DNA of 64,000 bases from the sequence record MT611523.1, one strand, 5' to 3'. Every line of letters starts with the position of its first letter. Positions within the stretch are counted from its first letter, which is position 1. The position numbers and the translations under genes are program-made. The stretch is from Escherichia phage DK-13. Below, piece by piece: positions 1-64,000 of this stretch. The notes below the pieces were generated by a model. That model saw nothing but the letters and a program-made list of their open reading frames with translations. It was not told the origin of the DNA and did no database searches.

Positions 1-202
1 TACTATTCAGGATGGTACCATCTTTCATTTCAACTTTTTCAACAAAATAATCACCTTCAATATAACACATATCCAGGACTTTGAAGGAACTACCATGTTG
101 TTCCATCAACTTGACCATGCACGAATTATCATCAGGACTACCAGCGATGAATTGTTTTTTAGCAGCAGGGTCTAATACGTAAAATTTACCAGTTTCCATC
201 AT
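1..202 (-). CDS. hypothetical protein, N-terminal part only (gene runs off window start)
   Basis: ATG at 202 with GAGGAA SD 8 nt upstream; frame open to window edge; translation MMETGKFYVLDPAAKK...; lies downstream of gene 32 where T4 has frd-side small ORFs. Confidence 0.4.
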   Translation of the reverse strand, partial: MMETGKFYVLDPAAKKQFIAGSPDDNSCMVKLMEQHGSSFKVLDMCYIEGDYFVEKVEMKDGTILNS

Positions 203-260
203 TTTAATTTCCTCATTTTTGTTGAGGGAACATATTATCATGTTCCCGTTGGTTTGTATA

Positions 261-488
261 CTAAGCTTGAATCAAGCCCATATAAAATTCAGCGTCTTCC
301 GGGTGCATCCCTTCGCAATATTCATTTTGCATAAAGCGGGTAAGGTCTTCAAGAGGACCTTGAACTTCAATTTGAATACTAAAGAATTGGGTATCTTTAA
401 TGTAAGTCATACACAAAGAAGGATACCGATTACGAATAACTTCGTAAGTGTATTCAAAATCAACGATATCAATATTAACCTTAGCCAT
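261..488 (-). CDS. hypothetical small protein (75 aa)
   Basis: ATG ORF preceded by GAGGAAA SD and an early-type promoter; no recognisable domain. Confidence 0.5.
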
Positions 489-547
489 TTTATTTTCCTC
501 ATGTAGTTGATAGGTCTATAGTATCTCAACCATAGACCGTTGTAAAC
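489..547 (-). promoter_or_regulatory. sigma70-like early promoter with stem-loop and conserved leader
   Basis: minus strand reads GTTTAC (-35), inverted repeat ggtctat/atagacc spanning the -10 region, leader TATCAACTAC, then SD and ATG at 488. Confidence 0.4.
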
Positions 548-549
548 TG

Positions 550-912
550 CTATTTGAAAGCTTTTTGTAGAAGTTCAATGATTTGGTCGACGTTATTAGC
601 ATCTACAACACAATTAATAGAAACCGCCCCCGAAGGTGTTTTTGTATAATTGGAGTATTCACGGAAGCAATAAAACTCTTCTTCACTAAGTTCAAAATAA
701 TCATCACCCATGCCATCATCATTATAGATTGCACCATTAGCACAAATGATTTCGGTTACATAATCATAGCCGTCTAAACTTGATATTGATTTAACTTCAA
801 ACCAACCGCCATTTTCTTGGATGATGTCGACCATACTAGCATTCGATGAACTAATATCAATGAAAGATTTAATACGATGTGGATTGAACTCATATTTTTT
901 GCCGATTTCCAT
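550..912 (-). CDS. hypothetical protein (120 aa)
   Basis: ATG ORF with GAGGAA SD; preceded by promoter/terminator cassette; no recognisable domain. Confidence 0.55.
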   Translation of the reverse strand: MEIGKKYEFNPHRIKSFIDISSSNASMVDIIQENGGWFEVKSISSLDGYDYVTEIICANGAIYNDDGMGDDYFELSEEEFYCFREYSNYTKTPSGAVSINCVVDANNVDQIIELLQKAFK

Positions 913-949
913 TTTTATTTCCTCAGTTGTTATCAGTAGTTGATGGAAT

Positions 950-985
950 CATTATGCCTTAGCTCAAGGGGATTGTACACTACTT
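950..985 (-). promoter_or_regulatory. sigma70-like early promoter
   Basis: minus strand GTGTAC (-35-like), about 18 nt spacer, CATAAT (-10), then leader ATCAACTACTGA and SD GAGGAA before ATG at 912. Confidence 0.4.
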
Positions 986-990
986 TTTTA

Positions 991-1016
991 AAATAAAAAA
1001 GGGACCCGAAGGTCCC
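991..1016 (-). terminator. rho-independent terminator after gene 32
   Basis: minus strand GGGACC-UUCG-GGUCCC hairpin followed by U-run, directly after gp32 stop at 1023. Confidence 0.6.
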
Positions 1017-1022
1017 CTTATA

Positions 1023-1934
1023 TTAAAGGCCAGCCAGAAGGTCGTCAAGACCATCATCAGAAGGCTCTGGAGTGCTTGGAGCAGTCGCAGTGCGTTCAGA
1101 CTTAGCAGGTTTGCTGGAAGTGAAGTCTTCCATATCTTTATCAAAATCGTCCAGGTCAGCACCCAGTTTATCGGCTTGTGCAGCGGCTTTAGAAGCAGCA
1201 CCACCGAGAGCAGCCGTACCCATTACTTTAGAGAATTTCTTCTGATTCTCTTCAAGGGATTTAAACACCAGCAATTCATTCAGGTCAGACATTTCGTCCC
1301 AAAGTTTTTTCTGGAATGCTTCATCATTGATACCAGCGATTTCAGACTGGTTCATGAATTTGGAATCATCGTAGTTTTTATAACCGGAAACCATTTTAGA
1401 TTTCAGTACGAAGTTCGCACCTTCAAACGGACAAGTTACATCGATAGCAGTTTCACCCATGTCAACATCGACTTCAACCATCTGGTTGATTTTGTCCATG
1501 ATTTTCTTACCAAAGCGATATTTGAATACTTGGCCTTCGTTAGACGGAACTGCAGGGTCTTTAATGACCAGGATGTTAGCCCAGTAAGAAGTATTACGCT
1601 TCAGTTTACGATATTCGGATTCGTTTGTATTGTACAGGTCATTCTTATTCATGTACGCACACACAGGGCAGTTTTCATAATCGCCGTGAGTAGAAGTACA
1701 GTTTTCAATATACCATTGACCAGCATTTTTAAAGCCGTGGTTAACGAGCTTGATGAATGGAGATGGATTTTCTTCATTCTTAGAAGGCAGGAAACGAATA
1801 ACCGCAGAGCCGACACCATCAGTATCTTTCAGTTTCCATTCTTTTTTATCGTCAGAAGAGAAACCAGCACCACCTTTCAGTGCATTAAGGGAAGCAGCCA
1901 GGTCAGCAGGGTTTTTACGTTTAAACATAGACAT
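1023..1934 (-). CDS. 32: single-stranded DNA-binding protein gp32
   Basis: 303 aa; N-terminus MFKRK...[20 protein letters not shown]...AVIRFLPSK and acidic C-terminal tail resemble T4 gp32 as I recall it; synteny next to gene 59. Confidence 0.93.
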
Positions 1935-1983
1935 ATGATTTTCCTTAGATTATTTGATTTTTAGCAGTTGTTTTGATTACGTA

Positions 1984-2622
1984 TTAATTATACTTCAAAG
2001 TGATTGAAGCGATAAACTTTTGAAATTCAGAATCAAGATGGGGATTCCATCCTAATTTGAATTTATTTATAATGGAAATACCGGTCGTGTGTGTACACGG
2101 TAAACCAGTTTCTCTTGCCATAATAACTGGACCAAGTCTGGAAGTTCTATGCGGTCCTATATACCAGTCATAATATATTCCAGCATTTAACCAAACTAAA
2201 TGAGCACCTTTAGCTATTGTATTAGGATGTTCCCAAGGCAATAAACCTTTAAGGTGAGAATTTAATTTCATATTTATTTTATGTGATTCTGATTTTGGTT
2301 TACCTTTTAATGAAGACTTAAAGGTTCCACGAGCACTCGCCTTATTGAAAAACAATGGCGATTTAACCACATTATAGTGTTGATGGTAAAACTCTTCTTC
2401 TGACAACACATCGTCACACACATGCAGAATTTTAACGGTTGGTTTTTCAGACAATGCCTCAATAAAACGAGATTGTTTGCATGAAGACCAGTATTCTTTA
2501 TTATGTGAATCAATTATAACACCATTTTCAAAAGCACAATTATGCTTTGACCCAATGTAAAAATAAGGAGGCGTTTTATTTTTCAGACGAGTTTCAAATG
2601 TAAACCAATATACAACATTCAA
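1984..2622 (-). CDS. hypothetical protein (212 aa) inserted between genes 59 and 32
   Basis: ORF-track start is TTG overlapping the gp59 stop (TTGA); no internal ATG near start; weak GIY-YIG-like features (VVY...TRLKNK...YFYIGSK) that I cannot confirm. Confidence 0.5.
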   Translation of the reverse strand: MNVVYWFTFETRLKNKTPPYFYIGSKHNCAFENGVIIDSHNKEYWSSCKQSRFIEALSEKPTVKILHVCDDVLSEEEFYHQHYNVVKSPLFFNKASARGTFKSSLKGKPKSESHKINMKLNSHLKGLLPWEHPNTIAKGAHLVWLNAGIYYDWYIGPHRTSRLGPVIMARETGLPCTHTTGISIINKFKLGWNPHLDSEFQKFIASITLKYN

Positions 2623-3272
2623 AACTTACACCCTTTAACAGTCTCGATGAACAATTTACGGGCTTCAAGAGAATCGATATTTAAGATTTTCTTATAAGCA
2701 TTTAGTTTAGTTGAATACTTTTCCCAAACCAAGTCGTTAGTCTGTTCATCATGTTGGTCTATTATACCTAAAAATGAATCAAGCAAACAAAACGTTTCAA
2801 ATGAAATAACATTCGATTGGAGAAGTTTGAAAATATAACTTGTATTCACTTTAGTATTATACTCGAAAATCTCTTGGAGCGATTTGACTTCGACTTTCTT
2901 ACTGAAGTAATAGATGTTCTTTATATCATCTTCGTATACTTGTCTAATTCTTTTAAGTCGGCCAATGTATTCTCTATAAAATATCAGAGCATCGGCATCA
3001 CTTATATCGCCTATCCATGCATCCTGGTTCGCAACCAGGTTTGACATGAATATTAACGTTAATTCTTTAAGAGTGTACTTATCGCTAAGCTTTTCGAAAA
3101 AATACTTATCGCGACGTTTTTGATAAGCACTATCGGAGATTCGCATGGTCCAGTTATATTTGATAATATCATAACGACCCGAAAAATGCTGTTTGATGGA
3201 TAAGTACAGTTGGTATACTGATTTACCATTTATATATCGGTTGTTATTTGGAGGCATGCGAATCGTAATCAT
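2619..3272 (-). CDS. 59: helicase loader gp59
   Basis: 217 aa; sequence closely resembles T4 gp59 as recalled (MI.IRMP...YI.GKSVY.LYL.IKQH..G.YD.IKYNW.MR.SD.AYQKRRDKYFF.KLS.KY.LKEL); synteny. Confidence 0.93.
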   Translation of the reverse strand: MITIRMPPNNNRYINGKSVYQLYLSIKQHFSGRYDIIKYNWTMRISDSAYQKRRDKYFFEKLSDKYTLKELTLIFMSNLVANQDAWIGDISDADALIFYREYIGRLKRIRQVYEDDIKNIYYFSKKVEVKSLQEIFEYNTKVNTSYIFKLLQSNVISFETFCLLDSFLGIIDQHDEQTNDLVWEKYSTKLNAYKKILNIDSLEARKLFIETVKGCKF

Positions 3273-3562
3273 AACAAAAAGTCCAGCGTATTAGTTTTCT
3301 GTGTACGAGACATACTTGGGCGAAGCAGGTTATCATCATATGCTTCATTCATAATCTTATCAATGATTCCCGCAGGAATGTATCGTGCAAAATTACCTTC
3401 AGGAATTCCACGTTCTTCCAACCAGGCGGTCGCAGCTTCCAGATAAGACATTTCAGTTGACTCAACCATGGCTTCAATATCAAGCCCATTTTGCTGCTTA
3501 CTAATCGCCCCGGAAGGCGATTCAGTTTTCTGTGTATCGAAATTAACTAAAGAGGACATCAT
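3269..3562 (-). CDS. 33: late-transcription accessory protein gp33 (start uncertain)
   Basis: ORF-track frame 3269..3655; I place the start at ATG 3562 (MMSS...) because of GGAG SD 4 nt upstream; C-terminal ...TNTLDFLL tail; position between dsbA and 59 as in T4. Confidence 0.55.
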   Translation of the reverse strand: MMSSLVNFDTQKTESPSGAISKQQNGLDIEAMVESTEMSYLEAATAWLEERGIPEGNFARYIPAGIIDKIMNEAYDDNLLRPSMSRTQKTNTLDFLL

Positions 3563-3812
3563 AGAGCTCCACAGCTTCGGTTTTTTCATCTTCAAAACGT
3601 TCACGAGTGCCTTTATGATACAGGCCGAGCTGTGTATTGAACATCTTACCGTCAACGCCTAATTCAGTTTTTGCCTTATCTTTAAGGTCTTTAATTTCGT
3701 CTGCATATGCTTCCATTTTTAATTTGGTATCGGAAGCAGCTTTAATCAGCTTGGCTAGTTCAGCACCATGAGTATCAGGACAAAATTCAACTTTCACTTT
3801 TTTCTCTTTCAT
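3543..3812 (-). CDS. dsbA: dsDNA-binding protein DsbA-like (89 aa)
   Basis: 89 aa ORF between rnh and 33, matching T4 dsbA position and size. Confidence 0.7.
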   Translation of the reverse strand: MKEKKVKVEFCPDTHGAELAKLIKAASDTKLKMEAYADEIKDLKDKAKTELGVDGKMFNTQLGLYHKGTRERFEDEKTEAVELYDVLFS

Positions 3813-3820
3813 AATATACC

Positions 3821-4765
3821 TTAATAAAATTCAGCAATATTTGCAGTTAGTTTAGACAGACCAGACTTAACAAAGTAAGGATAAACTTTACTTTTGGCTG
3901 GGATAACGTAGTTATTATATCGTTCTAATATTGAAGCGGATATTTCCGTTGGGATAAAGTCCATATCAATCAACAATTGGTTTTCACAGAATCTATTATA
4001 TTGCTCTTCTGTTAAAAGCGTTTTCAAAACGTCATGGTCGTAATAGTTGAGTGCAATTTGTTCAAGCTCAGCTGCACGGGTTGGCGGAGTACGTTCACCT
4101 TCTTCATGAGTGTAATAAAAATCACCACGAACCTTGATGCTCGACACGTTATCTTTTTTGTCGCCTTTAACAACCTTTGTCACGCAATCCATAAGGGCAT
4201 CGCCTGATTTAGTTTTGACATATTTTTTCTGCATCGGGGACCATTGTTTCACCCCAGGGAATTTATGCAACTGGGTAAAGTCACCATCCGAAGAAACAAC
4301 CATAACCGGATGTCCGAGACTGGTGAGCAACTTCGTTAATACTGCAATATGGTCGTCTGCCTCGACTTTATCAATATTCATCACGATGTAAGGCATGTAT
4401 TTTTCCATTTCATCGATGATGATGTGCATGGCAGCATGTAGACCTTCCCAATCGAATTGAGACTCTTCACGAGCCTTTGCACGGTTTTTCTTATAATAAT
4501 AAGATTTAGTCCGGCGCCAATAGCCATTCTTCGAGTTATCAACACAAATAATTGGAATTGTATAACCAAGCTTTTTGAACTGTACGATATTTTTTCGGAT
4601 AGAGTTCAGAACCAAGTGTCTGGTCATTGCAGTTGTTACTTTCGGAAAGCCTGCGTCTTTGCCGAATTCCTGAAAGGCTGCAGCCATGATAAGCTGACTA
4701 AAATCGAGTAACTGAAAACCTTCTTTTTGACGGTCTTCTTCAGGGAGTAAAAAATCTAAATTCAT
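3821..4765 (-). CDS. rnh: RNase H (5'-3' exonuclease / flap endonuclease)
   Basis: 314 aa; motifs YYKKNR.KAREES.WDWEG, DKYEADDHIAV, SSDGDFTQLHK resemble T4 RNase H; synteny upstream of gene 34 on opposite strand. Confidence 0.9.
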   Translation of the reverse strand: MNLDFLLPEEDRQKEGFQLLDFSQLIMAAAFQEFGKDAGFPKVTTAMTRHLVLNSIRKNIVQFKKLGYTIPIICVDNSKNGYWRRTKSYYYKKNRAKAREESQFDWEGLHAAMHIIIDEMEKYMPYIVMNIDKVEADDHIAVLTKLLTSLGHPVMVVSSDGDFTQLHKFPGVKQWSPMQKKYVKTKSGDALMDCVTKVVKGDKKDNVSSIKVRGDFYYTHEEGERTPPTRAAELEQIALNYYDHDVLKTLLTEEQYNRFCENQLLIDMDFIPTEISASILERYNNYVIPAKSKVYPYFVKSGLSKLTANIAEFY

Positions 4766-4822
4766 ATGAACCTCTGTTCAATTAGTTGACTCGATTATAT
4801 TAGCATAAAAATTTTAAAGCAA

Positions 4823-4830
4823 TATAAATA
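4823..4830 (+). promoter_or_regulatory. T4-type late promoter motif upstream of gene 34
   Basis: exact TATAAATA about 30 nt upstream of gp34 ATG. Confidence 0.6.
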
Positions 4831-4861
4831 CACATATACCAAATCAATAAGGATAAAGCAC

Positions 4862-7800
4862 ATGGCCGATATTTTAAAACCAGCATTCAGAGCAACATCC
4901 GGTCTCGATGCTGCTGGTGAGAAAGTCATTAATGTCGCAAAAGCTGATTACTCAGTTTTATCAGACGGCGTTAACGTAGGTTTCTTTATAGAAGAAAACA
5001 CAATTCAACAATATGATGCGACGCGCGGATACAAAAAGAACTTTGCGGTTATTAATGATAACCGTATTTGGGTTGCTCAACGTGATATTCCGGCACCAGC
5101 TGGAGCATTTACCCCTCAGTATTGGTTAGCAACTCGTACTGACCCTAAATGGGAAACTGTTGCATCTCCAACTCGTCAGCTTAGCTCCGGGGAATTTATC
5201 GCAGTCGACTCAGCTGCAAGCTTTACCACATTTACATTGCCTCCGAACCCGACTGATGGTGATACCATCGTTATTAAAGATATCGGCGGTAATACCGGTT
5301 ATAATGAAATTAAAGTTCAATCGAGCAATGTGCCTGGTCAAGGTAACCAAAAGATTGTTCGCTTTGGTAATCAGTATTCAGAAGTTTTAATTACCAAACC
5401 ATTCTCTTATAACATGCTTATCTTTTCAAACCGCTTATGGCAATTTTGGGAAGCAGGTAACGAAGAACGTGGTATCAGAGTAGAACCGTCGACCGGACGT
5501 TTCCATGCACAAGCTGGCGACTTTATTATGCGTCGTTATACAACTGGTGCACCGATTACTTTCATTCTTCCTAAGTATGCAAACCAGGGTGATATTGTCA
5601 AATCTGTTGATATCGATGGTATGGGACCAACGTTCCACCTGATGGTTGAAACCTTTGACACTAGTTCCAGTCTTGATAAAGCTGGTCAGCATCAAATGGA
5701 ATTCCGCACCACAGGTGATGGTTTCTTCGTTTATGATGCTGCCGAAAAACTCTGGCATGTTTGGGACGGTGATTTTAAAACTCGTCTTCGCGTTATTCGC
5801 GACAGCGTTAAACTTTTACCAAACGAAAGTGTCATTGTATTTGGCGAAGATAACTCAACTCCGGCAACGATTAATATCGATTTGCCAACTAATGTTTTGC
5901 AAGGCGATATTGTTAAGATTGCGCTGAACTATCTCCGTAAATCGCAGACTGTTAATATAAGAGCTGCTGTTGGCGATAAGATTGCAACTGACATTAAATT
6001 GCTGCAATTCCCTAAACGTTCCGAGTATCCACCAGATACAACTTGGGTGATGGTTGATTCATTGACCTTTAATGGCAACATCAGTTATACTCCGGTTATT
6101 GAATTATCATATGCAGAAGATGCAGTGTCTGGAACAAGTTATTGGGTTGTCGCTCAGAACGTCCCGACTGTCGAACGAGTTGACTCATTAAATGATTCCA
6201 CGCGTACACGTCTTGGTGTTATTGCTCTGGCAAACCAGACTCAGGCAAACGTTGACCATGAAAATAACCCAGAAAAAGAACTCGCAATTACCCCTCAGAC
6301 TTTAGCCAACCGTGTTGCTAAAGAGAACCAACGAGGCATTGCCAGAATCGCAACGACTGCCCAAGTAAATCAGAACAGTGATTTTGCATTTGTTGATGAT
6401 GTAATTATTTCTCCGAAAAAACTCAATGAACGTACGGCAACAGAAACGAGACGCGGGCTCGCAGAACTCGCCACACAGCAAGAAACCAATGCGGGTGTAG
6501 ATGATACCACAATTATAACTCCAAAGAAACTGCAAGCTCGCCAGGGCTCAGAATCGCTATCCGGTATTGTAACTTACGTTTCAACAACCGGTGCAACTCC
6601 TGCTGCTTCGCGTGAATTAAATGGTACAAACGTTTATAATAAAAATACGGTTAATCTGGTTGTTTCTCCGAAAGCTCTTGACCAGTACAAAGCTACTTAC
6701 ACCCAACAAGGTGCGGTTATTCTTGCGGTTGAAAGTGAAGTAATTGCTGGTACTTCTCAATCTGGCTGGGCAAACGCAGTCGTTACTCCAGAAATGTTGC
6801 AGCGCAAAACTGCTCTTGATTCCCGTATCGGTTTAATCGAGATTGCAACTCAAGTAGAAACAGATGCAGGAACCGATTATACCAGAGCTGTGACTCCTAA
6901 AACGTTAAATGACCGTAAAGCATCAGAAACGTTAACCGGCATAGCCGAGATTGCTACGCAATCAGAATTTGATACTGGAACTGATGATACTCGTATCTCA
7001 ACTCCATTAAAAATTAAAACTAGATTTAATAATACTGCTCGCACTTCTGTTAATGCATTAAGTGGTTTAGTAGAAACAGGGACGCTCTGGGACCATTATA
7101 GCCTGAATATTCTTGAAGCAAATGAGACTCAACGCGGTACGGCAAGATTAGCAACTCAGGGTGAAGTCAATACCGGCACTGACGATAAAACAATCGTTAC
7201 TCCGCTTAAATTGATGTCGAAAAAAGCCACTGAAAATGCCGAAGGTATTGTTCGCATCGCGACAAACGCAGAAGCAACAGCAGGCACATCAAAAGTCTTG
7301 GCCATCAGTCCGTCGGCGCTGAAATATATTGCACAAACGGAAACAACCTGGGAATCATCTGAAACACTGCGTGGATTTGTTCGTTTATCTTCTGGTACAG
7401 CTACTTCGGCCGCAACTACAACGACTGGTGCAGGATTTACATATGCAAATGGTGTGTATACTCCGGACCCAAGTAAACTGGTTAGCTATTCAAAATCTGG
7501 TTATGCAGTTTCACCTTACGAATTAAACCGCGTATTGCAAAACTTCTTACCGATAAATGCGATGGCTGTTAATGCTGAAAAACTGGATAACCTTGATTCG
7601 ACCCAGTTTATTCGTCGTGATATTGCTCAGACTGTTGAAGGTGTGTTAACTCTTACTAAACAGACAAATATATCTGCTCCGGTTGTATCGACGAGCACTG
7701 CAGTGTTTACTGATGTAACGGCTGGCACTTCGACGTTCGGAACTGTGAATGTTGTTAACGGAACTAACAAGTGGAAAATCACCGCTCCTTCCGCCGGAAC

Positions 7801-8818
7801 GACAATGACTATTGGCGATACGACTAACGTATTGACATTAAACACCGCCTCGGGTAATGCTGCTGTATTGAACAACCTTAGTGCCGGAAATGATGTTCAA
7901 GCCAAAAATAATTACGTTCTAAATGGTCGTACTATCGCAACCACAACGGGTGAAGCTTCTGGCGCAACTCTGGCTCTGGGTGATAACTCGCAGAATTTAG
8001 TGCTTAAAACTCTTGATGCTGGCAATATCATAGCAAATGGTGGCGGCGCATTTAAAGTCCTGACCGAGAAAAACGCTGTTGAGATTGTAGATAGAAACTT
8101 TGTTAACCAAGCCGGTGATACAATGTCTGGTGTGCTCCGTGTGAATGCTCCGGTCCGTGTATTCGGTACGAAACCAAGTCTTATCGCACAAGCTCCGACT
8201 GCAGATACTGTTGGCTTCTGGTCTGTCGATATCAATGATGAACCGACTTATAGCCAGTTCCCTGGTTATTGGACAATGAAGTTAAAACGTCAGGTAAACA
8301 TTGATACAGTTCAAACTAAACCTGCTGGGGTAACTGATGAAGTTTGGAATGCTTCTGGTTGGTTAACTGAAAATGGAACTTTCGCCTCGCCTGTTATTCG
8401 TTATCGTAATGACGATGGTACACTCGGTGATGAAGTATTAGGTAGCTCTGGCCAAAAACTGCGCGGAACCTGGTTTGACTATTCGGTTCGTGATAAGGAA
8501 GTTAAATACCCTGGTACGTTAACTCAGTTTGGTAATACATTGGATTCATGTTATCAGGATTGGGTGTGTTATCCAACTGGATTGAACGGTGGTACTATTC
8601 GTTATACTCGTACATGGCAGAAAAATAAATCTGCATGGACGACTTTTGCAATGGTTTACACCGCGGATAACCCTCCGTCTGCAGAGGATGTTGGTGCATT
8701 ACCGGCCGACAACACAACAATGGGGAACTTAACCATTCTCGATTGGTTGCGTATCGGTAACGTGCGCATCATCCCAGACCCGACCACTAAATCCGTTAAG
8801 TTTGAATGGGTTGAATAA
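4862..8818 (+). CDS. 34: long tail fibre proximal subunit gp34
   Basis: 1318 aa ORF with ATG and AAGGA SD; size and position (after rnh, before 35/36/37) match T4 gp34; repetitive fibre-like sequence (multiple ...E.LRG.A..AT... repeats). Confidence 0.9.
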   Translation: MADILKPAFRATSGLDAAGEKVINVAKADYSVLSDGVNVGFFIEENTIQQYDATRGYKKNFAVINDNRIWVAQRDIPAPAGAFTPQYWLATRTDPKWETVASPTRQLSSGEFIAVDSAASFTTFTLPPNPTDGDTIVIKDIGGNTGYNEIKVQSSNVPGQGNQKIVRFGNQYSEVLITKPFSYNMLIFSNRLWQFWEAGNEERGIRVEPSTGRFHAQAGDFIMRRYTTGAPITFILPKYANQGDIVKSVDIDGMGPTFHLMVETFDTSSSLDKAGQHQMEFRTTGDGFFVYDAAEKLWHVWDGDFKTRLRVIRDSVKLLPNESVIVFGEDNSTPATINIDLPTNVLQGDIVKIALNYLRKSQTVNIRAAVGDKIATDIKLLQFPKRSEYPPDTTWVMVDSLTFNGNISYTPVIELSYAEDAVSGTSYWVVAQNVPTVERVDSLNDSTRTRLGVIALANQTQANVDHENNPEKELAITPQTLANRVAKENQRGIARIATTAQVNQNSDFAFVDDVIISPKKLNERTATETRRGLAELATQQETNAGVDDTTIITPKKLQARQGSESLSGIVTYVSTTGATPAASRELNGTNVYNKNTVNLVVSPKALDQYKATYTQQGAVILAVESEVIAGTSQSGWANAVVTPEMLQRKTALDSRIGLIEIATQVETDAGTDYTRAVTPKTLNDRKASETLTGIAEIATQSEFDTGTDDTRISTPLKIKTRFNNTARTSVNALSGLVETGTLWDHYSLNILEANETQRGTARLATQGEVNTGTDDKTIVTPLKLMSKKATENAEGIVRIATNAEATAGTSKVLAISPSALKYIAQTETTWESSETLRGFVRLSSGTATSAATTTTGAGFTYANGVYTPDPSKLVSYSKSGYAVSPYELNRVLQNFLPINAMAVNAEKLDNLDSTQFIRRDIAQTVEGVLTLTKQTNISAPVVSTSTAVFTDVTAGTSTFGTVNVVNGTNKWKITAPSAGTTMTIGDTTNVLTLNTASGNAAVLNNLSAGNDVQAKNNYVLNGRTIATTTGEASGATLALGDNSQNLVLKTLDAGNIIANGGGAFKVLTEKNAVEIVDRNFVNQAGDTMSGVLRVNAPVRVFGTKPSLIAQAPTADTVGFWSVDINDEPTYSQFPGYWTMKLKRQVNIDTVQTKPAGVTDEVWNASGWLTENGTFASPVIRYRNDDGTLGDEVLGSSGQKLRGTWFDYSVRDKEVKYPGTLTQFGNTLDSCYQDWVCYPTGLNGGTIRYTRTWQKNKSAWTTFAMVYTADNPPSAEDVGALPADNTTMGNLTILDWLRIGNVRIIPDPTTKSVKFEWVE

Positions 8819-8826
8819 GAGGTAAT

Positions 8827-9957
8827 ATGGAAAAATTTATGGCAGAGTTTGGACAAGGATACGTCCAAACGCCAGTTATATCAGAAAATAATGCCGTTAA
8901 ATTTAAAATGAGTATAGCAGGGAGCTGTACTCTTTCCACGGTGAAATCGTATATCAAATTTCAGGATGAACAAATCGGACCAACTACTTTTGGCAATGGT
9001 TTGACTCTATTAGAAATTGATACAACTACGAATAAAATTGTTAACACGAAAAACTATTCATTGACCAGCACACATGATGTAATCAGTCAGGCATTAATCA
9101 CCTTTGTGGAATCTGTTCCAGCTGGAAGATTGATTGCTTTTATTTCTTCTGGGAAACTAAATGCCTCGCAAACATTAATTGACTGGCTTCGTAAATGTGG
9201 CTCAAGAGCATTCCCCGAGAAATGGTTGATTGATAAAGTTGATACATCGTACTCGGCTTTTTACATAACCGGCCGGAACGTAATTGTTTCGGAGCATGTT
9301 AAGTATAATGACGGAATGTTAGTTGAGGATGTTTCAACTCCGCTTGAAGTCATTTATGATACCTTTAGTGATATAGGAGCAACAGGCTATCCTGTGCGCA
9401 TAACGGAAGACGAGAGCACGTATTCATCAACAGGTGATGGAACATCAACCGCGATTAGAAGGTTCCCCACAGAGGACCTGGTGACTCCTATGAGCACCTA
9501 TAACCTTTTACCTTTGGATGTGCTTTACTTGAAGTTTCAGATGTCATTTGACGCTGCACTGAAAGCCGCCGGGACTGTAAGGACTTCGGTTCGATTCTTT
9601 AAAAGCCCCAGCACTTCTCCAATATCAAATACAAACATCGATATTGCAGCGAACGTTCCAGCTGGTGCATGGGCAAGTTTCGAAAGATATGTCGAGATTC
9701 CAGCGGAAGCCGATGGCTTTACGGTAGTAACATCAAGGACTGTAGCTGTGGGAACTGGGTCAATACGTAATATTGTTATTGGTGAGATAACCAGAGGTGA
9801 CTCGGCATTCAAACCAGCTGAATTTGGTGTCAACGGCATAAGGATGTCATATGCAAACGATACAACAAATACAGGCAATACAATTGTAACATTACCAGAT
9901 GCGCAAGCTCCGAGAGCCGGCAAGATATATGCGGCCGAACTACGAGAAAAACAATAG
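8827..9957 (+). CDS. 35: long tail fibre hinge connector gp35
   Basis: 376 aa ORF immediately after gp34; size and position match T4 gp35. Confidence 0.8.
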   Translation: MEKFMAEFGQGYVQTPVISENNAVKFKMSIAGSCTLSTVKSYIKFQDEQIGPTTFGNGLTLLEIDTTTNKIVNTKNYSLTSTHDVISQALITFVESVPAGRLIAFISSGKLNASQTLIDWLRKCGSRAFPEKWLIDKVDTSYSAFYITGRNVIVSEHVKYNDGMLVEDVSTPLEVIYDTFSDIGATGYPVRITEDESTYSSTGDGTSTAIRRFPTEDLVTPMSTYNLLPLDVLYLKFQMSFDAALKAAGTVRTSVRFFKSPSTSPISNTNIDIAANVPAGAWASFERYVEIPAEADGFTVVTSRTVAVGTGSIRNIVIGEITRGDSAFKPAEFGVNGIRMSYANDTTNTGNTIVTLPDAQAPRAGKIYAAELREKQ

Positions 9958-9979
9958 GACTCTTCGGAGTCCTTTTTTC
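9956..9979 (+). terminator. rho-independent terminator after gene 35
   Basis: AGGACUC-UUCG-GAGUCCU hairpin followed by UUUUUU. Confidence 0.6.
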
Positions 9980-9981
9980 GT

Positions 9982-9989
9982 TATAAATA
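9982..9989 (+). promoter_or_regulatory. T4-type late promoter motif upstream of gene 36
   Basis: exact TATAAATA directly after the terminator and about 35 nt upstream of gp36 ATG. Confidence 0.6.
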
Positions 9990-10024
9990 CAAAATATCAT
10001 ATGCCGGTTGAAGAGGACTTATAA

Positions 10025-10672
10025 ATGGCAGATTTAAAACTAGGCTCAACAGCCGGAGGTTCGGTCCTCTGGCACCAAGGTAATTTCCCATTAACACCAG
10101 TCAGTAATGACTTATATTTCAAAACTTATAAAATTTATTCCGAATATAACAAGCCACAAGCAGTCGATAACGATTTCGTTTCTAAAGCTCTTGGCGGTAA
10201 TTATAAAGCAAATGTATATTTCGAACAAGGCTTGACATTTAACGATTCAAATGGTTATGGAATTAAGTTGGGAGCGAGAACGGGCGGTGCACCATTTACA
10301 GCATCTTTCCGTATTAAAGGACCGTTTGGATTTGAGACTGAAACGGGAACACCATTCGTTATTTTTGACCCTGACACTACAACAGGAGCAAAACGTCTTA
10401 CTGTTATGGGTGATACGTTAGCTCGACAAATTTATGATGAAACAGGTCGTGTATTTTCTCCAGGAAATACTCCGTCAAAAGCTCAAGTTGGTCTTGGTAA
10501 TGTAACTAACCAGCGACAGGTGGAACTAAATAATAGTACATTGCAAACAATGACAGGTAACTTGTCAGCACCTAATTTCTTCTCTAGGAACCCAGCATCA
10601 GACCCGGCCCACGTGCCCCGTTTTGACCAAATCGTTCTTAAAGACTCCGTACAAGATTTTGGATATTATTAA
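10025..10672 (+). CDS. 36: long tail fibre distal connector gp36
   Basis: 215 aa; MADLKLGSTAGGSVLWHQGNFPL... and C-terminal ...APNFFSRNPAS.P.HVPRFDQIV.KDSVQDFGYY resemble T4 gp36. Confidence 0.9.
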   Translation: MADLKLGSTAGGSVLWHQGNFPLTPVSNDLYFKTYKIYSEYNKPQAVDNDFVSKALGGNYKANVYFEQGLTFNDSNGYGIKLGARTGGAPFTASFRIKGPFGFETETGTPFVIFDPDTTTGAKRLTVMGDTLARQIYDETGRVFSPGNTPSKAQVGLGNVTNQRQVELNNSTLQTMTGNLSAPNFFSRNPASDPAHVPRFDQIVLKDSVQDFGYY

Positions 10673-10680
10673 GAGGCATT

Positions 10681-13600
10681 ATGGCTACTTTAAAACAAAT
10701 ACAATTTAAAAGAAGTAAGGTTGCCGGCGTTCGTCCGGCGCCAACAGTTCTTGCTGAAGGTGAACTGGCTATCAACCTGAAAGACCGCTTACTTTTTACT
10801 AAAGATGACACCGGCGCCATCATCGACCTTGGCTTTGCTAAAGGTGGTAATATTGACGGTAACGTTATTCATAAAGGAAATTACAATCAAACCGGCGCCT
10901 ATACTATAGCCGGAGATATTTCACAAACGTCTGGACATTTTACTACTACTGGTAATATAACAGCAAATGGTGATATTACTGCAAAAGCCCGTTTAATGAC
11001 AGATAACGGTGAAGTTCTTGTACGAGGTACAGGAACCACTCATGTTCGATTCCAGGATTTGGCTGATGCTCGCGAAAGAGGTATAATTTATTCTCAAAAC
11101 CGTACTGGGGATACCAAGCAAATCTTGAACGTTCGTGTCCAGGATTACACTAATTCAACATCTAATATTTTTGCATTCAACGGCGACGGTTTATTTTATG
11201 CTCCATCTATTTCCGGTGGAACATCGGTAAAATCTCCGGTAATTTATACTAATACCGTTGATACCGGTAATAAATCAGCTCTTGATTATGATATATCTTC
11301 ATTAGCAAATAATAATCCTGCAAGTTCAAGCGCAACAGCTATTAACTATCTTAGAATAAGTAGACACGCTGTCGATGGAATTAGGTATCGTGAACTTAAT
11401 AATGTAAATGGTATTTCATGGCATTCTATTTCTACAGCCGGAACAGCTAAGTATCTTTGGTCATTTAATGCAGATGGAGATGTCAAAACATCAAATTCTC
11501 TTTCCGTTGGCCTACCTGGGGATAGCTCAGGATACTCAACATTAGGTCCGTCTGCTATCGCACTTGGCGACAATAACACAGGTTTGAAATGGAGACAAGA
11601 CGGCCAGTTCCATATAGTTAATAATGGAGCTTATACTTTACTTACAACTCCGACTGAAGTTACAAGCCTTAAACAGTTAGTTGCGGGTTATTCAACCAAC
11701 GGTTCTGATTTAATTCTCCCTACAACCCAAAACTATCCATTAGTTATTGTTAATACTACTAATGATAAAAACGGCTTCGGTGACGGTCAAACTCTTTTAG
11801 GATATCACCAAAGCGGCAAATATCACCATTATTTTCGTGGCAAAGGTGTAACAAACGTTAACACCGATGGTGGGTTGTTGGTTACTCCTGGTAACGTTGA
11901 AGTCCGTGGTGGTTCGGTTAATATTGATGGTCTCAGTAATGCTTCGACAGTGCTTTTTAAAGGAAATACTACAGGTTCTAGTTCAGTTGATAATATAGAG
12001 CTCAAAGTTTGGGGTGACACTTTTAATACGGTAGATGGTTCTCGTAAAAACGTAATGGAAACATCTGATGCTACCGGCTGGATGCATTATATTCAACGAA
12101 CTACAGCAGGTAAAGTCGAATCCTATTTAAATGGTACCATGAATGTAATTGAAGGATTGACTGTCAATCAAGATACATCCTTAAAACGCAATCTGTATGT
12201 TTCTAATGAAATTAAAGTTCGCGCTGCTAGTGGTCTTCGTATTTGGAACGATAAGTACGGTGTTATTTTTCGAAATTCGGAAGACCAGCTGCATATTATC
12301 CCGACCAATGTTAATGCCGGCGAAAGTGGCGGATTAGGCCCATTACGCCCATTAAGTATTACGTTAGACACTGGTCAAGTTAAAATCCCTAATTTAGCGG
12401 CTGACCAAGTTTCTTTTATTGCTAACAGCGTATTAGAATTCCCTGCTGGTAATGGTGCATCTTATGCCAACCAGAATACGACTAAAGCTCCGTTGTATCA
12501 AACACTTGGTGCAGCAACCCAAGCATTCTATCCAATTACCAAGCAGAAAAATACAGTTTCTAATGTAACTATTACTCAAGGTATGGACCGCGCTACGAGC
12601 GAATACCGAATTGTTGCTCAAGGTGATTTGCTTGGTAATGGTGATGTTACAGGATTAAAATACTGGCGCTTTACCAAAGAAGGTAACTTCATAGCTCAGA
12701 ACCGCTTATATGCCGGTACAGCTTATATGAATACCGATGGTAATATTGCAGGTTCTATTTGGAAAAAGTATAGCGGTGCTACTAACCTTGATTCTGCGGT
12801 GAATACTCGTGTAGGTAAAGGCGGCGATACAATGACAGGCCGTTTAACTCTTAATGCAAACTCGGATGCTATTGTTATTAACAGTGCTGCAACCGAATCT
12901 GGTTATATGAAAGGACAAAAAGCTGGTATTGATAACTGGTATGTAGGTAACGGCGGTGCCGATAATGCTGTATCAATTTATAGTTTTCAAACTAATTCAG
13001 GTGTTAATATTAATGCAGGTGGTGATATTGCTTTAAACCCACAAGGTTCAGCCACTTTTAATTTTAATAGGGACAGACTTTTTATTAATGGCTCTGTCTG
13101 GGCGGCTCACCAAGCTGGCGATTGGGGAACCCAATGGAAGCAAGAAGCTCCGGTATTTGTAGATTTTGGTAATGTTGGTAATGATAGTTATTATCCGATT
13201 ATCAAAGGAAAATCTGGTATTACTAATGAAGGATATGTATCGGGTGTTGATTTCGGTATGCGTCGTATTACTAATACATGGGCCCAAGGTATTATTCGTG
13301 TAGGTAACCAGGAAAACGGTTCCGACCCACAAGCTATATATGAATTCCACCACAATGGAGTTATGTATGTTCCTAACATGGTTAAAACTGGAGCAAGATT
13401 ATCAGCTGGTGGTGGTGACCCTGTATGGACCGGCCCGTGTCTTGTTATTGGTGATAATGATACAGGATTAGTTCATGGTGGTGACGGCCGAATCAATATG
13501 GTTGCCAATGGTATGCATATTGCATCTTGGTCTAGCGCTTATCATATCCATGAAGGTCTTTGGGATACCAATGGTGCTTTGTGGACTGAGCAAGGAAGAG

Positions 13601-14010
13601 CTATTATGTCTTATGGTCATCTTGTTCAGGCAAACGACAGCTATTCTACATATGTTCGAGATGTTTATGTCCGTTCTGATATTCGTGTTAAAAAAGACCT
13701 TGTTAAATTTGAAAATGCTTCTCAGAAGCTTTCTAAAATCAACGGTTACACTTATATGCAGAAACGTGGCCTGGATGAAGAAGGTAATCAGAAATGGGAA
13801 CCTAACGCTGGTTTAATTGCTCAAGAAGTTCAATCTATTTTACCTGAATTGGTTGAAGGCGACCCTGATGGTGAAGCTTTACTTCGTTTAAACTATAACG
13901 GTGTAATTGGTTTAAATACAGCTGCAATCAATGAGCATACTGCAGAAATTGCAGAACTTAAGTCAGAGATTGAAGAACTTAAAGCATTAATTAAATCATT
14001 GTTAAAATAA
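10681..14010 (+). CDS. 37: long tail fibre distal subunit gp37 with C-terminal intramolecular-chaperone-like domain
   Basis: 1109 aa; N-terminus [48 protein letters not shown] resembles T4 gp37; last ~110 aa (SDIRVKK...[15 protein letters not shown]...coiled-coil) resemble S74-type auto-cleaving chaperone domains. Confidence 0.9.
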
Positions 14011-14013
14011 TAA

Positions 14014-14031
14014 GAGGGGCTTCGGCCCCTT
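14014..14031 (+). other. C(UUCG)G-type hairpin between genes 37 and 38
   Basis: GAGGGGC-UUCG-GCCCCUU directly after gp37 stop and before the gp38 SD (GGAGG); no long U-run. Confidence 0.45.
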
Positions 14032-14041
14032 GGAGGTTTAT

Positions 14042-14839
14042 ATGGCAGTAGTAGGACCATGGGTTGGAGGGTCTGCAGTAGCTAATACAGGACAAAACTG
14101 GATGGGTGGCGCGGCCCAACGATTAAGAATGGGTGCTCCGTTTTGGATGAGCAATATGATAGGTCGGTCTGTTGAAGTAATTCATACTTTAGGTGGAGAC
14201 CATAACTTTAATGGGCAATGGTTTAGAGACCGTTGTTTTGAAGCCGGCGCTGCGCCTATTGTGTTTAATCTTACAGATACATTAGTATCTTATACCCCTG
14301 ATGTTCCATTGTTCTTTATGTATGCGGATACTCCAAACGAATACGTTGTTTTGAATATTCATGGTGGGGTTCATATGTGGGGACGTGGTGGTCACGGCGG
14401 TTGGACCCACTCAGGTGGAGACGGTAACGGCCAACGGGGTGGTGATTGTATAGTCAACCATATAGGTCATAGACTACGTATTTGGAACTATGGGGTTATC
14501 TGCGGCGGTGGCGGAGGCGGAGGCGGTATTGCTTATCGACCTCACTCAGGTGCTAACTGGCAAGATATCGGCGGTGGCGGCGGACGTCCATTTGGTCCAG
14601 GTGGTGGTGGCGGGTATTCCGGCGGCGGCGCTTCTTATGAAAGCCCTGGCGGTGGATACGATTATGGTAACGCCCACTCAGGTCGTGGCGGGGATGCCGG
14701 CGGTGCAGGCCAGAACGCATGGTCTGATGGTGGTAAAGTTCTAAAAGTCGGAGCCGGTGGCGGTTCTGGAGCTGCTGTTGCCGGTTATGCTCCTGCATGG
14801 GGCGCGACAGGTACGATTTACGGTCCTTGGCTTAGTTAA
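14042..14839 (+). CDS. 38: T2-type receptor-recognising adhesin gp38 with glycine-rich motifs
   Basis: ORF-track start 14030 is TTG; ATG at 14042 has GGAGG SD; MAVVGPW..GSAV...[28 protein letters not shown]...PLFFMY.DTPNEYV.LNIHGG followed by poly-Gly tracts resembles T2-like gp38 as recalled. Confidence 0.8.
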
Positions 14840-14844
14840 GAACT

Positions 14845-14852
14845 TATAAATA
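14845..14852 (+). promoter_or_regulatory. T4-type late promoter motif upstream of holin gene t
   Basis: exact TATAAATA about 22 nt upstream of ATG 14875. Confidence 0.6.
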
Positions 14853-14874
14853 TCTTTAAAGTTAAGGAGAAAGT

Positions 14875-15528
14875 ATGGAACCAAAAGTAGGAATATCAAT
14901 ACCCGACCTACTTTTTGGACTTCTTGATAGAATTTTTAAAGATAATGCGACCGGGAAAGTTGTTTTTTCCCGGGTACTAGTTATTGTTCTATTATTTTTA
15001 ATGGCGGTAATCTGGTATAAAGGTGATGCAATTTTAGATGCGTACAGGGATGCTTCATATGCCTCGTACACAGAAATGATAAGGCAAGACCAGGATAACA
15101 GATTTAAAATTGCAGCTATCGAGCAAATCCAGATAGTCCACTCGTCAAGTGGAGCAGACTTTACAGCAATATATTCTTTTAGACCAACTAACCTTAACTA
15201 CTTTGTGGATATGGTGGGATATGAGGGGATATTGCCTGATACTGTCGACGAAAAAAATTTGGGTGGGTTTCCAATAGATAAAACTTCAGCAGAATATTTG
15301 GCGGGGGTTAATGGTAATTATTTTGAATCCAGTACGGAATCTGTATTCTTACCAACAAAGAAAAAAAGCAGCTTCTCATATATGTTCAGCTGCCCATTCT
15401 TTAATTTGGAAAACGTTTATGCAGGTACAGTCTCGCTGTACTGGTATAAGCAAAAACCTATCCTTGGTTTTGATAGGCTTTCTGCTATGTGTGGACAAGC
15501 AGGTCGTACGCTTGGGCGTACACGTTAG
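14875..15528 (+). CDS. t: holin T
   Basis: 217 aa; ...DLLFGLLDRIFKDNATGKV...YSFRP.NLNYFVD...YMFSCPFFNLENVYAGT...YWY resembles T4 holin T; N-terminal TM segment; position after gene 38. Confidence 0.93.
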   Translation: MEPKVGISIPDLLFGLLDRIFKDNATGKVVFSRVLVIVLLFLMAVIWYKGDAILDAYRDASYASYTEMIRQDQDNRFKIAAIEQIQIVHSSSGADFTAIYSFRPTNLNYFVDMVGYEGILPDTVDEKNLGGFPIDKTSAEYLAGVNGNYFESSTESVFLPTKKKSSFSYMFSCPFFNLENVYAGTVSLYWYKQKPILGFDRLSAMCGQAGRTLGRTR

Positions 15529-15800
15529 AATCCGGAGGTATACATCATAAGATAACGGTGTATATCTTCGAATCCTTCGTTAAATTGTTCAATGATTTGT
15601 TCAATTTCATCTTCAGATAAACTTTTAAACAACTTGTTAAACGATACATTGTTTAACTCATTCCCATTCTCATTCCGTAATCCTAACTCATTCAAAAACG
15701 CGATAAACACATCACGCTTCATCGTAATATCTTCCCGGTCGGTTTTAATCAAAATTGAAGTTACAGTAACAATTTCAGAAACGATTTCAAATTTAGTCAT
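15525..15800 (-). CDS. asiA: anti-sigma70 protein AsiA
   Basis: 91 aa; ...EIVTVTSILIK..REDI...FIAFLNE.G...FNEGFE...RYL.MYT resembles T4 AsiA; converges on holin t as in T4. Confidence 0.88.
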   Translation of the reverse strand: MTKFEIVSEIVTVTSILIKTDREDITMKRDVFIAFLNELGLRNENGNELNNVSFNKLFKSLSEDEIEQIIEQFNEGFEDIHRYLMMYTSGF

Positions 15801-15858
15801 TTTAATTTACTCAAGTATTCAATAAGACATTCAATTATTCAGTAAGGATATTGTACTA

Positions 15859-16023
15859 TTATTCCTCTGGGTTGTACACATGATTTTTCATCTGTACAAC
15901 ATATTCCTGATACATCTGTTCAACTGGTTCCTGGAACTTAAAATCAGCTCCAAGGAATTCCTCAAAGCAAGACTGTTCGTGTGTACGCTGGCCAGTAATG
16001 GTGTTCTCTAAGTTATGACTCAT
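15859..16023 (-). CDS. small hypothetical ORF (54 aa)
   Basis: ATG ORF below the track size cut-off, found by manual translation (MSHNLENTITGQRTHEQ...); weak support. Confidence 0.3.
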   Translation of the reverse strand: MSHNLENTITGQRTHEQSCFEEFLGADFKFQEPVEQMYQEYVVQMKNHVYNPEE

Positions 16024-16112
16024 AACGATTCCCCTTGTGCTTCTGCTTACGTTTGGACTGCATTTCAGTTTTCTTCTTATCCTTATGGACAGACGCCTTA
16101 TTGAAATCGTGC

Positions 16113-16391
16113 TTAGCTACCAGATTGTTCATGCAATTTCCTTAATTGATATTCAAGAGAACTGATAATTTCTTTATTAGTTGCAATATACATATCACGT
16201 AGGAAGGGTTTCAGACCTTCTCTAACTCTATACGTGTTATCACTAATATCCTTTATATATTCATGGTCTAAAGCATCCCAAGCCGGCTGGTTAACATAAG
16301 TTCCCCAGTTGTCTTCCATCATAGTGTTCAGACGTTTGATATGATTGATATGAGTTTCGATTGCATCAATCTGGAGTTGTTTAAGGTTCAT
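16113..16391 (-). CDS. hypothetical protein (92 aa), at the T4 arn position
   Basis: ATG ORF between asiA and motA; same length as T4 Arn, but I cannot verify similarity. Confidence 0.45.
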   Translation of the reverse strand: MNLKQLQIDAIETHINHIKRLNTMMEDNWGTYVNQPAWDALDHEYIKDISDNTYRVREGLKPFLRDMYIATNKEIISSLEYQLRKLHEQSGS

Positions 16392-16879
16392 TAATAAAGG
16401 TCCTCTGAATAAAGTTCTTTTTCACTACCGCCACGACGTTCAATACGCACTTGATTTGCATAAGTCGCAATAATCATTGCTTCTTCGCGGGTCCAGTAAT
16501 TGCTGTACTGGTCAATGAATCCTTGATTATCACCACAAACATGGTCTGACACAAGTTTATCACTTACTTGGTCAAGCACTTCTGCCATATCCTTGGAATA
16601 ATGTCTGGCACCAGGAATAACCAGAGTCCCACCATCTTTTAACTTAAATCGGTTGGCTGCACATACAATCCGTCGCTGATATTTTTCATTATTGTTCCAA
16701 TGAGCAATCTGCCAACAGATTTCAGGAACTTCTTCTAAAACATCCTCTTCCGTATATTCGGTGTATCCATAAGCCTGTAATTTAGCTGCTAGACTTTCTA
16801 GAGTTTCACGAGAAAGAGCTTTATCTAATAAAGCCATACGGTCTTTAAAGGATAATTCTTTACCTTTTAATGGATTCAT
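16391..16879 (-). CDS. hypothetical protein (about 163 aa)
   Basis: start placed at ATG 16879 overlapping upstream stop (ATGA); no recognisable domain. Confidence 0.5.
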
Positions 16880-17208
16880 TTGAACCAACCTTTAACACGT
16901 TGCCACAGACTTTTCTGTTGAGCTTTATTAACACCAATTGAGCGAATAACTGGTTGTGATTCCTGGTATTCTTTGTAGTCAGCTTTATATACTTCATATG
17001 CTGCTGGAACAAAGGCACCAATCGCTGCCATGAAGTTCTTGCGTGCACCAAACGGAGCTACTGCATCATCCTGACGATGGATAAGATACTGACCAGCTTT
17101 GACCTTGACAATAGTTCCAAGGTAAGCGCCATGATACCAAACATCCCAACCCTCTTGAGTAGGTTCTACACAAGCGCGCAATTCATTAACAATATTCAGC
17201 TTATTCAT
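16876..17208 (-). CDS. hypothetical protein (110 aa)
   Basis: ATG with SD (GAGGAAA) ; no recognisable domain. Confidence 0.5.
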
Positions 17209-17215
17209 AATTTCC

Positions 17216-17824
17216 TCACTTTAAGATGTTAATAACATGTTGAATGTTTTCAGTTGACATAACATTGTCAATGTAGGTATTCAATCCACCCACTTTAACG
17301 CTAAATCCCACATCTGTAAACTGTTTTACTATCTTTTGTTCAGTATTATACGCATGTACGCGAATCTGACCATCACGCCGCACATCAATCTGTTTTAATG
17401 TCTTGATACGCTTGAACTTCACAATCAGATTGCTGCGGTCTTCTGAAATGCTCTTAAAGTCAATACCAATAGACAATAATTGCTCTTTGATATATTCTGC
17501 AGTCGCTTCCATTTCATCAGTAACACCGCGTTTTGTTCTTGTCTTCTTCACTTCCAGAAGGTCGGGATTATTTTCATTCGCCCAAAGTTCAGCTGCATCC
17601 AGAATAAGGTCAACACCCTTTTCTGTAATCATCAAACCATCACCAGAAGCTTCAACATAGTTGTTATTCAACAATGTCTGCACGCTATCAATTGACGTGT
17701 TCTGCTGGCCTAAAACAACCTCAGGACGCACGAAGTTGTTTTTGTATACAAACACCAGAGCATTAACATCAGTCTCATGTAGAGCGTTCTGGGAGCATTT
17801 AACGATATAATTTAACTTGTTCAC
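17216..17824 (-). CDS. motA: middle-promoter transcription activator MotA
   Basis: 202 aa; start codon GTG with AAGGGA SD; N-terminus M.K..YI.K.S and overall pattern resemble T4 MotA; synteny between asiA and 52. Confidence 0.8.
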   Translation of the reverse strand: MNKLNYIVKCSQNALHETDVNALVFVYKNNFVRPEVVLGQQNTSIDSVQTLLNNNYVEASGDGLMITEKGVDLILDAAELWANENNPDLLEVKKTRTKRGVTDEMEATAEYIKEQLLSIGIDFKSISEDRSNLIVKFKRIKTLKQIDVRRDGQIRVHAYNTEQKIVKQFTDVGFSVKVGGLNTYIDNVMSTENIQHVINILK

Positions 17825-17826
17825 AA

Positions 17827-18042
17827 TTATCCCTTAATAGATTTCATATAATTTGATGCATATGATTGTACCACAGTACGTTTCATATGGGAAGTAGAAA
17901 CAATCACATCAATCGCTTGTTTACGTTCTTCTTTAGAGTTTGCCAGTTTGAACATGTCAAAGTAGTAATAACAAGCTTCTTTATTAGATTTGAATTTAGC
18001 GTTAATGTATTCTTGACCTTCATTCTGTTGTGCAGTAAACAT
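17827..18042 (-). CDS. hypothetical small protein (71 aa)
   Basis: ORF-track start 18054 is TTG; ATG at 18042 has GGAGA SD. Confidence 0.45.
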   Translation of the reverse strand: MFTAQQNEGQEYINAKFKSNKEACYYYFDMFKLANSKEERKQAIDVIVSTSHMKRTVVQSYASNYMKSIKG

Positions 18043-18085
18043 TTTATTCTCCAAAGTTTTTGTGATTCATTGTGTAACTCAGTAT

Positions 18086-18121
18086 GGAATCATTATGCAG
18101 CGGGTCAAGGGGATTGTACAC
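18086..18121 (-). promoter_or_regulatory. sigma70-like early promoter
   Basis: minus strand AAAAAAAGTAGTGTAC (A-tract and -35-like), CATAAT (-10), leader GATTCCATACTGAGTTAC. Confidence 0.4.
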
Positions 18122-18130
18122 TACTTTTTT

Positions 18131-18159
18131 TAAAATAAAAAAGGACCCCGAAGGGTCCT
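18131..18159 (-). terminator. rho-independent terminator downstream of gene 52 region
   Basis: minus strand AGGACCC-UUCG-GGGUCCU hairpin followed by U-run. Confidence 0.6.
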
Positions 18160-18252
18160 AGTCTTTATCTATCTTATTACCAATAAACATACCAACAATC
18201 ACACCTGCGATTGCCGCGAAAATACAAAGCAATGCAAACTCAACTCCAAAAC

Positions 18253-19632
18253 TCATAGAGCCTCCAGGTCATTAAGGTATTCAGTTTTAACATCAGTTGT
18301 CTTCCAGTACTCATGCTCAGCTTTCTTAGCCTTTGCTTCGTCTGCAAGCTTCTTGGCTTCATCAGAGGTCATATGGTAGATGTTCATCGCCACTAACTTC
18401 TCTGCATAATCGCCATATATTTCACTCGCCTGGAGTTCCTCAATCAACTTCTTACGAGGTTTCCCCTGGATAACAACCTTGCCATCAATCACTTCTTTAA
18501 TAAAGAAGACTTTTGCTCGGGCCAGTTTAAATGCTGCTTCAGTTTCTTTAATCTTACTGTCAATTCGCACTTGAACATAAGTCTTACGGACATCAACGAA
18601 ATCGCGAATCAGGTCAAGCGTGTTTGTGTATTCAGCCAGCTTGCCTTTGTGATTAAGCACTGTTAAGTTCTGGGAGAGCTTCTCAATCAGACCAAAGTCT
18701 TTCATGATTTTCTCATGATTTTCTTCTTCAGTACCATCCAACTTGTATTCTTTGCGGAATTTAATCTTAAACCCAAAACCATGCTCGCCACAGTTATCTT
18801 TCCAGGTGATAAAACCTTTCTCTTCCAGCGGGTCCAGGATTTTACTTGTATACTTTTCCAGGTTCCATTGGACCGGGATTTCAGTAATTTCCATTTGGGT
18901 CCTGGAAGTCATTTTGTATGTGCCATGAAGCTCATACTTACCAGGCTCTTCCAGCTCAACCACTTTACCGCGGAATTCTGGATATTTTACTTTCGGAGCA
19001 ACCGGCTCCCGACCTTCCACGATAGCTTTAACAGCTTCCTTGACGTCCTGGAACGAATGAGGAAGAATATCAGTAGCGAAGCCAACAGCAATCCCAGAAG
19101 TGGCGTTAAGTAATACAGTAGGAATAACAGGAAGATAAAAAGCAGGAGGCTTATGTTCTTCATCAGGATGGACCGGAGCATATTCTGTATCCTTAAACAA
19201 GTTATAAAAGTTCTTTGAAACCCTTGCGAATACATAACGAGCTGATGATGCTTCTGGAACCATTCTGGAACCAAAGTTACCTTGCCCATCAAACATGGGG
19301 TATTCATTTTTATATGTTGCGACCAAACCAGAAGTTGCTTCTTCCGCTGATGCTTCGCCATGGTGATAACCATAATCAGCTACGCCACCTGCAATGGAGG
19401 CAACCTTATGGAATTTATTCTTATCGCCACGAGCCAGGTCTAATGCTCTCGCCATAACAAATCTGTGAACTGGTTTAAAACCATCAATCATGTTTGGGAT
19501 GGCACGACCTTCCACAGTGTAGATAGCATATGACAATGCTTCCACATCAATAATGTCTTTTAGACTGCGTGGGTTAAGGGACCCCATGGAATCACTGAAC
19601 TGTTTGGACATCATACTTAAAACGTCAGACAT
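18253..19632 (-). CDS. 52: DNA topoisomerase II medium subunit gp52
   Basis: 459 aa; GyrA/ParC-like N-terminal region (RAIPNMIDGFKPV.RF...ARVSKNFYN) resembling T4 gp52; ATG with GGTGA SD. Confidence 0.93.
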   Translation of the reverse strand: MSDVLSMMSKQFSDSMGSLNPRSLKDIIDVEALSYAIYTVEGRAIPNMIDGFKPVHRFVMARALDLARGDKNKFHKVASIAGGVADYGYHHGEASAEEATSGLVATYKNEYPMFDGQGNFGSRMVPEASSARYVFARVSKNFYNLFKDTEYAPVHPDEEHKPPAFYLPVIPTVLLNATSGIAVGFATDILPHSFQDVKEAVKAIVEGREPVAPKVKYPEFRGKVVELEEPGKYELHGTYKMTSRTQMEITEIPVQWNLEKYTSKILDPLEEKGFITWKDNCGEHGFGFKIKFRKEYKLDGTEEENHEKIMKDFGLIEKLSQNLTVLNHKGKLAEYTNTLDLIRDFVDVRKTYVQVRIDSKIKETEAAFKLARAKVFFIKEVIDGKVVIQGKPRKKLIEELQASEIYGDYAEKLVAMNIYHMTSDEAKKLADEAKAKKAEHEYWKTTDVKTEYLNDLEAL

Positions 19633-19640
19633 ATATCACC

Positions 19641-19781
19641 TTACCAGATTAACGAATGTACTGCCATTATAGCATCAGAAATAAAAAGCACAACCTGTAC
19701 TAATGCAAACATAACTCCATAATACAACGCTACCAATAAGGTAGCAAGGGCTAACGAGTAGCCCAAGATTTTCTTAATCAT
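19641..19781 (-). CDS. small hydrophobic peptide (46 aa)
   Basis: manual translation MIKKILGYSLALATLLVALYYGVMFALVQVVLFISDAIMAVHSLIW; ATG overlaps upstream stop (ATGA); sits where T4 has ac/stp-type small genes before gene 52. Confidence 0.35.
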   Translation of the reverse strand: MIKKILGYSLALATLLVALYYGVMFALVQVVLFISDAIMAVHSLIW

Positions 19782-19942
19782 TTATTAATAGCCGATTCAA
19801 GAAATTTAACTAAGGCATCCAGTACAAACCATGTGCAAATAAATCCTGCAAAAAGAGTACTTGGGACCCATACACCTGTAGCAAAAAGAGTCACAGCAAC
19901 GATAACAGCTACGAGCCAGATAAAAGTAAAAACTGATTGCAT
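19778..19942 (-). CDS. small membrane protein (54 aa)
   Basis: track ORF 19778..19963; start moved to ATG 19942 with GAGGAA SD; hydrophobic; hairpin ggcgtc-tttg-gacgcc just upstream. Confidence 0.45.
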   Translation of the reverse strand: MQSVFTFIWLVAVIVAVTLFATGVWVPSTLFAGFICTWFVLDALVKFLESAINK

Positions 19943-20031
19943 GTTTTCCTCACAGGCGTCCAAAGACGCCAGTTAATTTCAGATTATGACGATGCCATTG
20001 CATCACATGTTCGTTATGGAAATTACTCATA

Positions 20032-20481
20032 TTAATAGCTCTGTAAAATGAATTTAAAGTTATCAGCAAGCATGCGATTCATTTCTGAAAGGGTCTGGCA
20101 ATCAGAACTATGTGAGCGAGTGAACGCCATCGCAATTTGACCTTTACCATAACCAGTTGTCAGAGGTTTCATTTTAGAAACTGGGACAAACAGGACTTCA
20201 TAGATAACCCCATTGTTCGCCATTGTGCGAGACAGTTGCGAACGCTGTTTGCGGATGTGACTTAATACAGTGTCAAACCCTTGTTGTGAACGTTGGTTAC
20301 CAACATAAAAACGTGCGGCAACAATACGTGATTCGCCTTCACCTTTGACCACGAAATAAAAACCTGGTTGGGTGACAGCTTCTTTAGTTGGACGCCCTGC
20401 AACATAATTGCCATTATGGATGTGAGCAACAGTGGTAGCGCCAGCATTCAGTACGTCACGACGGGTCATGTAAGTAGTCAT
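20032..20481 (-). CDS. ndd: nucleoid disruption protein Ndd
   Basis: 149 aa; ...[28 protein letters not shown]...Y.V...[39 protein letters not shown] resembles T4 Ndd. Confidence 0.88.
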
Positions 20482-20520
20482 ATTAATTTCCTCAGTAAGT
20501 TAAAGTTTTGTGCTCCAGTG

Positions 20521-20556
20521 GGGGTCATTATACTCTGACCCCAAGAGTTTGTACAC
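20521..20556 (-). promoter_or_regulatory. sigma70-like early promoter with stem-loop (PeSL-like)
   Basis: minus strand GTGTACAAACTCTTGGGGTCAGAGTATAATGACCCC: -35-like, TATAAT, inverted repeat GGGGTCA/TGACCCC flanking the -10. Confidence 0.45.
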
Positions 20557-20900
20557 TATTTTTGAAGTTGTTCTAAAATAAATCCGCTGGTGTAAAGGCT
20601 TGCATTATACAGGCGGTCAAGAGACAACGAATCCAATCCATAAGCTTCGCGAATTGCATTGATAACACTCTCATAACTTGTATAATAAACATCACGATAA
20701 TCGCGGTCCATAGTCATGCGGAACTTAATAAATTTGTAGAAACCAGTTTCAGGGTCCTGATAGAATGCAAATTCTGCAGACATCAAATTTTTAAGGTTAA
20801 CAGCTTTTGTACCACCTGAATAACTTAAATCAAATGCTTCTGATATGCTAATCTGTTTAAAGAACATAATGTTGCGATTACCAAAAAATACTTTAGACAT
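20556..20900 (-). CDS. hypothetical protein (114 aa)
   Basis: ATG ORF with SD; flanked by promoter cassettes. Confidence 0.5.
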   Translation of the reverse strand: MSKVFFGNRNIMFFKQISISEAFDLSYSGGTKAVNLKNLMSAEFAFYQDPETGFYKFIKFRMTMDRDYRDVYYTSYESVINAIREAYGLDSLSLDRLYNASLYTSGFILEQLQK

Positions 20901-20932
20901 AATATTTTCCTCAATTAAATTTTATTATCCAC

Positions 20933-20968
20933 GGGAACATTATACTCTGCTCCCAAGAGTTTGTACAC
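20933..20968 (-). promoter_or_regulatory. sigma70-like early promoter with stem-loop (PeSL-like)
   Basis: near-identical copy of the 20521-20556 cassette (GTGTACAAACTCTTGGGAGCAGAGTATAATG). Confidence 0.45.
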
Positions 20969-21213
20969 TATTCTACATCTACTGCGCCATCCCACAAGTC
21001 AACTTCTTCTGATGATTCCATCAGTTCATCAACTGTGAAGCACTCAGTATTATTTTCAATTGCAAAACGCTTCTGATAAAAAGGATAATCCAAACAGTTT
21101 TCAGTGCGCACGGGGCGTTCACTGTTATCCATTAAAGGCGAAATGCGAATCAGTTGTTGACCATTACCCAGGACAAATTTTTCACCAACTGCAATGTCTT
21201 TAAAAAGTTTCAT
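20968..21213 (-). CDS. hypothetical protein (81 aa)
   Basis: ATG ORF; no recognisable domain. Confidence 0.45.
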   Translation of the reverse strand: MKLFKDIAVGEKFVLGNGQQLIRISPLMDNSERPVRTENCLDYPFYQKRFAIENNTECFTVDELMESSEEVDLWDGAVDVE

Positions 21214-21416
21214 TGCTTAGCTCCATTCCAAATTACATCAACAACAGACTTCAAACCATTATCCTGGATTTGTGTGAATACTTCAGCAGCAATCCAGAGC
21301 TGGAAACCAATCATTGCAATGGCACCAATGAAAATCAGGATAATCATTGCCACAATAAACTTGAACATAAAGTCAAAGCGACGATTGGATTTCTGAAAGT
21401 GTGAATTGTAATTCAT
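21210..21416 (-). CDS. small membrane protein (68 aa)
   Basis: track ORF 21210..21464; start moved to ATG 21416 with GAGGATAA SD; one predicted TM segment. Confidence 0.45.
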   Translation of the reverse strand: MNYNSHFQKSNRRFDFMFKFIVAMIILIFIGAIAMIGFQLWIAAEVFTQIQDNGLKSVVDVIWNGAKQ

Positions 21417-21426
21417 AATATTATCC

Positions 21427-21543
21427 TCAAAAGAAATAGTTAAAGTAAACACGCACATGGTCAATCATAAAAACAATTGGGAAAATGCTCAGGACAACAA
21501 ACAGTACAAACATGTTCCAAATGGCTTTAAGTAACTTTTTCAT
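21427..21543 (-). CDS. small hydrophobic peptide (38 aa)
   Basis: manual translation MKKLLKAIWNMFVLFVVLSIFPIVFMIDHVRVYFNYFF; preceded by the conserved leader and SD. Confidence 0.3.
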   Translation of the reverse strand: MKKLLKAIWNMFVLFVVLSIFPIVFMIDHVRVYFNYFF

Positions 21544-21688
21544 AATCATCTCCAGTAGTTGATAGGTTCATTATACTACAACCACTGGAGATGTATACTC
21601 TTTTATGCAAGTTTCATTAATAATAAACTAAAACAAACGCAAATTACTGGGATACACAATATCCAGATAAGACACCAGGTTTTGCTGC

Positions 21689-21955
21689 TCAAAATATCAC
21701 CTCTTTGATTTCAATCAGACCACGGTGCAATGCAGTGCGAAGGTCATAAAGAATATCTATGCCATCAACATTATCCAGTTTTCCATCAATAAGCTTTTTT
21801 AAATCACGCTTTGATGCAACTAGCGGGCGAAGAAATTTACATTCAGAAAGAGACAACTCTGTAGTAACATCATCACCATCACCTGACGCATCATACATGG
21901 CGGCAACAACCATACCTGTAACTTTGTGCTTGGCGTAATATAATTTGATATCCAT
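21689..21955 (-). CDS. hypothetical protein (88 aa)
   Basis: ATG ORF preceded by promoter cassette. Confidence 0.5.
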   Translation of the reverse strand: MDIKLYYAKHKVTGMVVAAMYDASGDGDDVTTELSLSECKFLRPLVASKRDLKKLIDGKLDNVDGIDILYDLRTALHRGLIEIKEVIF

Positions 21956-21984
21956 TTTGTTTCTCCAGTTTGGTAACTCAGTAT

Positions 21985-22020
21985 GGAATCATTATACATA
22001 GACTCCATACTGATGTACAC
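21985..22020 (-). promoter_or_regulatory. sigma70-like early promoter
   Basis: minus strand GTGTACAT (-35-like), 17 nt spacer, TATAAT, leader GATTCCATACTGAGTTAC. Confidence 0.45.
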
Positions 22021-22030
22021 TACTTTTTAA

Positions 22031-22306
22031 TTAATTTTGCATTTGTTCTTTAACTTCTTTATATGCGCCAACTGCATTCACGACCCCAGTAAAATCTGCA
22101 GTCCCACGATAGAGATAGAAAGCAATTTCAGTCAGGTGGTAGACTTCAAATTCTGAAAGATAAACGATAACGTCATAATATGCAACTTGACCCTGGACTT
22201 CGTTGAATACCACATCAAAAATTTCATGGGTTGGAAAATTGATGTTGTTGTTTTTGAGTGCTTGGATAAGAATTTGTTTGATGTTGTGAGTAGTAACGTG
22301 TTCCAT
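22031..22306 (-). CDS. hypothetical protein (91 aa)
   Basis: track ORF 22031..22396; start moved to ATG 22306 with GAGGA SD; SD lies inside an 11-bp perfect inverted repeat. Confidence 0.45.
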   Translation of the reverse strand: MEHVTTHNIKQILIQALKNNNINFPTHEIFDVVFNEVQGQVAYYDVIVYLSEFEVYHLTEIAFYLYRGTADFTGVVNAVGAYKEVKEQMQN

Positions 22307-22353
22307 GATAATGTCCTCATTTGTTGGTATGAGGACATTATTACACAGTTGGT

Positions 22354-22947
22354 TCAGCTTGTAAACCGGTGATAGGGAAATTTTTCTTCTGAACAAGAAC
22401 GGAGGTACCAGCCATCCCCTTGTGACTTCTGCACAAGACCAGACTCAGGAACGAAAGCACCAGGCCCAGCAAGGAATTTTGGTTTAAATCTATAACCTTT
22501 GAGAGTCTCTTTTACATCGAGCATAATCATAAGGTCAGCAAGTTTGTGTTGCATAAAGGGACCAAGATTAACCCCGTAACCATGTGGATAATCGCCCTGG
22601 TGACCAGTATGCACGGATATCCATTTGGAACCAGACTGGTGGGTCTTGACTTCGATTCTTACCCCTTCCTTCGAAACTACATCAAATGCAAAGGAATAAG
22701 GATTATCGTAATCTTCATCACCGCCACATAAAAAACCGGAGGTCCATTTGGCAATAGCTTGTTCAGCCATTGTGGCCACCATACATCTTTGCATGACTTG
22801 CTCACGGTCCTGACCTGGGTCTTTACGCAATGAATACCGGGCAGTGTCTACAATCTTTTGCAGGGATTCGGGGGTTAAGTCTTCCTTTGTATAAAGGAAG
22901 GAGGGCATCTTTTTCAGATGCTCCCATGTTTTACTCTTCTGAATCAT
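22354..22947 (-). CDS. denB: DenB-like endonuclease (start uncertain)
   Basis: track ORF 22354..23031; start moved to ATG 22947 with AAGGA SD just after upstream stop; first ORF downstream of rIIB region as denB in T4; possible D-x(n)-E-V-K nuclease motif (AFDVVSKEGVRIEVK). Confidence 0.4.
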   Translation of the reverse strand: MIQKSKTWEHLKKMPSFLYTKEDLTPESLQKIVDTARYSLRKDPGQDREQVMQRCMVATMAEQAIAKWTSGFLCGGDEDYDNPYSFAFDVVSKEGVRIEVKTHQSGSKWISVHTGHQGDYPHGYGVNLGPFMQHKLADLMIMLDVKETLKGYRFKPKFLAGPGAFVPESGLVQKSQGDGWYLRSCSEEKFPYHRFTS

Positions 22948-22951
22948 CAGC

Positions 22952-23272
22952 TCATCCTTTAAAATACATATCGGATTTTTCGACAATATCCAAAGAATTT
23001 TGCTCAGCTTGCTCTTGATAATCACTGCCAATATAAACTTTGTCTACATGAACGACGCCATAATAAATTCTGGCACTTTCGGCTAGAGTAGAATGGTCCA
23101 GACTACGAAGTTCTTCTTTCGTTGCAAGAATGATGTCTCTCGCATATAACCGGCCAGTTGACTTTGTAGAAGCATAATGACAATCAACACAATAAACAAT
23201 ATCCGCAACATGATTACCATGCAACCGAATTTCATTAATAGATTCATCGCCAACGTTCATATAGTTAATCAT
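22952..23272 (-). CDS. hypothetical protein (106 aa) with Cys/His cluster
   Basis: ATG ORF; HGNHVADIVYCVDCH could be a small metal-binding site; not in T4 at this position to my knowledge. Confidence 0.45.
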   Translation of the reverse strand: MINYMNVGDESINEIRLHGNHVADIVYCVDCHYASTKSTGRLYARDIILATKEELRSLDHSTLAESARIYYGVVHVDKVYIGSDYQEQAEQNSLDIVEKSDMYFKG

Positions 23273-23275
23273 AAT

Positions 23276-23473
23276 TTATTCACCAAAATAAGAGATACGA
23301 GTTGCCAGAATATGAGCATATGCGCCCATCGCATCTAACTGGGCAATCAAAAGACCTTGTTGACGAGCATCGAGAGTTTCAAAAACACCACCCTTAATAA
23401 ATTCTTCAAGAGCATTGATTTTCAAAACCAGCTGGTCATGTTCTTCAACTACACGTGCTTGGAAACCTAACAT
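23276..23473 (-). CDS. hypothetical protein (65 aa)
   Basis: ATG ORF immediately preceded by a GGGGC-UUCG-GCCCC hairpin. Confidence 0.4.
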   Translation of the reverse strand: MLGFQARVVEEHDQLVLKINALEEFIKGGVFETLDARQQGLLIAQLDAMGAYAHILATRISYFGE

Positions 23474-23506
23474 AAAGCCTCATTAGGGGCCGAAGCCCCG
23501 ATTAAT

Positions 23507-24481
23507 TTAGAATTGTTCAGTTACATCGTCAAGGACTAAGTAACCACAGACCCGCATTTTGGAATCATTATAATCCACCGGGATACTTACAACATCACGC
23601 GGGTGAACTTTACAGGATACGATGCGTCCATCACCATGACCAAAACCACTTCCGATATAACCTTTAGAGCAAACATGCAGCCCGGTTGAACAGGTCTGTT
23701 CGTCATTATCGTTCACACGAGAGCGCGGCATTTTAACATATTGGCCAGGGCTGTTGTCGAATGTATTTGAGTGACAATCTTTGTAAGTTGCACGAACCAT
23801 TTTCCATGTGATGAAATGACCGTCTTCGGTGATTTCAATATCGTTCGCAACCAGGAAGTCAAACAAACGCTGTACAGCTTTTTCACTCGGGTTCTCAAGG
23901 AGATTCTCAAGGAACGGCAGATAGAATTCAAAGTCTTCGCCATTTTGCATTGAATCAATGATACGAGTAACCAGGCCGGAGCGCAGTTCAATTCCCTGAT
24001 AGAACAAACTACCACCTTCAATACGCACATCACCTTTCACATATTTTTGTACTGCAGCTTTGATTGAGATAAACTCGATAGCATCATCAAAACGAGATTC
24101 TTTGAGTGCCTGAATAATATCATCAAAGTGTTTATGGTCTTTTGTTGCGTTCCAGACTGTACGACCTTCAGTGATGGAAACGAATTTGCTTGATGCGTTC
24201 CATACGATTTCTGGACGGCTACCGCCGATTGTATCTTCAACAACCGGGACTTCAACCGTTACTGTCACCGGAGCATTAATCGCCACCCCGACAGCGGCTT
24301 TCAATGATGCAGAAATGGTTTTAGATAATTTTGATTCTTTATCATTTTTCAAAACACGGCGAATGGTGTCAACCGATACACCGAAATTATCTGCTAGTTC
24401 CTGTTGGGTATAATTACCAGTTTTATAAAGAGAAACTACCTGGTTTTGGTCAAATTTGGATAAAGCTTTAATATTAAACAT
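23507..24481 (-). CDS. rIIB: rIIB protein
   Basis: 324 aa; N-terminus M.NIK.L.K..Q..VV.LY..GNYTQQELAD..GVSVDTIRRVLKN resembles T4 rIIB; directly downstream of rIIA. Confidence 0.93.
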   Translation of the reverse strand: MFNIKALSKFDQNQVVSLYKTGNYTQQELADNFGVSVDTIRRVLKNDKESKLSKTISASLKAAVGVAINAPVTVTVEVPVVEDTIGGSRPEIVWNASSKFVSITEGRTVWNATKDHKHFDDIIQALKESRFDDAIEFISIKAAVQKYVKGDVRIEGGSLFYQGIELRSGLVTRIIDSMQNGEDFEFYLPFLENLLENPSEKAVQRLFDFLVANDIEITEDGHFITWKMVRATYKDCHSNTFDNSPGQYVKMPRSRVNDNDEQTCSTGLHVCSKGYIGSGFGHGDGRIVSCKVHPRDVVSIPVDYNDSKMRVCGYLVLDDVTEQF

Positions 24482-24482
24482 A

Positions 24483-26717
24483 TTATTCCTTATTGGCCGC
24501 TTCCACGGCCTTCATGATTTGAGCAACGTTCTGTACTTGTTCAGTTGACATGGCGTTACGGTTATATAAAAAGTGTGAAACAATCGGGTGATTCTTTTCA
24601 AATTCAAAAACCATTTTATCGCTTGTTACCGAAGCGTTTTTGGTCAGGTCGTCATAAATCTTATTACAAAGGACCAGAGTTTCCTGCATGGTCTTATCAA
24701 CTGTTCCACTGTTATATGCATTATAAGCAAAGAACTTATTGAACTGCATTAGTTCAGCATAGTCAGTGTTCACATCTTTCTGAACATCTTTCGCATAAAA
24801 ATACTTGAACATAAAATTCAGTTCTGCATATTCAGACAGGATAGGAATATAATAACGCGAACGGCTTGAAGCGGCAATGTACTGGTCCGCATCAACTGAA
24901 TCAATCAATTCCACATAACCATTGACTGCAGCTTCAATCAGACAATCACACTGCGCCAGCTTGGTAACCTTTTTCTGAAGCTGTGGACGAATAACACAGA
25001 ATTCATTGATTTCCAACAGGTTTGCCAGTTTACACAATGTCTGGGTCCCGAAGGTCGTGGTGCCATATTCTTGATTCAACGGGGAAATGCTGCTGCGGTT
25101 AATGAATACAGCATAACCATCGATTTCCTCTGCATCAGCAGCACACGTAAATTCTTCAACAGCCTGCCATCGACCATTGGTTTTAGTCCAACGAATCACC
25201 GATGGAGTCTTTGACTTAACACGCTCTTTCGGGTCCGCAACCGGAATCCAGTCTTTTACAAGGGCGGTCAGTTCAGACGTACGATAGATATTAACTGTAT
25301 CGCCTTTAAATCGTTCTTGAAGTTGAACCATCAGACGTGTTTGAATTTCGCTGGTTGGGTCAACGAACAATAGACTACTACCCTGCACAGTCGGAACTTT
25401 ACCAGATGCTTTGAGCTTTTTGGCTTTCGCGCTGGTGTCATACAGCATTGAACTGATACCACGAATCATCGCAATTCGCCCTTTAGCATCGTCAATAACA
25501 ATATTCAAGGTATCATTATGAATACCAAACATGCTTGTCAGGCTTGCAGTATTCGTGTTCGAGCTTGAGTTACGCAGACGTTTCAGACGGGTGGTGCTAT
25601 AGATATCATAGACAACCCCGGCATTAATAAGGTCTTTGTCCAGCTCGAACATTTCGTACATCTGGTTAAAAGTCAATTGTGATTTTGTAAATTTCGTTTC
25701 AGCATTACGAGCTTTCAGAAAATTACGAGCTTCATAACTCAGACTCTGCAATTCGCGATACGTATGGCGGATACATTCTGATTCCTGCCATTTCTTACAA
25801 TCATCTTCCATGACCTTCTTATCAAGCGATTCAATACGTTCAACGATATTTGCGACCGTACGTTTGTCCAGTGATAATGCTTCGCGAGAAGGTGCAATAT
25901 CCAACGAACCCATCGGGAACTTAATAAAGACAACATCATTTTTGGCAGTCATCCAGGTTTTCTTTGTATAACCATCACCAATCGGATAAACAATACCGCC
26001 GTAAATTGCATAAAGTCCATAACGTTCTGGGCTGCTATAATCAATACGCGCTGGAGCATAATAATCATCAAATTCTGGGAAGTAATTAATTTCGCCTACG
26101 CCTTGCACTTCAGCCAGTCCAGCAAATGGACGCATGATATACGCAATCTCGTAGCGGAACTTACCAAAATCATTACTATCAACCGGGACAACAACTTCAA
26201 TCCCTGTGCGGTCACCAGGTTTCATTGGTTCGCTAAAGGTTGGCTTAATCTGTGGACCATCGCCGTCCATATAAGCGACATATCCATTAACTTGACCATC
26301 ATGATATGAAATCAGGCTAAACGTCTCGGTATAACTGAACGGAGATTTAGAACCCAGACCAAAGCCACCAATAAAATCATTGGATTCAGCCTTGGATGAT
26401 GCAAAGAAACTGTTATACAGACCTGGAGTGTTTTCATCACCACGAATCTGGAAATCACTCATACCTGGACCAAAGTCACGACACACAAAACGTGGGTCCA
26501 GTTCACCAGGAGCTTGAACAATGAATTTATCCTGACAGCCATTGAGCATATGAGCATCAATCATATTGGTAATCAACTCACGAACAACTGCACGCACCTT
26601 ATTTGTGTAAAGGTCGCTGGTCAGAATCTTAAACACCTTTGGAGATGCCTGGATTGTGAATGCTGATGCCTTGGCACCATTACCAAGGATTGTTTCCTTT
26701 TCAGTTTCTAAAATCAT
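24483..26717 (-). CDS. rIIA: rIIA protein
   Basis: 744 aa; N-terminus MI..TEKETILGNG.K...F.I.ASPKVFKIL.SDLYTNK.RAVVRELITNMIDAH.LNG (GHKL-like ATPase region) resembles T4 rIIA. Confidence 0.93.
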   Translation of the reverse strand: MILETEKETILGNGAKASAFTIQASPKVFKILTSDLYTNKVRAVVRELITNMIDAHMLNGCQDKFIVQAPGELDPRFVCRDFGPGMSDFQIRGDENTPGLYNSFFASSKAESNDFIGGFGLGSKSPFSYTETFSLISYHDGQVNGYVAYMDGDGPQIKPTFSEPMKPGDRTGIEVVVPVDSNDFGKFRYEIAYIMRPFAGLAEVQGVGEINYFPEFDDYYAPARIDYSSPERYGLYAIYGGIVYPIGDGYTKKTWMTAKNDVVFIKFPMGSLDIAPSREALSLDKRTVANIVERIESLDKKVMEDDCKKWQESECIRHTYRELQSLSYEARNFLKARNAETKFTKSQLTFNQMYEMFELDKDLINAGVVYDIYSTTRLKRLRNSSSNTNTASLTSMFGIHNDTLNIVIDDAKGRIAMIRGISSMLYDTSAKAKKLKASGKVPTVQGSSLLFVDPTSEIQTRLMVQLQERFKGDTVNIYRTSELTALVKDWIPVADPKERVKSKTPSVIRWTKTNGRWQAVEEFTCAADAEEIDGYAVFINRSSISPLNQEYGTTTFGTQTLCKLANLLEINEFCVIRPQLQKKVTKLAQCDCLIEAAVNGYVELIDSVDADQYIAASSRSRYYIPILSEYAELNFMFKYFYAKDVQKDVNTDYAELMQFNKFFAYNAYNSGTVDKTMQETLVLCNKIYDDLTKNASVTSDKMVFEFEKNHPIVSHFLYNRNAMSTEQVQNVAQIMKAVEAANKE

Positions 26718-26724
26718 GTTTTTC

Positions 26725-26928
26725 TCACTTTATGTTACGTTTGATTAATTCTGCAACTTCAAGAAGTTCATCCTTTGTTGCGGTGTCTGAAGCTATTTTA
26801 ATACGGATTTCTTTGAAGCGTTCTTTAAACTCTTCAGCTTCTCTTATATCAAAAAATCGTTGGATAACACGGTATTCTTTATGGACGGCTTTATCAAACA
26901 GTTCCATATTCACTTTGAAGTTCGTCAT
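26725..26928 (-). CDS. hypothetical protein (67 aa)
   Basis: track start 26934 is TTG; ATG at 26928 has GGAG SD; position corresponds to T4 rIIA.1-type ORF. Confidence 0.4.
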   Translation of the reverse strand: MTNFKVNMELFDKAVHKEYRVIQRFFDIREAEEFKERFKEIRIKIASDTATKDELLEVAELIKRNIK

Positions 26929-27193
26929 TTCCAATCTCCTGCAATATTTTTCTCATACTACGCATGGTAGCTTTATGTTCTTGGTCATGGTATATCAATG
27001 CAAGGAGTGCTTCAATTCGCTCCTCAGGGACCTTCTGGCCAGCCTTAATGCTCATGGCTGTTGCTCTTACAGCCAACAAGTAACTTCGCTTCCTGTCGCT
27101 ATCTGGGAGCTCCTGTACCTTCCTCAGGCCTGCTTCCATAATACAACGAGCAACATTCTGCAGATTAACTAAACTTCCATCAGACATAATCAT
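26894..27193 (-). CDS. hypothetical protein (99 aa)
   Basis: ATG ORF between gene 39 region and rIIA. Confidence 0.45.
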   Translation of the reverse strand: MIMSDGSLVNLQNVARCIMEAGLRKVQELPDSDRKRSYLLAVRATAMSIKAGQKVPEERIEALLALIYHDQEHKATMRSMRKILQEIGNDELQSEYGTV

Positions 27194-27241
27194 ATTTTCA
27201 CCTCAAAGACATCTTAACGCAATTTTTATGGCTTGTACATA

Positions 27242-27265
27242 ATAAAAAAGGACCCGAAGGTCCTT
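27242..27265 (-). terminator. rho-independent terminator
   Basis: minus strand AAGGACC-UUCG-GGUCCUU followed by UUUUAUU. Confidence 0.55.
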
Positions 27266-27269
27266 TTGG

Positions 27270-27422
27270 CTACTCAACTTTATAGACTTGCCCATACGCG
27301 GTATAGTATTCACCATCCCAGGTCTCGCACATAATGGTGACAAAGGATGCAAACAGGGGTTTAGTATCGGCCCACAGATAACCGTATTCGCCATTTGACA
27401 ACGTAACCCACCACTTTTTCAT
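27270..27422 (-). CDS. small hypothetical protein (50 aa)
   Basis: manual translation MKKWWVTLSNGEYGYLWADTKPLFASFVTIMCETWDGEYYTAYGQVYKVE; AGGAGA SD 6 nt upstream; ends just before the terminator. Confidence 0.4.
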   Translation of the reverse strand: MKKWWVTLSNGEYGYLWADTKPLFASFVTIMCETWDGEYYTAYGQVYKVE

Positions 27423-27464
27423 GGACTTCTCCTATAAGACGGGAGAATATTCTCCCACATCTAT

Positions 27465-29297
27465 TTATAGCGTCGCATTCATCCAGTCTTTACGCTGCTG
27501 GGAATCTTTACCGAATAGCATTTCGAACAGTTCTTTCCAGTTGTCGGGCAATTGAACAACTTCGAATACCGGTTCGAGCAATACACGTTTATACTCGGCA
27601 TCTTCCAGAGAACCAAGCCCCTTGATATATCGGATGGTGTGCTTCGGAAGTTTATCCTTAGCTTCTTCATAGTCAGGGAGAGAATAGAACCATTCTTGTT
27701 TATCTTTGAGCTGTGCAATAATAACAGGAGTTTTCACAAAGCGAATTCGTCCTTCATGGAACAACTCTGGCCAGTTACTGAAAAACGCCAATAATGATGG
27801 ATAGATACTACCGACACCATCCACATCCGCATCTGTCATGATAGCAATGTTTCGGTAATTCATATTCTCGGCCGGTTGTCCAATCGTTAATCCAGTAATT
27901 GCACACACATCAAAGGCTTCAGCGTTCTTCATAACTTCAACAGCTTTCAGACCCCATGTGTTTTTAAACTTACCACGTAATGGATAAGCACCTTGCAATT
28001 CACGGTCACGAACCTTGATAAATGGACCGGTTGCAGAATCACCTTCAGTCAGGAACAGAGTTGTTTCCAACTTATCATTGCCCCATTCGTTGGCTTTGAT
28101 ATGCTTTTGTACCTTGGCCTTTGAAGCTTTCTTATTTGCTTTAGTCTCTGCTGCTTTCTCTGCAGCCAATTTACGGGCTAATGCAGCTTCAACAATCGGC
28201 ATAATCAGCGGTTCATTTTTCAGAATAGCTTGCGCGATTTTCTTGGCATCAATCTTAATGTGATTTCGAATTTCGCCAGCCGGAGAAGTCAATCGCTCCT
28301 TGGTCTGGGAATCAAATCGCATGTTGCTCATATCGCGGATGAACATAAGCATGGTGAGACATTCTTTAACTCGTGCCTTGGTCACCTCGATGCCTTTATA
28401 TTTGCGCTTAATCGCAGGCTGAAGGTATTCACAGATATCATCCATAACACATTCAACGTGGTGTCCGCCATTCTTTGTATGAATATTGTTGACATAAGTC
28501 AGCTGACGGAAACCGTCCGGGCTGGTCGTAAAGGCCATCGATACTGTATCAGTTTCCTGGATAACAACTTCAGTTCCGAATTGCTTGGAGAACTTCTTGA
28601 AATTACCATCAACCTTTTTACCATTAAAGGTGAACTGAATATCCGGATAAACAACCGCGAGAGTCTGTAAACGGTCTAATGTAATATCCAGATAAATCTG
28701 GGACAGACTATTTTCTTCAAAGTGACTAAAATCTGGAACAAATATAACAGTTGTACCTTTGCCCTTAGATTTCTTGGTGGACCAACCTTTGTTTTCCATA
28801 CCGTTGGAGCAGTTAACAGTAATTTCATTTGTCCCATCAGCGGTAATCCCGGTGAACAATACAGAGAAAATATTGGTCAGAGAAGACCCGACACCATTCA
28901 TCCCGCCAGTTTTACGTTCAGCATCATCACCGAAGTTGCCACCGGCTTTTGGAATAGTCCATGCTGCAACAGGGCCAGGGATTTGTTCACCGTTTTGGTC
29001 TGTAACCATTGCTTGTGGAATACCACGGCCATTATCAGAAACCGAAATCTGATTATCTTTAATTTGGACATCAATTTTATTGGCAAATTTAAAACTGGTG
29101 CGAATTGCTTCATCAACAGAGTTATCGATAATTTCATCAATCAGTTTTACAATACCAGGAACATAGCTTACGGACTTATATTCACCAAACAAGAATCGCT
29201 CATGCGCTTCATTTGAACTGGAACCAATATACATCCCGGAACGTTTTTTGATATGCTCGACGTCCGAGAGTACTTTAATTTCATTATTAATCATCAT
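27465..29297 (-). CDS. 39: DNA topoisomerase II large subunit gp39, single long ORF covering T4 gp39 plus gp60 regions
   Basis: 610 aa; GyrB-like ATPase N-terminus and TOPRIM-like region (LTEGDSA, DADVDG); T4 has 516-aa gp39 plus 160-aa gp60 with a bypass, here one uninterrupted ORF. Confidence 0.93.
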   Translation of the reverse strand: MMINNEIKVLSDVEHIKKRSGMYIGSSSNEAHERFLFGEYKSVSYVPGIVKLIDEIIDNSVDEAIRTSFKFANKIDVQIKDNQISVSDNGRGIPQAMVTDQNGEQIPGPVAAWTIPKAGGNFGDDAERKTGGMNGVGSSLTNIFSVLFTGITADGTNEITVNCSNGMENKGWSTKKSKGKGTTVIFVPDFSHFEENSLSQIYLDITLDRLQTLAVVYPDIQFTFNGKKVDGNFKKFSKQFGTEVVIQETDTVSMAFTTSPDGFRQLTYVNNIHTKNGGHHVECVMDDICEYLQPAIKRKYKGIEVTKARVKECLTMLMFIRDMSNMRFDSQTKERLTSPAGEIRNHIKIDAKKIAQAILKNEPLIMPIVEAALARKLAAEKAAETKANKKASKAKVQKHIKANEWGNDKLETTLFLTEGDSATGPFIKVRDRELQGAYPLRGKFKNTWGLKAVEVMKNAEAFDVCAITGLTIGQPAENMNYRNIAIMTDADVDGVGSIYPSLLAFFSNWPELFHEGRIRFVKTPVIIAQLKDKQEWFYSLPDYEEAKDKLPKHTIRYIKGLGSLEDAEYKRVLLEPVFEVVQLPDNWKELFEMLFGKDSQQRKDWMNATL

Positions 29298-29339
29298 CTT
29301 TCCTCTTGTGTATGGAGGTATTATAAGTCACATATTTTA

Positions 29340-29363
29340 AAGCAAAAAGGCCCGAAGGCCTTT
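29340..29363 (-). terminator. rho-independent terminator upstream of gene 39
   Basis: minus strand AAAGGCC-UUCG-GGCCUUU then U-rich tract. Confidence 0.5.
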
Positions 29364-29761
29364 TATTTGAATCGAAGCTGCTCTAACATTTTAATAGCTT
29401 GTAGACGTCCGGCTTCAGTTTTAACCGTAATAATAACATCACCGCCGGTAACAACGATATCCTCTTTTGATTCCTGTTCGGTTATTTCAGAATCACATTC
29501 CGGGACTTCTTCAAAATATTTAAATTCATCACCAAAAATAAGACCGGTTCCATTACGACTATGGAAAGAAAACCCAGTTCCATCGATAGTACTAAATTCC
29601 GTAACAACATTTGCTTCCATCTTAGTGACTGAAAACTCTTTGGTAGTAACCAAATCAATGATAGAGGTTCCTTGTTGGTTCAAAATGCTACCAGGCATAC
29701 CGACATGTTTAAGGAAGCCATCTAAATCTTTAATGCAATAACTCTTTCCAATTTTAAACAT
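29363..29761 (-). CDS. hypothetical protein (132 aa)
   Basis: track ORF 29363..29938; start moved to ATG 29761 (MFKIGK...) with GAGGA SD, which removes overlap with the lipoprotein gene. Confidence 0.45.
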   Translation of the reverse strand: MFKIGKSYCIKDLDGFLKHVGMPGSILNQQGTSIIDLVTTKEFSVTKMEANVVTEFSTIDGTGFSFHSRNGTGLIFGDEFKYFEEVPECDSEITEQESKEDIVVTGGDVIITVKTEAGRLQAIKMLEQLRFK

Positions 29762-29768
29762 AATATCC

Positions 29769-30029
29769 TCATTCGAATCGGATGGTTGAATTCTTAAACA
29801 GCAATCCAGAACAAACGGTTCCTTCAACTTTCTTACCAGTTGGGCCCACGGCTGTAAAACCTGTGTGTTGAAAATCATCTTTACCACAAGAGAACCAGTT
29901 ATAACCGGTGATTTGGATTTGCTCATAGCCGTTTGCATCTAATACACGAATGGCATTATCTGCATCAGTACAACCAGCCAATGAAACCGCCAGTACCAGT
30001 GCTGCAATAGAACGATTAATGTATTTCAT
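29769..30029 (-). CDS. small putative lipoprotein (86 aa)
   Basis: N-terminal signal peptide with lipobox LAGC (MKYINRSIAALVLAVSLAGC...). Confidence 0.55.
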   Translation of the reverse strand: MKYINRSIAALVLAVSLAGCTDADNAIRVLDANGYEQIQITGYNWFSCGKDDFQHTGFTAVGPTGKKVEGTVCSGLLFKNSTIRFE

Positions 30030-30035
30030 AATTCC

Positions 30036-30212
30036 TCACTTAGTCAGCAGGTCGTAAAAACCGCCATTAACATGTTTAGGAGCCGAGACTAACCGAACAG
30101 CCAGCCGATGGCAATCAGGACAAACATCATTATCTCTTTCAGAGATTTTCTTGATTTTTTCGTATTCTTTTGCGCAGTCATTGGATTGGCATTTGTAATC
30201 ATAAAGTGGCAT
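30036..30212 (-). CDS. small zinc-ribbon protein (58 aa)
   Basis: manual translation MPLYDYKCQSNDCAKEYEKIKKISERDNDVCPDCHR...; two CxxC pairs; AAGGA SD. Confidence 0.45.
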   Translation of the reverse strand: MPLYDYKCQSNDCAKEYEKIKKISERDNDVCPDCHRLAVRLVSAPKHVNGGFYDLLTK

Positions 30213-30213
30213 G

Positions 30214-30588
30214 TTATTCCTTAAAATGTGCTTTCAACATCTGGTACACGGTCCAGGCTTCAGAGTTATTAGAAATTGTGATTTTAGTCAAAGGGAATTC
30301 GCTTGGTTCAAATGCTTCATCAGCGTCTTCGCATTCATCTTCAGTATCGTCATCTTTTTCTTCTTCAAAGAAACGACGCTCATCTTCCTTTATGAATATT
30401 CTCTCTATTCCACCGGTCGAAAATTCTATCCGATATACATCACCACCTTCAATTCCGACTGGTCTAAATCCTTCACCATTGATTATAGCATCAGCTATAT
30501 TATCATTATCAGAGCATAACAAACGAAATCTGCTTTCAGCAACATTATCTTTAAAATAATACCATTTATCAGTTTCAAATTTCAACAT
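30214..30588 (-). CDS. hypothetical acidic protein (124 aa)
   Basis: track ORF 30214..30729; start moved to ATG 30588 with GGAG SD; acidic tract EEEKDDDTEDECEDADE. Confidence 0.45.
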   Translation of the reverse strand: MLKFETDKWYYFKDNVAESRFRLLCSDNDNIADAIINGEGFRPVGIEGGDVYRIEFSTGGIERIFIKEDERRFFEEEKDDDTEDECEDADEAFEPSEFPLTKITISNNSEAWTVYQMLKAHFKE

Positions 30589-30805
30589 GATAAGTCTCCT
30601 TCCAAAAATCTGTACCATCTTCTGATTCTTCGCGGAACAGCGCATAGCTAGGTAATTCCGCACCTTCATACGCATACACATAAATGATATCAGTGGTGCA
30701 AAGAAATTCATTGATGTTTTTCTTAACAATCACTTTATCACTTTCAGCGGTTTCCCAGAACTCTTCAGCGGTCAGGGAAGTGGTCACACAATCTTCATTA
30801 AACAT
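30575..30805 (-). CDS. hypothetical protein (76 aa)
   Basis: track ORF 30575..30841; start moved to ATG 30805 with GAGGAG SD; hairpin gataggg-N5-ccctatc just upstream. Confidence 0.45.
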   Translation of the reverse strand: MFNEDCVTTSLTAEEFWETAESDKVIVKKNINEFLCTTDIIYVYAYEGAELPSYALFREESEDGTDFWKETYHVEI

Positions 30806-30850
30806 AATATTCTCCTCATTGATAGGGCAAAACCCTATCATTTTTATAAT

Positions 30851-31342
30851 TTAGGCACGATGAATATCAGCATACTCAACGATAAAGCTTTCAGGAACCA
30901 CCTTAAAGGTTCCAAGGAACACGATGTTATAGAGCTTAACGCCTTTTTCAACCCACTGGTCTGTGATGTAACCAGACATGCTAGTGGTTTCATAAGTACC
31001 AAAAGGTTCGTCAACATATTCAAACGGTTTAGGTGAAACAAAAAAGACACCTTTGCCCAATTTCCATTTAAAATCAACCCCAACATGAGACTGGTCAATG
31101 GTTTCAACTTCTTCGGTCACAGGAGCGATGTACCCAGTAAATTCGGTTGATTCCAGGAATTTAGGATGTACATAAGCCAATTGAGTTTCAGTCTGGCCAT
31201 TTTTAGGAATAATACGCACTTTAACTTCTTTAATTCCACCTACTAAATTAGTGCGAAGACCCACAACCTCAACAAAACGACCAGCAGCTTTAGAACGAGA
31301 TTCTTTAGAAACACGTGCAATATCACCAACTTCAACTTTCAT
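30851..31342 (-). CDS. hypothetical protein (163 aa), paralog of the next gene in its C-terminal module
   Basis: C-terminal GYITDQWVEKGVKLYNIVFLGTFKVVPESFIVEYADI matches GWVTDQWIEDGVELLNVVHAGEFTVVPRSMAVEIFN of ORF 31419..32171; size and position similar to T4 motB region. Confidence 0.55.
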   Translation of the reverse strand: MKVEVGDIARVSKESRSKAAGRFVEVVGLRTNLVGGIKEVKVRIIPKNGQTETQLAYVHPKFLESTEFTGYIAPVTEEVETIDQSHVGVDFKWKLGKGVFFVSPKPFEYVDEPFGTYETTSMSGYITDQWVEKGVKLYNIVFLGTFKVVPESFIVEYADIHRA

Positions 31343-31378
31343 AATTTTCTCTCTTGGTTAATAAGTTTATTCTCCAGT

Positions 31379-31414
31379 GGGGCCATTATACTCCGGCCCC
31401 AAGAGTTTGTACAC
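31379..31414 (-). promoter_or_regulatory. sigma70-like early promoter with stem-loop (PeSL-like)
   Basis: minus strand GTGTACAAACTCTTGGGGCCGGAGTATAATGGCCCC; inverted repeat GGGGCC/GGCCCC flanks the -10. Confidence 0.45.
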
Positions 31415-31418
31415 AAAT

Positions 31419-32171
31419 TTAATTAAAAATTTCAACAGCCATGGAACGTGGTACAACAGTAAATTCACCAGCATGGACAACGTTCAGGAGTTCAACACCA
31501 TCTTCAATCCACTGGTCTGTTACCCAACCACAAATGGAACTATTAAATGGACGTTTGATTTGAACTGGTTTACACAACAAGTCAATAGGGTCACCCAGCT
31601 CGCTAACTTCTTCCAGCAGTACAGATTCACGCGGATAAAGGATAGCTTCAAGATTGTCACCTGATTCATTGACTGCAGTAAATTCAAAAATGCTTTGGTG
31701 ATTGTGGTACTTAACTGTTTTAACGGTAAATGGAGCAAATCCAAAAATACCTTTCAGTACCCGCCAACCGGCATTCAATGCATTAGTATTATCAAAATCA
31801 CCATATCCAACAAGTTGATAGGTTTTGTCAACTTTGATAGGAGTTTCTTCAACTTCTTTGAAGAGTTCAATCTCAGCTTCATAAACCATAATTTTTTCTA
31901 CTTCATTTGTATCAAGGCGACGTGCATGTAGAATATATGCTTTATCAAACCAGTTACTTTTTACAAAAGTTTCAACAATAAATTCACCTTCACCTAAAGC
32001 ATCAGTCAGAGTATTATACCCAGAAACCATAGCTGCGTTTTGAGTAATAGGTTCAATCAGTTGATAAGTTTTGTTAATTTCAATAGTCATATTTTGTTTC
32101 TCAAGTTTTAATGGTTTAATTGGGCGAACATACATACTTACAACATCAAAGTCAATAAATTCTGGTTTCAT
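31419..32171 (-). CDS. hypothetical protein (250 aa), shares C-terminal module with ORF 30851..31342
   Basis: see paralogy above; ATG start. Confidence 0.55.
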   Translation of the reverse strand: MKPEFIDFDVVSMYVRPIKPLKLEKQNMTIEINKTYQLIEPITQNAAMVSGYNTLTDALGEGEFIVETFVKSNWFDKAYILHARRLDTNEVEKIMVYEAEIELFKEVEETPIKVDKTYQLVGYGDFDNTNALNAGWRVLKGIFGFAPFTVKTVKYHNHQSIFEFTAVNESGDNLEAILYPRESVLLEEVSELGDPIDLLCKPVQIKRPFNSSICGWVTDQWIEDGVELLNVVHAGEFTVVPRSMAVEIFN

Positions 32172-32428
32172 TATGCAACCTTATTGAACATCGCCAGTTG
32201 ATTAGGTTGTACAACCATAATTTCACGACGACCTTTTGCATTTGACACGTTCAGGTAGATGCCTTTGTTCATATCAGTTTCTTTATCATATACCGCAATT
32301 TTATTGACAGTAAAGATTTTACCACGAATATTTGTAAATGCACATTCAAACGCTTTAGTCAGACCTGCTTCAGCAGCTTGAAGAGCAGACATTTCATATT
32401 GTTGGCCAATTTCAAAAGAAGTAATCAT
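32171..32428 (-). CDS. hypothetical protein (85 aa)
   Basis: track ORF 32171..32476 begins inside the promoter/leader motif; start moved to ATG 32428 after leader TCAACTACTGATGAGGATAA. Confidence 0.45.
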   Translation of the reverse strand: MITSFEIGQQYEMSALQAAEAGLTKAFECAFTNIRGKIFTVNKIAVYDKETDMNKGIYLNVSNAKGRREIMVVQPNQLAMFNKVA

Positions 32429-32495
32429 TTTGTTATCCTCATCAGTAGTTGATGAGATGATTATGTCTCTTTCCATTGGCCTTGTACACTACTTT

Positions 32496-33179
32496 TTATC
32501 GTTTTTTCGGTAAAGATAACGGGTCTGCATCTTCTTCGGAAGGAACTTCATCTAAACCAAGAGCATAGCGCTGGGCATACTTTAACATCAAAATATCTTT
32601 CGCGCAGTCATGTACCGAATCGTGCGCCACAAATCCATCTAAAGTCCCTTTCGGTAATGGGGTTTCACACATCTTACGGACGAGTGATAGGGCTTCGATG
32701 GCTGTCCTAATATCTCGCTGGTTCCAGAATACAACCGGCTCCAGGTTATAGGTATTCAATTCACGCTCAGGAATCCCCTCATTGCGCTGTAGGTCGCGGA
32801 TAAGGTCAACAAACAACGGGAAGTCAAAAGACATCCCACGGCACCACATAAGGCTTTCGTATTTGTTAATTCCATTGCCATTCAGATAGTCAATCGCCTG
32901 TTGGATACCGGTCAGAGTATCAACATCTTGCGCAGAAGGAGCCAGGTTAACACGGGCTTCTGCTGATTGCTTTTTCCACCAACCCATGGTTGTTGTATCA
33001 AACAGACGTTTTCCTTTTTGGTATTCGAGACTGAACTTAATACGTTTGCCGCGATTAACCAGAGTTTCGAATGATTCCACAATAGCAGGGTCAGATTCGA
33101 ACGTAATCAGGGCCAGGTCAATAACGGCTCCCTTCGAGCCGTTTCCCAGAGTTTCAAAGTCAATAATAGCATCAATCAT
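32496..33179 (-). CDS. dexA: exonuclease A (DEDD-type 3'-5' exonuclease)
   Basis: IIDFET.G.G.K.AVIDLA.I.F, WC.GMSFDFP..VDLIRD.QR, DGFVAHDS.HDCAKDI.M.KYA resemble T4 DexA; track start 33182 is GTG, ATG at 33179. Confidence 0.9.
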   Translation of the reverse strand: MIDAIIDFETLGNGSKGAVIDLALITFESDPAIVESFETLVNRGKRIKFSLEYQKGKRLFDTTTMGWWKKQSAEARVNLAPSAQDVDTLTGIQQAIDYLNGNGINKYESLMWCRGMSFDFPLFVDLIRDLQRNEGIPERELNTYNLEPVVFWNQRDIRTAIEALSLVRKMCETPLPKGTLDGFVAHDSVHDCAKDILMLKYAQRYALGLDEVPSEEDADPLSLPKKR

Positions 33180-33447
33180 CACACATCTCTTTTAATTTCT
33201 GAATTTCACCAGCAACATAATCAGAGATAAAAATCCCTGGCTCTTCATTGTTAAAATATTCAATCGCGGCCATACGTTTCCGAATAAGATTCAGTTCCAG
33301 TAAAACGTAATTACCCTGCACGACGATAGTCGAATTATCTTCGAAAAATTCAACCGCGTCTTTAATACCGTAGATAAGATTATCTAAATCTTCTTTATGT
33401 ACTTTATACATAATATGCGTCGTACCTCGCTCGTGTGATTCCAACAT
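33172..33447 (-). CDS. hypothetical protein (91 aa, start uncertain)
   Basis: ATG ORF between dda and dexA; overlaps dda 3' end. Confidence 0.4.
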   Translation of the reverse strand: MLESHERGTTHIMYKVHKEDLDNLIYGIKDAVEFFEDNSTIVVQGNYVLLELNLIRKRMAAIEYFNNEEPGIFISDYVAGEIQKLKEMCDD

Positions 33448-34732
33448 AAGCCAACTGGCTCGCTAATGAAGCTTCGGCCATATGGATGCATGGGGTATAG
33501 ATGAATGCTTTGTCTACTGAAACGCCCTGGGCCTTGTGGATTGTACTGACCGGAAGAGCACGAACTTTCAAGAAGGTCCGGCGAGCTTTCCAGAAGTCTT
33601 TCCACTCTGGACGTTTGCCAGCGGCTTTCATCTGTTTGTATGTGTCAGCAACTTTCGCCAGGTATGCCTGGAATTTTGGTTGCTGGTCTTCAGGTAAAAC
33701 TTTGATGCGGTCAACCTGATATTCTTCATCTTCATCAATTGACTCAACTTCCAGGTCCCAGTAATTAATCACCAACTGGTGCGATTCACCTTTACAACGG
33801 AGAATGGTGGAAGTGTATTTGCAATCCTTGATGCGAACCAACTGACCATTATTAAAAATGGTTTCGCTGAATTTCTTGCCTTCAAATTCCAGCTCTTTCA
33901 TGTGTGGCTCTTGCATAACCAGGACTTCATACGGTAAAAATGCTTTATCCGTTTCATAGAGCTTGCGACGAATAATATTGTTCAGTTTTTCAACTGATTT
34001 ATTCGTGTACGCGTACATCCTGTTTTCCATCAGCATATCAGCATCTTTTACAATACTGAAATAGTTTGCCATGAAATCCTTTAAAGCGGTTTGTGAGGTG
34101 AAACCCTGTACACCATGACCCTCATACATACAGTCACGGAACCAACCACCATTACGAATTTCTGTCGCCACTTCAATGATAGGAGCATTGCTTCGCATGA
34201 CCTCAGTCAGATGAATCTGTTTGAACTTAGGATGCGTAAAGAATGGGCTTATCTTTTGTTGTGTGCTTCCTGGGTCAACTGGCTGCAGCTGGTGCATATC
34301 ACCAATCCCAAGAATAGTACACCATTCTGGAACAGAGTTAAGAATAATCTTAAACAGAGACCCGTCATACATACTTGCTTCATCACAAACCAGAACATTA
34401 CATTTTGACATGTCAGGCATTTCGCGCTGTTCAAAAACGTTTTGGTCTTCATATGTGGTCGGGTTAATCTTCAGGATACTATGGATTGTATTCGCCGTTT
34501 GACCAGACAATTTAGATAGAACCTTTTTTGCCTGGTGAGTTGGTGCGGCAAGCACAATTCCCATAACTCCATTACGCACTAAGTGGTCAATGACAAATTT
34601 TGTCAGAGTAGTTTTACCTGTACCAGCTGGACCATTCAGAGTGATACATTCCCCTGAACGTCGTTGAATAGCTTCAGTGATATAATCAAAAGCTTCTTTT
34701 TGTCCTGTGTTCAAGTCTTCAAATTTAATCAT
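33404..34732 (-). CDS. dda: DNA helicase Dda (SF1)
   Basis: 442 aa; Walker A GPAGTGKTTLTKF, ILAAPTH.AKK.LSKLSG..A.TIHSILKINP resemble T4 Dda. Confidence 0.93.
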   Translation of the reverse strand: MIKFEDLNTGQKEAFDYITEAIQRRSGECITLNGPAGTGKTTLTKFVIDHLVRNGVMGIVLAAPTHQAKKVLSKLSGQTANTIHSILKINPTTYEDQNVFEQREMPDMSKCNVLVCDEASMYDGSLFKIILNSVPEWCTILGIGDMHQLQPVDPGSTQQKISPFFTHPKFKQIHLTEVMRSNAPIIEVATEIRNGGWFRDCMYEGHGVQGFTSQTALKDFMANYFSIVKDADMLMENRMYAYTNKSVEKLNNIIRRKLYETDKAFLPYEVLVMQEPHMKELEFEGKKFSETIFNNGQLVRIKDCKYTSTILRCKGESHQLVINYWDLEVESIDEDEEYQVDRIKVLPEDQQPKFQAYLAKVADTYKQMKAAGKRPEWKDFWKARRTFLKVRALPVSTIHKAQGVSVDKAFIYTPCIHMAEASLASQLAYVGITRARYDAYYV

Positions 34733-35025
34733 GCCAATTTTACTCGCTTAACATATAAAGTATCTAAAACTAATTTCAATTCTCGTGCGTGTTCTTCAGT
34801 AGGAAAAACAGTTTTTGTTTCCCGCTTATCAAACCACCATTTTCTGGGAATATACCGTGTTTCAATACGTCCCATGCGTAAATAGCGGTTTGTAGTATAT
34901 GAATAGTTGGCAAGTTCATACTCTGCGCCCGGTTTTGTGGTGTATAAGGTAACCTTTCCATCATACTCCAATGGGCGTTCAAAACCATCTTTATCTTTGT
35001 GAACCAGCACATATGCGTAGTACAT
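34729..35025 (-). CDS. hypothetical protein (98 aa)
   Basis: track start 35028 is GTG; ATG at 35025; position corresponds to T4 dda.1. Confidence 0.45.
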   Translation of the reverse strand: MYYAYVLVHKDKDGFERPLEYDGKVTLYTTKPGAEYELANYSYTTNRYLRMGRIETRYIPRKWWFDKRETKTVFPTEEHARELKLVLDTLYVKRVKLA

Positions 35026-35029
35026 CACA

Positions 35030-35776
35030 TTAACCTCTAATCAGTTTAAAAATTGACGCGTTCAAAGGTAGACCACGTTTCAGTTTTAATTTACCAATAA
35101 AACCAATCTTCTCAAAACGCTCAAGACCTTGAATGATTTTATCATAGCAATCAAAAAGCGTTTCAGCATCAGTTAATTTCTTGGTAACTTTCCAGTCATT
35201 ACCTTTGAGCAGGACATTCAATTTAGTAAGCTCATGTCCTTCCGCAACACGGGAACCATCAATGCGAGCCTTCAGAGCAACCATTTTTAATTGGTTTTCT
35301 TTGGACTGCTCTGATTTACTCATTTGAGCATAATGCTTAACGCGATTATCACGTTTGTGCTGGATGTTCTTGATATGAGTATATGACTTTTTAATCTGTT
35401 CCCATTTCTCTGAAGTCAGATTTAACTTTTCAATCTTCTTGGCAGAGGGGCGAGCAATTTTTACAGCAACATCATCGCGACGTTGTTTAAGCTCATCCAG
35501 GGACCAATCAGAACGCATGGTATTGTATTTCTTTTTAACAGGAATAACATTACCCTTGATATAACCAATATCATTGTTAAAACGCTCTAATGATAACTTC
35601 TCACCTTCAATAGAGTTATTAAATGCTTCACCAGAATAGGCACAAACTTTTTGGTCAAGAATGTTAACCAGGTAATTGAAATCCAGGTTAAAGTCTTTAC
35701 CGCGGCGTTTAGCGGAAGCTTGAGTGTGTTCCAAACGACGTTTAACTTTCAGCGTTTTGGTTTTTGATAAAGTCAT
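35030..35776 (-). CDS. hypothetical basic protein (248 aa), at the T4 srd position
   Basis: ATG ORF between dda and modA-like gene; Srd assignment is by position and size only. Confidence 0.5.
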   Translation of the reverse strand: MTLSKTKTLKVKRRLEHTQASAKRRGKDFNLDFNYLVNILDQKVCAYSGEAFNNSIEGEKLSLERFNNDIGYIKGNVIPVKKKYNTMRSDWSLDELKQRRDDVAVKIARPSAKKIEKLNLTSEKWEQIKKSYTHIKNIQHKRDNRVKHYAQMSKSEQSKENQLKMVALKARIDGSRVAEGHELTKLNVLLKGNDWKVTKKLTDAETLFDCYDKIIQGLERFEKIGFIGKLKLKRGLPLNASIFKLIRG

Positions 35777-35932
35777 GATATTTTTCTCATCTTACGGACG
35801 ATTGAAAACTCAGTATGGATTCATTATATACTATTCATCTTTTATGTACACTACTTTTTCACCTTTAACGCTTTTATTTTTACTGTGTATAATGGTTCTA
35901 AGGTCTTTGGCCTTTTGTTAACCCAGAATACT

Positions 35933-36547
35933 TCAGTAAGAAAGAACGGAAAGATTCCATAATTTATAGTCTTCCCATCTATAAATGCTCTCAATAGAGT
36001 CCACGCGTAGCGTAGTTCCCGCAGGGAACATCATCTCATCTTCATCATTTACTAATTGCAAGTTTGAAGAACGAGTTATTTCAGGATATAGTCCGTTGAA
36101 CTCTTCAGGAGGTGCCGCACAAATCATTTTAAAAATCGCTTCCTGATAATCAAATGCGAATGGTGCATCATTAATACAGAAAATATTTTTGGTTCCATAG
36201 AAGCTAAAGGAAGCAAAGTTACGCGCAACACTGAAATCTTTGGAGAAACTCATTACACGGTCAAACTCAATCGTAGCACCAACACATCCTACGGTTTCAA
36301 GATATGCCAAAGTTTTCTTAGAAATCCCGCGATATAACTTACCAGGCACAGCAGAAGTCAAATTCTTACGAATAATTTTGTTCAAAGTTTCCTGGATAGT
36401 GTCTGGCTTATTTTCCATACACTGCCAGAGTGTACTCTGTTCCAACTCAGAGTAAATTTCATCAATTTCAATCTGGGTATTTTCACGAAAATATTCACAT
36501 TTAACTGCATTGATGTACTCTGCTAATTGGTGACTTGCGTACAGCAT
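35933..36547 (-). CDS. modA: ADP-ribosyltransferase ModA-like
   Basis: track ORF begins inside leader motif; ATG at 36547; R-S-E-class ART-like motifs (GKLYRGIS; MSFSKDFSVA); tandem with paralog; position as T4 modA. Confidence 0.55.
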   Translation of the reverse strand: MLYASHQLAEYINAVKCEYFRENTQIEIDEIYSELEQSTLWQCMENKPDTIQETLNKIIRKNLTSAVPGKLYRGISKKTLAYLETVGCVGATIEFDRVMSFSKDFSVARNFASFSFYGTKNIFCINDAPFAFDYQEAIFKMICAAPPEEFNGLYPEITRSSNLQLVNDEDEMMFPAGTTLRVDSIESIYRWEDYKLWNLSVLSY

Positions 36548-36591
36548 TTTATTATCCTCATCAGTAGTTGATAGGAACATCTTAACGTGTC

Positions 36592-37152
36592 TTATTGCTC
36601 TTGTACACAGTCAAGAACATAATAATCACCAACAAATCCAGCATCAACTATCACGAATTTCTGGTCAACTGGAACAAACCATTCAAGCTCAGAATCAATC
36701 ATGTCCATGTATTCTTCACGTCTTAACGTTGCCGCCTGTTCGGAACCAGAAGCTGTATTGAAGAATTCCAGTGGAACATCAAGCGCGAGCTTACGCATTA
36801 CATCATGGTAACAAAAAGCTTTTGTCTGATTCAATCTGACGATAGTCCTTGTCACATATTCCATTGCAGCAAAATCCCTGGCAATACCATAGTCTTCTGT
36901 AAAGGAGGTTATCCTTCCAAATTCAAAAGGTTGCATTGATTCTTTTGCTTCATCTAACAAATCAATCTCTTGCTGGGTCACCCCACGATACAAGACTGTA
37001 TCAGGTATAGACAACCTTGACTTGATGATTGAGTTAACGTTTGAATGCAAGGTCTTATCAACCTTTGATGTGCGGCATTCAAATAATGAAGCTATCTCCA
37101 TTTCACTAAATTTTAACTGGTTGGGTTCGGTATCAGATTTGATGATGTTCAT
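36592..37152 (-). CDS. modB: ADP-ribosyltransferase ModB-like
   Basis: 186 aa; ART-like motifs (VLYRGVT; RITSFTEDYGIA; DSELEWF); paralog of adjacent ORF; position as T4 modB. Confidence 0.55.
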   Translation of the reverse strand: MNIIKSDTEPNQLKFSEMEIASLFECRTSKVDKTLHSNVNSIIKSRLSIPDTVLYRGVTQQEIDLLDEAKESMQPFEFGRITSFTEDYGIARDFAAMEYVTRTIVRLNQTKAFCYHDVMRKLALDVPLEFFNTASGSEQAATLRREEYMDMIDSELEWFVPVDQKFVIVDAGFVGDYYVLDCVQEQ

Positions 37153-37208
37153 AATGGCCTCTCTGTTGTAAGAAAGACCATTATGTCATTAGGAGGGGAG
37201 TAAGTAAA

Positions 37209-37442
37209 CTACTTAAATACTCCAAGTGGGACGCCAAAGACTGCAATGTCTACGGCCATGCCAATCGGAGATTGATATGATGAGTAAGAACTTTTCGATT
37301 CTGTCGGGCGTTTGACTTTAATTGTCTCGGATTCAGTCTTAAGCCTTTGTAAGCGATTAATTTTTTGTTGCTCAATTTCCTTATGATCGTGTTTACGGTC
37401 GATATCCAGCGTCGATGTGGGGATATTTGTTAACCAGTTCAT
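37209..37442 (-). CDS. hypothetical protein (77 aa)
   Basis: track ORF 37209..37463; ATG at 37442 overlaps upstream stop (ATGA). Confidence 0.4.
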   Translation of the reverse strand: MNWLTNIPTSTLDIDRKHDHKEIEQQKINRLQRLKTESETIKVKRPTESKSSYSSYQSPIGMAVDIAVFGVPLGVFK

Positions 37443-37618
37443 CGTTTCACCCATGGTGCCCATGGAGGTGGGTCGTCGTAATATGAGGCCAGGTCGCGTA
37501 GAACTTCCATTGGAAGACTAAAACCATGCTTCTGTATAATCGCATCAAGTTCGTCAACTAGGTCCACACGGGCTTCTGCGGGAGCTTTAGGCTCTTCAAA
37601 AAGTTCAAATAAATCCAT
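37439..37618 (-). CDS. small hypothetical protein (59 aa)
   Basis: manual translation [59 protein letters not shown]; start overlaps upstream stop (TAATG). Confidence 0.3.
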   Translation of the reverse strand: MDLFELFEEPKAPAEARVDLVDELDAIIQKHGFSLPMEVLRDLASYYDDPPPWAPWVKR

Positions 37619-38106
37619 TAGTAGCCACCGATAGGACCGTAACCATACATACGAGCACGCATTTTAGTATCTTGAATAGCTTCTTCTGTTAAAGTAAAGC
37701 GCAAGCCGATATCAAAGTGCTTCCAAATCTGACGTTCGACTTCAGCAAGGTCGTCGGTAGTGGAAATCAGATATGTGCGACCTTGAAGACGTTCAGTGGC
37801 CATTTTATCTCTATCTTTATAGAAAATATCCGCAGTACCTTCTGCATATGGGTCCGGGTGACGATAGCCTTTGATGTGCAGAGCTTCAGAAACAGTAAAC
37901 GGACACCCTTCGGCAACATCAACGTTTTTTCTATGAAATACCTTCAGCATAACGTTTTCTGGCATCGTCAGGTTCATTAATTTTGTTTCCAATGCAGTGA
38001 CCGAATCCATGCCATTGTAAACCATGATAAGGCATGCGGTAGCATCGTAAGGTCGTGTTTGACCTGCCGAATCACGGACATAGAATTCTAATTCATATAC
38101 TTTCAT
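37618..38106 (-). CDS. hypothetical protein (162 aa), at the T4 mrh position
   Basis: ATG ORF between soc and modB-like gene; Mrh assignment by position and size only. Confidence 0.5.
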
Positions 38107-38252
38107 AATGTTTTCCTCTTACCGACTAATGGACCATCAGGAACTTTATTTTCCTTGATGTACTTTTCGTTTTCTTCCATCATTTTACTGCCAATTTTCA
38201 AAAGCAAATCCAGTGCTTCTTTTGCTCGGCGTTCAGCATCTTCTTGTGTCAT
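38103..38252 (-). CDS. small hypothetical protein (49 aa)
   Basis: manual translation [49 protein letters not shown]; ATGA overlaps at both ends. Confidence 0.3.
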
Positions 38253-38443
38253 GATTTATCTCCGTAGATATCACGCATCAGTTTAAGCGCTGCTCGTTCA
38301 GTCTTCTTTTCCTGCATGGCTTTAAGCCCGTTAACGGCCCATTCTTCAGCTTCGCGCTGCATTTCTTCCTCGGCCCTGGCTACCCAGGAATCATCAATCC
38401 CTGGAGTAACCAACCAATCTTTAAGCCAACTTGTAATTCTCAT
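38249..38443 (-). CDS. hypothetical protein (64 aa)
   Basis: ATG ORF; N-terminus [10 protein letters not shown] resembles N-terminus of next ORF. Confidence 0.45.
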
Positions 38444-38785
38444 TTAATCACACGAGCTGGAAGACGAATCACAGCTTCCCGAATCATAGGAGGAATAAGA
38501 CGAATCACCGGTCCACGAACTAACTGCGGCAGCGGTGACCACAATCGAAGTAGTATCGATACTGCTTTGCGCTTGGGCTCTTTGTTCTTGCAGTCGAGTT
38601 AAACGTTTTTGTAAGTCTTCTTCTGACATTGTAGAATATAGGTCTTTTGATTTCGATTTGACCACTTCTTCCATCATGCCATCACCCATGTAAACATATT
38701 CTCTTAGCTTGACATCTGGTATGCTAACAGGAACCACACCTTCACCCGGTTTGGTCTTGAATAAATTCTTGAGCCAACTAATCAT
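38444..38785 (-). CDS. hypothetical protein (113 aa) with Ser-rich C-terminal tail
   Basis: ATG ORF; N-terminus MISWLKNLFK; C-terminal SSWTGDSSYSSYDSGSCDSSSSSCD. Confidence 0.45.
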   Translation of the reverse strand: MISWLKNLFKTKPGEGVVPVSIPDVKLREYVYMGDGMMEEVVKSKSKDLYSTMSEEDLQKRLTRLQEQRAQAQSSIDTTSIVVTAAAVSSWTGDSSYSSYDSGSCDSSSSSCD

Positions 38786-38979
38786 AGGAAACCACGTTTA
38801 AATTCAACTTTACCATCATCACAACGGATTTCAATATTGAATTCTAAAGAATCATCATCGTGCATCATAAACGAGTGCACGACAACCTCGTCAAACACAC
38901 CCAGACCATACTTAAAATGTACATCATGGGCAATAACTTCGTCTAAAGTTTTGTTCGGTTTAATCCAACGGTTTAACAT
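38782..38979 (-). CDS. hypothetical protein (65 aa)
   Basis: ATG ORF preceded by TATAAT and leader TATCTCAACTACAGAGGAG. Confidence 0.45.
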   Translation of the reverse strand: MLNRWIKPNKTLDEVIAHDVHFKYGLGVFDEVVVHSFMMHDDDSLEFNIEIRCDDGKVEFKRGFL

Positions 38980-39024
38980 AGTATTCTCCTCTGTAGTTGA
39001 GATAATTATACCATCTCTATTAAA

Positions 39025-39050
39025 AGCAAAAAGGGAACCCGAAGGTTCCC
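39025..39050 (-). terminator. rho-independent terminator after soc
   Basis: minus strand GGGAACC-UUCG-GGUUCCC followed by UUUUUGCUUUU. Confidence 0.6.
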
Positions 39051-39055
39051 TATAA

Positions 39056-39289
39056 TTAAACTACTGGGGTAGGCGTAAACATCGCCGCGTTCTTAGTTCG
39101 CCAATCAGCTGCACTAGACGCTACGGTGACATAAGCGGCCTTTTCGGAAGGAAAAGTCTGATAGTGTGCATTAGCAATACGGTGCTCGTTCGAATAGATT
39201 TCAAACGGAACAGATACTTCAACACCTTTAACTTCAACACCTTCACCAGCTGGATGCGTAAAGGTTTTGATATTAACGAAACCACCCAT
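39056..39289 (-). CDS. soc: small outer capsid protein Soc
   Basis: 77 aa; ...VNIKTF.....G...KG.E.SV.F..YS..H.I..AHYQTFPSEKAAY.TV resembles T4 Soc. Confidence 0.85.
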   Translation of the reverse strand: MGGFVNIKTFTHPAGEGVEVKGVEVSVPFEIYSNEHRIANAHYQTFPSEKAAYVTVASSAADWRTKNAAMFTPTPVV

Positions 39290-39332
39290 AATTAACTCCT
39301 TTGTTGTTTAATTACAGGTGTATTTATACTGC

Positions 39333-39566
39333 TTATTTTATCATAACCTTTTTAGTTAAAAGCTCGTCGGGATGCCTTCTGGCGTATGAAGGGCTTTCTT
39401 TTACTGGGGTATTTGAAATAACATCACTTAATTTATCAGCTCTAGCTTTTAATTCTACGTGTTCTTTTGAATCTTTAAAAGGATGACTAATTATTTGCAA
39501 ATTAAGACCATGTAATTCATATTTAAGCCCTTCCATAAATCTTGCTGGGCACCCGTAATTATTCAT
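39333..39566 (-). CDS. hypothetical protein (77 aa)
   Basis: ATG ORF abutting the 3' end of the HNH gene; could be a separate gene or a frameshifted C-terminal part. Confidence 0.35.
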   Translation of the reverse strand: MNNYGCPARFMEGLKYELHGLNLQIISHPFKDSKEHVELKARADKLSDVISNTPVKESPSYARRHPDELLTKKVMIK

Positions 39567-40392
39567 TTTCGAACCTCTTTACCATGTTTATATAATTTTC
39601 GTCTGGATAACCTAAACTAACTGCTAACTTTCTAAAATTCACATATTTAGGTTTGTTATTACTAAGCCATAAATCTCTAAGCTCAATTTCATAATTCCAT
39701 TTAAGCTGGTTTCCTCTAGCAGTTTTGCTCAAAGTTTTTCCTTTATCTTTTAGAGCTTTTTCCGAAGACTGTTTTAATTTTTGGAGATTTAAAACTTCCT
39801 CAACAGATAAATTATTTTCTTCTGCATAGCGCGCACAAAAATCTTTTACTGTAGCTATTAGACAGTTTTTGTGGGTACCTAAAACTTCCGGATTATTTTC
39901 TTCAACCAAAACTCCCCAGTATCTTCGATAGCGAGGCATATCCCGCGAAATCCAGTCATTATACCAGAAATCAAAATTAGAATACATAAAGGATTTTCTT
40001 TTACGGAGAATGTCTTGCTCTATCCACTCCCCGCGTTTATCGGCCCATAACTTAATAGTAAGGTCTTTCTCTAAATCAGAAAGCTTCTTAAACTGGGCAC
40101 TATTTGTTAGTGTCATTCTCTGGAATGCATTAAGCAAACCCAACACCCGAGTTGAGCACAAAAGATAATGAACATATATGTGTTGGTATATAGGAAGATA
40201 CACCCTATTCCAAGGAGAGATTTTAAAATCGCTGTATTCTGGAAATGCACACTTCGGAAGTATATGATGAGCTTCCGTTTTAGATTTGGTATGGACGTTT
40301 AGTTTATACTTATCTATAATTTTTAAGTAATCATCTAAAAGTTCCCATTGCGGGAACTTTTCTTTAAGAACGGATTTGAAATTAATATCCAT
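39559..40392 (-). CDS. HNH-family homing endonuclease-like protein
   Basis: track start 40407 is TTG; ATG at 40392 with AGGA SD; HNH motif EAHHILPKCAFPEYSDFKISPWNRVYLPIYQHIYVH; inserted between 56 and soc. Confidence 0.7.
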   Translation of the reverse strand: MDINFKSVLKEKFPQWELLDDYLKIIDKYKLNVHTKSKTEAHHILPKCAFPEYSDFKISPWNRVYLPIYQHIYVHYLLCSTRVLGLLNAFQRMTLTNSAQFKKLSDLEKDLTIKLWADKRGEWIEQDILRKRKSFMYSNFDFWYNDWISRDMPRYRRYWGVLVEENNPEVLGTHKNCLIATVKDFCARYAEENNLSVEEVLNLQKLKQSSEKALKDKGKTLSKTARGNQLKWNYEIELRDLWLSNNKPKYVNFRKLAVSLGYPDENYINMVKRFENE

Positions 40393-40897
40393 TGTCCTGA
40401 CGTTCAAAGTTGTGTTTATTTTTCAAATAATAAAGTTTAAACATTTCTTCGGCTGACATATTAAGACCAATAGCCATATTGAATACAAAGTGCATAATGT
40501 CAATTAATTCAAATTTAATTTCGAGTTGGTCTTCAGGAGACATTTCTGAAATAGGTTTAGCTTGTGCTTCCAGATAACGAGCTTTCCATTTTTTCCAGAC
40601 ACCTGAAGCATCTTTTTCACCTTTAGACATTTCACCGAGAGAAGTCAAAAGTTCACGGAATTCATCATCAATACAGTCTTTCTGTTCGCGCATCCAGGCA
40701 ACTACATCGCCTGCAGTGGCCAGTTTATCCGGATGGTAGCAATAATCACGGTCATTAGCCAGACGAACCTGCAATGATTTCTGCATATCAAGCATAACTT
40801 GCAGTGGGTCAGTGCCTTCAAAAATTGCATTATCATAAGCGCCTTGAGCTTTATCAACACCAGCAATCAGTTGAGAACACTCGTTAAAATGAGCCAT
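40382..40897 (-). CDS. 56: dCTP pyrophosphatase gp56
   Basis: start moved to ATG 40897 (MAHFNEC...); ...DPLQVMLDMQ..LQ.RLAN.R.YCYHPDKL.TAGDVV.WMREQKDCIDDEFRELLTSLGEMS.GEK.AS.VWKKWKARY.EAQ resembles T4 gp56. Confidence 0.9.
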   Translation of the reverse strand: MAHFNECSQLIAGVDKAQGAYDNAIFEGTDPLQVMLDMQKSLQVRLANDRDYCYHPDKLATAGDVVAWMREQKDCIDDEFRELLTSLGEMSKGEKDASGVWKKWKARYLEAQAKPISEMSPEDQLEIKFELIDIMHFVFNMAIGLNMSAEEMFKLYYLKNKHNFERQDNGY

Positions 40898-40981
40898 TAT
40901 ATTTTTCCTTATCAATTCATGTTGTTTGTATGTTAATTATATCGTATTGGTTTAAAGCATAAATACACGGAAGGAGGATAT

Positions 40982-41179
40982 ATGCTCAAACTATCTAGTC
41001 TAATTCAAGCCATCAAAGGCAGTCGTAAGCGAACGATTCTGGTCCTTTCGATACTCTGTTTAGTTCTACTCTGGAACTTCGTTGTTGCCCCTATTGCATT
41101 GGCACATGGTGTTATATTGCCAGTCGTCGCGCTCGAATCAGTTGTAGATGTTTCACTGGCATTAATCGGCCTTATATAG
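40982..41179 (+). CDS. possible small membrane protein (65 aa) on the opposite strand
   Basis: ATG with strong AAGGAGG SD 4 nt upstream; CATAAATA (late-promoter-like) at about 40958-40965; two hydrophobic segments; all neighbours are on minus strand. Confidence 0.35.
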   Translation: MLKLSSLIQAIKGSRKRTILVLSILCLVLLWNFVVAPIALAHGVILPVVALESVVDVSLALIGLI

Positions 41180-41358
41180 GTGGAACTATGTGAACATTAT
41201 TCTATCAGATTTGGAAATTAACCAGTAAGAAAAGCCCATGATGTTTCTCTGTGGAACTTACTGGTTGTGCCTATCGCTGCAACACAAGGGGTGCACTTAC
41301 CTCAGGTCACAACGGAACATATCCATTCCATCATCGGTTACTTTACCGGAATCCCTTC

Positions 41359-42108
41359 CTAAACTTTTGCGTACTTCCAAAAATGGCCGTTTGACCTATA
41401 CATTCGGCCTGTCTTTTTATTTCTTTTACAAGCTGTGTATATATTTTGAGTATTGCCCGCCAATTGTAATAATTCCTTTGCCTCAGCTCCCGAATTATAC
41501 TTTTCAAGTATATTACCAAATTCATCGCATCTACAAACCGGTGTTCCAGTTGCCTTTCGGCATGCTTCTCGGCGCAACTTTTTCGTTTCTTCGGTTTGCG
41601 GATTTTCTTTAAATCGTCTCATTTGTGCATCGCGATTCTTTTGCCGTTGTTCATCAGTAATTGGATTATTTTGATAATACAATTTTAATGAGTTGGCTAT
41701 TTTGCTTTTGGTTTTATCAGACGCAGGGTGGTCGTTATGTCGCTTGTGTAAAGCAATTAACATTTTGTCTTTAAACTCGGATTGACTCCATAAGTTTGAC
41801 ATATGTTCACTAACGGCTTTACTATGTTCTTTTCGCATCCATTCATATTTTGCGCTATCAAATTTGTCACCACACATCCGGTGTATAGCAAACATTAATT
41901 TAGAAAGTCGATAAATTTTAAAAAGTAACAAATGCGCAATAAAATGTTCTCTTGCTGATAACAATACCAAATTATCTTCGGTGTCAGGCCCACCCAAACA
42001 CCTTGGTAGTATATGATGGGACTCCGTATAAAATGGGATATTCTTTTTGTTTAGGCCCCTTGCGAGGCCTTTGTCTATTAATTTATTATATAATTTTAGA
42101 TAATTCAT
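41359..42108 (-). CDS. HNH-family homing endonuclease-like protein
   Basis: 249 aa; HNH motif ESHHILPRCLGGPDTEDNLVLLSAREHFIAH; N-terminus paralogous to plus-strand HNH ORF at 56212; inserted between 61 and 56. Confidence 0.75.
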   Translation of the reverse strand: MNYLKLYNKLIDKGLARGLNKKNIPFYTESHHILPRCLGGPDTEDNLVLLSAREHFIAHLLLFKIYRLSKLMFAIHRMCGDKFDSAKYEWMRKEHSKAVSEHMSNLWSQSEFKDKMLIALHKRHNDHPASDKTKSKIANSLKLYYQNNPITDEQRQKNRDAQMRRFKENPQTEETKKLRREACRKATGTPVCRCDEFGNILEKYNSGAEAKELLQLAGNTQNIYTACKRNKKTGRMYRSNGHFWKYAKV

Positions 42109-43133
42109 ATTTTTGCATATTTGGATAATCGAAGTTTTGCCATTAAACCTTGTGCAATATTATCATTCATATAGGCTTCAATTTGCTCAGGCGTTGCTCC
42201 TTCCGATTTAATCATTTCATTTATATCTTTCGTATGCCACGGTGCATTGTCCCAGAACATAACAGCTTCTCCTGCATCGACTAATTTCTTCATACGTTTA
42301 ATTGTATCAGGATGTCTTGCTTCTGAATCCATCACCCATACTCTGGTTTCTGGATAAGGAACAGCTTCCAATGACAATGTTCCACCAGTTATCGCAATGC
42401 TGTTAGGGATAAACAAACTATCAATCGGACCTTCCATTACCCATACACGTTTACGCTCATCAATCTTGTCTACGCCATAGACTTTGGAAGCTTCTGGGTG
42501 AGCTTTGATTGTGATATATTTTTGTGGTGCATCTTTGCGAAGAGCTCGTCCTTGGAAAGATTCGATTTCTTTTTTGCCGTTGAAGATAGGAATAACCAAG
42601 CGTGGTTCATTCGTTTCATTCTTATACGTCCCAGGATTAACGGAGTTAACTAATGCGGGCCATTGGTTTGTAAACCATAACCGGTTCCAAACATTGCTCG
42701 GAATACACCGACTTTTTACATACTTAACTATCGGATGCGCTTCTGGTAAAGTATCGAGTCTTTCACAAAAAGCAAGCTGCTCAATAACCGGAGTTTTTTC
42801 TGGTTCTTTCGGAGTTTCAATGACTTCATTGCGTTGTCGCCCGAAGGCGTTCTCCTTATACTTCTCAACCATATATTCCCGGTGTAAATCCGGCTCAAAC
42901 TCTTTTATGTATTTGCTTATATGCGTGGAGTAGTCACAGTTAAAACATTTCACGTAAACCGCACCATCAGCCGGATTAGTATACGCCCAGAATCGAGCCT
43001 TGTGTGAATCTTTCTGGGAGTCCCCACAAACCTTGCAACGACAGTTTGCTTTAAATGTGCTCCCGGTGACTTCTCTATAACGTGGTTGATACGATAAAGC
43101 TCTGACTGCAAATTCTTTATCAATATATGACAT
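42105..43133 (-). CDS. 61: DNA primase gp61
   Basis: 342 aa; zinc-ribbon C.VCGDS...C.NC then TOPRIM-like region (...EGPIDSLF..N.IAITGG...); C-terminal IAQGLMAK.RLSKYAKI resembles T4 gp61. Confidence 0.9.
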   Translation of the reverse strand: MSYIDKEFAVRALSYQPRYREVTGSTFKANCRCKVCGDSQKDSHKARFWAYTNPADGAVYVKCFNCDYSTHISKYIKEFEPDLHREYMVEKYKENAFGRQRNEVIETPKEPEKTPVIEQLAFCERLDTLPEAHPIVKYVKSRCIPSNVWNRLWFTNQWPALVNSVNPGTYKNETNEPRLVIPIFNGKKEIESFQGRALRKDAPQKYITIKAHPEASKVYGVDKIDERKRVWVMEGPIDSLFIPNSIAITGGTLSLEAVPYPETRVWVMDSEARHPDTIKRMKKLVDAGEAVMFWDNAPWHTKDINEMIKSEGATPEQIEAYMNDNIAQGLMAKLRLSKYAKI

Positions 43134-43165
43134 AGTTTCCTCATTTCAATGGCCCCGAAGGACCA

Positions 43166-43333
43166 TTATACTGTAGGTTTATCGTCTTTGTTCTTACGCT
43201 TTTTTGATGGGATTTGTTCAGGGCCTTTATTGACAACTGCCCCGGAAGTGGTACCTGTTGCGATATTAGTTGGGTTTCCACCTGCATCACCGGCAACCAT
43301 ATTTTCGTTGATAAAATCTTTGAATGTTTTCAT
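43166..43333 (-). CDS. small hypothetical protein (55 aa)
   Basis: manual translation MKTFKDFINENMVAGDAGGNPTNIATGTTSGAVVNKGPEQIPSKKRKNKDDKPTV; strong SD AGGGGGTG. Confidence 0.4.
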   Translation of the reverse strand: MKTFKDFINENMVAGDAGGNPTNIATGTTSGAVVNKGPEQIPSKKRKNKDDKPTV

Positions 43334-43352
43334 AACACCCCCTTTCCGCTAT

Positions 43353-43544
43353 TTATACAACGAAGATAGCTTTATCACCATTTGCATCAGTCACTTCATA
43401 AGTGTCTTCATGATACAATGGAATAATCCAGGTAACACCATCATCAGCGATAACATGGATTGCTTCTTGGTCTTGCGACACGATTTCATATTCTTCAAAA
43501 ATCTGGAAGACGGAAATCTTAGAGCCCGTACACATTGCACTCAT
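43353..43544 (-). CDS. hypothetical protein (63 aa)
   Basis: ATG ORF. Confidence 0.4.
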   Translation of the reverse strand: MSAMCTGSKISVFQIFEEYEIVSQDQEAIHVIADDGVTWIIPLYHEDTYEVTDANGDKAIFVV

Positions 43545-43740
43545 ATTGTTCCCTTCTTTTAATCAGTTGGCGATGTGCCTTTTTAAGTTTACGAATCTGA
43601 CGTTTAGTCGGTCGAGCAACGTAAGCTTGAGTAGTTACTCGTCCAAAAACTCCATACTTGGGAGACGGAGTATCAATAAAGACTTCCCATTGACAAGAGT
43701 AACTATATATTGCTTTAGAGAATTGGGTCAAAACAAACAT
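43519..43740 (-). CDS. hypothetical basic protein (73 aa)
   Basis: ATG ORF; basic C-terminus. Confidence 0.4.
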   Translation of the reverse strand: MFVLTQFSKAIYSYSCQWEVFIDTPSPKYGVFGRVTTQAYVARPTKRQIRKLKKAHRQLIKRREQYECNVYGL

Positions 43741-43741
43741 A

Positions 43742-44095
43742 TTAACCTCGCTTCATGAAGGCATTAAAAATCTGGTCGTCAACAGACTGTTCTTGAGCTT
43801 TGACCCAAGCTCCTTCCAGAATGTCATTCGCTTCAGTAGATATCATGACCCCAATTTCAGGGTTTCCTGTTATCCATGCTGCACAATCGCGCACATTCTT
43901 TTTATCAAATGGGTAGCCGCGAGTATCTTCATAAGGTCCATTCATTACCATAAATGAGCGAGCCTTTATGATAACATCATCTTTAACGATAATATAACCA
44001 ATCGCCTGATTAAACCGAGGCTCACGGAATTCATAATGAGCATTACCGTCATTATTGCTCGCTAGTTCAAAATTCAGAAAATTATAATAACTCAT
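43742..44095 (-). CDS. hypothetical protein (117 aa) ending in VDDQIFNAFMKRG
   Basis: ATG ORF; last 12 codons encoded by a 37-bp sequence repeated at the end of the next gene. Confidence 0.5.
   Translation of the reverse strand: MSYYNFLNFELASNNDGNAHYEFREPRFNQAIGYIIVKDDVIIKARSFMVMNGPYEDTRGYPFDKKNVRDCAAWITGNPEIGVMISTEANDILEGAWVKAQEQSVDDQIFNAFMKRG
43747..43783. repeat. 37-bp direct repeat, copy 1
   Basis: ctcgcttcatgaaggcattaaaaatctggtcgtcaac, identical to 44102..44138. Confidence 0.7.
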
Positions 44096-44096
44096 A

Positions 44097-44534
44097 CTAA
44101 TCTCGCTTCATGAAGGCATTAAAAATCTGGTCGTCAACTGAATATACAGGGGTTTCCAGAATTTTCAAAAGACTGTTTTTGATGTACTTACCCGGGATAC
44201 CCATATTAACAATACTGTCATTCAATTCATTGTCAGGGTTGATGTCTTTAAATTCAAACCCGTCAAACTCAACCTTGTCAGGAATACCATCAGCGAAAAA
44301 ATAAACCAATTGGTGCATTGTATTGCACGAAAATAATTTGGACTTGACCGCAATAAGTTCTTTCCAATGGTTTAATTCTTTGTTAAGAAGCTTATGAGCA
44401 AACGTAATTCTATCATCACTATCAACAAGAAAATAACCCAGGTATTGAATGTCGTCGCTCCAAAACACCCGGTATGCCTGTGCATTTGGATTTTTACAGC
44501 GAAGTTTTTTGATAACTAAATTTCTGTTAATCAT
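44097..44534 (-). CDS. hypothetical protein (145 aa) ending in VDDQIFNAFMKRD
   Basis: track ORF 44097..44621; start moved to ATG 44534 with AGGTGA SD directly after sp stop. Confidence 0.45.
   Translation of the reverse strand: MINRNLVIKKLRCKNPNAQAYRVFWSDDIQYLGYFLVDSDDRITFAHKLLNKELNHWKELIAVKSKLFSCNTMHQLVYFFADGIPDKVEFDGFEFKDINPDNELNDSIVNMGIPGKYIKNSLLKILETPVYSVDDQIFNAFMKRD
44102..44138. repeat. 37-bp direct repeat, copy 2
   Basis: identical to 43747..43783. Confidence 0.7.
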
Positions 44535-44535
44535 T

Positions 44536-44829
44536 TTATTCACCTGTAACCCATTGAACAATTTTGCTATTGTCAAATGAAGCATCGCAATACAGAACAT
44601 AGTTATACTGCATAACGTCACCAGAAGTCAATTTGTCAGATACTTCTTTAACCATATCAGGGCGGTCACGTTTAGTTATGTTCATAATATCAGCATAAAT
44701 CTGATGTTCAACATCAGTCTGGTCGGCAGTCATAGACCACTCACAAAGGTCTTTATCAAGTCCAGCAGTAACTGGAGCTGTACCACATGATGCTACGGTA
44801 AGAATTGCCGCGATTAATAACTTTTTCAT
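44536..44829 (-). CDS. sp: periplasmic superinfection-exclusion protein Sp (spackle)-like
   Basis: 97 aa with N-terminal signal peptide MKKLLIAAILTVASCGTAP; same length and position (between 61 and 41) as T4 sp. Confidence 0.55.
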   Translation of the reverse strand: MKKLLIAAILTVASCGTAPVTAGLDKDLCEWSMTADQTDVEHQIYADIMNITKRDRPDMVKEVSDKLTSGDVMQYNYVLYCDASFDNSKIVQWVTGE

Positions 44830-44886
44830 TTCAATCTCCTCAGTAGTTGATAGGGATAATATACAGCATTATCCCTTTGTTGTACA

Positions 44887-45126
44887 CTATTTTAATGCAT
44901 CTTCCAGATAAATTTTGCGGAATTTGCGTTTTGTCTGACGAATCTGACGCTTGGTAGGTTTCACAGGAAATTCGAAGAACTCTACGTATTCTTGTTCATA
45001 ATCATTGTGGCCGACTGAAAGAACTAGTTCCCAGCTGCTTACGGTGCGTTGGATAAACATATTATGCTTACCAAAAGATTTATTCCAAAAAGAACTAGGG
45101 GTAGGTTTCATTAATGCGATATTCAT
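44887..45126 (-). CDS. hypothetical protein (79 aa)
   Basis: ATG ORF; basic C-terminal tail. Confidence 0.4.
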   Translation of the reverse strand: MNIALMKPTPSSFWNKSFGKHNMFIQRTVSSWELVLSVGHNDYEQEYVEFFEFPVKPTKRQIRQTKRKFRKIYLEDALK

Positions 45127-45330
45127 TTAAATTTCCTCAATGCGGGCATCATATTCAAAAACTTTATTGTCATTAACAAAGGCTTTAACCAGCGCATTAT
45201 TCACTTCTGCATACTGCACTGTAACCCATTCAATCATATTTTTGTCACTAACATCCAGCGCGGTTTCTTTGGTAAACATATTACCGTTTTCAAACCAACC
45301 AATAAATACTACGTTCTCTAATTTATACAT
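45127..45330 (-). CDS. dmd: Dmd-like antitoxin (discriminator of mRNA degradation)
   Basis: 67 aa; pattern V.F.GWF.N..MFTKE...W.T.QYAEVN.ALVKAF..D.KV matches my recollection of T4 Dmd; position near gene 41. Confidence 0.5.
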   Translation of the reverse strand: MYKLENVVFIGWFENGNMFTKETALDVSDKNMIEWVTVQYAEVNNALVKAFVNDNKVFEYDARIEEI

Positions 45331-45648
45331 TTAGATTTCCTCGCAGAAGGCCCAGGCAGCGTGATAAACTGTTGCGCCTTTAGTATCATTTAAACAAACC
45401 ACGTCAACCGGTGCAATCACACGATAAAGACGGGGTTCTCCTCCATATGAGCGAGCTGCTCTTCCTGCATAGATACGTGCCAAACCAATATCTTCAGTAA
45501 AAAACACACGCCCTAAATTTTTCTTACGCCCAACTTCTGACAGAACACCAGTTGCATCAGGAGGGCAAAGCATATTTTGGATTCCAGCATTAGAGCTTGA
45601 CCCATGATAATAAACTTTGTATTCTGCCTTGCAATCAATGGTTTTCAT
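45331..45648 (-). CDS. hypothetical protein (105 aa) with PARP-like NAD-binding signature
   Basis: YYHGSSSNAGIQNMLCPPDATG...GRVFFTEDIGLARIYA resembles the H-G-S and Y-F-A-D blocks of H-Y-E-class ADP-ribosyltransferases; ATG with leader/SD. Confidence 0.5.
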   Translation of the reverse strand: MKTIDCKAEYKVYYHGSSSNAGIQNMLCPPDATGVLSEVGRKKNLGRVFFTEDIGLARIYAGRAARSYGGEPRLYRVIAPVDVVCLNDTKGATVYHAAWAFCEEI

Positions 45649-45685
45649 TTTATTCTCCAGTAGTTGATAGGGTCATTATAACATA

Positions 45686-45710
45686 AGAAAAAGGGGCTGT
45701 AAGCCCCTTT
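45686..45710 (-). terminator. rho-independent terminator after gene 41
   Basis: minus strand AGGGGC-UUACA-GCCCCU followed by UUUUUCUU. Confidence 0.55.
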
Positions 45711-45719
45711 TAAAATATT

Positions 45720-47159
45720 TTAAAATTTCATTTGAGCAGCAAGGTCGTCCAGGTCGCTCCTGTTGACCCTGGTTTGTCGATTCATTTCAGCCTGGCGATT
45801 CATCTCACCGGTGGCTTCTTTAACTGTAGGGCCTTGTTTAGGAGCCGAATCATCATCAACCTCATACCAGCGCTGATTACCTTTCTTAACACCCATCTTG
45901 AATTTATTATAGTAGTTCTTATCACCATAACGAGACTTAAGCTGTTTGATTAACTGCAGCCCCATTTGAGCGAATTCTTCGGTCTCAACAACACCCAACA
46001 TAAAGTCAGCTGTATGAGCAATACCAAAGGATTCTGCGATGTCAGCCATATCAATCTCAGCTGCAACGTTCGCGCCCCTGGTTGTCTGCGCTGCAGTCCA
46101 CAGGACCACATTTTTCTCGACTGCCAGACCACGAAGTTCTTCTGCAACCATCTTAATCAGACCGTAACTATTTTCGGTAAACGTTTTCAGTCTTGAGCTT
46201 GCACAGATTGCCAGGTAGTCAACAATAATCACATCTGGTACAAACCCTTGCTTCAGCTTGTACTCGTTCAGTAATGCACGGAAGGTGTCCGCATGAGCAC
46301 CGCCAGTTGGATATTGTTTTATCTTCAGAGTCCCAAGAGTCCCGGAAGCACGCCATTTTTCCATCTTAGCTTTATATTCCGCCCATGACACATGACCTTC
46401 ATCAATATCATCCAGAGATACATCCAGCAAGTTGGCATCAATACGTTTGGCACATACTTCTTCAGCCATTTCCATGCTTATATAAAGCACATTATGACCA
46501 GTCTGAAGATAGTCAGCGGCTAACGAACAAAGTCCAAGGGATTTGCCGACGTTCGTCCCGGCCAGTAAAACGTTCTCTGTACCGTACTCAACCCCACCCT
46601 TTGTGATTTTATTCAGGATGTTAATACGGAACGGAACCTTCTTCGATTTGTTCAGATAAGTCTGGAATCGAGCTTCGTAATCGTTTAACCAGTCATGGCC
46701 CAGAGCGGAGTCAAAACAGATAGACAATGCATCGCGCATGATGTCGGGGATAGCACCAATATCCGGGATTCGTTTATCACGTTTATCTTTAGGAAGTTCG
46801 GCATTACTCTGGATTTCGATAATCCTGGATGTGGCATTGAACATCGCAGACTTCTGTACATACTTCTCGGTTTCTTTAACCAACCAGTCCTGGTCTTCTG
46901 GAGTATCGGCCAGGACTCCTAAGAGTTTCTTTGTGCCTTCATATTCGACTTCAGAAAGGTCAGAACTGTCGAGCGCGATATCAAGTGCAGTCTTAGTTGG
47001 TACCGCTTGATATTCTTTTACGTGTTCGTTAATCGTATTAAAAAGGGTCTTTGCAGGACCCTTTTCAAAATATGTGTTATTCAGATATGGCCAGACTTTA
47101 ACAAAATATTCCTTGTTAAAGAGTAGCTGGGATAAAATAGTTTCTACCACTTCCACCAC
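45720..47159 (-). CDS. 41: replicative DNA helicase gp41 (DnaB-like)
   Basis: 479 aa; N-terminus MVE...LS.L.F...YF.KVWPY; Walker A GTNVGKS; resembles T4 gp41; track start is GTG. Confidence 0.93.
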   Translation of the reverse strand: MVEVVETILSQLLFNKEYFVKVWPYLNNTYFEKGPAKTLFNTINEHVKEYQAVPTKTALDIALDSSDLSEVEYEGTKKLLGVLADTPEDQDWLVKETEKYVQKSAMFNATSRIIEIQSNAELPKDKRDKRIPDIGAIPDIMRDALSICFDSALGHDWLNDYEARFQTYLNKSKKVPFRINILNKITKGGVEYGTENVLLAGTNVGKSLGLCSLAADYLQTGHNVLYISMEMAEEVCAKRIDANLLDVSLDDIDEGHVSWAEYKAKMEKWRASGTLGTLKIKQYPTGGAHADTFRALLNEYKLKQGFVPDVIIVDYLAICASSRLKTFTENSYGLIKMVAEELRGLAVEKNVVLWTAAQTTRGANVAAEIDMADIAESFGIAHTADFMLGVVETEEFAQMGLQLIKQLKSRYGDKNYYNKFKMGVKKGNQRWYEVDDDSAPKQGPTVKEATGEMNRQAEMNRQTRVNRSDLDDLAAQMKF

Positions 47160-47485
47160 CTCTTTTTCATTTTAATCTTATCAATTTCATCTTGTATTTG
47201 CATTGTAACACACTTTTCTACATGCACAGCAAGCTCCGCTTTGCGGTCTTCGGAAGGGGTACCGAAATCAACTGAAACTTTTCCAGATGGTTCAATTTTA
47301 ATTCCGGTTACGTACACAATGTGACTGGACCCATCAGGGAGTGATAACAGAATTTCCTGTCGTACAGTTCCCATGGATTGCCGGATAATCTCCAAACTTT
47401 TTTCGTAGTAAGGTACAGAAGGAGCCTTAGCTCCCTCCGCATCTTTCTCGAAATTATCTAAATCAGATAAATCGATATCATTCAT
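47144..47485 (-). CDS. hypothetical protein (113 aa), at the T4 gene 40 position
   Basis: track start 47488 is TTG; ATG at 47485; between uvsX and 41 as T4 gene 40. Confidence 0.45.
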   Translation of the reverse strand: MNDIDLSDLDNFEKDAEGAKAPSVPYYEKSLEIIRQSMGTVRQEILLSLPDGSSHIVYVTGIKIEPSGKVSVDFGTPSEDRKAELAVHVEKCVTMQIQDEIDKIKMKKRWWKW

Positions 47486-48656
47486 CAAGGTCTTCCATCA
47501 TATCTAAATCGTTTTCGATATCTGCAGCGGACGGTTTTGTCTTACCTTCAGGAGCAGAGTATTTTTCAACCTTGGAGGCAATAAGCGCATCAACTTCGGC
47601 ATCAACAACAGCATTGCTATCGATTGCACCCAGTTGGTAATGGCGTTTGATTGCATCACGGAAAGGTTCGTGTTTAAACAGCGGCCCCCAGAATTCGGTG
47701 CAGTTAGTATCTTTTGCGCGCCATGATTTTTCTTCGCGGACCATTTCCCCGGTCTCAACATCAAGATATTCACGGTTATACCAACCAACTTTTGGTTTAA
47801 CCACAAATCCGATTTCTATTGCCATATCAAGCAGGCCAGAATACGGGTCAATACCACCATCGAATTTTACATCAATGAAGAATTTACTTTTCTCTTTGAC
47901 CATACGAGATTTTTCGGCGTTCAGAACAAATTGGAAGCCTTCAAGTTCTTTACCAGTTTCTTTAATCTGACGTTTACCGATAATGAATACAGTGTCCGCG
48001 GAATACATAACACCTGTGCCACCGGTCATAACGGTTTTACTGTACATCTCAATCGTCTCGATTGTATGGTTAACCGCGACACAAGGAATATCCTTGATAC
48101 TAAAATAAGGGGTAACAATACGGAACAGAGATTTCAGGGATTTAGCACGAGTCATATCGCCAACGACTTTTTCGTTCATCGCATCTTCTGTTTCTTTTTT
48201 CGACGCCATGTTACCGATTGAGTCAATAAAGATAATGACTTTTTCACCACGCTCAATTGCTTCAAGCTGGTTAACCATATCAACTTTCAATTGTTCAACC
48301 GACTGGATTGGTGTATGGATAACACGCTCCGGGTCTACTTTCATTGCACGAAGATATGCTTCTGTGATACCAAATTCTGAATCATAGAACAAACAGATTG
48401 CGTCGGGGTATTTGTTCATATATGCAGAGACCATCGTTAAACCCATATTGGATTTAAAGTGTTTTGACGGACCAGCAAAAATAGTCAAACCTGACTGCAT
48501 ACCACCATCTAGTGCACCGCTGATTGCAATGTTCAGCATCGGGATTTTTGTACGAACTACATCTTTATCATTAAAGAACTTGGACTTGGTAAGAGTCGCA
48601 GTCATTTTGGATGTAGAAGCTTTAATCAAACGGGATTTCAAATCTGCAATAGACAT
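47478..48656 (-). CDS. uvsX: recombinase UvsX (RecA-like)
   Basis: 392 aa; MSIADLKSRLIKAS..K....L..SKFFN.KD...T..P.LN.A.SG; Walker A-like GPSKHFKS; resembles T4 UvsX. Confidence 0.93.
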   Translation of the reverse strand: MSIADLKSRLIKASTSKMTATLTKSKFFNDKDVVRTKIPMLNIAISGALDGGMQSGLTIFAGPSKHFKSNMGLTMVSAYMNKYPDAICLFYDSEFGITEAYLRAMKVDPERVIHTPIQSVEQLKVDMVNQLEAIERGEKVIIFIDSIGNMASKKETEDAMNEKVVGDMTRAKSLKSLFRIVTPYFSIKDIPCVAVNHTIETIEMYSKTVMTGGTGVMYSADTVFIIGKRQIKETGKELEGFQFVLNAEKSRMVKEKSKFFIDVKFDGGIDPYSGLLDMAIEIGFVVKPKVGWYNREYLDVETGEMVREEKSWRAKDTNCTEFWGPLFKHEPFRDAIKRHYQLGAIDSNAVVDAEVDALIASKVEKYSAPEGKTKPSAADIENDLDMMEDLDE

Positions 48657-48735
48657 TCATTTTTTCCATAGGCACCATTATATTTTTCTCACAGGTTTAA
48701 GATAGGATAATTATATCACTGTATTTTCAGAGCAA

Positions 48736-48864
48736 TTAACGATTGAATCCACGATTAATTGCACGTTCAACAATCTTCCGGGTCTGACGTTTGTCCCACC
48801 AGTACATAAAACCAATACCAAATGCAGACAACAGCCATAGGCTAATCAATAACATACCAATCAT
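48736..48864 (-). CDS. small hydrophobic peptide (42 aa)
   Basis: manual translation MIGMLLISLWLLSAFGIGFMYWWDKRQTRKIVERAINRGFNR. Confidence 0.3.
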   Translation of the reverse strand: MIGMLLISLWLLSAFGIGFMYWWDKRQTRKIVERAINRGFNR

Positions 48865-48885
48865 AATATTCTTCTCGCAGTTTGT

Positions 48886-49389
48886 TTAGTTAATACCTTG
48901 GCGTGCTTTCTCTTTAGCTACACATTTATTAATATAGCTCAGACGGTTTTGAGCAGAACGCTGATACATATCGCGGTACTCATTAGCTTTTGGAGAACCC
49001 GTCTCTGCTGCCTGATAAGCTTCTGCGCGCATGATGTTTATCTGCATATTGATGTATGACATGCAGACCTGTGAAATCTGGTTAACAGTATCCAGGTCAT
49101 TTTGTCGCTTGGTTTCTGCTTCCAGCTTGGCAATGATTTCGTCATGCTTCGCAGCTTGCTCGCGTTTGTACTCAATTTCTTGTTGAGCATATTTCGCGCA
49201 GTTGTTTCCACATTGATTGTTGTCGCGTTTGTAGATAAGTCCAGTACCACCTTTGAAATCAAAGGAACCATTATGCACCTGACGGTCTGCAGCAATTCGC
49301 GCTTTACCAATCTCGTTGGCATTAACAACATCACCCTGGTAAGCACAACCAGATAGCAGCATAACAGCTGCGATAGCTAACTTTTTCAT
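48886..49389 (-). CDS. putative lipoprotein (167 aa)
   Basis: signal peptide plus lipobox MKKLAIAAVMLLSGC; coiled-coil-like remainder; occupies the interval where T4 has beta-gt and gene 42. Confidence 0.55.
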   Translation of the reverse strand: MKKLAIAAVMLLSGCAYQGDVVNANEIGKARIAADRQVHNGSFDFKGGTGLIYKRDNNQCGNNCAKYAQQEIEYKREQAAKHDEIIAKLEAETKRQNDLDTVNQISQVCMSYINMQINIMRAEAYQAAETGSPKANEYRDMYQRSAQNRLSYINKCVAKEKARQGIN

Positions 49390-49537
49390 TTTGCTTCCTA
49401 ATTAAAACATTCATAGCGGGCTTGGAGCCCCAAAAATACCCAACCCAAAATTAAAGTTGGAATCATATGTGGAGTCATTATTGCCCAGTAGATTGACATA
49501 CTAAAAAATGCAATCAGTACAATAATTGTAATTATCT

Positions 49538-49780
49538 TCATTTTGATTCCTTGATGATAATTACTTGTGCGTTTGATTTACGTTCAGCAACGAGTGCCCA
49601 GATAAATGCAATAAACCATCCGACCATTGTCCAACCTAACAGAAGGTTAACAAAGAAGATTCCGCAATTACTTTTGGTACCACGCAGCAGCGCGATAATC
49701 CACGGCAGAAAATATGCCAGTGCAGCCAGGAAGAAAGAACCAGCCCCAAGAACAACAGTACCCGCAATTAATGTTTCCAT
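49538..49780 (-). CDS. imm: immunity protein Imm-like (superinfection exclusion membrane protein)
   Basis: 80 aa with two hydrophobic segments; immediately downstream of gene 43 as T4 imm. Confidence 0.55.
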   Translation of the reverse strand: METLIAGTVVLGAGSFFLAALAYFLPWIIALLRGTKSNCGIFFVNLLLGWTMVGWFIAFIWALVAERKSNAQVIIIKESK

Positions 49781-49817
49781 TTTAATATCCTTAAGTTATT
49801 CATCAGTTGATGAGGTA

Positions 49818-49847
49818 ATCATACGGCAATCCATTGCCGTTGTAAAC
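49818..49847 (-). promoter_or_regulatory. sigma70-like early promoter with stem-loop
   Basis: minus strand GTTTAC (-35), inverted repeat ACGGCAAT/ATTGCCGT in the spacer, TATGAT (-10), leader TCATCAACTGATGA. Confidence 0.45.
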
Positions 49848-49849
49848 AC

Positions 49850-52564
49850 TTAAAAGTCAAACATGTCAAAAAGAGTTGCTTTCTTTTCGTAATCAACCTT
49901 TGCAGCTTCAGAGAAACCTGTTAATGGCTTAACAAAAGTCTTCTGGAACAGTGTGTTGTAGTCCATCCACTGCAGAACCTGGTCACGGATTTCAATCGGG
50001 AGTTCAATCCCAGATGGCCATGCAATCACGGTTTCACCAAACGGGTTGCCGACTTTAAGAGGAAGTACATACACCTTTTCCCCTTCCATGATTTGCGGAA
50101 CAGTCTTCAGACCTTTAGTTGCACGCATATAAGCAAGCACACCTTTGATATGAGCCGGGCACTTAAATCCAGGGAAACCACCTTCATTATATTTCTGGAT
50201 GTTGTTAACCGATGATACACCTGCGATGGTCATGTAGTTAAGCTCATTAAATTCCTTATTGAATTCCTTGAAGTATGTCTGCAGAGATTCTTCACCTTCT
50301 TGCAGCATGCGGCGGATACATTCTTTCAGAGCTTTCTGACATGCCTTTGGAGTACTCGACTTTTGAGTTTCCAGACCCATAATTTTCAGTTTCGGAACAG
50401 CATAACGTGTGCCTTCCATATCGTACACGTTCAGCGCATAACGCTTCTTCGCCGTCCAGAATCCACCCACACCTTTAGAACCCAGCGGAGGACATGCAAT
50501 CGCCTCACGGTCCATAAACATAAGGTGCTGTTTGTTGTTCATGTATTCAGCCAGCTCACGGAAAGCTTTATCGATTGCCGGTTCCAGACGGTCTTTCGCA
50601 AACTTGTCCATGAAGTCAACCAGGTGGTTTGTATCACGGAATTTAGATTCGCCACCAACCTTTTTAATCAGGTTATCACACTGGATATAAATGGAGTCAG
50701 TATCGCCATAGAACACATAAGTTTCGCCGCTTGTCCCACAAACACTATCGAAGTATTCGTTAACTTTACGCTCAATCCACTGCAATGCAAGTTGTCCGAA
50801 AGATGTAATCGCGGTTGCATTTCGCAGGTCAAAGTAACGGAACCAGATATTGCCCAGAGCGCCATAACAGCTGTTGATAAGCAGCTTACGGTTAATCTGT
50901 GCGGTCATGCCTGCAACTTCTTCCATCTGCGCTTTATACAACATACCATTTAGGACTGTTTGATTCAGACCATGCAAGGTTGTTTTCATATTGTCATCAA
51001 AGTCATGACGATAATCAACTTCAGGTTCGGTTGTACCAGTTCCTGGATTGCGCAGAGCTTCCTTAATCAGTTCACCATTACGTTGAGCCGCAAGCATATA
51101 GCCTTTGTGCTCTTTACGCTGATTAAACACCTTGGTGACTTCTGTCGGAATAATACCCGCAACATCTTTAAAATACATCATACCATTTGGAGCACAACTA
51201 AATGTATCAGATGGACGGTCAGCAGTTCCGGCGATGTATTCATGCATTTGCGCAGGAGCAAATGAACCGGCAATCGTTTCTGGACTGATGTTAATCTGTC
51301 GGATAATGCTCGGATACAGAGATGTTAAGTCACAGCTCATTACATATTTGTACGCGTTCGGAATAGGTTCCTTAACAAATGCACCAGGGAACGATTGACG
51401 AACATGCGATTTGGTTTCCGGAATGACTTTGTTTTGAGTCTTCAGGCTGTTAAAGATAATCGCATCCCAAGTTTTGATTGGGCTGAATACAGACTGAATC
51501 TGCATTTTTGCGTAATAACCCATTGACTGACTCAGGTTAATAAACTGCCGCTTACGGTCAATCTGCACAACACGATAAACGTCGATGATGTTATAAGAAA
51601 TATACCGCTGGTGATTTGATTCGCGCAGTTTAGAAATCGGGCCATCATACGGGAGTTTACCAACACCCAGTTCAGATTCCGCAACATAATCCAACGAATA
51701 AGACGGTTGGTTTGTGAAGCTGAACTTTTTATACAGGTCCAGATAATCCAGAACAGAGATACCCAGAATCTGAATGATTTCTTGTTCTTCACCAAAGCCA
51801 TTGTTAATGACCTTAACTTTTGTACGACGATGTGGGCTCAGACGTTTTGCCGTAGCTTCACCAAATACATTTTTAAGGCGGTTGTAGATATATGGAATAT
51901 CAAATTTCTCGATGTTCCAACCAGTTAACATAACCGGAGTTTTCTCGTTCCAGAATACCAAATACTGCTGGAGCATTTCTTCTTCTGAATCGAAAGCCAT
52001 ATAAACAATTTTTTCCAGGATTTCTTCAGGGACTTCATCACCGCCGTCTTCCTGCAGCTTAGCAGCAATATCAATAGACCATTGCTCCACAGTGGCGTAT
52101 GGTGAGCCCAAAAGGTCAAAGACATAGAATTTATCGTCTACCGAATCATAGTGCGTCAGGGCATCAATAGGGTGACGTGCTTCAGACGGTTCAGGGAACC
52201 CATCAGGAGATGTCACCTCGATATCGAAGTTAGCAACACGGATTTTACTTGAATCATATTTGATTTCGTGTGGGTAACGGTCGGACAAGTATGCGAGTTT
52301 AAAGTCATCCATACCCATAGCTTCGAGACCCATGTCATTCATTCGCTTCATCCACTGGGATGCATCACGCATGGAATCGAATTCTTTTTTCACACAACCT
52401 TTATTATAGATGTCTGTATACTTTGCAGCCTGGCCTTCCCGGGCGTGCATAAACAAGCATGGGGCATAAGGGATTTCACGAACACGTTCATGACCATTCT
52501 TGTCAATATATCGTTCGAGTAGGTTGTCACCGATTTGTTCGATAGTTAAATAAAATTCTTGCAT
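49850..52564 (-). CDS. 43: DNA polymerase gp43 (family B)
   Basis: 904 aa; N-terminus M.EFY..IE..G.N..ERYID.NG.ER.RE; family-B motifs incl. YGDTDS; resembles T4 gp43. Confidence 0.95.
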   Translation of the reverse strand: MQEFYLTIEQIGDNLLERYIDKNGHERVREIPYAPCLFMHAREGQAAKYTDIYNKGCVKKEFDSMRDASQWMKRMNDMGLEAMGMDDFKLAYLSDRYPHEIKYDSSKIRVANFDIEVTSPDGFPEPSEARHPIDALTHYDSVDDKFYVFDLLGSPYATVEQWSIDIAAKLQEDGGDEVPEEILEKIVYMAFDSEEEMLQQYLVFWNEKTPVMLTGWNIEKFDIPYIYNRLKNVFGEATAKRLSPHRRTKVKVINNGFGEEQEIIQILGISVLDYLDLYKKFSFTNQPSYSLDYVAESELGVGKLPYDGPISKLRESNHQRYISYNIIDVYRVVQIDRKRQFINLSQSMGYYAKMQIQSVFSPIKTWDAIIFNSLKTQNKVIPETKSHVRQSFPGAFVKEPIPNAYKYVMSCDLTSLYPSIIRQINISPETIAGSFAPAQMHEYIAGTADRPSDTFSCAPNGMMYFKDVAGIIPTEVTKVFNQRKEHKGYMLAAQRNGELIKEALRNPGTGTTEPEVDYRHDFDDNMKTTLHGLNQTVLNGMLYKAQMEEVAGMTAQINRKLLINSCYGALGNIWFRYFDLRNATAITSFGQLALQWIERKVNEYFDSVCGTSGETYVFYGDTDSIYIQCDNLIKKVGGESKFRDTNHLVDFMDKFAKDRLEPAIDKAFRELAEYMNNKQHLMFMDREAIACPPLGSKGVGGFWTAKKRYALNVYDMEGTRYAVPKLKIMGLETQKSSTPKACQKALKECIRRMLQEGEESLQTYFKEFNKEFNELNYMTIAGVSSVNNIQKYNEGGFPGFKCPAHIKGVLAYMRATKGLKTVPQIMEGEKVYVLPLKVGNPFGETVIAWPSGIELPIEIRDQVLQWMDYNTLFQKTFVKPLTGFSEAAKVDYEKKATLFDMFDF

Positions 52565-52649
52565 TTGATTTCCTTTATAGTCGAGTGATTGACTTTTGTT
52601 TTATGACTTGACGCTATTATACTACAAAAGGGACCGAAGTCCCTTTGCT

Positions 52650-52865
52650 TTAAATTTCTATTATACGACGTTCGATAGTCGGATTACCATTTTCATCTTT
52701 AGTTCTAACCATAGCCTGGAAGACTCTCTGTCCAGGATGCAATAATTTATTGAGTTCCTTTTGAAATTCTATTTGAAGTTCTTCGGAAAGGTCAAAAATG
52801 GTTTGAGTTGGGGAAAGTCCATATATTTCTTTAAGGCGTTCACATGTTTCAATTTCATGCTTCAT
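52650..52865 (-). CDS. hypothetical protein (71 aa)
   Basis: track start 52877 is TTG; ATG at 52865 right after regA stop; C(UUCG)G-type hairpin downstream. Confidence 0.4.
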   Translation of the reverse strand: MKHEIETCERLKEIYGLSPTQTIFDLSEELQIEFQKELNKLLHPGQRVFQAMVRTKDENGNPTIERRIIEI

Positions 52866-52866
52866 A

Positions 52867-53235
52867 TCAATTACCAATTGTATATTTGGCTACGAGCTTC
52901 CAGTCATCTTTTTGTTTGAATGAGATAACACGGAAGTTATTTGTTACTGCGAACAATTCATTATGCTCTTCTTCTTTGATAGCGATTAAGCCCCAGTCTT
53001 CGAGCAATTGGGCGATGGAATCACGGCGCTGATAGTCTTCGCCGTCAATATCCACCTGACGACCATCCATGCGCAGCATTTCTTTGAAGTGAACAATATA
53101 ATAACGACCTTGCTTCTGGAGGATGTGGCAGCTCTGGTACAGCACACGGTCTTTATTATTTGCGATGCCCATACGGGTCAGAGTTTCTTTAACTTTCAGG
53201 AAGTCTTCAGGTTGCTTTAATGTAATTTCAATCAT
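52867..53235 (-). CDS. regA: translational repressor RegA
   Basis: 122 aa; MIEITLK.PEDFLKVKETLTRMGIANNKD.VLYQSCHILQK.G.YYIVHFKEMLRMDGRQV resembles T4 RegA. Confidence 0.9.
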   Translation of the reverse strand: MIEITLKQPEDFLKVKETLTRMGIANNKDRVLYQSCHILQKQGRYYIVHFKEMLRMDGRQVDIDGEDYQRRDSIAQLLEDWGLIAIKEEEHNELFAVTNNFRVISFKQKDDWKLVAKYTIGN

Positions 53236-53236
53236 T

Positions 53237-53815
53237 TTACCATTCCAATATTTGTTTTTTAATTTCTTTTTGTTCTTTCACATTACTGGTAACGGTCTTT
53301 AAGAATTCATCCGTCACCAGACCTTTTGTCTTTTTCAAAACATCTTTAAGACTACCTTTGACTTTCAATGTTTCCATATACATCAAAGCATCATCTGCAT
53401 TAATTGTATAATATTTCATTAAAAGCTTTAACACAAGCTGGACGCTGACTACATCCGGCTCAGCCTTCGCCCATTTACCATAACGCTTGCCTTGCGGAAC
53501 CGCATGCAGCAAATAATTATAATGCTGTTGGTCTGTTAACCCGGAACCAATTAAGTTCATCACGTTCACCTGCATGATGCAATCGACATGTTGGCTCAAT
53601 GCGTTTTCTAACCAGAATTTATTGTAGTTTTCCGATTGAATCAGGTTCCGTGGTTTTTTACTAACGGTTATGTCATTAAGAATCGCGAACAATTCATTTT
53701 CTGCTTTCTCTTTGTATGAATCGGACAATTCCTGAATTTTGTTAAAGTCGCGTGATTTCCACGCAACCTCATGTTCGTTTAATTGAACGTCATCATCAAA
53801 GAGACTTACAGCCAT
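53237..53815 (-). CDS. 62: clamp loader small subunit gp62
   Basis: 192 aa; ...F.DD.QLNEH.VAW.S.D...AVP.GKRYGKWAK...LVTD.FLK.VT.NVKEQK resembles T4 gp62. Confidence 0.88.
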   Translation of the reverse strand: MAVSLFDDDVQLNEHEVAWKSRDFNKIQELSDSYKEKAENELFAILNDITVSKKPRNLIQSENYNKFWLENALSQHVDCIMQVNVMNLIGSGLTDQQHYNYLLHAVPQGKRYGKWAKAEPDVVSVQLVLKLLMKYYTINADDALMYMETLKVKGSLKDVLKKTKGLVTDEFLKTVTSNVKEQKEIKKQILEW

Positions 53816-54765
53816 TTCATTTCCCCAGCCAGTTGAGCAAACAGATAAGTCAAGTGAACTTCGGTATTGGCTGCAATGCCATGATACTGATTATTCTCAC
53901 CCACAATCTCATACATACGGATGATGCTTGCACCAGTCAGTTTGCCATACATTTCATCAGCCAGCTTTGCAATGAAGCTTGAATAATCATTTGCATGCTT
54001 AGGAGCCAGCCCACGGAGAACTTTAAAGTTACGGTCCTTAAGGGCATCAATCACATCATCAATTGGTGTGCGATTGTTTGTCACGATGCTCAGAATACCG
54101 GAATCGATAACACCTTTTGCAGAGTAACGGTCAAGCTCATTAATTGTCTTACGCAGGTCCGGGAAGTTATGCTTAACCAGAGCAGCAACAACTTTCAGGT
54201 CTTCGATTTCAACGCCTTCGTTTTTACATATCGCGACTGCACGATGAATCATCTCTTTCATCATAGTAGTCTGGTCAGCTGGAGTTGCTTCACCAAACTT
54301 AATTACGCGGCAACGAGACTGCAACGGAGTGATGATACCATCGATATTGTTCGCGGTCATAATGATTGAACAGTTGCTCGAATAAGCTTCCATAAAGCTA
54401 CGAAGGTGTCGTTGTGATTCAGCCAGACCCGCACGGTCAAACTCATCGATAACGATTACCTTACGGCGTCCTTCGATTGATTTAGATGATGCAAAGCGAG
54501 TCAATTCATTACGCACAAAGTCAATTCGACAATCGGAGCCGTTAACAAACAGCATATCAGAATTCGTATCCGCACACATAGCTTTTGCAACTGTTGTCTT
54601 ACCAGTACCAGGGGAACTACTGACCAGAATCAAGTTAGGAATCAAACCTTTTTTAACAATCGCCTCTAATGTTTCTTTATCATGAGCCGGAAGAATACAC
54701 TCTGATAATGTACCTGGACGGTATTTTTGTTCCCACATGAATTCTTTGTCATTAACCGTTAACAT
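53806..54765 (-). CDS. 44: clamp loader large subunit gp44 (AAA+)
   Basis: 319 aa; Walker A SPGTGKTT, Walker B VIVIDEFD; position between 62 and 45. Confidence 0.93.
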   Translation of the reverse strand: MLTVNDKEFMWEQKYRPGTLSECILPAHDKETLEAIVKKGLIPNLILVSSSPGTGKTTVAKAMCADTNSDMLFVNGSDCRIDFVRNELTRFASSKSIEGRRKVIVIDEFDRAGLAESQRHLRSFMEAYSSNCSIIMTANNIDGIITPLQSRCRVIKFGEATPADQTTMMKEMIHRAVAICKNEGVEIEDLKVVAALVKHNFPDLRKTINELDRYSAKGVIDSGILSIVTNNRTPIDDVIDALKDRNFKVLRGLAPKHANDYSSFIAKLADEMYGKLTGASIIRMYEIVGENNQYHGIAANTEVHLTYLFAQLAGEMKWL

Positions 54766-54821
54766 ATATTTTCCTCATATTAGTTTCTACTTTGTACTCC
54801 ATGGGGCCGAAGCCCCATTTA

Positions 54822-55517
54822 TTAATCTTGGAATTCGTGGCTAGAACCTTGTTCCATTGCAATCACATAGCTTGCTTGTGTACCTTCAAACTTCGTAGCA
54901 AATTTATCGTCTTTCGCCCAAAGCATAACACGGTAATCAGCCGGAATCATTTTCATGTTCAGTTTGTTAATGATAAATTTAAACGCTGCATCACCTTCGT
55001 AATCGCCACACACCAGGGAATACAATGGACGCGCTAACTCTTTATCTTCGAGCTGATTATAACCATGGATAACAATCTTACCGTCTTTGTTGGTGATTGC
55101 AAAAGTATCCAGTGACAAACCACCAGCCACACGCAGAAGTTGCTGCAGGTCACTACCTTTCAGGTCGAAGATAACCTTAGCTACCGGGAAAGGAATCTTC
55201 TTAGCAGGGAACACGATAGTGCTCGGGTCAGCCGCTGGCCAGTGAATCGTTGAACGTTGGTCTTTGATAATGATATTCGATGCATCTTCAGCCAGAGATA
55301 CTTCGGCTTGGTCAGTTACCAGGCCCAGGATACTTAAGAAGCCGTTCAGGTCATAAATTGCAGCTTCAAAGTCGATTGTATCATTGATTTCAGATTCACC
55401 ATATGACGCTCCAGTCACAGAACGAGTCAGGATGGTATTACCTGGCTTAAGCATAATGCCAGAGTAAATGGAAGTGAAGTTTTTCAGAACTGCGATAGTG
55501 TCTTTAGAGAATTTCAT
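54822..55517 (-). CDS. 45: sliding clamp gp45
   Basis: 231 aa; MK.SKDT.A.LKNF..I.SGIMLK.G...TR.V.G..Y.E..I.D.IDF..AIYDLNGFL.IL.LV resembles T4 gp45. Confidence 0.93.
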   Translation of the reverse strand: MKFSKDTIAVLKNFTSIYSGIMLKPGNTILTRSVTGASYGESEINDTIDFEAAIYDLNGFLSILGLVTDQAEVSLAEDASNIIIKDQRSTIHWPAADPSTIVFPAKKIPFPVAKVIFDLKGSDLQQLLRVAGGLSLDTFAITNKDGKIVIHGYNQLEDKELARPLYSLVCGDYEGDAAFKFIINKLNMKMIPADYRVMLWAKDDKFATKFEGTQASYVIAMEQGSSHEFQD

Positions 55518-55547
55518 TTAATTACCTTTTATTCAAATCAAAATTAA

Positions 55548-55955
55548 TTAAGCAACAACTGCCATTTGTTTGCGGATAGCTTCCGGAAGAGATTCAATAT
55601 ACTCTGGAAGTTGCGCAGCAATAATAGAACCAGCTTGGACCAGGTGGTCGTCGAAGTCAACACAGTAATCATCTTCGAGACGTTCGGAACCGTCACGGTC
55701 GATAACCAGTTTAGCACCAGCAGCCAGTGAATCGTTGTAGTGATTACGCATCAGTTCAATCCACTTATCAGATACATCAGTATCAATCACACCGTACAGC
55801 ATGAATTTAATTTCTTGCGGCAGAGACTGCAGACGGGCAGCAGATGCTTCATCACATGCCAGGACCCAGGATTTGCGGATGCGGTTTTGGTTGTGTGGGT
55901 TGGCGTCGGTGCGGATGGTTTTAACTTGGATATCTTTAGCAGTTACGTTGTTCAT
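55548..55955 (-). CDS. rpbA: RNA polymerase-binding protein RpbA-like (start uncertain)
   Basis: track start 55979 is TTG; ATG at 55955 chosen; position between 45 and 46 as T4 rpbA; similar size. Confidence 0.45.
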   Translation of the reverse strand: MNNVTAKDIQVKTIRTDANPHNQNRIRKSWVLACDEASAARLQSLPQEIKFMLYGVIDTDVSDKWIELMRNHYNDSLAAGAKLVIDRDGSERLEDDYCVDFDDHLVQAGSIIAAQLPEYIESLPEAIRKQMAVVA

Positions 55956-55979
55956 AATATTCTCTCTATTCATTATCAA

Positions 55980-56198
55980 TTAATCAAAGTATTCATATGC
56001 AAACCAGGCATTGTGTCTGTTCGCGATTATTTTAACATATTCTTCACCGAAAGCGTTTTGTAAGTCACGTTCAGTAACAAGGTGTTCATCTTTCGAAAAG
56101 GTATTAACTAACACATATCGTTTAATTTCAGGGACAGCCAGTAAATGCTGCCCGGTTAAAAAATTGCTCATAAATAATATTATCCGTTGCAGTATCAA
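55980..56198 (-). CDS. hypothetical protein (72 aa or shorter)
   Basis: track start is TTG; internal ATG at 56171; position as T4 45.2. Confidence 0.4.
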   Translation of the reverse strand: MILQRIILFMSNFLTGQHLLAVPEIKRYVLVNTFSKDEHLVTERDLQNAFGEEYVKIIANRHNAWFAYEYFD

Positions 56199-56211
56199 AC
56201 AAGGGTCTGAT

Positions 56212-56928
56212 ATGAATTATAACATCATTTACCAAAAGCTTATTAGCAGAGCATTGAATCGCAAATTAACCACATACTCTGAAAGTCATCACATTATACC
56301 CCGTTGCATGGGTGGGGCAGACGACGCTTCAAATCTTGTTGATTTAACTCCCGAGGAACATTTCGTTTGTCATCAACTGTTGGTCAAAATGCATCCAAAT
56401 AATGCTTCTTTGGTCTATGCCGCGCGCATGATGACAGTTTCCTCACCAAACGCCGACAGAAGCAAAAACAAATTATTTGGATGGCTTCGTCGTAAAAACT
56501 TGGAAGCTCAACAAAATAAAATTTTCTCCGATGAAACCAGAAAGAAAATGTCAGAATCCGCCAAATTAAAACCGAGAGTTGAATGTCCACACTGTGGAAA
56601 AACCGGTCTCGTTGGCAATATGAATCGTTGGCATTTTGATAACTGTTCCAAAGGTCCAAACAAGGTTGTTCATACTATTCCAGAAAAACAAAAGCAAAAA
56701 ATTTCAGTAGGATTAAAACAAGCTAAACATGAAATTTTAACTTGTGAATTTTGTGGTCTTGAAGGTAAAAAGTGTGTTATATCCACTCACCAACAATTCT
56801 GCAAATCCAATCCAAACCGGAAGAAAAAGGTGGACCCCAAAATTCAGTGTCCACATTGTAATGTAGTCGGTACGCCAGCCAATATGAAACGTTGGCATTT
56901 TGATAACTGCAAAATGAAGCCTCAATAA
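56212..56928 (+). CDS. HNH-family homing endonuclease-like protein with three C-terminal zinc-finger-like repeats
   Basis: track ORF 56011..56928; start moved to ATG 56212 (MNYNIIYQKL...); HNH motif ESHHIIPRCMGGADDASNLVDLTPEEHFVCH; repeats CPHCGKTGLVGNMNRWHFDNC, CEFCGLEGKKC, CPHCNVVGTPANMKRWHFDNC; only plus-strand gene in this early block. Confidence 0.75.
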   Translation: MNYNIIYQKLISRALNRKLTTYSESHHIIPRCMGGADDASNLVDLTPEEHFVCHQLLVKMHPNNASLVYAARMMTVSSPNADRSKNKLFGWLRRKNLEAQQNKIFSDETRKKMSESAKLKPRVECPHCGKTGLVGNMNRWHFDNCSKGPNKVVHTIPEKQKQKISVGLKQAKHEILTCEFCGLEGKKCVISTHQQFCKSNPNRKKKVDPKIQCPHCNVVGTPANMKRWHFDNCKMKPQ

Positions 56929-56933
56929 GAGGC

Positions 56934-58616
56934 TCATTCCAGAACAGTAAATCGACCGACTTTTTTCATTTGAAGATGCTGTCCATATGCTTCTGGGTCG
57001 TGTTCACGATGGCTAATGATAAACACGTTTTGACCTTCCAATTTATTAATAATTGCCTGGATAGCTTTGATGCCTTCGGCGTCAGTGGCTGAATCCATGA
57101 CCTCATCCAGAATCAACGTACTAATTTGCACACCAGATACTTTCGCAGCAATATCACGCCATGTAAACAGCAATGCGATATCGATACGAGCTTTTTCACC
57201 CTGGCTAAATGATGCATAGCTGAAGTCTTCACGTCCACGAGATTTAATCGTTTCGTTGAACTCTTCATCTAACGTAAAACTATAATCAGCTTCCATAACT
57301 TTAAGATAAGCGTTTATCTGCTTATTAAAGATAGGAATATATTTCTTAATAATCGCGCCCTTAATACCAGAATCTTTCAACATATCCGTTAAGATACCAC
57401 GTTGATATTTTTCCATCACAAGGTCGGATTTTTGTTTGACTATTTTATCAAGCTGGTCTTGAAGCATTTTAATGTCTGCTGCATGGTCAATAAATTCCGA
57501 CTTAGCTTGCTCGATTAATGCTTTAACCTTTTTAGCTTTTTCGACAGTCTGGACTAAGGTTTGTTTCTTAGTTTGAATGTCTTGAGCTATTGTACGCTGG
57601 TTTTGTCTTGCCTTGGTATACGCATCAAATTGCTCTTGAACAGCATTCTGGCGAGCTTTATGCTTATCAGCTGATGCATTACATTCTTCAATCTTTGACT
57701 CAATCCTGGCGACAATGGGGTCTCCTGGATGCAACTGACTGGCACAAGTCTGACAACAACCACCTTTCTCGTACAGACCAACAACCTTTCGGTAATCGTC
57801 TATCTTCGACTTAATCAGGAATGATTCCTGCTTTAACTTCGTGAGTTCATGCTCAGGGTCTTCTCCCAAGATTATCTCGGTCAGTCTTGTTGTTGCTTCT
57901 TCGATAGTCGTCTTGATTCCACGTGCTTCTGTGGCAAGTTCATCATACATCGTTTGCAGCCGCAACAGATTATCACCTGATAATTTTCTTTGACGGTCTT
58001 CGTTGTCCTGATAGATTTTAATCTGTTGAACAATACCATCATGCTGCACATCCATCACCTGGATTTGACTATTGACTTCACGGATAAGAGATTTGTTCAG
58101 CTTATCCATATCGGCCAGTACAGAAACCTCTAAAAGGTCTTCGACGAGTTTTCTTCTTGCAGGAGTGGATAGGCCCATAAAAGGGGTATATCCAGCTGTG
58201 CCGAGTACGACAATCTGTTTGAAGCTTGCGTAGGACATTCCAATGAGCTGTTCAAATTCCGCTTGGAAGTCTTTACTGCTGGCAGATTCATCAAGACGTT
58301 TACCGCCACAAGAGATTTCAAAAACATTGGGTTTTTGCCCGCGTTTGATATAGTATTCTTTTCCATCATATTCCATCCACAATTCAACGAGCATATCTTT
58401 TTTGTTGCTCGAGTTAATCAACTGGCCTTTCTTTACATCACGGAAAGGCTTACCGAACATAGCAAAGGTAACCGCTTCAAGGAACGTAGATTTACCCGCA
58501 CCATTCTTGCCGGTGACCAGAGTTTTTTGGACTTTATCCAGTTCAACAGTAATCGGTTGAGCACCAACCGACATAATATTTTTATAGATAACTTTCTTAA
58601 GCTTAAAAGTCTTCAC
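56934..58616 (-). CDS. 46: recombination endonuclease subunit gp46 (SbcC/Rad50-like ATPase)
   Basis: 560 aa; Walker A GKNGAGKST; coiled-coil middle; C-terminal ...LILDEV.D...; resembles T4 gp46; track start is GTG. Confidence 0.93.
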   Translation of the reverse strand: MKTFKLKKVIYKNIMSVGAQPITVELDKVQKTLVTGKNGAGKSTFLEAVTFAMFGKPFRDVKKGQLINSSNKKDMLVELWMEYDGKEYYIKRGQKPNVFEISCGGKRLDESASSKDFQAEFEQLIGMSYASFKQIVVLGTAGYTPFMGLSTPARRKLVEDLLEVSVLADMDKLNKSLIREVNSQIQVMDVQHDGIVQQIKIYQDNEDRQRKLSGDNLLRLQTMYDELATEARGIKTTIEEATTRLTEIILGEDPEHELTKLKQESFLIKSKIDDYRKVVGLYEKGGCCQTCASQLHPGDPIVARIESKIEECNASADKHKARQNAVQEQFDAYTKARQNQRTIAQDIQTKKQTLVQTVEKAKKVKALIEQAKSEFIDHAADIKMLQDQLDKIVKQKSDLVMEKYQRGILTDMLKDSGIKGAIIKKYIPIFNKQINAYLKVMEADYSFTLDEEFNETIKSRGREDFSYASFSQGEKARIDIALLFTWRDIAAKVSGVQISTLILDEVMDSATDAEGIKAIQAIINKLEGQNVFIISHREHDPEAYGQHLQMKKVGRFTVLE

Positions 58617-58831
58617 AAAAGATTCCTTTTAATGTATCTTTTAGACCATTCTATCATATCATCATAATCTAAAAAGCATTCATCAAATTCAGCCATGTAA
58701 ACCACTCCCTGCGCCGTTTTTGATGTGATATAAATTATTCCGACATATCTAGAATCTTCTTCGGTATAATCAATATTTGCTACAAATTCATCATCAAGAT
58801 TAAATTCAAAAGTCTTCATCATAATAAGCAT
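58613..58831 (-). CDS. hypothetical protein (72 aa)
   Basis: ATG ORF between 47 and 46, as T4 46.1/46.2. Confidence 0.45.
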   Translation of the reverse strand: MLIMMKTFEFNLDDEFVANIDYTEEDSRYVGIIYITSKTAQGVVYMAEFDECFLDYDDMIEWSKRYIKRNLL

Positions 58832-59069
58832 CCTTGATGCATGATTCAGCCATATGAATTAATGTCTCTGGAGTATCATCTTCCATTACATTAAAGCTAA
58901 ATTCCACGGCCCAATCGGTGACTACATAGACTTTGATAAGTTGACCAGTTTCCCGGTCAGTGATAGCTTCAAACCAATACTTAATAGTATTCGGTTGATT
59001 ATCGTCGTCAACCACAGCACATTCGCGGATATGTTCAAGACCCGCTTCATTAAAATCATAAAGTCTCAC
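58806..59069 (-). CDS. hypothetical protein (87 aa)
   Basis: track start is GTG overlapping gp47 stop (GTGA); between 47 and 46. Confidence 0.45.
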   Translation of the reverse strand: MRLYDFNEAGLEHIRECAVVDDDNQPNTIKYWFEAITDRETGQLIKVYVVTDWAVEFSFNVMEDDTPETLIHMAESCIKDAYYDEDF

Positions 59070-60085
59070 GGTTGCACCTCAAGGTATAATTTGTTGGCCA
59101 ATGCTTTGAGAGCTTTTGATTCTTTCTCATTGGCGTCAGGTAATGCATCGATATATTCTGCCATCATATCTGTTAAGCGTTTTATGTCTAACTCTTCATC
59201 AGAGTCTGATGTGTCAACACTGTTATCAACCTTATTGACAACACGCAATTCATGCACACGCTTTTCTAATTCAGATTCGAACTTGGTCAGGTCTTTATCG
59301 ACTTTTTCTACAATAACACGGACTGATAAGTCTTTGAAGTCGTCGTAGTTAATAGTTTCGTTTGGATAGAAAATCTTCCGATGCCAGGTGGTTTCATTCG
59401 GAATAAATTTCATCTCTTCGGTTTCGGTATCAAATTCCCAGAACCCGCGCGGGTCGTTCTCGTCACCTGCTGTTAATGTCCATGGTGTCCCGATGTACTT
59501 AACGTTTGCAGCTTCTGAAATTGTGTGGAAGTGACCAGACCAAACTTGCTTGTACTTCTTAAGGAAATCAGGCTCAAGTCCGTGGGATTTCAATCCTTTA
59601 TAGAAATAAAACCCGGTTAATTCCCAGTGACCGATGCAATATTCAGCCCCAGAAGTTTTGATATGTTGGTGAATGTCAGTTGCGTTCTCGTCACACATCC
59701 ATGGAATCATATCAATCTGACAACCGTCAAAATCAACAGTCGTTGGCTTATCGTAGATTTTAACATGGTCATACTTATTCAGGAGTTCAGTGATAGCATT
59801 AGGATGAATCTTATTCTTCAGATTCATGTCATGGTTCCCGACTATCGTGTGCATAGTAATTCCTGCTTCACGAAGGAGTTCCATAATCTCACGGCTGAAT
59901 TCCATCGTCTTATGCGTTACGGCCTTACGGACGTCAAAAATATCACCATATTGAATCCAGACTTTAATCCCATTCGCTTTGGAATATGCAATCGCCTGTA
60001 AAATACCATCGCGTTGAATGTTTTGAGCCCATGGGTCGTCAGCTTTGACACCTAAGTGCCAATCACCTAAATTTAAAATTTTCAT
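59066..60085 (-). CDS. 47: recombination endonuclease subunit gp47 (SbcD/Mre11-like)
   Basis: track ORF extends to 60112; start moved to ATG 60085 (MKILNLGDWHLG...) matching T4 gp47 N-terminus as recalled; phosphoesterase motifs GDIFD, GNHD. Confidence 0.92.
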   Translation of the reverse strand: MKILNLGDWHLGVKADDPWAQNIQRDGILQAIAYSKANGIKVWIQYGDIFDVRKAVTHKTMEFSREIMELLREAGITMHTIVGNHDMNLKNKIHPNAITELLNKYDHVKIYDKPTTVDFDGCQIDMIPWMCDENATDIHQHIKTSGAEYCIGHWELTGFYFYKGLKSHGLEPDFLKKYKQVWSGHFHTISEAANVKYIGTPWTLTAGDENDPRGFWEFDTETEEMKFIPNETTWHRKIFYPNETINYDDFKDLSVRVIVEKVDKDLTKFESELEKRVHELRVVNKVDNSVDTSDSDEELDIKRLTDMMAEYIDALPDANEKESKALKALANKLYLEVQP

Positions 60086-60225
60086 AAGCCAAGCGCCGTT
60101 ATCGCAGTGCAAAATAAAATTATTGAAATGAACCCGTCAGGAGTGGAAAAGAATCCTATCCAACAAGCTCTTGTGAATGTGTAGAATGCCATGAATAGCA
60201 CGACATATCCTAAAAATAATTCCAT
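60082..60225 (-). CDS. small membrane peptide (47 aa)
   Basis: manual translation MELFLGYVVLFMAFYTFTRACWIGFFSTPDGFISIILFCTAITALGL; GAGGAG SD; stop overlaps gp47 ATG (ATGA). Confidence 0.35.
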   Translation of the reverse strand: MELFLGYVVLFMAFYTFTRACWIGFFSTPDGFISIILFCTAITALGL

Positions 60226-60514
60226 ATACTCTCCTCAGTTGGTTCATTTTATCATCCCGAATATAAAGCAAAAAAGGAAGCACTAGGCTTCCTTTCCAAT
60301 TAATACACCATACAGAGGTTCATGAGAAGACCTGAACTTGATAGGCTTATAGGTAATAGTACCTTCATTTTCTGCTTTAATACGAGCAGCTTCAAATTGA
60401 AGAATCATCTCGTTTTTGTCAGATTTAATCTTATCAAAATCCGTCGAATTCGTCATTCATATGACCTCTTAAAAATCTGGATGTTCGTCGTTCATTAGCC
60501 ACCTGTCCATGTTA

Positions 60515-60715
60515 TCATCGTTGCCACCATTTCTTAAGTTGATGAGAATCGACCCAAACCTTGGCTACAGGCTCAATCTGAAAAATACCATCAGAATATT
60601 GGCCCATCATTTTGTATTCGGTTTCGGTTTGCTTGATACAGATATTACCGTATGAGCGAAGTCTGAAAGCGGCTCCAACAAGAAGCCGTTTAAAAGGTTT
60701 ATTTACTAATGCCAT
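60515..60715 (-). CDS. hypothetical protein (66 aa)
   Basis: ATG ORF in the 47-55 interval. Confidence 0.4.
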   Translation of the reverse strand: MALVNKPFKRLLVGAAFRLRSYGNICIKQTETEYKMMGQYSDGIFQIEPVAKVWVDSHQLKKWWQR

Positions 60716-61010
60716 TTACGATTTCCCAAATTTGTTTGCGAGTAGAATCCCACATCAACTTAATCAGGTCTTCCGTAACTGGTTGGCGGTAAATTCCACG
60801 CAGTTTAACAAGAGCATATTTGTATGCTTCAAAATTGTTTTCCAGCACTGCCCCTTGAGCATGCTTATTCAGTCGTGCAATTTCACGAGCATTCTTTTTC
60901 AGAATCTTCGCTGCTTGACTGGTTGCTTCGAGTGCGTTCGCTTCTTCGAGACGTTCCTGTGCTTCTTCAATCTGCTTATCGGTCAGTTGAGAAATATCTG
61001 GAGCTTGCAT
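60699..61010 (-). CDS. hypothetical protein (103 aa)
   Basis: ATG ORF in the 47-55 interval. Confidence 0.45.
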   Translation of the reverse strand: MQAPDISQLTDKQIEEAQERLEEANALEATSQAAKILKKNAREIARLNKHAQGAVLENNFEAYKYALVKLRGIYRQPVTEDLIKLMWDSTRKQIWEIVNGISK

Positions 61011-61011
61011 A

Positions 61012-61281
61012 TTAATCCTTGGGAGTTAACTCAATTGTAAAATATAGATTAGCATTATCCACATGATAACGGTAATCAACGTTATTGTCCGGAGAAGTAA
61101 ATTCCAGATTCCGGACGTTTAAAGGGTCGATATCAATTGGAAGACCTTTTATGTCTCGCAGATAAAGTTTAATGAAATATGGGAGAGCCGTAAAGTCTTC
61201 CTCGATTTTATCTAAAAAATCGGTAATATCAAATTGATGTTCCATATAAAAAATCCAAATCACCCTCTTTATCTTTGGCAC
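61012..61281 (-). CDS. hypothetical protein (89 aa, start uncertain)
   Basis: track start is GTG; internal ATG at 61245; overlaps 3' end of gene 55. Confidence 0.35.
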
Positions 61282-61786
61282 TCTTATCAGACCCTGGCGC
61301 TTTAACTAAGGAGGATTCGTACTGTGTCATTTTGTCATAGATGTCCTGGATAAATGTTTCATCAGCCAGAGCCACCATATCGTCATCACGTGAATCATAT
61401 ACGTTATGGACGAAGTAGCTATATTTCTTTGCCATTTCTTTACGTTCTTTTTTGATACGCTGAACGAAAGCATTGAAGCAAGCCATTGTTATGTAAGCAT
61501 GTGGATTATCGTATTTTGTTTCGTCGAAGTTGTGAAGACCTTTTATTGCGGCCTCAATACCGTCAGCAATCATTTCTTGCTTCCAGGATTGGGTATATCC
61601 GGAGAAGTTGAAACGTTTGCTAAGACCTTCGGCTATAAGCATAATCGCCAGACCAATAACATCGTTCTGGCGAATAATTTTGTTCGGGTCGGTGTTCGCA
61701 TTCAGCTTCTGTTTCCACTCCGAAATAGCTTTCAAAAGCTCTTTATTATTTACATAGTTATTCTTGGTTAATTTAATTTCGTTCAT
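61229..61786 (-). CDS. 55: late-transcription sigma factor gp55
   Basis: 185 aa; ...[129 protein letters not shown] resembles T4 gp55. Confidence 0.93.
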
Positions 61787-61834
61787 ATCGCCTCACTTAG
61801 TATATGAATATTATATCATCCTTTATACAAAGCA

Positions 61835-62101
61835 TTAGCGAAGTAAACAGTAAGCCTGAAAGACCTTCTCCATAATTGCCTTAAATTCATGGATGTCAAT
61901 ATAAGGGATAACCTCGGCATCACTAATGAATTCCATCAAACGGTCATGCTCGTTGCGGTATTGTCCTTCATTCAACATGCCGATATGGGACTCCCAAGAG
62001 CCATACCCTTCTACGTGTGGGAAGAATGTTATTTTCATGAATTCATCCACCCAAAACGTTCCCAGGTCCTGGATGGATATCATTGTATGATTGATGTGCA
62101 T
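61835..62101 (-). CDS. hypothetical protein (88 aa)
   Basis: ATG ORF upstream of gene 55. Confidence 0.45.
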   Translation of the reverse strand: MHINHTMISIQDLGTFWVDEFMKITFFPHVEGYGSWESHIGMLNEGQYRNEHDRLMEFISDAEVIPYIDIHEFKAIMEKVFQAYCLLR

Positions 62102-62367
62102 CAGTACACCAATTGGGCAGCTTCTAAAACATCATCAAGCTTATCAAACTGGTCAATATAATCAATCCCACCAACTTCATCTTTAGCATACAACCAATAT
62201 TGGTGAAATTCATATTCAATAATAAAGTGGTCACCTTCAATCTGGAGAACGCCAGCATTATTAAATTGAACTGCATAACCCGTAAAGCGAACATCATTCA
62301 GGAGTTCTTCTTTCATAGTAATCATTTCCAAGTTTTTATCGTAATTAGAGAGTTTTATTTTAATCAT
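62101..62367 (-). CDS. hypothetical protein (88 aa)
   Basis: ATG ORF; tightly packed with neighbours. Confidence 0.45.
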   Translation of the reverse strand: MIKIKLSNYDKNLEMITMKEELLNDVRFTGYAVQFNNAGVLQIEGDHFIIEYEFHQYWLYAKDEVGGIDYIDQFDKLDDVLEAAQLVY

Positions 62368-62623
62368 TTAAGTAGTCCAGGAATTCGTCTAATGTCATGC
62401 CTTCCGCCCAAGCTTCCCAAGCATCGATTTTAGTGTACTTGGTTTTAGTACACATAGGATAGATTTTGAATTCATATCCCATTGAAATGAAATAATTTAA
62501 AGTCCTTTGTAAATAGTAACCTTGACTAATTTTATGAGCTCGGCGAATTCCATTAGCATACGTATGTTTGTATGATACTATTACCGCAACACCTTCAGGT
62601 AATTCAATAGCAGGACACATCAT
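62360..62623 (-). CDS. hypothetical protein (87 aa)
   Basis: ATG ORF. Confidence 0.45.
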   Translation of the reverse strand: MMCPAIELPEGVAVIVSYKHTYANGIRRAHKISQGYYLQRTLNYFISMGYEFKIYPMCTKTKYTKIDAWEAWAEGMTLDEFLDYLND

Positions 62624-62946
62624 TTCGCACCCTTAACAATTTTCAGGTCAACAAAACCTTTCTTACGTTGGGAATTCATACGCTTGATGGCTTTGTCAGA
62701 AACTTCTTTGTTTTCACGTGGAAGCGGCAGACCAAACGCTACTACATCAAATTCATTCAGGATATACTGAACAAGACTTTCACGAATACGCGCTTTACCC
62801 ATTGTCTGACCTTCTGCAATAATCAACTTCTGTACATCGCCTTCCCACTGGTCCAGAATCTCAGGGGTAACGAAACCAGATTTCATCAGAGTGTTAACTT
62901 TAGCAAATGCGAAATTAGCGATGATGTTAGTGATAGATGCAGTCAT
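62620..62946 (-). CDS. hypothetical protein (108 aa)
   Basis: ATG ORF; start overlaps upstream stop. Confidence 0.45.
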   Translation of the reverse strand: MTASITNIIANFAFAKVNTLMKSGFVTPEILDQWEGDVQKLIIAEGQTMGKARIRESLVQYILNEFDVVAFGLPLPRENKEVSDKAIKRMNSQRKKGFVDLKIVKGAK

Positions 62947-63018
62947 GATATATTCCTCAGTCTCATTAAATTAAAATTTTATTATCCTGGGGCCATTATA
63001 CCATGACCCCGTTGGTTT

Positions 63019-63216
63019 TTACTGCGCTTTAGCGCCTTTCCAACCTTCATACATCATCGCGGCGGAAATTAATATTGCTCCTGCACATTTTGAATAATAG
63101 AGATTCCAAAACCAGTTTAGAAAAACTTCATCATCAATACCTTGAGCTATCATATTTTCAAAGAACTGACGACGAGATTCAGCAATTCGCTGTGATAATT
63201 TAGATTGTGGATTCAT
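63019..63216 (-). CDS. hypothetical protein (65 aa)
   Basis: track ORF 63019..63309; start moved to ATG 63216 with GAGGAAA SD, removing a large overlap. Confidence 0.4.
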   Translation of the reverse strand: MNPQSKLSQRIAESRRQFFENMIAQGIDDEVFLNWFWNLYYSKCAGAILISAAMMYEGWKGAKAQ

Positions 63217-63223
63217 ATTTTCC

Positions 63224-63517
63224 TCAGCTGTAACGATAACACTCGTTTGATTTACGTTTTGCAACACGATGAGAAGTATTATAATCCAAATCATCCTCAA
63301 CGTATACATCTTTTTTCAACTGACGAACTTCTTTACGCAGTTGACGATTCATCTCATTCTTGACTTCTGAATCAACGCCACGCATACGCTTCCATTTGTC
63401 TGAACGGAAGATATTTTCTTCAACTTGTTCTTGACTTACACCATCAGGCGCCTGACGACGCCCTGAATAATAAAAATCTTTTACAGACAATTCTTTGCGA
63501 CGAATAGTTTTACCCAT
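63224..63517 (-). CDS. hypothetical basic protein (97 aa)
   Basis: ATG ORF; Lys/Arg-rich. Confidence 0.45.
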   Translation of the reverse strand: MGKTIRRKELSVKDFYYSGRRQAPDGVSQEQVEENIFRSDKWKRMRGVDSEVKNEMNRQLRKEVRQLKKDVYVEDDLDYNTSHRVAKRKSNECYRYS

Positions 63518-63519
63518 AG

Positions 63520-63774
63520 TTACCTCAGCAGTTTGTATCCAATAAGATTTTTAATGTACTGGATATCTTTGACATCCAAATCCAACTTAAGGTCTTTCAG
63601 ACGGTCACCCAGGGTCAAAAAGGTTACATGTTTCCAATTCTTCACTGGGCAACAATAAGTCTTAGGACCATTTGCAATTTCAATATTCTTATCAGTGACG
63701 GTGAGAAAAATCAGGCGCTCATCATCCAGATTAAGGGTAATGATATTTTTCATTGAGTGTAATTTCAGGCTCAT
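63520..63774 (-). CDS. hypothetical protein (84 aa)
   Basis: ATG ORF; start overlaps upstream stop (ATGA). Confidence 0.45.
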   Translation of the reverse strand: MSLKLHSMKNIITLNLDDERLIFLTVTDKNIEIANGPKTYCCPVKNWKHVTFLTLGDRLKDLKLDLDVKDIQYIKNLIGYKLLR

Positions 63775-63947
63775 AATTTAATTTCCTTAGCTACTGAACA
63801 AAATACACCACGGTCACAAATCATTTTAATATTAAGGTCAATTATGGTATACCACACATCCAGGCTAGATATTTCAGTTACTAGAACAGCTTTGCCGTTG
63901 ATTGAATAATACTGGTTGACTTTAATTTCTTTATCTTGGATAGTCAT
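63771..63947 (-). CDS. small hypothetical protein (58 aa)
   Basis: manual translation MTIQDKEIKVNQYYSINGKAVLVTEISSLDVWYTIIDLNIKMICDRGVFCSVAKEIKL; preceded by conserved leader CATCAACTACTGATGAGGAAAAC. Confidence 0.35.
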   Translation of the reverse strand: MTIQDKEIKVNQYYSINGKAVLVTEISSLDVWYTIIDLNIKMICDRGVFCSVAKEIKL

Positions 63948-64000
63948 TATGTTTTCCTCATCAGTAGTTGATGGGATAATGATACATCATTCAAAGGGGC

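Follow-up and report, generated by a model that had tools for sequence, protein, structure and literature searches.

In Escherichia phage DK-13, the place that AdfA takes in T4, between sp and gene 61, is filled by two stacked ORFs that are probably distant relatives within the AdfA group, and the C-terminal peptide with which both proteins end is an undescribed feature of this known family. The window analyzed comprises 64,000 nucleotides (sequence record MT611523.1) of a T4-type, Gaprivervirus-like coliphage. We favor, as a probable though by no means certain reading, that the tail of these stacked AdfA-like proteins would be a tethered interaction peptide, and that the DNA encoding it would act as a direct repeat, both for the gain and loss of whole gene units and for the homogenization of its own copies.

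The gene order of the window (41, dmd, DUF7279, sp, 145, 117, DUF7279, ..., 61) parallels that of T4 (41-dmd-61.4-sp-61.2-61.1-61), and when the locus was compared with those of T4, T2, RB69, JS98 and VR7, the pair proved to occupy the gene 61.2 slot, with sp on its upstream side and 61.1/61 on its downstream side (Table 1). The region between genes 41 and 61 (dmd, tifA/61.4, sp, adfA/61.2) has been termed the anti-TA or 'anti-toxin island' (PMC9391042). The orthologue of the DUF7279 gene that follows the pair carries the annotation 61.4 in VR7. Both ORFs lie on the minus strand, the start of the 145-aa ORF being the ATG annotated in its relatives. The 117-aa protein terminates in QSVDDQIFNAFMKRG and the 145-aa protein, in which a variable body, a linker and the conserved tail can be distinguished, terminates in YSVDDQIFNAFMKRD; both finish SVDDQIFNAFMKR[G/D], and the Ser codon differs between the two copies (TCT and TCA). 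A common tail had been described in an earlier note on this DNA, which gave its length as 12 residues; the sharing was borne out, but the stretch held in common, SVDDQIFNAFMKR, has 13 residues.

Table 1. Features of the locus in the window (strand - is the minus strand)
Feature	Position	Strand	Remarks
sp (spackle)	44536..44829	-	Conserved left neighbor of the slot
145-aa gene, JS98 orf30 type, phrog_8539	44097..44534	-	E 5.6e-94; upstream member of the pair
145-aa protein tail S-V-D-D-Q-I-F-N-A-F-M-K-R-D	44100..44141	-	Holds repeat copy 44102-44138
Junction 145-aa to 117-aa gene, AAGCGAGAT-TAG-T-ATG	44093..44108	-	Read from the sequence; within the 49-nt repeat
117-aa gene, phrog_4122, short AdfA-like type	43742..44095	-	E 3e-53; downstream member of the pair
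117-aa protein tail S-V-D-D-Q-I-F-N-A-F-M-K-R-G	43745..43786	-	Holds repeat copy 43747-43783
Junction 117-aa to next gene, AAGCGAGGT-TAA-T-ATG	43738..43753	-	GAGG 7 nt before the next ATG
DUF7279 (gp61.4/TifA-like)	43519..43740	-	Pfam PF23945, E 3e-20; directly after the second tail, right neighbor here

At the DNA level, the tails coincide in the 37-mer CTCGCTTCATGAAGGCATTAAAAATCTGGTCGTCAAC, for which the earlier note had claimed identity; it is exact, occurs just twice in the window, and was expected zero times in 100 shuffles. The exact match stops at 37 nt on both sides, and when mismatches were allowed the repeat grew to 49 nt with 94% identity (43738-43786 versus 44093-44141), a stretch that runs over the stop codon and the 1-nt spacer into the start codon (ATG) of the gene that follows. 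The same exact 37-nt identity recurs in the relatives UPEC01, VR20 and RZ, which were sequenced independently, and hence the repeat is not an assembly artefact. Two plus-strand ORFs start within the repeat copies (ATG at 44110, 64 aa; ATG at 43755, 13 aa); they are wholly different beyond the repeat and were dismissed.

The consensus of the C-terminal peptide across the groups is [S][IV]DDQIFNAFM[NK][RK][GD], and the tail marks out three groups that occupy this slot, namely AdfA (~210 aa), the 117-aa type (including T2 gp61.2) and the 145-aa type, which are found alone or in tandem, the tandems being AdfA+117 or 145+117. Scans with the back-translated pattern (16 loci in viral contigs and 12 in metagenomes) detected it only in these three types. 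The 145-aa type was found by tblastn in 85 phage records, every one of them Dhakavirus or Gaprivervirus-like. The 117-aa gene is the orthologue of T2 gp61.2 (47% identity, E about 1e-19 to 1e-21, tblastn against T2-type proteins), and a word-indexed search with the 117-aa protein retrieved close relatives only. With phmmer, 6 matches were obtained among 1.84 billion representatives, 2 of them fragments; one match, P0012, is a repetitive protein and spurious. A third subtype, P0009, bears the tail as well. A seeming fourth family, from Yersinia phage fPS-65 (157 aa), turned out to be an AdfA annotated with an N-terminal truncation.

Across the three groups and four phage genera the peptide is constant while its codons vary synonymously. 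In homologues selected by whole-protein similarity, the core DDQIFNAFM was unchanged in 30 of 31; its 27-nt coding DNA occurs in 13 haplotypes, with seven of the eight degenerate codons polymorphic. The core is thus kept while the DNA beneath it varies, and it follows that selection acts on the peptide. As far as sequence comparison goes, this favors the suggestion of the earlier note that the tail may be a shared functional tag.

The converse possibility is that selection acts on the DNA or RNA (as a recombination site, in translational coupling or ribosome binding, as a promoter or through RNA structure) and that the peptide is incidental. The junctions speak in part for it. At the boundary between the 145-aa and 117-aa genes, the final tail codons form a Shine-Dalgarno-like run of purines, after which come the stop, 1 nt and the next start; downstream of the 117-aa gene, a GAGG lies 7 nt ahead of the ATG of the TifA-like gene. 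The GAGGTTAATATG junction is found again behind T4 AdfA and behind the 117-aa type of T2. In its last codons (...GAGG TAA T ATG), the tail also carries the ribosome-binding site of the next gene, the GAGG and the TAATATG stop/start fall within the last 2-3 codons in all arrangements, and unit-sized indels map to the repeats. However, such selection could account for the last few codons only, and the amino acids stay the same while the degenerate core codons differ between genomes. In addition, the repeat had no match in Rfam, its folding was not better than that of shuffled sequences (z-scores of 0.16, 1.92 and -1.46), and no promoter-like or terminator-like site was found inside either copy, so that we regard this explanation as improbable. 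Shortly before copy 1, at 44168-44141, there is a promoter-like site that probably arose by chance (20 sites against 8.8 expected, AT-rich region).

The earlier note had called the two ORFs otherwise unrelated. This stands in a direct sequence comparison of the two, as the tail is the sole BLASTP match between them. The 117-aa protein reaches 21.4 bits against the Pfam AdfA (PF23813) gathering threshold of 27, and this score comes from the tail only (profile positions 196-211 of 211); the 145-aa protein had no match to this profile, nor did the tail-less bodies of both proteins, and a search of NCBIfam came back empty for all of the proteins, even for T4 AdfA. T2 gp61.2, in turn, clears the Pfam AdfA cut-off (32.2 bits versus 27) over profile positions 126-211. 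Since this orthologue passes the threshold, the 117-aa protein belongs to the AdfA family by transitivity only. T2, the bearer of this type, is described in the literature as devoid of adfA. When the tail was removed, HHalign scored the 117-aa type against each AdfA half above all 60 column shuffles, and residues 74-208 of T4 AdfA aligned to the T2 type in tblastn; the tail-less body of the 145-aa type did not rise above shuffles against either the 117-aa type or AdfA.

Structure prediction points to a deeper kinship. The AF2 model of the 117-aa protein, built on a 10-sequence alignment (a single-sequence run, with pLDDT 47, was unusable), has an overall pLDDT of 80.7, with about 90 at residues 6-98. 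In Foldseek it matched the viral model of a 145-aa-type orthologue, that of VR25 (E 8.7e-5, TM 0.58), and viral AdfA models (E 4e-4 and 1e-3, TM 0.54-0.56), E-values to which the identical residues of the tail contribute. The three groups therefore appear, from these models, to share a body fold, and the 145-aa body is putatively related to the others by likeness of predicted structure alone. Because the predicted structures indicate a common fold, and with the T2-type orthologue above the Pfam threshold, the description of the ORFs as unrelated probably does not hold at depth. The resemblance to AdfA (T4 gp61.2) comprises the position between sp and 61.1/61, an identical C-terminal tail, a similar predicted fold and the alignment of the 117-aa type to the C-terminal half of AdfA. 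The window differs in having two stacked members of 117 and 145 aa, both below the Pfam threshold, in place of one protein of about 210 aa, and their bodies are less than 25% identical to AdfA. Binding of AdfA to DarT1 depends on residue 164, and neutralization of DarT1 needs a histidine there (PMC11825919). A low-confidence profile alignment, too weak to rely on, sets NIINHIA of AdfA against NVRDCA of the 117-aa protein, and in it the residue facing AdfA 164 would be Asp, not His.

The apparently common fold raises the question of whether the tail is simply a part of it, i.e., the integral structural end of a long C-terminal helix, conserved for folding or stability and with no interaction role, the DNA identity being a by-product of common descent and occasional conversion. 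As seen in the AF2 model, the tail does extend helix 87-115, and its S-x-D-D start and Gly end would suit helix capping. However, the tail is not packed on the body, with pLDDT about 50 at residues 100-117, and it is the only invariant stretch in proteins with bodies less than 25% identical, although conservative changes are normally tolerated in structural helices. Furthermore, the linkers that precede it differ by indels, within and between groups, with a length spread of up to about 9 residues. A purely structural role is, hence, rather unlikely in our view. The low pLDDT of the tail could simply stem from the shallow 10-sequence alignment. An amphipathic helix was also considered for the tail and rejected, as the hydrophobic moment was no better than that of shuffled sequences.

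A tethered interaction peptide, the role that we prefer, has its analogy in C-terminal docking peptides such as the SSB C-terminal tip and the clamp-binding tail of the T4/RB69 DNA polymerase, which likewise present a short, highly conserved extreme C-terminus after a variable linker. More specifically, the tail could dock on a part of the replisome such as the gp45 sliding clamp and so bring inhibitors to replicating ssDNA, where DarT-type toxins act. The genes sit between the helicase and primase genes, and the DNA polymerase of the window ends in ATLFDMFDF, with an [IL]F[ND]xF spacing like that found close to the C-terminus of the tail; the equivalent RB69 peptide binds the clamp. This is, however, a resemblance of pattern only, obtained via a loose regular expression, and the tail ends in polar/basic residues ([NK][RK][GD]) and not in hydrophobic/acidic ones, so that the clamp appears a poor candidate for the partner.

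The natural variants of the locus bear on the role of the coding DNA. The T4 locus equals a tandem locus (L043) minus exactly one body-plus-tail unit. Because T4 differs from its tandem relatives by exactly one repeat unit, the repeat works as a recombination site, as the earlier note had envisaged. In T2, AdfA is absent and AGAGGTTAGTATG is kept after sp. In JS98 and VR26 the 145-aa gene stands by itself, and relative to them the window contains an extra clean unit of 355-361 bp that consists of the 117-aa gene and one tail; the breakpoint in VR26 fits the 8-nt TTAATATG junction and not the tail proper. Whether these events were insertions or deletions was inferred.

The copies also evolve together. 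Comparison of the 39-nt tails yielded a mean of 5.96 differences between the 117-aa genes of Gaprivervirus and those of T4-like phages, 3.49 between 117-aa and 145-aa genes within Gaprivervirus, and 2.69 between 117-aa and AdfA genes within T4-like phages, and within single genomes the differences go down to 1. An N-to-K change (AAT/AAC to AAG) is present in both paralogue tails of Gapriverviruses only, and a rare GAT at the second Asp codon in both tails of one locus, L025. The tail DNA tracks the phage clade and not the gene family, which therefore indicates concerted evolution. Gene conversion, which the earlier note had considered, would produce just this pattern, and the case for it draws on a small number of variable positions (about 8 in 39 nt). 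An exchange of bodies at a fixed tail, instead of conversion, would yield the same pattern of tail DNA. Close relatives with both genes retain both tails, so the refuting case set out in the earlier note did not occur; exact identity is not retained among these tandem relatives, with 0-6 differences per 37-mer in the genomes tallied and 1-7 over the 39-nt stretch that includes the G/D codon.

A different history would be that the 117-aa gene is an unrelated newcomer that recently received the 3' end of the 145-aa gene by a local duplication or insertion, its tail being a functionless scar. The exact identity in this lineage would fit, and so would the clean unit present here next to the lone 145-aa gene of JS98 and VR26. 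This account is already contradicted by homologues: the 145-aa gene is missing from T2-type phages, and their 117-aa-type proteins nevertheless end in this tail, written in different codons, as does the P0009-type protein. Moreover, the tail copies of MN01 differ at 6 of 37 nt and encode the same peptide save for a V/I change. A scar of this kind is thus very improbable, and the recent duplication proposed in the earlier note is not the origin of the tail.

As in the concerted evolution of tandem paralogues, the paralogous tails are closer within a genome or clade than are orthologous tails between clades, and derived substitutions are common to the paralogues; here, in contrast, homogenization is confined to some 40 nt at the 3' ends, and the gene bodies are unalignable. 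Under laboratory selection, T4 amplifies and deletes DNA at 6-10-bp homologies in the same region (Srikant et al. 2022, PMC9391042). Both cases involve small early toxin-inhibiting genes whose copy number changes at short direct repeats, but those repeats are fortuitous microhomologies used in the laboratory, whereas the present one is a 37-49-bp coding segment kept by selection on the peptide and seen in natural variants. A further parallel is offered by PeSLs, short conserved repeats that bound small accessory genes in hyperplastic regions, where recombination between neighboring copies removes or moves cassettes (PMC2839356; Comeau et al. 2014, PMC4122927). PeSLs, however, do not code for protein; they combine a promoter with a terminator and lie at the 5' ends of genes, whereas this repeat is a coding 3' end, and neither a strong sigma-70-like early promoter nor a stem-loop terminator was found within it. 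PeSL-like elements occur nearby as separate features.

Each member of the group consists of a variable body, a linker of variable length and composition, the invariant C-terminal peptide and the stop/start junction. In the mechanism that we propose, the tail would do one job for all members, for example docking onto or plugging a conserved partner, and target specificity would lie with the variable body, just as residue 164 governs the binding of AdfA to DarT1. The strong constraint on the peptide means that the DNA encoding it forms a 37-49-bp direct repeat wherever two members stand in tandem, and, judging from the loci compared, the recombination system of the phage uses this repeat to remove or add gene-plus-tail units and to homogenize the copies. 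The perfect 37-nt identity in the window would then be the local outcome of homogenization in one Gaprivervirus sub-lineage.

A bolder version, possible but doubtful, takes the DDQIFNAFM tail as the portable working end of an anti-toxin group, which would dock on or plug one partner while the bodies set specificity and the coding DNA served as a recombination linker. If so, the partner would be a site on DarT-type toxins or a component of the replisome, the bodies would be interchangeable and the repeat would be the coding counterpart of PeSLs; T4-type phages would then be able to pile up, exchange and shed anti-defence cassettes without losing the reading frame or translational coupling. Taken together, the finding refines a known family and known processes and brings no new principle. 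Few phage inhibitors of a DNA-ADP-ribosylating toxin are known besides AdfA, and the shorter, stackable relatives in its slot (117 and 145 aa) provide more candidate anti-defence genes; the T2 gene, earlier counted as 'no adfA', belongs with the 117-aa AdfA relatives. The C-terminal peptide of 9-13 residues is the sole absolutely conserved feature of the group and an obvious target for mutagenesis, and the coding repeat shows in nature what laboratory work on this region had already revealed, namely that counter-defence genes come and go by recombination.

The gene order of the window is the T4 arrangement 41-dmd-61.4-sp-61.2-61.1-61, and the 145-aa and 117-aa ORFs (JS98 orf30-like and T2 gp61.2-like, respectively) fill the 61.2 (adfA) slot. 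Over this region, identity is 96-97% with Gaprivervirus coliphages and about 85% with JS98-type Dhakaviruses. The region was named the "anti-TA island" by Srikant et al., with dmd directed against RnlA, tifA (61.4) against ToxN and adfA (61.2) against DarT (PMC9391042). The earlier note described an identical 37-bp repeat at the ends of two adjacent ORFs; this observation was confirmed, its interpretation only in part. The 37-mer occurs exactly twice in the 64-kb window (chance expectation, none), and the exact match ends at both borders. When 3 mismatches were allowed the repeat extended to 49 nt, covering the Ser codon that precedes the tail (the 13-residue C-terminal peptide common to both proteins, core DDQIFNAFM), the stop codon, 1 spacer base and the ATG of the next gene. 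BLASTP of the 117-aa against the 145-aa protein gave the 13 tail residues as the sole match. The same perfect 37-mer identity was observed in the independently sequenced UPEC01, VR20 and RZ, which rules out an assembly artefact. An antisense ATG inside each copy starts a plus-strand ORF, but the two ORFs have only repeat-encoded residues in common, so that there is no sign of function.

Features of the adfA region and related elements in the window
Feature	Coordinates	Strand	Remarks
Gene 43 DNA polymerase (presumed), ORF end	about 49850-49873	-	ends ...EKKATLFDMFDF, stop
Gene 41 helicase	45720-47159	-	first in order
PeSL-like elements	45689-45711, 45675-45703, 45658-45680, 44841-44876		
105-aa ORF, conserved, early	45331-45648	-	directly after gene 41; phrog_2110; RB69 ORF040c-like; no Pfam match
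dmd	45127-45330	-	
DUF7279 (gp61.4-like) gene, first copy	44887-45126	-	between dmd and sp
22-nt stretch of the DUF7279 genes	43591-43612, 44938-44959		
sp	44536-44829	-	precedes the 145-aa gene, then the 117-aa gene
145-aa gene	44097-44534	-	ATG start as in annotated relatives; ends YSVDDQIFNAFMKRD, stop
117-aa gene	43742-44095	-	ends QSVDDQIFNAFMKRG, stop
37-mer	43747-43783, 44102-44138		
49-nt repeat	43738-43786, 44093-44141		
Antisense ORF, 64 aa	44110-44304	+	
Antisense ORF, 13 aa	43755-43796	+	
DUF7279 gene, second copy	43519-43740	-	after the 117-aa gene
Two small ORFs	between second DUF7279 gene and gene 61	-	
Gene 61 primase	42105-43133	-	last in order
249-aa ORF	41359-42108	-	HNH-type motif (ESHHILPRCLGG...); 4-nt overlap with primase stop codon

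The sp-145-117 block is bracketed by two DUF7279 (gp61.4/TifA-like) paralogues, which have a 22-nt stretch in common (86% identity). The second copy is missing from MN01, EAWsc9 and YenP8, and therefore the 117-aa tail junction leads there directly into a 63-aa ORF. Elements resembling PeSLs, the promoter-plus-stem-loop repeats of T4-type phages, were also seen: just past gene 41, a promoter-like site (CTTACA-17-TATAAT) is overlapped by a stem-loop of 10 bp (AAAAGGGGCTTACAGCCCCTTTT); sp has another stem-loop upstream of it, and a 23-nt repeat (87% identity) connects both positions. The 249-aa ORF has the appearance of a homing endonuclease that inserted behind gene 61. The product names deposited for these small genes in the UPEC07, UPEC01, EAWsc9 and YenP8 records (loci L004, L028, L030 and L031), i.e., 'clamp loader subunit', 'DNA polymerase', 'nucleotidyltransferase', 'serine/threonine protein kinase', 'transcriptional regulator' and 'major capsid domain-containing protein', were evidently transferred in error.

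The tail of the 117-aa protein by itself matches the final 16 positions of Pfam PF23813 (AdfA, anti-DarT factor A) and of phrog_3781. T4 gp61.2/AdfA (208 aa), T2 gp61.2 (108 aa as annotated, 47% identical to the 117-aa protein) and JS98 orf30 (145-aa type, 144 aa) all end in ...SIDDQIFNAFMNRG, and RB69 AdfA (212 aa) in ...SVDDQIFNAFMNRG. When two large collections, viral and metagenomic, were surveyed with the back-translated DDQIFNAFM pattern, the tail was found at 16 viral and 12 metagenomic loci, on AdfA, the 117-aa type and the 145-aa type only. The tail is a hallmark common to three protein groups sharing one slot. AdfA stands alone there in T4 and RB69, the 117-aa type in T2, and the 145-aa type in JS98 and VR26. 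AdfA and the 117-aa type are in tandem at loci L025, L035, L036 and L043 and, from the span of tblastn matches, in many cultured Tequatroviruses (e.g., RB68 and slur04); the 145-aa plus 117-aa tandem is that of the Gapriverviruses, window included. In T2 (L006, about 1416-1800) gp61.2 would be 118 aa long, as in the tandem loci, if it started at an upstream ATG that is in frame and has GAGG before it. In Yersinia phage fPS-65 (L047, 4036-4661) the 157-aa 'phage protein' g037c corresponds to AdfA without its first ~50 residues, with a 150-nt gap without annotation between it and sp; the gene is probably an adfA with a frameshift or a misplaced start.

The two ORFs had been called otherwise unrelated, which holds by sequence; predicted structures suggest otherwise. 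Once the tail was removed, a profile comparison of the 117-aa and 145-aa proteins scored no better than column shuffles. When the confident AF2 model of the 117-aa protein (10-sequence alignment input; pLDDT 80.7) was compared with viral models by Foldseek, the best matches beyond its own family were the VR25 145-aa protein (E 8.7e-5, TM 0.58) and two AdfA entries, one of them the N-terminally truncated fPS-65 copy (E 4e-4 and 1e-3, TM 0.56 and 0.54). Profile comparison of the tail-less 117-aa type with each AdfA half gave scores of 24.4 and 20.5, above all 60 shuffles (null about 11.5 ± 2.5). By tblastn, T4 AdfA residues 74-208 align with T2-type proteins at about 31% identity, and T2 gp61.2 scores 32.2 bits (profile positions 126-211) against a Pfam AdfA threshold of 27 bits. 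The most economical reading is that the three types form one divergent superfamily, to which the 145-aa type would be assigned from predicted structures only, and AdfA may have arisen by internal duplication of the module. No solved structure resembled the fold convincingly, in agreement with the description of AdfA as lacking structural homologues (PMC11825919).

The AF2 model has a pLDDT of about 90 over residues 6-98 and of about 50 over residues 100-117 (<50 at 101-104). It draws the tail as an extension of helix 87-115, unpacked against the body. Of all parts of these genes, the stretch leading into the tail has the most indels, within and between families; variants within families are EQS-V, EPPTD-I, ESSIA-I and, in P0009 (a third subtype), a 9-residue insertion. 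Docking motifs usually have this form, a C-terminal peptide that is invariant on a tether that varies, and from it we infer that the tail is a docking motif. The tail did not stand out as amphipathic in a simple test of its hydrophobic moment. Less likely rivals are a purely structural helix and a clamp-binding peptide. The presumed gene 43 polymerase finishes with the RB69-type clamp-binding end, whose [IL]F[DN]xF spacing is loosely like that of the tail.

Selection acts on the peptide. Among 65 tails, the 27-nt core has 13 DNA haplotypes, and 7 of its 8 degenerate codons are polymorphic. Since this set was gathered by a peptide-forcing pattern, homologues found by whole-protein similarity were also checked: DDQIFNAFM was unchanged in 30 of the 31 reaching the C-terminus, the exception being a fragment with M to L. 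Variation occurs at flanking positions (S/D/A/T, I/V, N/K, R/K, G/D). A DNA- or RNA-level element could also keep such a repeat, but besides the codon polymorphism no Rfam family matched the region, mRNA folding around the tail was no better than that of shuffled sequence, and no promoter-like site was found inside the repeat. In every arrangement the tail DNA ends in ...(A/C)GAGG(T) TAA T ATG or a close variant, so that the Arg-Gly codons would provide the GAGG Shine-Dalgarno of the next gene, 7 nt before its start codon.

The 37/37-nt identity is more than peptide selection alone can give; relatives with the same tails differ at 0-6 nt: among the genomes tallied, their two copies differ at 0 (window, UPEC01, VR20, RZ), 1 (212, P479), 2 (UPEC07, TH22, TH40), 4 (VR7, VR25) or 6 positions (MN01). 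Over 39 nt (37-mer plus the G/D codon) the 19 tandem loci all have 1-7 differences, the lowest within-genome value being 1. The 117-aa type of Gapriverviruses differs from that of T4-like phages by a mean of 5.96 per 39 nt (minimum 4), versus 3.49 from the neighbouring 145-aa type within Gapriverviruses; within T4-like phages, the 117-aa type differs from the neighbouring AdfA by 2.69. A duplication scar is an unlikely reading of the repeat. Tail DNA groups by phage clade, not by gene family, with an N-to-K replacement common to both Gaprivervirus paralogues and a rare GAT codon to both L025 tails. These patterns point to concerted evolution of the tails, by gene conversion or by bodies swapped at a resident tail. 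Of the recent duplication or gene conversion proposed earlier, conversion fits the clade-wise tail DNA, and body exchange fits equally.

The suggestion that the repeat is a recombination site was borne out by a three-way alignment of T4, T2 and tandem L043. What L043 has beyond T4 is exactly one unit, a body of the 117-aa type and one tail, with breakpoints placed no more finely than within identical tail sequence; T2 is without AdfA, yet keeps AGAGGTTAGTATG, the end of an upstream tail junction, directly after sp. JS98 and VR26 likewise differ from the window by a unit, and the VR26 junction is consistent with the 8-nt TTAATATG stop/start repeat. These alignments argue for natural recombination at the repeat. 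In this region, T4 amplifies DNA in tandem and deletes it at homologies of 6-10 bp (PMC9391042), and recombination between nearby PeSL repeats of T4-type phages gives excised mini-circles (PMC2839356). By analogy, a circle that carries a body and one tail could enter the phage DNA at any resident tail and recreate the tandem, keeping the reading frame and the coupling to the next gene.

We propose that the two ORFs are stacked AdfA-like genes, each made up of a body that varies, a flexible linker and, at the C-terminus, a functional peptide that is invariant. The last codons of this peptide would double as ribosome-binding site for the following gene, and the coding repeat would drive unit-wise gain and loss and keep the copies similar. 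AdfA is believed to bind DarT1 directly and so to neutralise it, under the control of a body residue (PMC11825919), and a division of labour in which the body sets specificity and the tail does a common job seems most likely. The family and the processes are already known. The invariant tail as the mark of the family, the relatives (the short ones and the 145-aa type), their stacking and the concerted tail evolution appear undescribed, with no mention found in the open-access papers searched. In the literature T2 is without an adfA homologue, although its gp61.2 passes the Pfam AdfA threshold: the T2 gene counted as 'no adfA' is one of the short relatives.

Follow-up and report, generated by a model that had tools for sequence, protein, structure and literature searches.

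A predicted counter-defence island between the helicase and primase genes of Escherichia phage DK-13

The interval between the helicase gene 41 and the primase gene 61 of Escherichia phage DK-13 (MT611523.1) is the known counter-defence stretch that T4-type phages carry between these two genes, and as such it is an ordinary example of something already described. Most probably (at a rough 0.8) it represents a conserved, early-expressed accessory island of the T-even phages in its Dhakavirus (JS98-like) version, with functions that can be assigned by homology. Srikant, Guegler and Laub proposed the region of dmd, tifA and adfA as an 'anti-TA island', and the published functions of these genes are directed against RnlA (dmd), ToxN (tifA, 61.4) and DarT (adfA, 61.2) (Srikant et al. 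2022; PMC9391042). The literature already covers the island, the roles of three gene families within it and the neighbourhood of Dmd with an ADP-ribosyltransferase (ART). The main value of our analysis is to confirm that a phage counter-defence island which is real and coherent in function can be found by reading raw sequence. The residual interest is modest and lies in four leads, namely the target of the Dhakavirus TifA, a second TifA paralogue with a T4-like loop, a miniature ART and a C-terminal tail conserved in the adfA slot; each of these is cheaply testable, and each would enlarge the catalogue of phage anti-defence mechanisms.

Layout of the island and its relatives

The analysed window is a stretch of 64,000 nucleotides of DK-13, and the features of the island are collected in Table 1. 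The four ORFs that a sequence-only reading had placed here, of 97, 79 and 67 aa and a PARP-like one, which has 105 aa, are all present on the minus strand at the positions it gave. Its choice of primase and helicase as flanks is likewise borne out, since the ORF of gene 61 can be aligned to the primases annotated in JS98 and pEC-M719-6WT.2, and that of gp41 belongs to the DnaB-like helicases (Pfam DnaB_C, 3.8e-13). The gene order 41/(ART)/dmd/61.4/sp/61.2-slot/61.1/61 agrees with T4, RB69 and JS98; this synteny is directly observed, like the gene identities, the motif conservation, the repeated promoter-like sites and leaders and the modelled ART fold described below. A search of NCBIfam with seven island proteins gave no matches. 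The plus-strand ORFs of the interval (e.g. 45140-45334) are antisense to conserved genes and were taken as non-coding.

Table 1. Features between and including genes 41 and 61 of DK-13, in positions of the 64,000-nt window
Feature	Position	Strand	Remarks
Helicase gene 41	45720-47159		one flank of the island
G+C-rich hairpin and T-run, directly after gene 41	45689-45711	minus	intrinsic-terminator-like
Early-promoter-like site, leader and start codon of the 105-aa ORF	45649-45703	minus	CTTACA-17-TGnTATAAT
ORF with modelled ART fold, 105 aa	45331-45648	minus	phrog_2110
dmd-like ORF, 67 aa	45127-45330	minus	
tifA-type ORF, 79 aa	44887-45126	minus	gp61.4 homologue, DUF7279
Second early-promoter-like cassette, before sp	44830-44886	minus	TGTACA-17-TATATT, consensus match
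sp-like ORF, 97 aa	44536-44829	minus	
ORF, 145 aa	44097-44534	minus	phrog_8539; T4 adfA (61.2) position
ORF, 117 aa	43742-44095	minus	phrog_4122
Second TifA-family gene, 73 aa	43519-43740	minus	DUF7279, phrog_3272
ORF, 63 aa	43353-43544	minus	RB69 orf033c-like, phrog_3249
ORF, 55 aa	43166-43333	minus	gp61.1-like, phrog_1823
Primase gene 61	42105-43133		other flank of the island

The T4 anti-TA island resembles the DK-13 interval in its position between 41 and 61 and in the order dmd, 61.4, sp, 61.2-slot, 61.1. What sets DK-13 apart from T4 is the additional ART gene that separates 41 from dmd, the presence of a second TifA paralogue, the absence of a true AdfA, and a TifA specificity loop that is unrelated to that of T4. 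Another close counterpart is the locus of the Dhakavirus JS98 (orf34-dmd-61.4-sp-orf30-orf29-orf28-61.1), with nearly the same gene set and order and DNA that is about 86% identical; JS98 lacks the 117-aa gene, so that just one ORF separates sp from the TifA paralogue. In RB69 (ORF040c-dmd-61.4-imm.1-imm-sp-61.2) the ART gene ORF040c also lies directly upstream of dmd, with TifA downstream, but imm and imm.1 stand between tifA and sp, AdfA is a true one, and there is an additional ORF041c.

Promoters and transcription units

Two candidate promoter cassettes divide the island into two units, one of ART, dmd and tifA and the other of sp and six downstream ORFs. The promoter-like site upstream of the ART gene matches the consensus with a score of 10/12 in the promoter scan and has an extended TG, and between it and the start codon of the 105-aa ORF lies a conserved leader, CCCTATCAACTACTGGAG. 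This 15-nt leader motif occurs in five copies in the 64-kb window against 0.06 expected, and the five cassettes can be aligned. The second cassette contains an embedded 9-bp stem-loop (44852-44876) and a copy of the leader (44841-44855), followed by the Shine-Dalgarno (SD) sequence GAGGAG ahead of sp. The arrangement of these sites resembles that of T4, where dmd-tifA is transcribed from an early promoter ahead of dmd and a further early promoter follows tifA (PMC9391042).

The hairpin that follows gene 41 has 10 pairs, five of them G-C, and runs into its T-run according to the terminator scan, and its loop together with the 3' arm overlaps the -35 hexamer of the promoter that follows. The result is a composite that resembles the promoter-early stem-loop, or PeSL (PMC2839356; PMC4122927). 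The likeness to the PeSL cassettes described for T4-like phages (Arbiol 2010; Comeau 2014) consists in a hairpin joined to an early promoter and bordering on variable genes within a hyperplastic region; in contrast to those cassettes, the sole clear recombination scar found in DK-13 is a 49-nt repeat situated in a coding 3' tail and not in a PeSL.

Two sigma-70-type early promoter cassettes with a common leader would drive two tightly packed minus-strand units. In the unit of ART, dmd and tifA the stop and start codons abut and each SD lies inside the preceding gene, with a TAA-ATG junction between ART and dmd (GAGGAAATCTAAATG) and the tifA start codon set directly against the dmd stop codon (GAGGAAATTTAAATG). 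The other unit would begin with sp and continue with two ORFs in the adfA slot, the second TifA paralogue and two small ORFs, the conserved 63-aa and 55-aa ORFs that close it.

Dmd and Sp

The dmd product is most likely an antitoxin-like inhibitor of RNase toxins of the RnlA/LsoA class. It matches the Pfam family Dmd (PF17587) with E=1e-20 and 74 bits against a cut-off of 27, is 57% identical to T4 Dmd, and retrieves the PDB entries 5i8j (RB69 Dmd, E=9e-22) and 5hy3 (T4 Dmd-LsoA, E=5e-17). Toxins of the RnlA/LsoA type would be set free by decay of the host antitoxin after infection, and Dmd would counter them by binding and blocking these HEPN RNases. Here as elsewhere in the island, the biochemical activities and the host targets are those predicted by homology.

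The sp product is, judging from its sequence, a protein with an N-terminal signal sequence and a 75-aa mature part that is predicted to act in the periplasm as an inhibitor of the gp5 tail lysozyme. It matches the whole T4_Spackle profile (PF25676; positions 1-96 of 96) with E=4e-43 and 146 bits, the cut-off being 27, aligns with T4 Sp over all 97 residues, ungapped and with 65% identity, and matches PDB 6x6o with E=1e-37. Its hydrophobic N-terminus, MKKLLIAAILTVASCGTAPVTA, is a predicted export signal. The disulfide pair C29/C81 and the residues S32, M33, T34, A35, Q37 and N76 are identical to T4 in all eight cases; the residues that contact gp5 lysozyme, as well as the action of Sp against it, are known from earlier work (PMC7677548). 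Once secreted, the 75-aa protein would attach to the gp5 lysozyme domain that a superinfecting T-even phage carries on its tail spike, and that phage would be stopped from penetrating the cell wall. The sequence-only reading had called the 67-aa and 97-aa ORFs dmd-like and sp-like and had named alignment with the T4 proteins as the way to overturn this; both identities survive the comparison.

The TifA-family proteins

The same reading had left the 79-aa ORF unassigned, which it is not: it is the homologue of T4 gp61.4, that is TifA, and its JS98 counterpart is annotated as 61.4. The accompanying suggestion, that unassigned neighbours in such a cluster are candidates for counter-defence, was right, but had already been demonstrated by others, since T4 gp61.4 has been described as an RNA-binding protein that inhibits ToxN, a type III toxin (PMC9391042; PMC10853763). 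The 79-aa ORF matches Pfam DUF7279 (PF23945; E=9e-20, 70.8 bits against a cut-off of 24.5), is 45% identical to T4 gp61.4 (E=1e-16) and 97% identical to JS98 gp61.4, and lies directly downstream of dmd as it does in T4, RB69 and JS98. A homologue search with this query found five close relatives only, and a sequence search of the PDB gave no matches. In TifA a Pro-Thr helix cap and the residues K55, R56 and R59 (RB69 numbering) are needed for RNA binding and inhibition of ToxN (PMC10853763); the cap and the basic helix are kept in the 79-aa ORF as P57-T58-K59-R60-Q61-I62-R63 and are invariant in the family alignment. The PT-capped basic C-terminal helix would bind RNA, and by analogy with the TifA of T4 and RB69 the protein would trap a ToxN-like type III endoribonuclease on bulk RNA.

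RB69 TifA is a strong inhibitor of ToxN (PMC9391042). The predicted specificity loop of the 79-aa ORF is wholly different from those of T4 and RB69 and lacks the residue at position 41 (F41 in T4). The JS98 twin, listed as TifA_JS98 in Table S2 of PMC10853763, took part in a published screen in which the homologues besides those of T2, T4, T6 and RB69 rescued none of seven type III toxins; expression was verified for only two such homologues, neither of them that of JS98 (PMC10853763). In the view of the screen's authors, homologues without activity are adapted to cognate toxins of another kind (PMC9391042). Taken together, the divergent loop and the negative test of the JS98 twin imply that this TifA-family protein may have a cognate toxin other than those tried, and the failure of so close a twin against all tested toxins is what makes the Dhakavirus TifA a lead.

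Besides the 79-aa ORF, the 64-kb window holds just one further TifA-family ORF, the 73-aa paralogue. It combines the PTKRQIR motif with a T4-like 'FGRV' loop and is 39% identical to T4 TifA (E=1e-13), and its similarity to the 79-aa protein is confined to the basic helix.

A miniature ADP-ribosyltransferase fold

The 105-aa ORF belongs to the family of RB69 ORF040c and JS98 orf34 and opens the ART-dmd-tifA unit. The sequence-only reading had described it as PARP-like and placed it immediately upstream of dmd; it does abut dmd, and the PARP-like call is upheld at the level of the fold, since the protein is modelled with an ADP-ribosyltransferase fold. Besides this fold, it has the N-terminal NAD-binding motif H-G-[ST] in conserved form. 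As to a possible catalytic triad (H-Y-E/D/Q or equivalent), Y60 is invariant within the family and E103 nearly so, and F49 is invariant in the RVFFT strand. In sequence searches the ORF has no match in Pfam, where just two of the 29 members of its family touch Arr-ms (E=0.08), and searches of PDB sequences with the ART protein and with an ART profile found no matching chain. The homologues recovered are 53-99% identical and come from phages of enterobacteria, Acinetobacter and Vibrio, and the protein is homologous to the effector domains of phage polyvalent proteins. In the first unit it would act as a minimal enzyme of the ADP-ribosyltransferase fold, and to our knowledge it is among the smallest ART-fold proteins. 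In comparison with the minimal ART-fold enzymes Tpt1/KptA, Arr and AcrIF11 the proteins described here are shorter, at 96-105 aa, and have no sequence match in the PDB. A literature search for experiments on the mini-ART returned solely the computational mention by Iyer et al. What makes it a lead is that it is widely conserved and, judging from the arrangement of the unit, co-transcribed with two anti-toxin genes.

The adfA slot

Judging from sequence there is no true AdfA in the island; two unrelated ORFs occupy the adfA slot and keep only the last ~14 residues of AdfA. The 145-aa ORF starts at the ATG of M30 in a mechanical ORF of 174 aa, and its PHROG match covers residues 30-174. The GTG-started 174-aa version, which would overlap sp, was rejected, as the PHROG profile begins at M30 and the ATG lies 1 nt after the sp stop codon. 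In a BLASTP comparison only the C-terminal ~60 aa of the 145-aa ORF match T4 AdfA (E=4e-5). The ORF has no Pfam AdfA (PF23813) match, and its family is a narrow one of 36 homologue clusters, all without an AdfA domain, whose named members are all Escherichia or Enterobacteria phages, for example JS10, Bp7, QL01 and WG01. The 117-aa ORF does find the AdfA profile, but the match is confined to positions 196-211 of 211 and scores 21.4 against a cut-off of 27. This ORF ends with the same tail, SVDDQIFNAFMKRG, and direct BLASTP of the two proteins gives 13 residues in common; the conserved C-terminal peptide is KYIKNSLLKILETPVYSVDDQIFNAFMKR. Both were rejected as AdfA, their similarity to it being that of the C-terminal tail and not of the full length. 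Iterated HMMs for the two ORFs fused via the common tail and were unusable for separating the families. In AdfA the region around residue 164 decides the binding of DarT1. The C-terminal 30 aa of the 145-aa ORF are its most conserved part, yet they are modelled at a pLDDT below 50. The interest of the slot lies in this tail, which is common to three unrelated proteins. The 117-aa ORF is in addition flanked on both sides by copies of a 49-nt direct repeat (at 43738-43786 and at 44093-44141), which are 94% identical and spaced 355 nt apart.

Alternative readings of the cluster

The pairing of ART with Dmd has been given another meaning by Iyer, Burroughs, Anantharaman and Aravind (2022; PMC9503650), who predicted a type II toxin-antitoxin (TA) system of a p0068-family ART with Dmd in enterophages, a prediction for this very gene pair and these phage groups. 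The 105-aa p0068-family ART would then be a toxin carried by the phage, which Dmd would neutralise rather than, or besides, the host's RnlA or LsoA. The published prediction speaks for this, as do the abutting genes in 14 loci (TAA-ATG in DK-13, a 4-nt overlap in RB69-like loci), the small size of both proteins and the presence of the ART domain in large multi-domain conflict proteins as well, for which reason the ART is probably an active effector. The adjacent co-occurrence is, however, not a consistent one: Dmd lies downstream in just 14 of the 58 ART-bearing loci examined, the others being followed by a 41-46-aa acidic CxxC protein, a 55-60-aa membrane protein, a secreted 96-aa protein or unrelated ORFs, and in T4 dmd stands directly after gene 41 without an ART. 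The distributions across host genera differ too, with ART in 609 phage records (Klebsiella 116, Acinetobacter 68, Aeromonas 62 and Vibrio 14), and Dmd in 797 in which Escherichia and Shigella dominate and those four genera fall outside the ten most frequent organism names. That the two genes are independent in most lineages argues against an obligate toxin-antitoxin relation, and we consider such a system very unlikely here. A more ambitious version of the counter-defence reading, itself improbable, would make the first early unit a coordinated three-part module against RNase toxins, in which an active 105-aa ART ADP-ribosylates a host defence component or RNA ends, Dmd and TifA inhibit stoichiometrically, and the two TifA paralogues with their unrelated loops each face a different type III toxin.

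The 79-aa protein could also be no anti-toxin in this lineage and serve instead as a general early RNA-binding protein, for example in mRNA protection or regulation. The failure of its JS98 twin to rescue any of the seven toxins would fit, as would the restriction of strong conservation across the TifA family to the RNA-binding helix, and the near-identical phage L005 (ART 99% identical) manages without this tifA. On the other hand the ORF keeps the syntenic place and the co-transcription with dmd that active TifAs have, the JS98 protein was screened with its expression unverified, and the interpretation of inactive homologues offered by the screen's authors points the other way; a general role is unlikely. 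Somewhat less so, but still doubtful, is the broader view that the clustering has no functional meaning, 41-61 being a hyperplastic region into which PeSLs and short repeats swap unrelated accessory genes, so that neighbourhood predicts nothing. The PeSL-like cassettes that flank the units, the PeSL literature (PMC2839356; PMC4122927), the direct repeat around the 117-aa gene, the insertion of imm and imm.1 between sp and 61.4 in RB69, and the coverage of just 89-93% of the region by near relatives are all in keeping with it. It explains how the island is constructed but not what its genes do, and is largely compatible with the reading of the interval as a conserved counter-defence island; moreover, three genes of the locus have independently been found to counter three different TA systems (PMC9391042). 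The tifA slot of L005 touches both sides: it is taken by a 113-aa second dmd-like gene, and since the replacement is again a Dmd-family protein, the content of the slot has changed while its theme is kept.

Composition of the 41-61 interval

The window derives from a JS98/Dhakavirus-type T-even phage, and every element of the sp-dmd cluster between 44536 and 45330 belongs to a family that has been described before, and at this position. The sequence-only reading of this cluster as one of exclusion and anti-toxin-like genes is correct, ordinary and already known; its suggestion that the neighbouring genes are counter-defence candidates had been reached by Srikant et al. (2022, PMC9391042), who proposed the region as an 'anti-TA island' and regarded the remaining genes in it as attractive candidates for anti-toxins. 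What is still of interest is the Dhakavirus TifA with its orphan specificity, the TifA paralogue, the mini-ART and a C-terminal tail shared between neighbouring proteins.

All real genes of the interval lie on the minus strand, in the same layout as annotated in JS98 and pEC-M719-6WT.2. The order corresponds to 41, dmd, 61.4, sp, 61.2, 61.1 and 61 in T4, and the gene order of RB69 likewise corresponds to it. Over the 2.65 kb from 43100 to 45750, identity is 96-97% with the E. coli phages TH40, TH22 and UPEC07 and about 86% with JS98; several near relatives cover just 89-93% of this region. Beyond the primase gene, whose end it overlaps by 4 nt, a 249-aa ORF looks like a homing endonuclease, as its product has a motif of HNH type (19.8 bits for Pfam HNH, slightly below the 21.4 cut-off); JS98 lacks a gene at this position, and T4 carries dam there.

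Genes of the interval, listed in the direction of transcription
Feature	Coordinates	Strand	Remark
gene 41 helicase	45720-47159	-	Pfam DnaB_C
105-aa ORF	45331-45648	-	ART
67-aa ORF	45127-45330	-	Dmd
79-aa ORF	44887-45126	-	TifA family
97-aa ORF	44536-44829	-	Spackle
145-aa ORF	44097-44534	-	adfA slot
117-aa ORF	43742-44095	-	adfA slot
73-aa ORF	43519-43740	-	second TifA-family gene
63-aa ORF	43353-43544	-	
55-aa ORF	43166-43333	-	
gene 61 primase	42105-43133	-	
249-aa ORF	41359-42108	-	HNH-like motif

Spackle, Dmd and TifA

Alignment with T4 Sp and Dmd, the check that could have overturned the two identities, bears both out. The 97-aa protein, read as sp-like, is Spackle: it matches Pfam T4_Spackle (E=4e-43) and the solved structures 6x6o, 6xc0, 6xc1 and 7cn6, and a gap-free alignment with T4 Sp along the whole protein gives 65% identity. 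Both proteins have the cysteine pair of the disulfide, C29 and C81, and also S32, M33, T34, A35, Q37 and N76, which Shi et al. place at the gp5-lysozyme interface (PMC7677548). Similarly, the dmd-like 67-aa protein is Dmd, with a Pfam Dmd match (E=1e-20), 57% identity to T4 Dmd and matches to RB69 Dmd (5i8j, 9e-22) and to the T4 Dmd chain in the LsoA complex (5hy3).

The 79-aa ORF had been called unassigned, and it is firmly placed by sequence in the gp61.4/TifA family: it is a member of DUF7279 and phrog_2375, 45% identical to T4 gp61.4 (E=1e-16) and 97% identical to the JS98 gene annotated 61.4. [quoted passage not shown] 2022, PMC9391042). TifA binds RNA as well as ToxN and sequesters the toxin in a ribonucleoprotein complex; RNA binding and inhibition require a Pro-Thr helix cap together with three residues of the basic helix at the C-terminus, K55, R56 and R59 in RB69 numbering (Guegler et al. 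2023, PMC10853763). The loop around F41 of T4 TifA tunes ToxN binding. The helix motif is intact in the 79-aa protein (P57 T58 K59 R60 Q I R63), whereas its loop is unrelated to that of T4 and one residue shorter. The homologue table of the published neutralisation screen includes TifA_JS98; besides those of T2, T4, T6 and RB69, no homologue rescued any of six ToxN homologues or TenpN, expression having been verified for two of those homologues, JS98 not among them (PMC10853763).

A second DUF7279 member is the 73-aa ORF, five genes downstream of the 79-aa ORF (itself counted), with 39% identity to T4 TifA (E=1e-13). Its PTKRQIR motif is preserved, and so is the T4-like 'FGRV' specificity loop, which is absent from the 79-aa protein; the similarity between the two paralogues is limited to the basic helix. 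No further TifA-family ORF was found in the window, which has two in this interval as opposed to one each in T4 and RB69. The content of the tifA slot is variable: in a near-identical phage, whose ART is 99% identical to that of the window (L005, IMGVR_UViG_2706795408_000001), the 79-aa gene is replaced between dmd and sp by a second Dmd-like gene of 113 aa (4532-4873, plus strand), whose product combines a Dmd-like domain at the N-terminus with an extension at the C-terminus. A further locus, L025, has a 110-aa gene similar to it, and the annotation of phage fDHCT2 lists both dmd_1 and dmd_2.

The mini-ART and its neighbours

The 105-aa protein has no sequence match in Pfam or PDB. Its family is well conserved, with 121 clusters (53-99% identity to the query) from phages of Escherichia, Enterobacter, Pantoea, Erwinia, Acinetobacter, Serratia, Citrobacter, Providencia and Vibrio. 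A profile search against 1.84 billion representatives also found the domain inside proteins of 500-3900 aa. In a set of nine of these, Pfam scans showed Arr-ms (weakly), ART-PolyVal, NUDIX, lambda-type portal, 2H/Acb1-like, GNAT and Toprim domains. This mix is that of phage 'polyvalent' effector proteins, and therefore the earlier PARP-like call for the ORF upstream of dmd is supported at the fold level.

The ART-dmd neighbourhood has been reported before and predicted to be a type II toxin-antitoxin pair of a 'p0068-family' ART toxin and a Dmd antitoxin (Iyer et al. 2022, PMC9503650). That the two form an obligate pair is unlikely, as Dmd lies downstream of ART in just 14 of 58 loci examined (55 viral-contig loci and three annotated phage loci), the others having a CxxC acidic protein of 41-46 aa, a membrane protein of 55-60 aa, a 96-aa secreted protein or genes of other, unrelated kinds. 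The distributions also differ: Dmd (797 phage records) is nearly confined to coliphages and Shigella phages, whereas ART (609 phage records) is common also in Klebsiella, Acinetobacter, Aeromonas and Vibrio phages, and T4 has dmd without ART.

In other T4-like phages (L008, L018-L020 at about 4288-4460, L021-L031 at about 4315-4490), other small genes lie directly 3' of the mini-ART, often overlapping its stop codon by 4 nt. The acidic type has two CxxC pairs and is zinc-ribbon-like, the membrane type has two helices, and both may be alternative ART partners.

Promoter-like sites and gene junctions

The ART gene is preceded by a sigma-70-like promoter (CTTACA-17-TGnTATAAT, 10/12 match), and a G+C-rich hairpin with a T-run (45689-45711) overlaps its -35 element with the loop and 3' arm. 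Upstream of sp lies another promoter-like site, TGTACA-17-TATATT, in which a 9-bp stem-loop is embedded. Both are followed by the leader CCCTATCAACTACTG(G/A)(A/G)GA, of which the window has five copies, all of them on the minus strand, where 0.06 would be expected (as CCTATCAACTACTG at 21553-21567, 36562-36576, 44841-44855, 45658-45672 and 63962-63976). Each copy has a TATAAT-like -10 before it and an SD and ATG after it, and those with available flank have a GTnTACA-like -35 too; the copies are predicted to constitute a conserved cassette of early promoter and 5'-UTR that recurs at several places in the genome. The two sites match the arrangement in T4, where dmd-tifA is transcribed from an early promoter ahead of dmd and a second one follows tifA (PMC9391042), and they resemble the PeSL composite promoter/terminator cassettes of T4-like hyperplastic regions (PMC2839356, PMC4122927).

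Within the first unit, ART-dmd-tifA, stop and start codons abut. The SD-containing junction GAGGAAAT(C/T)TAAATG is used twice, at ART/dmd (45316-45335) and dmd/tifA (45112-45131, both minus strand), and because of this repetition ART and Dmd both have -EEI as their last residues, and Dmd exceeds its T4 counterpart by 7 residues.

The adfA slot

Where T4 has adfA (61.2, anti-DarT), the window has the 145-aa and 117-aa ORFs, which are related neither to AdfA nor to one another except in a C-terminal tail, S(V/I)DDQIFNAFM(K/N)R(G/D). A fold search with the N-domain of the 145-aa protein was uninformative. Among its homologues (P0121-P0156) the most conserved part is the C-terminal ~30 residues, KYIKNSLLKILExPVYSxDDQIFNAFMxRx (44097-44186, minus strand in the window), which are modelled as disordered (pLDDT < 50) and of which the last 14 are common to AdfA and the unrelated 117-aa protein; the tail may be a partner-binding peptide. 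The two tails in the window are nearly identical as DNA: a 49-nt direct repeat (43738-43786 and 44093-44141, 94% identity, spacing 355 nt), encoding ...DDQIFNAFMKR with its stop codon and the start codon that follows, flanks the 117-aa gene exactly on both sides and looks like a recombination scar of cassette insertion or duplication; JS98 lacks this gene.

Follow-up and report, generated by a model that had tools for sequence, protein, structure and literature searches.

Early promoters of bacteriophage T4 have been reviewed by Hinton 2010 (PMC2988021). Comparative logos of early promoters in the literature end at the start site, and a block at +1 is not in them. A consensus of the T4 early promoter and ribosome-binding site was reportedly derived by Liebig & Ruger in 1989 (J Mol Biol 208:517). 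Outside the full texts of Miller 2003 and Liebig & Ruger 1989, a literature search for the 9-mer ATCAACTAC, the subject of this analysis, returned unrelated primer matches only. PeSL (promoter-early stem-loop) cassettes of RB49/phi1 run from an upstream stop codon and an AT-rich tract through an early promoter with a stem-loop, which may take one of five positions relative to the promoter (among them upstream, over the -35, between the boxes and over the -10), to a Shine-Dalgarno sequence (SD) and ATG. They are regarded as recombination sites for modular gene shuffling or mini-circles, and their recombination has been shown experimentally; their T-even versions were termed "analogs, not homologs" (Arbiol et al. 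2010, PMC2839356). The RegB/S1 site is 11 nt long, GGAG/U-RAYARAA; T4 deletion experiments demonstrated that RegB cleavage needs no information 5' of GGAG, and GGAA is a poor substrate for T4 RegB (Durand et al. 2006, PMC1702504).

The source phage belongs to Gaprivervirus and is a T4 relative. In the window (the whole stretch of 64,000 nucleotides that was analyzed), the minus strand upstream of the sp (spackle) ortholog has the order GTGTACA(44887-44881)-N17-TATATT(44863-44858)-atccct-ATCAACTAC(44851-44843)-tGAGGAGattgaa-ATG(44829). The -35 element of this early promoter, GTGTACA (44881..44887), overlaps with the TAG that ends the preceding gene (44887-44889); the initially transcribed block, which is conserved, occupies 44843..44851 with the A at 44851 as the predicted start; and the SD GAGGAG, the A-rich spacer and the ATG of sp occupy 44827..44841.

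The arrangement shares with T4 early promoters the A-rich UP region, the GTTTAC-type -35, the 17-18 bp spacer, the TAnnnT -10 and a start 7 nt downstream, and the orthologous genes sp, imm, ndd.4, frd.3 and 55.6 are served in both phages. The differences are that the window favors GTGTACA over GTTTACA, has diverse -10 elements where T4 has TGGTACTAT, carries a CCY discriminator and not the acaact of T4, and continues with TGA(T)GAGGA, whereas T4 continues with TGATACGGA(TTT)GGAG. Some window promoters are missing in T4, which is without a promoter at the frd.2 position, and vice versa.

Copies of the block in the window

The window contains eight exact copies of ATCAACTAC, all on the minus strand, against 0.46 expected, and none of 100 shuffled controls reached this number; allowing up to one mismatch raises the number to 14, with 4.75 expected. 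Five of the latter are not at promoters (6497, 9623, 43082, 52865 and 59345), which is about the chance level, and no exact copy was found in the window away from a promoter or at a promoterless internal cistron. Two variants bring the ATCAACTAC-type copies to ten. The earlier note had listed ten starts between 488 and 63947 as preceded by the motif, and all ten proved to be so, eight with the exact 9-mer and two (49780 and 38979) with variants; a search over the window and its relatives, of the kind that it had suggested, found copies far above chance and a block that recurs in other T4-like genomes. The genes served, all in the transcribed orientation, are orthologs of T4 early genes (sp, imm, ndd.4, frd.2, frd.3, modB-like, mrh.2 and 55.6) and two ORFans. 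Pfam searches with the downstream ORFs gave nothing above the cut-offs; protein 4 among them had weak sub-threshold matches to Sld5 and DRAT (ADP-ribosyltransferase family).

All cassettes lie on the minus strand. The frd.3 ortholog is served by GTTTAC-N18-TACTAT-agacct-ATCAACTAC(511-503)-atGAGGAAAATAAA-ATG(488) at 486..547, the frd.2 ortholog by GTGTAC-N18-CATAAT-gattcc-ATCAACTAC(944-936)-tgataacaactGAGGAAATAAAA-ATG(912) at 910..980, and the ndd.4 ortholog by GTATAC-N17-TATAAT-gaacct-ATCAACTAC(21563-21555)-tGGAGATGATT-ATG(21543) at 21541..21598. An 85-aa ORF starting at 32428, which is without a T4 homolog, has GTGTAC-N18-CATAAT-catctc-ATCAACTAC(32453-32445)-tgatGAGGATAACAAA-ATG(32428) at 32426..32489, and the ModB-like ADP-ribosyltransferase gene has GTGTAC-N18-TAAGAT-gttcct-ATCAACTAC(36572-36564)-tgatGAGGATAATAAA-ATG(36547) at 36545..36608. 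A 105-aa ORF at 45648, also without a T4 homolog, is preceded by TATAAT(45680-45675)-gaccct-ATCAACTAC(45668-45660)-tGGAGAATAAA-ATG(45648) at 45646..45712, and the 55.6 ortholog by TATCAT(63984-63979)-tatccc-ATCAACTAC(63972-63964)-tgatGAGGAAAACATA-ATG(63947) at 63945..63984, its -35 being beyond the window end. The ORFs 32171..32476 and 35933..36580 do translate the leader as STTDEDNK, as had been reported, and are over-extended calls.

The two variants serve the imm ortholog, GTTTAC-N18-TATGAT-tacctc-ATCAACTGA(49811-49803)-tgaataacttaaGGATATTAAA-ATG(49780) at 49778..49847, and the mrh.2 ortholog, TGCTTTT(MotA-box-like)-N11-TATAAT(39010-39005)-tat-CTCAACTAC(39001-38993)-aGAGGAGAATACT-ATG(38979) at 38977..39028. 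The mrh.2 copy begins 3 nt (not 6) after the -10, that is, out of register by 3 nt, and has the MotA-box-like TGCTT upstream without a GTnTAC -35. Being out of register with its own -10, the copy at 39001 counts against a start-site explanation.

The earlier note had placed the motif between the -10 element and the SD. This location was found in the window and can be refined: the block starts at the seventh nucleotide after the -10, and is thereby locked at the predicted +1, in nine of the ten copies, while the interval up to the ATG ranges between 20 and 32 nt, unlike the fixed distance to the -10. Since the block lies 6 nt past the -10, the first A of ATCAACTAC is the predicted transcription start, and the same -10/start register is seen at 55 mapped T4 middle-promoter starts. 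A GTTTAC-like -35, a 17-18 bp spacer and a TAnnnT -10 are present at eight of the ten copies, the exceptions to the -35 test being 63972 (-35 past the window end) and 39001 (TGCTT instead). The information content is 0.3-0.7 bit at +1..+10 versus approximately zero in the spacer, and an A-rich UP-like region yields a peak at -43..-40, with an A consensus, in the window and T4 alike. Judged by these positions, it is the promoter and not the ATG to which the block is anchored.

Conservation and early-promoter specificity

The leader is, at the sequence level, a real and largely familiar feature, as T4 itself carries the block letter for letter. In T4, ATCAACTAC stands at an equal distance from the -10 in early promoters of motA, imm.1, trna.4, e.8, denV and nrdC.8 and at 167050 (n=7; T4 coordinates 167050, 163637 (motA), 73536, 70660, 65378, 53907 and 27044), and near-variants occur at six further T4 early promoters. 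The block was found at the same position in KP179 cef, AnYang and RB69, and variants of it in RB69, a Dhakavirus, a Klebsiella Jiaodavirus and RB49, where the early starts ATCGAAAAC/ATCAAAACG represent a degenerate form. Comparison of orthologous promoters from four genera yielded identities of 0.64 for the initially transcribed segment (ITS), 0.65 for the -10, 0.66 for the -35, 0.44 for the discriminator and 0.35 for the spacer; between genera, conservation of the predicted +1..+9 is on a par with that of the -10 and -35 hexamers.

Only one of the 55 mapped T4 middle promoters has a ATCAACTAC-like start and 54 are without it; the block is specific to the early promoter class. As the middle promoters function without the block, sigma-70 RNA polymerase does not generally need it, and this control rules out a general sigma-70 start preference. 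Among early-type promoters, the block is present in 8 of 25 in the window, 13 of 45 in T4, 7 of 19 in AnYang and 5 of 18 in RB69 (about 30-40% per genome), which implies that it is not required for early promoter activity. Where the block occurs in T4, AnYang and RB69, it goes with a single -10 variant, TACTAT, and this linkage could be due to common descent of a promoter subfamily instead of selection on the block.

A-T-C starts after a pyrimidine are also known from T7 A1, where the annotated start ATCGAGAGG follows cc, and from lambda PL (GATACT-gagcac-ATCAGC, with ATCAGCAGG starting after ac). The likeness is confined to the first 3-4 nt, whereas the T4-type block comprises 9-12 nt and occurs many times per genome. 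Strong sigma-70 phage promoters share the general idea that information downstream of +1 adds to promoter output; Kammerer et al. 1986 (EMBO J) are said to have found a conserved "downstream sequence region" in T5 early promoters.

With moderate confidence, we interpret the element as the start-site or initially transcribed segment (+1 to ~+12) of a T4-type early promoter cassette, fused to its ribosome-binding site. Such promoters would be read by the unmodified host sigma-70 RNA polymerase right after infection; the CCY/ATCAAC context would fix an efficient start at A(+1) after a pyrimidine(-1), a start-region function that we infer, and the very short unstructured 5' UTR would permit immediate ribosome loading on the adjoining strong SD. 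The explanation that the earlier note had set against an independent role, namely that the motif is merely the promoter +1 region, largely matches the data, the block being at the predicted +1, locked to the -10 and, in at least five genera, the start region of T4-type early promoters.

The G fraction of the start region in early promoters outside the family is 0.14-0.18 versus 0.19-0.21 in the background. This depletion is too weak to make a G-poor start region a general early-promoter trait, and a compositional argument (easy escape, no structure) therefore fails to explain the conservation of an exact sequence. The NAD-capping consensus, the DnaA box and the sigma-dependent pause element were compared by eye with the block, and none fits.

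The duplex ATCAAC(TAC) at +1..+9 might instead be an early-class operator to which a protein of the phage or the host binds, or which ADP-ribosylated polymerase senses, the effect being Alt-dependent stimulation or the abrupt shut-off of early promoters minutes after infection. Its overlap with the start site is the classical repressor position, and early specificity and cross-genus conservation would agree with such a role; according to reviews, the shut-off requires neither ModA nor AsiA and its mechanism is not understood, and Alt stimulation varies among promoters with identical -35/-10 elements. We regard an operator as quite unlikely, given that most early promoters in each genome are without the block, yet the shut-off is described as general, that no conserved dyad is seen (ATCA-N5-TGAT appears in only about half of the copies from the window and T4, and no copy from AnYang or RB69 has it), and that no candidate binding protein was found. 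A dyad operator was rejected for want of a conserved inverted repeat. Improbable, too, is a role of +1..+9 as an early-class cis-regulatory element that either is the target of silencing or Alt stimulation or gives rise to abortive pppAUC... products priming other early promoters in a feed-forward burst; either version, if true, would explain why the exact sequence, not just its composition, is kept across genera.

Because it is conserved like the -10 and -35, yet is missing from middle promoters and published logos, the block may offer a cheap, well-defined handle on the selectivity of the Alt response and on early-promoter shut-off in T4. If it provides only an efficient start and a 5' UTR, it would still be a compact, portable high-expression module.

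Stem-loops, cassette boundaries and possible recombination

The copies sit in modules of terminator or stem-loop, promoter and leader that resemble published PeSL cassettes. At sp, the arms AGGGATAAT (44876-44868) and ATTATCCCT (44860-44852) form a stem-loop (44852..44876, minus strand) that encloses the -10 TATATT (44863-44858) and corresponds to the PeSL type "stem-loop overlapping -10". Likewise, GGTCTAT/ATAGACC covers the -10 at 511; at 45668 the -35 (GCTTAC) is held in the loop of the terminator hairpin AGGGGC-TTACA-GCCCCT, and at 49811 the stem-loop CGGCAAT/ATTGCCG lies between the -35 and -10. Terminators are found upstream at 944 (GGGGACCttcgGGTCCC followed by a T-run), 39001 and 63972, and no strong stem-loop was found at 36572 or 32453. 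At 21563 the complement of the ITS and SD is found in the promoter spacer ATCTCCAGTGGTTGTAG, and because of this complementarity the SD of ndd.4 would be masked in read-through RNA only. More generally, such stem-loops between spacer and ITS/SD would leave read-through RNA from upstream terminated or SD-masked and promoter-started RNA open.

Like the RB49/phi1 cassettes, those of the window join the stop codon of the preceding gene and an AT-rich tract to an early promoter with a stem-loop, followed by an SD and ATG; they precede small genes of unknown function and mark boundaries of insertions, deletions and replacements among close relatives (compare PMC2839356). Their 3' end is the SD with the downstream start codon and their 5' end the upstream stop codon with the AT-rich tract; indel and replacement boundaries relative to UPEC01 and VR26 fall at these edges, one replacement breakpoint being 44893, and an insertion in UPEC01 brings its own ATCAACTAC cassette. 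An inverted repeat C/C' is annotated at T4 denV in X04567. Unlike in the window cassettes, the -35 boxes in those of RB49 are of the TTGACA type and the stems are GGGG/CCCC, and a conserved transcribed block is not described for them in PMC2839356.

These boundaries bear on the possibility that the block has no function of its own and that one promoter-leader cassette was duplicated and homogenized by T4-type recombination (PeSL-like gene conversion), as demonstrated for RB49/phi1. Cassette families do exist in T4 (tttcacaaaac-GTTTAC...TGGTACTAT-acaact-ATCAACTAC-tgatacgga) and in AnYang (TGATACTAT-agacct-ATCAACTAA) and coexist with others, for example ATACTGAGT and the GGGGCC stem type; orthologous promoters may differ in the start block (for example, srd and frd.3), and the cassettes are indel ends. 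Gene conversion alone would, however, homogenize the spacer as well, and the 18-bp spacer of the same cassettes is at the random level of 0.35 versus 0.64 for +1..+9; furthermore, the start has been retained from T4 to the Klebsiella Jiaodavirus and is degenerate in RB49. We consider a block without its own function unlikely. Within the preferred reading as a promoter start segment, recombination among cassettes would help to keep the copies of one genome nearly identical and would also make them junctions of gene gain and loss. In T4-like genomes, the cassette can serve as a precise marker for early promoters, for the sites where transcription starts and for the correct start codons, and it flags likely junctions of gene gain and loss.

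Leader RNA and candidate RegB sites

The leader had been proposed to carry a shared post-transcriptional signal. Its conservation is indeed far beyond chance; the position of the block, which begins at the predicted +1 and never occurs at promoterless cistrons, does not favor this proposal. In its most specific form, recognition of the pppAUCAACUAC end would fall, for example, to S1, to a modified ribosome, to an RNA-binding protein of the phage or to the RppH/RNase E/G decay machinery, and early messages would be translated preferentially or given a programmed lifetime. In favor of this, every copy of the block sits at the predicted 5' end directly before a strong SD, the block is early-class specific, the 39001 copy retains 8 of 9 letters despite its altered promoter type and register, the 9-mer varies less than the -10 hexamers do in the window lineage, and RNase G is known to process RegB-cut early transcripts further, near 5' ends. 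A 5'-terminal signal nevertheless seems fairly unlikely: no copy is at an internal cistron or without a promoter, complementarity to 16S rRNA and stable structure are lacking, RegB/S1 requires nothing 5' of GGAG, and the T4 reviews consulted describe no RNA-binding factor of such specificity.

The leaders alone are predicted to be without stable structure, with minimum free energies (MFE) of 0 to -0.7 kcal/mol. A stable 5' hairpin AUCA/UGAU was rejected (MFE 0 to -0.6 kcal/mol), TGAT being missing in AnYang and RB69. Accessibility of the TIR equals or exceeds the mean of random-9-mer controls in eight of ten copies and significantly so in none, that is, any opening of the ribosome site by the leader is a slight, non-significant trend. 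At -8.3 kcal/mol, the best duplex with 16S rRNA falls short of the average for shuffled 12-mers (-9.4), and no complement of at least 6 nt was found in E. coli rrsH; this does not support the suggested ribosome-loading enhancer as far as rRNA pairing is concerned, and an epsilon-type translational enhancer was rejected since the pairing is no better than chance. Rfam at the gathering threshold gave no matches in the whole window, and a hammerhead ribozyme was dismissed, the string CUGAUGAG alone being a coincidence of TGA and SD.

The same results weigh on the view of the whole leader as an RNA device, be it an extended RegB site, a hammerhead-like core or an epsilon-type enhancer pairing with 16S rRNA. 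CUGAUGAG is found in four copies and the GGAG/GGAU SDs carry A-rich 3' flanks. RegB, however, needs just 11 nt from GGA onward, and the GGAA of three copies is a poor substrate of the T4 enzyme. We consider such a device highly improbable, and for the ATCAACTAC block it is already contradicted.

RegB, which the earlier note had named as an example, is relevant in that the SD-proximal part of the leader fits the RegB/S1 site to varying degrees. Recognition of the entire leader by RegB is ruled out by the deletion experiments (PMC1702504), and the ATCAACTAC block is left unexplained by it. Like T4 sites, the 3' leader part lies in early-gene SDs and is predicted to be single-stranded; the site starts at GGA, so that the block is outside it and dispensable for T4 cleavage. 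The regB region falls outside the window and homologues are known from relatives, with approximately 60% identity in VR25, which is assigned to Gaprivervirus by name alone, and in TH54. As part of the promoter-cassette reading, the SD and A-rich spacer would double as a RegB/S1 cleavage site that later inactivates early mRNAs. GGAA is present in three of the ten copies and GGAG or GGAU with a partial A-rich match in four, the spacer GGAGATTGAAA of sp being a partial match to GGAGRAYARAA. The remaining three copies match the RegB/S1 site fully: GGATAACAAAA at 32428, GGATAATAAAA at 36547 and GGAGAATAAAA at 45648, which is an optimal site.

The start block and its place in the promoter

The conserved feature is the start-site, initially transcribed block, together with the ribosome-binding site, of the T4-type early promoter cassette in a Gaprivervirus. 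The focal cassette, on the minus strand at 44895-44827, consists of an upstream stop codon, GTGTACA, 17 nt, TATATT, atccct, the 9-mer ATCAACTAC, t, GAGGAG, attgaa and the ATG of the spackle ortholog. The window contains eight exact copies of the 9-mer vs 0.46 expected, a count reached by no shuffle, and 14 matches with at most one mismatch vs 4.75 expected. The ten start codons listed in the earlier note are indeed each directly preceded by the motif: all eight exact copies and two variants (ATCAACTGA at 49811 and CTCAACTAC at 39001) lie on the minus strand, each next to one of these codons. The other five one-mismatch matches, approximately the chance count, fall within coding sequence and have no promoter.

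The translation of the leader as STTDEDNK by two track ORFs (32171-32476 and 35933-36580, minus strand) was confirmed. Both longest-ORF calls cross the promoter and the leader, reading MERDIIISSTTDEDNK-M... and MFLSTTDEDNK-M..., and are over-extensions; the real starts, supported by Shine-Dalgarno (SD) sequences, are 32428 and 36547.

In a scan of the window with the pattern GT(G/T/A)TAC-N17/18-TAnnnT, about 20-25 promoters of early type came up on the minus strand. In nine of the ten copies the motif starts exactly 6 nt past the -10 hexamer, so that its first A is the seventh nucleotide after the -10, the predicted canonical sigma-70 start; the register is identical to that of 55 experimentally mapped T4 middle-promoter starts (Hinton's table). 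The ATG lies at a variable distance from the motif (20 to 32 nt), so it is the promoter and start site, rather than the ribosome-binding site, to which the block is tied. Upstream of the mrh.2 ortholog (38977-39028, minus strand) tttTGCTTTTaatagagatggTATAAT looks like a MotA-box middle promoter, the T4, AnYang and RB69 orthologs having a GTTTAC early promoter instead; here the block CTCAACTAC at 39001 is retained 3 nt out of register.

Early promoters with other start blocks are also present on the minus strand. Three (+1 at 35816, 21984 and 18085), which precede srd and two further genes, have the form GTGTACA-N17/18-(T/C)ATAAT-ga(a/t)tcc-ATACTGAGT, where ATACTGAGT resembles ATCAACTACTGAG without CAACT. 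Three more (+1 at 31378, 20932 and 20520) read GTGTACAAACTCTTGGGGyCrGAGTATAATGrCCCC, in which a GGGGCC/GGCCCC stem encloses the -10, and differ only slightly from the promoter of T4 motB (T4 7179).

Distribution and conservation among T4-like phages

The identity of the window to the Gaprivervirus phages UPEC01, MN01 and those of the TH series is 96-97%, and to VR26 about 93%. A motif search across relatives, one of the checks proposed in the earlier note, extended the motif to T4 and further genera: a 40-nt consensus query matched several hundred T4-like phages of Escherichia, Shigella, Klebsiella, Salmonella and Yersinia, T4 included. In the T4 genome, assembled whole and scanned for early promoters, ATCAACTAC occupies the equivalent position at 167050, 163637 (motA), 73536 (trna.4), 70660 (e.8), 65378 (denV), 53907 (nrdC.8) and 27044 (imm.1), with near-variants at sp, ndd.4, nrdC.10, asiA and others. 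The trna.4 promoter reads GTTTACA...TACTAT-taccct-ATCAACTACTGAGGAGAATAAAATG, and that of cef in Klebsiella Jiaodavirus KP179 differs from it only slightly. Dhakavirus AnYang has TGATACTAT-agacct-ATCAACTAA; RB69 has the start blocks ATCAACTAC, ATCAACCAT and ATCAGCTAA; and the TTGACA-type promoters of RB49, outside Tevenvirinae, start with ATCGAAAAC, ATCGACAAC or ATCAAAACG. Starts within two mismatches of the 9-mer make up about 30-40% of the scanned early-type promoters per genome (window 8/25, T4 13/45, AnYang 7/19, RB69 5/18). In T4, AnYang and RB69 the ATCAAC start is nearly always coupled to the non-consensus -10 TACTAT (TGrTACTAT); within the family in the window lineage it is the -10 hexamers that vary, the 9-mer being invariant.

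Over all early promoters the information content is 0.3-0.7 bit at +1..+10 vs about 0 in the -28..-18 spacer; positions -3..-1 (CCY) hold about 1 bit in the window. We compared the orthologous promoters of sp, imm/imm.1, ndd.4, mrh.2 and srd among T4, the window, AnYang and RB69. Mean pairwise identity was 0.64 at +1..+9, 0.65 in the -10 and 0.66 in the -35 hexamer, 0.35 in the 18-nt spacer, and 0.44 both in the discriminator and at +10..+18; thus conservation of the block equals that of the core promoter hexamers, and the flanking non-coding sequence is saturated. This argues for either function or repeated conversion to the same sequence. The start blocks differ at some orthologous promoters (srd, frd.3), and the discriminator and downstream extension have a genome-specific flavour in each phage; together with the TACTAT linkage these are signs of cassette descent and intragenomic homogenisation. 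Homogenised ancestry as the whole explanation, set beside a block as constrained as the hexamers, seems unlikely to us.

Possible roles of the block and leader

The mode of action that we favour, with moderate confidence, is a promoter-proximal module: the block would fix an efficient A start, a short, open 5' UTR would feed a strong SD, the same SD would also be a RegB target, and recombination would spread and homogenise the cassette copies. The RegB/S1 site comprises 11 single-stranded nt, GGAG/U-RAYARAA, with the T4 optimum GGAGAAUAAAA; RegB needs nothing 5' of GGAG, as deletion analysis showed, and cuts GGAA poorly (Durand et al. 2006, PMC1702504). SD regions match perfectly at 45648 (GGAGAATAAAA), 36547 (GGATAATAAAA) and 32428 (GGATAACAAAA) and partially at 44829, 38979, 21543 and 49780, and contain GGAA at 488, 912 and 63947. 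Given this site definition and these scores, the suggestion that RegB acts on the leader fits its 3' part and not ATCAACTAC. Phages VR25, of the VR series, and TH54 have RegB homologues.

At the mapped T4 middle promoters ATCAACTAC-like starts are rare (1/55; ATC starts 4/55), so the block does not reflect what sigma-70 polymerase prefers in general on phage DNA. Early promoters outside the 9-mer family are only weakly depleted of G in their start region. The first three bases of the block recur at T7 A1 (annotated start ATCGAGAGG) and lambda PL (GATACT-gagcac-ATCAGC), both classical phage promoters of very high strength.

Conservation of the exact sequence and its early specificity leave some weight to other readings. 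A 5'-terminal RNA signal is improbable, ranking just ahead of pure ancestry: leaders folded alone give 0 to -0.7 kcal/mol, and swapping in random 9-mers lowers predicted ribosome-site accessibility slightly and not significantly. Pairing with 16S rRNA was rejected, the best duplex with E. coli 16S (-8.3 kcal/mol) being weaker than the shuffled 12-mer mean (-9.4), and E. coli 16S has no complement of at least 6 nt. A hammerhead reading of CUGAUGAG was also discarded: the string is merely TGA, T and GAGG, and Rfam gave no family at gathering score on either strand of the 64-kb window.

An early-class operator or an Alt or shut-off element would suit reports that Alt stimulation is confined to some of the early promoters, whatever their -35/-10 (Hinton 2010, PMC2988021), and that the shut-off of early promoters requires neither ModA nor AsiA and has no explanation (Hinton 2010, PMC2988021; Uzan & Miller). 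Aligned T4 early promoters show "additional regions of consensus" (Hinton 2010, PMC2988021). The comparative promoter logos of Nolan et al. stop at the start site, and our literature search found no paper discussing the 9-mer. We rank this possibility behind both the RNA signal and pure ancestry, and a more interesting regulatory role of the block is more doubtful still.

Stem-loops, cassette boundaries and downstream genes

As in the promoter-early stem-loop cassettes of RB49 and phi1 (Arbiol et al. 2010, PMC2839356), most window copies have a predicted stem-loop at one of the positions described there: a terminator hairpin whose loop holds the -35 (45668), a stem spanning the -10 (44851, 511), one lying between the two boxes (49811) or an upstream terminator of the GGACC-TTCG-GGTCC type (944, 39001, 63972). 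The copy at 21563 has a promoter spacer, ATCTCCAGTGGTTGTAG, that can pair with the initially transcribed segment plus SD; its AnYang ortholog has other letters that still pair (ATCTCCATTA / TAATGGAGAT), and T4 denV has an equivalent pairing (CTCCTGTAG / CTACAGGAG), which record X04567 of 1986 lists as "imp. inverted repeat C/C'" and putative terminator. RNA reading through from upstream would be terminated by such stems or have its SD masked, and promoter-initiated RNA would stay open.

Indels relative to close relatives have their ends at cassettes. UPEC01 carries a 723-bp insertion (two genes) between window positions 45710 and 45719, which brings its own cassette, terminator-GTTTACA-TACTAT-tatccc-ATCAACTACTGATGAGGATAATAAAATG, with a block of ATCAACTAC type. 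In UPEC01 and VR26 a replacement affects the gene at 44894-45122; its break falls at 44893, which is the 5' edge of the sp promoter. Replacement and insertion are both bounded by early-promoter cassettes.

Two adjacent minus-strand genes (35933-36547 and 36592-37152) encode ModA/ModB-like ADP-ribosyltransferases with 33-36% identity to T4 modB (tblastn), each behind a predicted early promoter of its own (+1 at 36572 and 37173). For the second, Pfam gave only a weak DRAT match. The 105-aa ORF at 45331-45648 (minus strand), labelled PARP-like in the earlier note, has no Pfam match and no T4 homolog; in VR26 a highly divergent allele (74% DNA identity) lies behind the same conserved promoter-leader.
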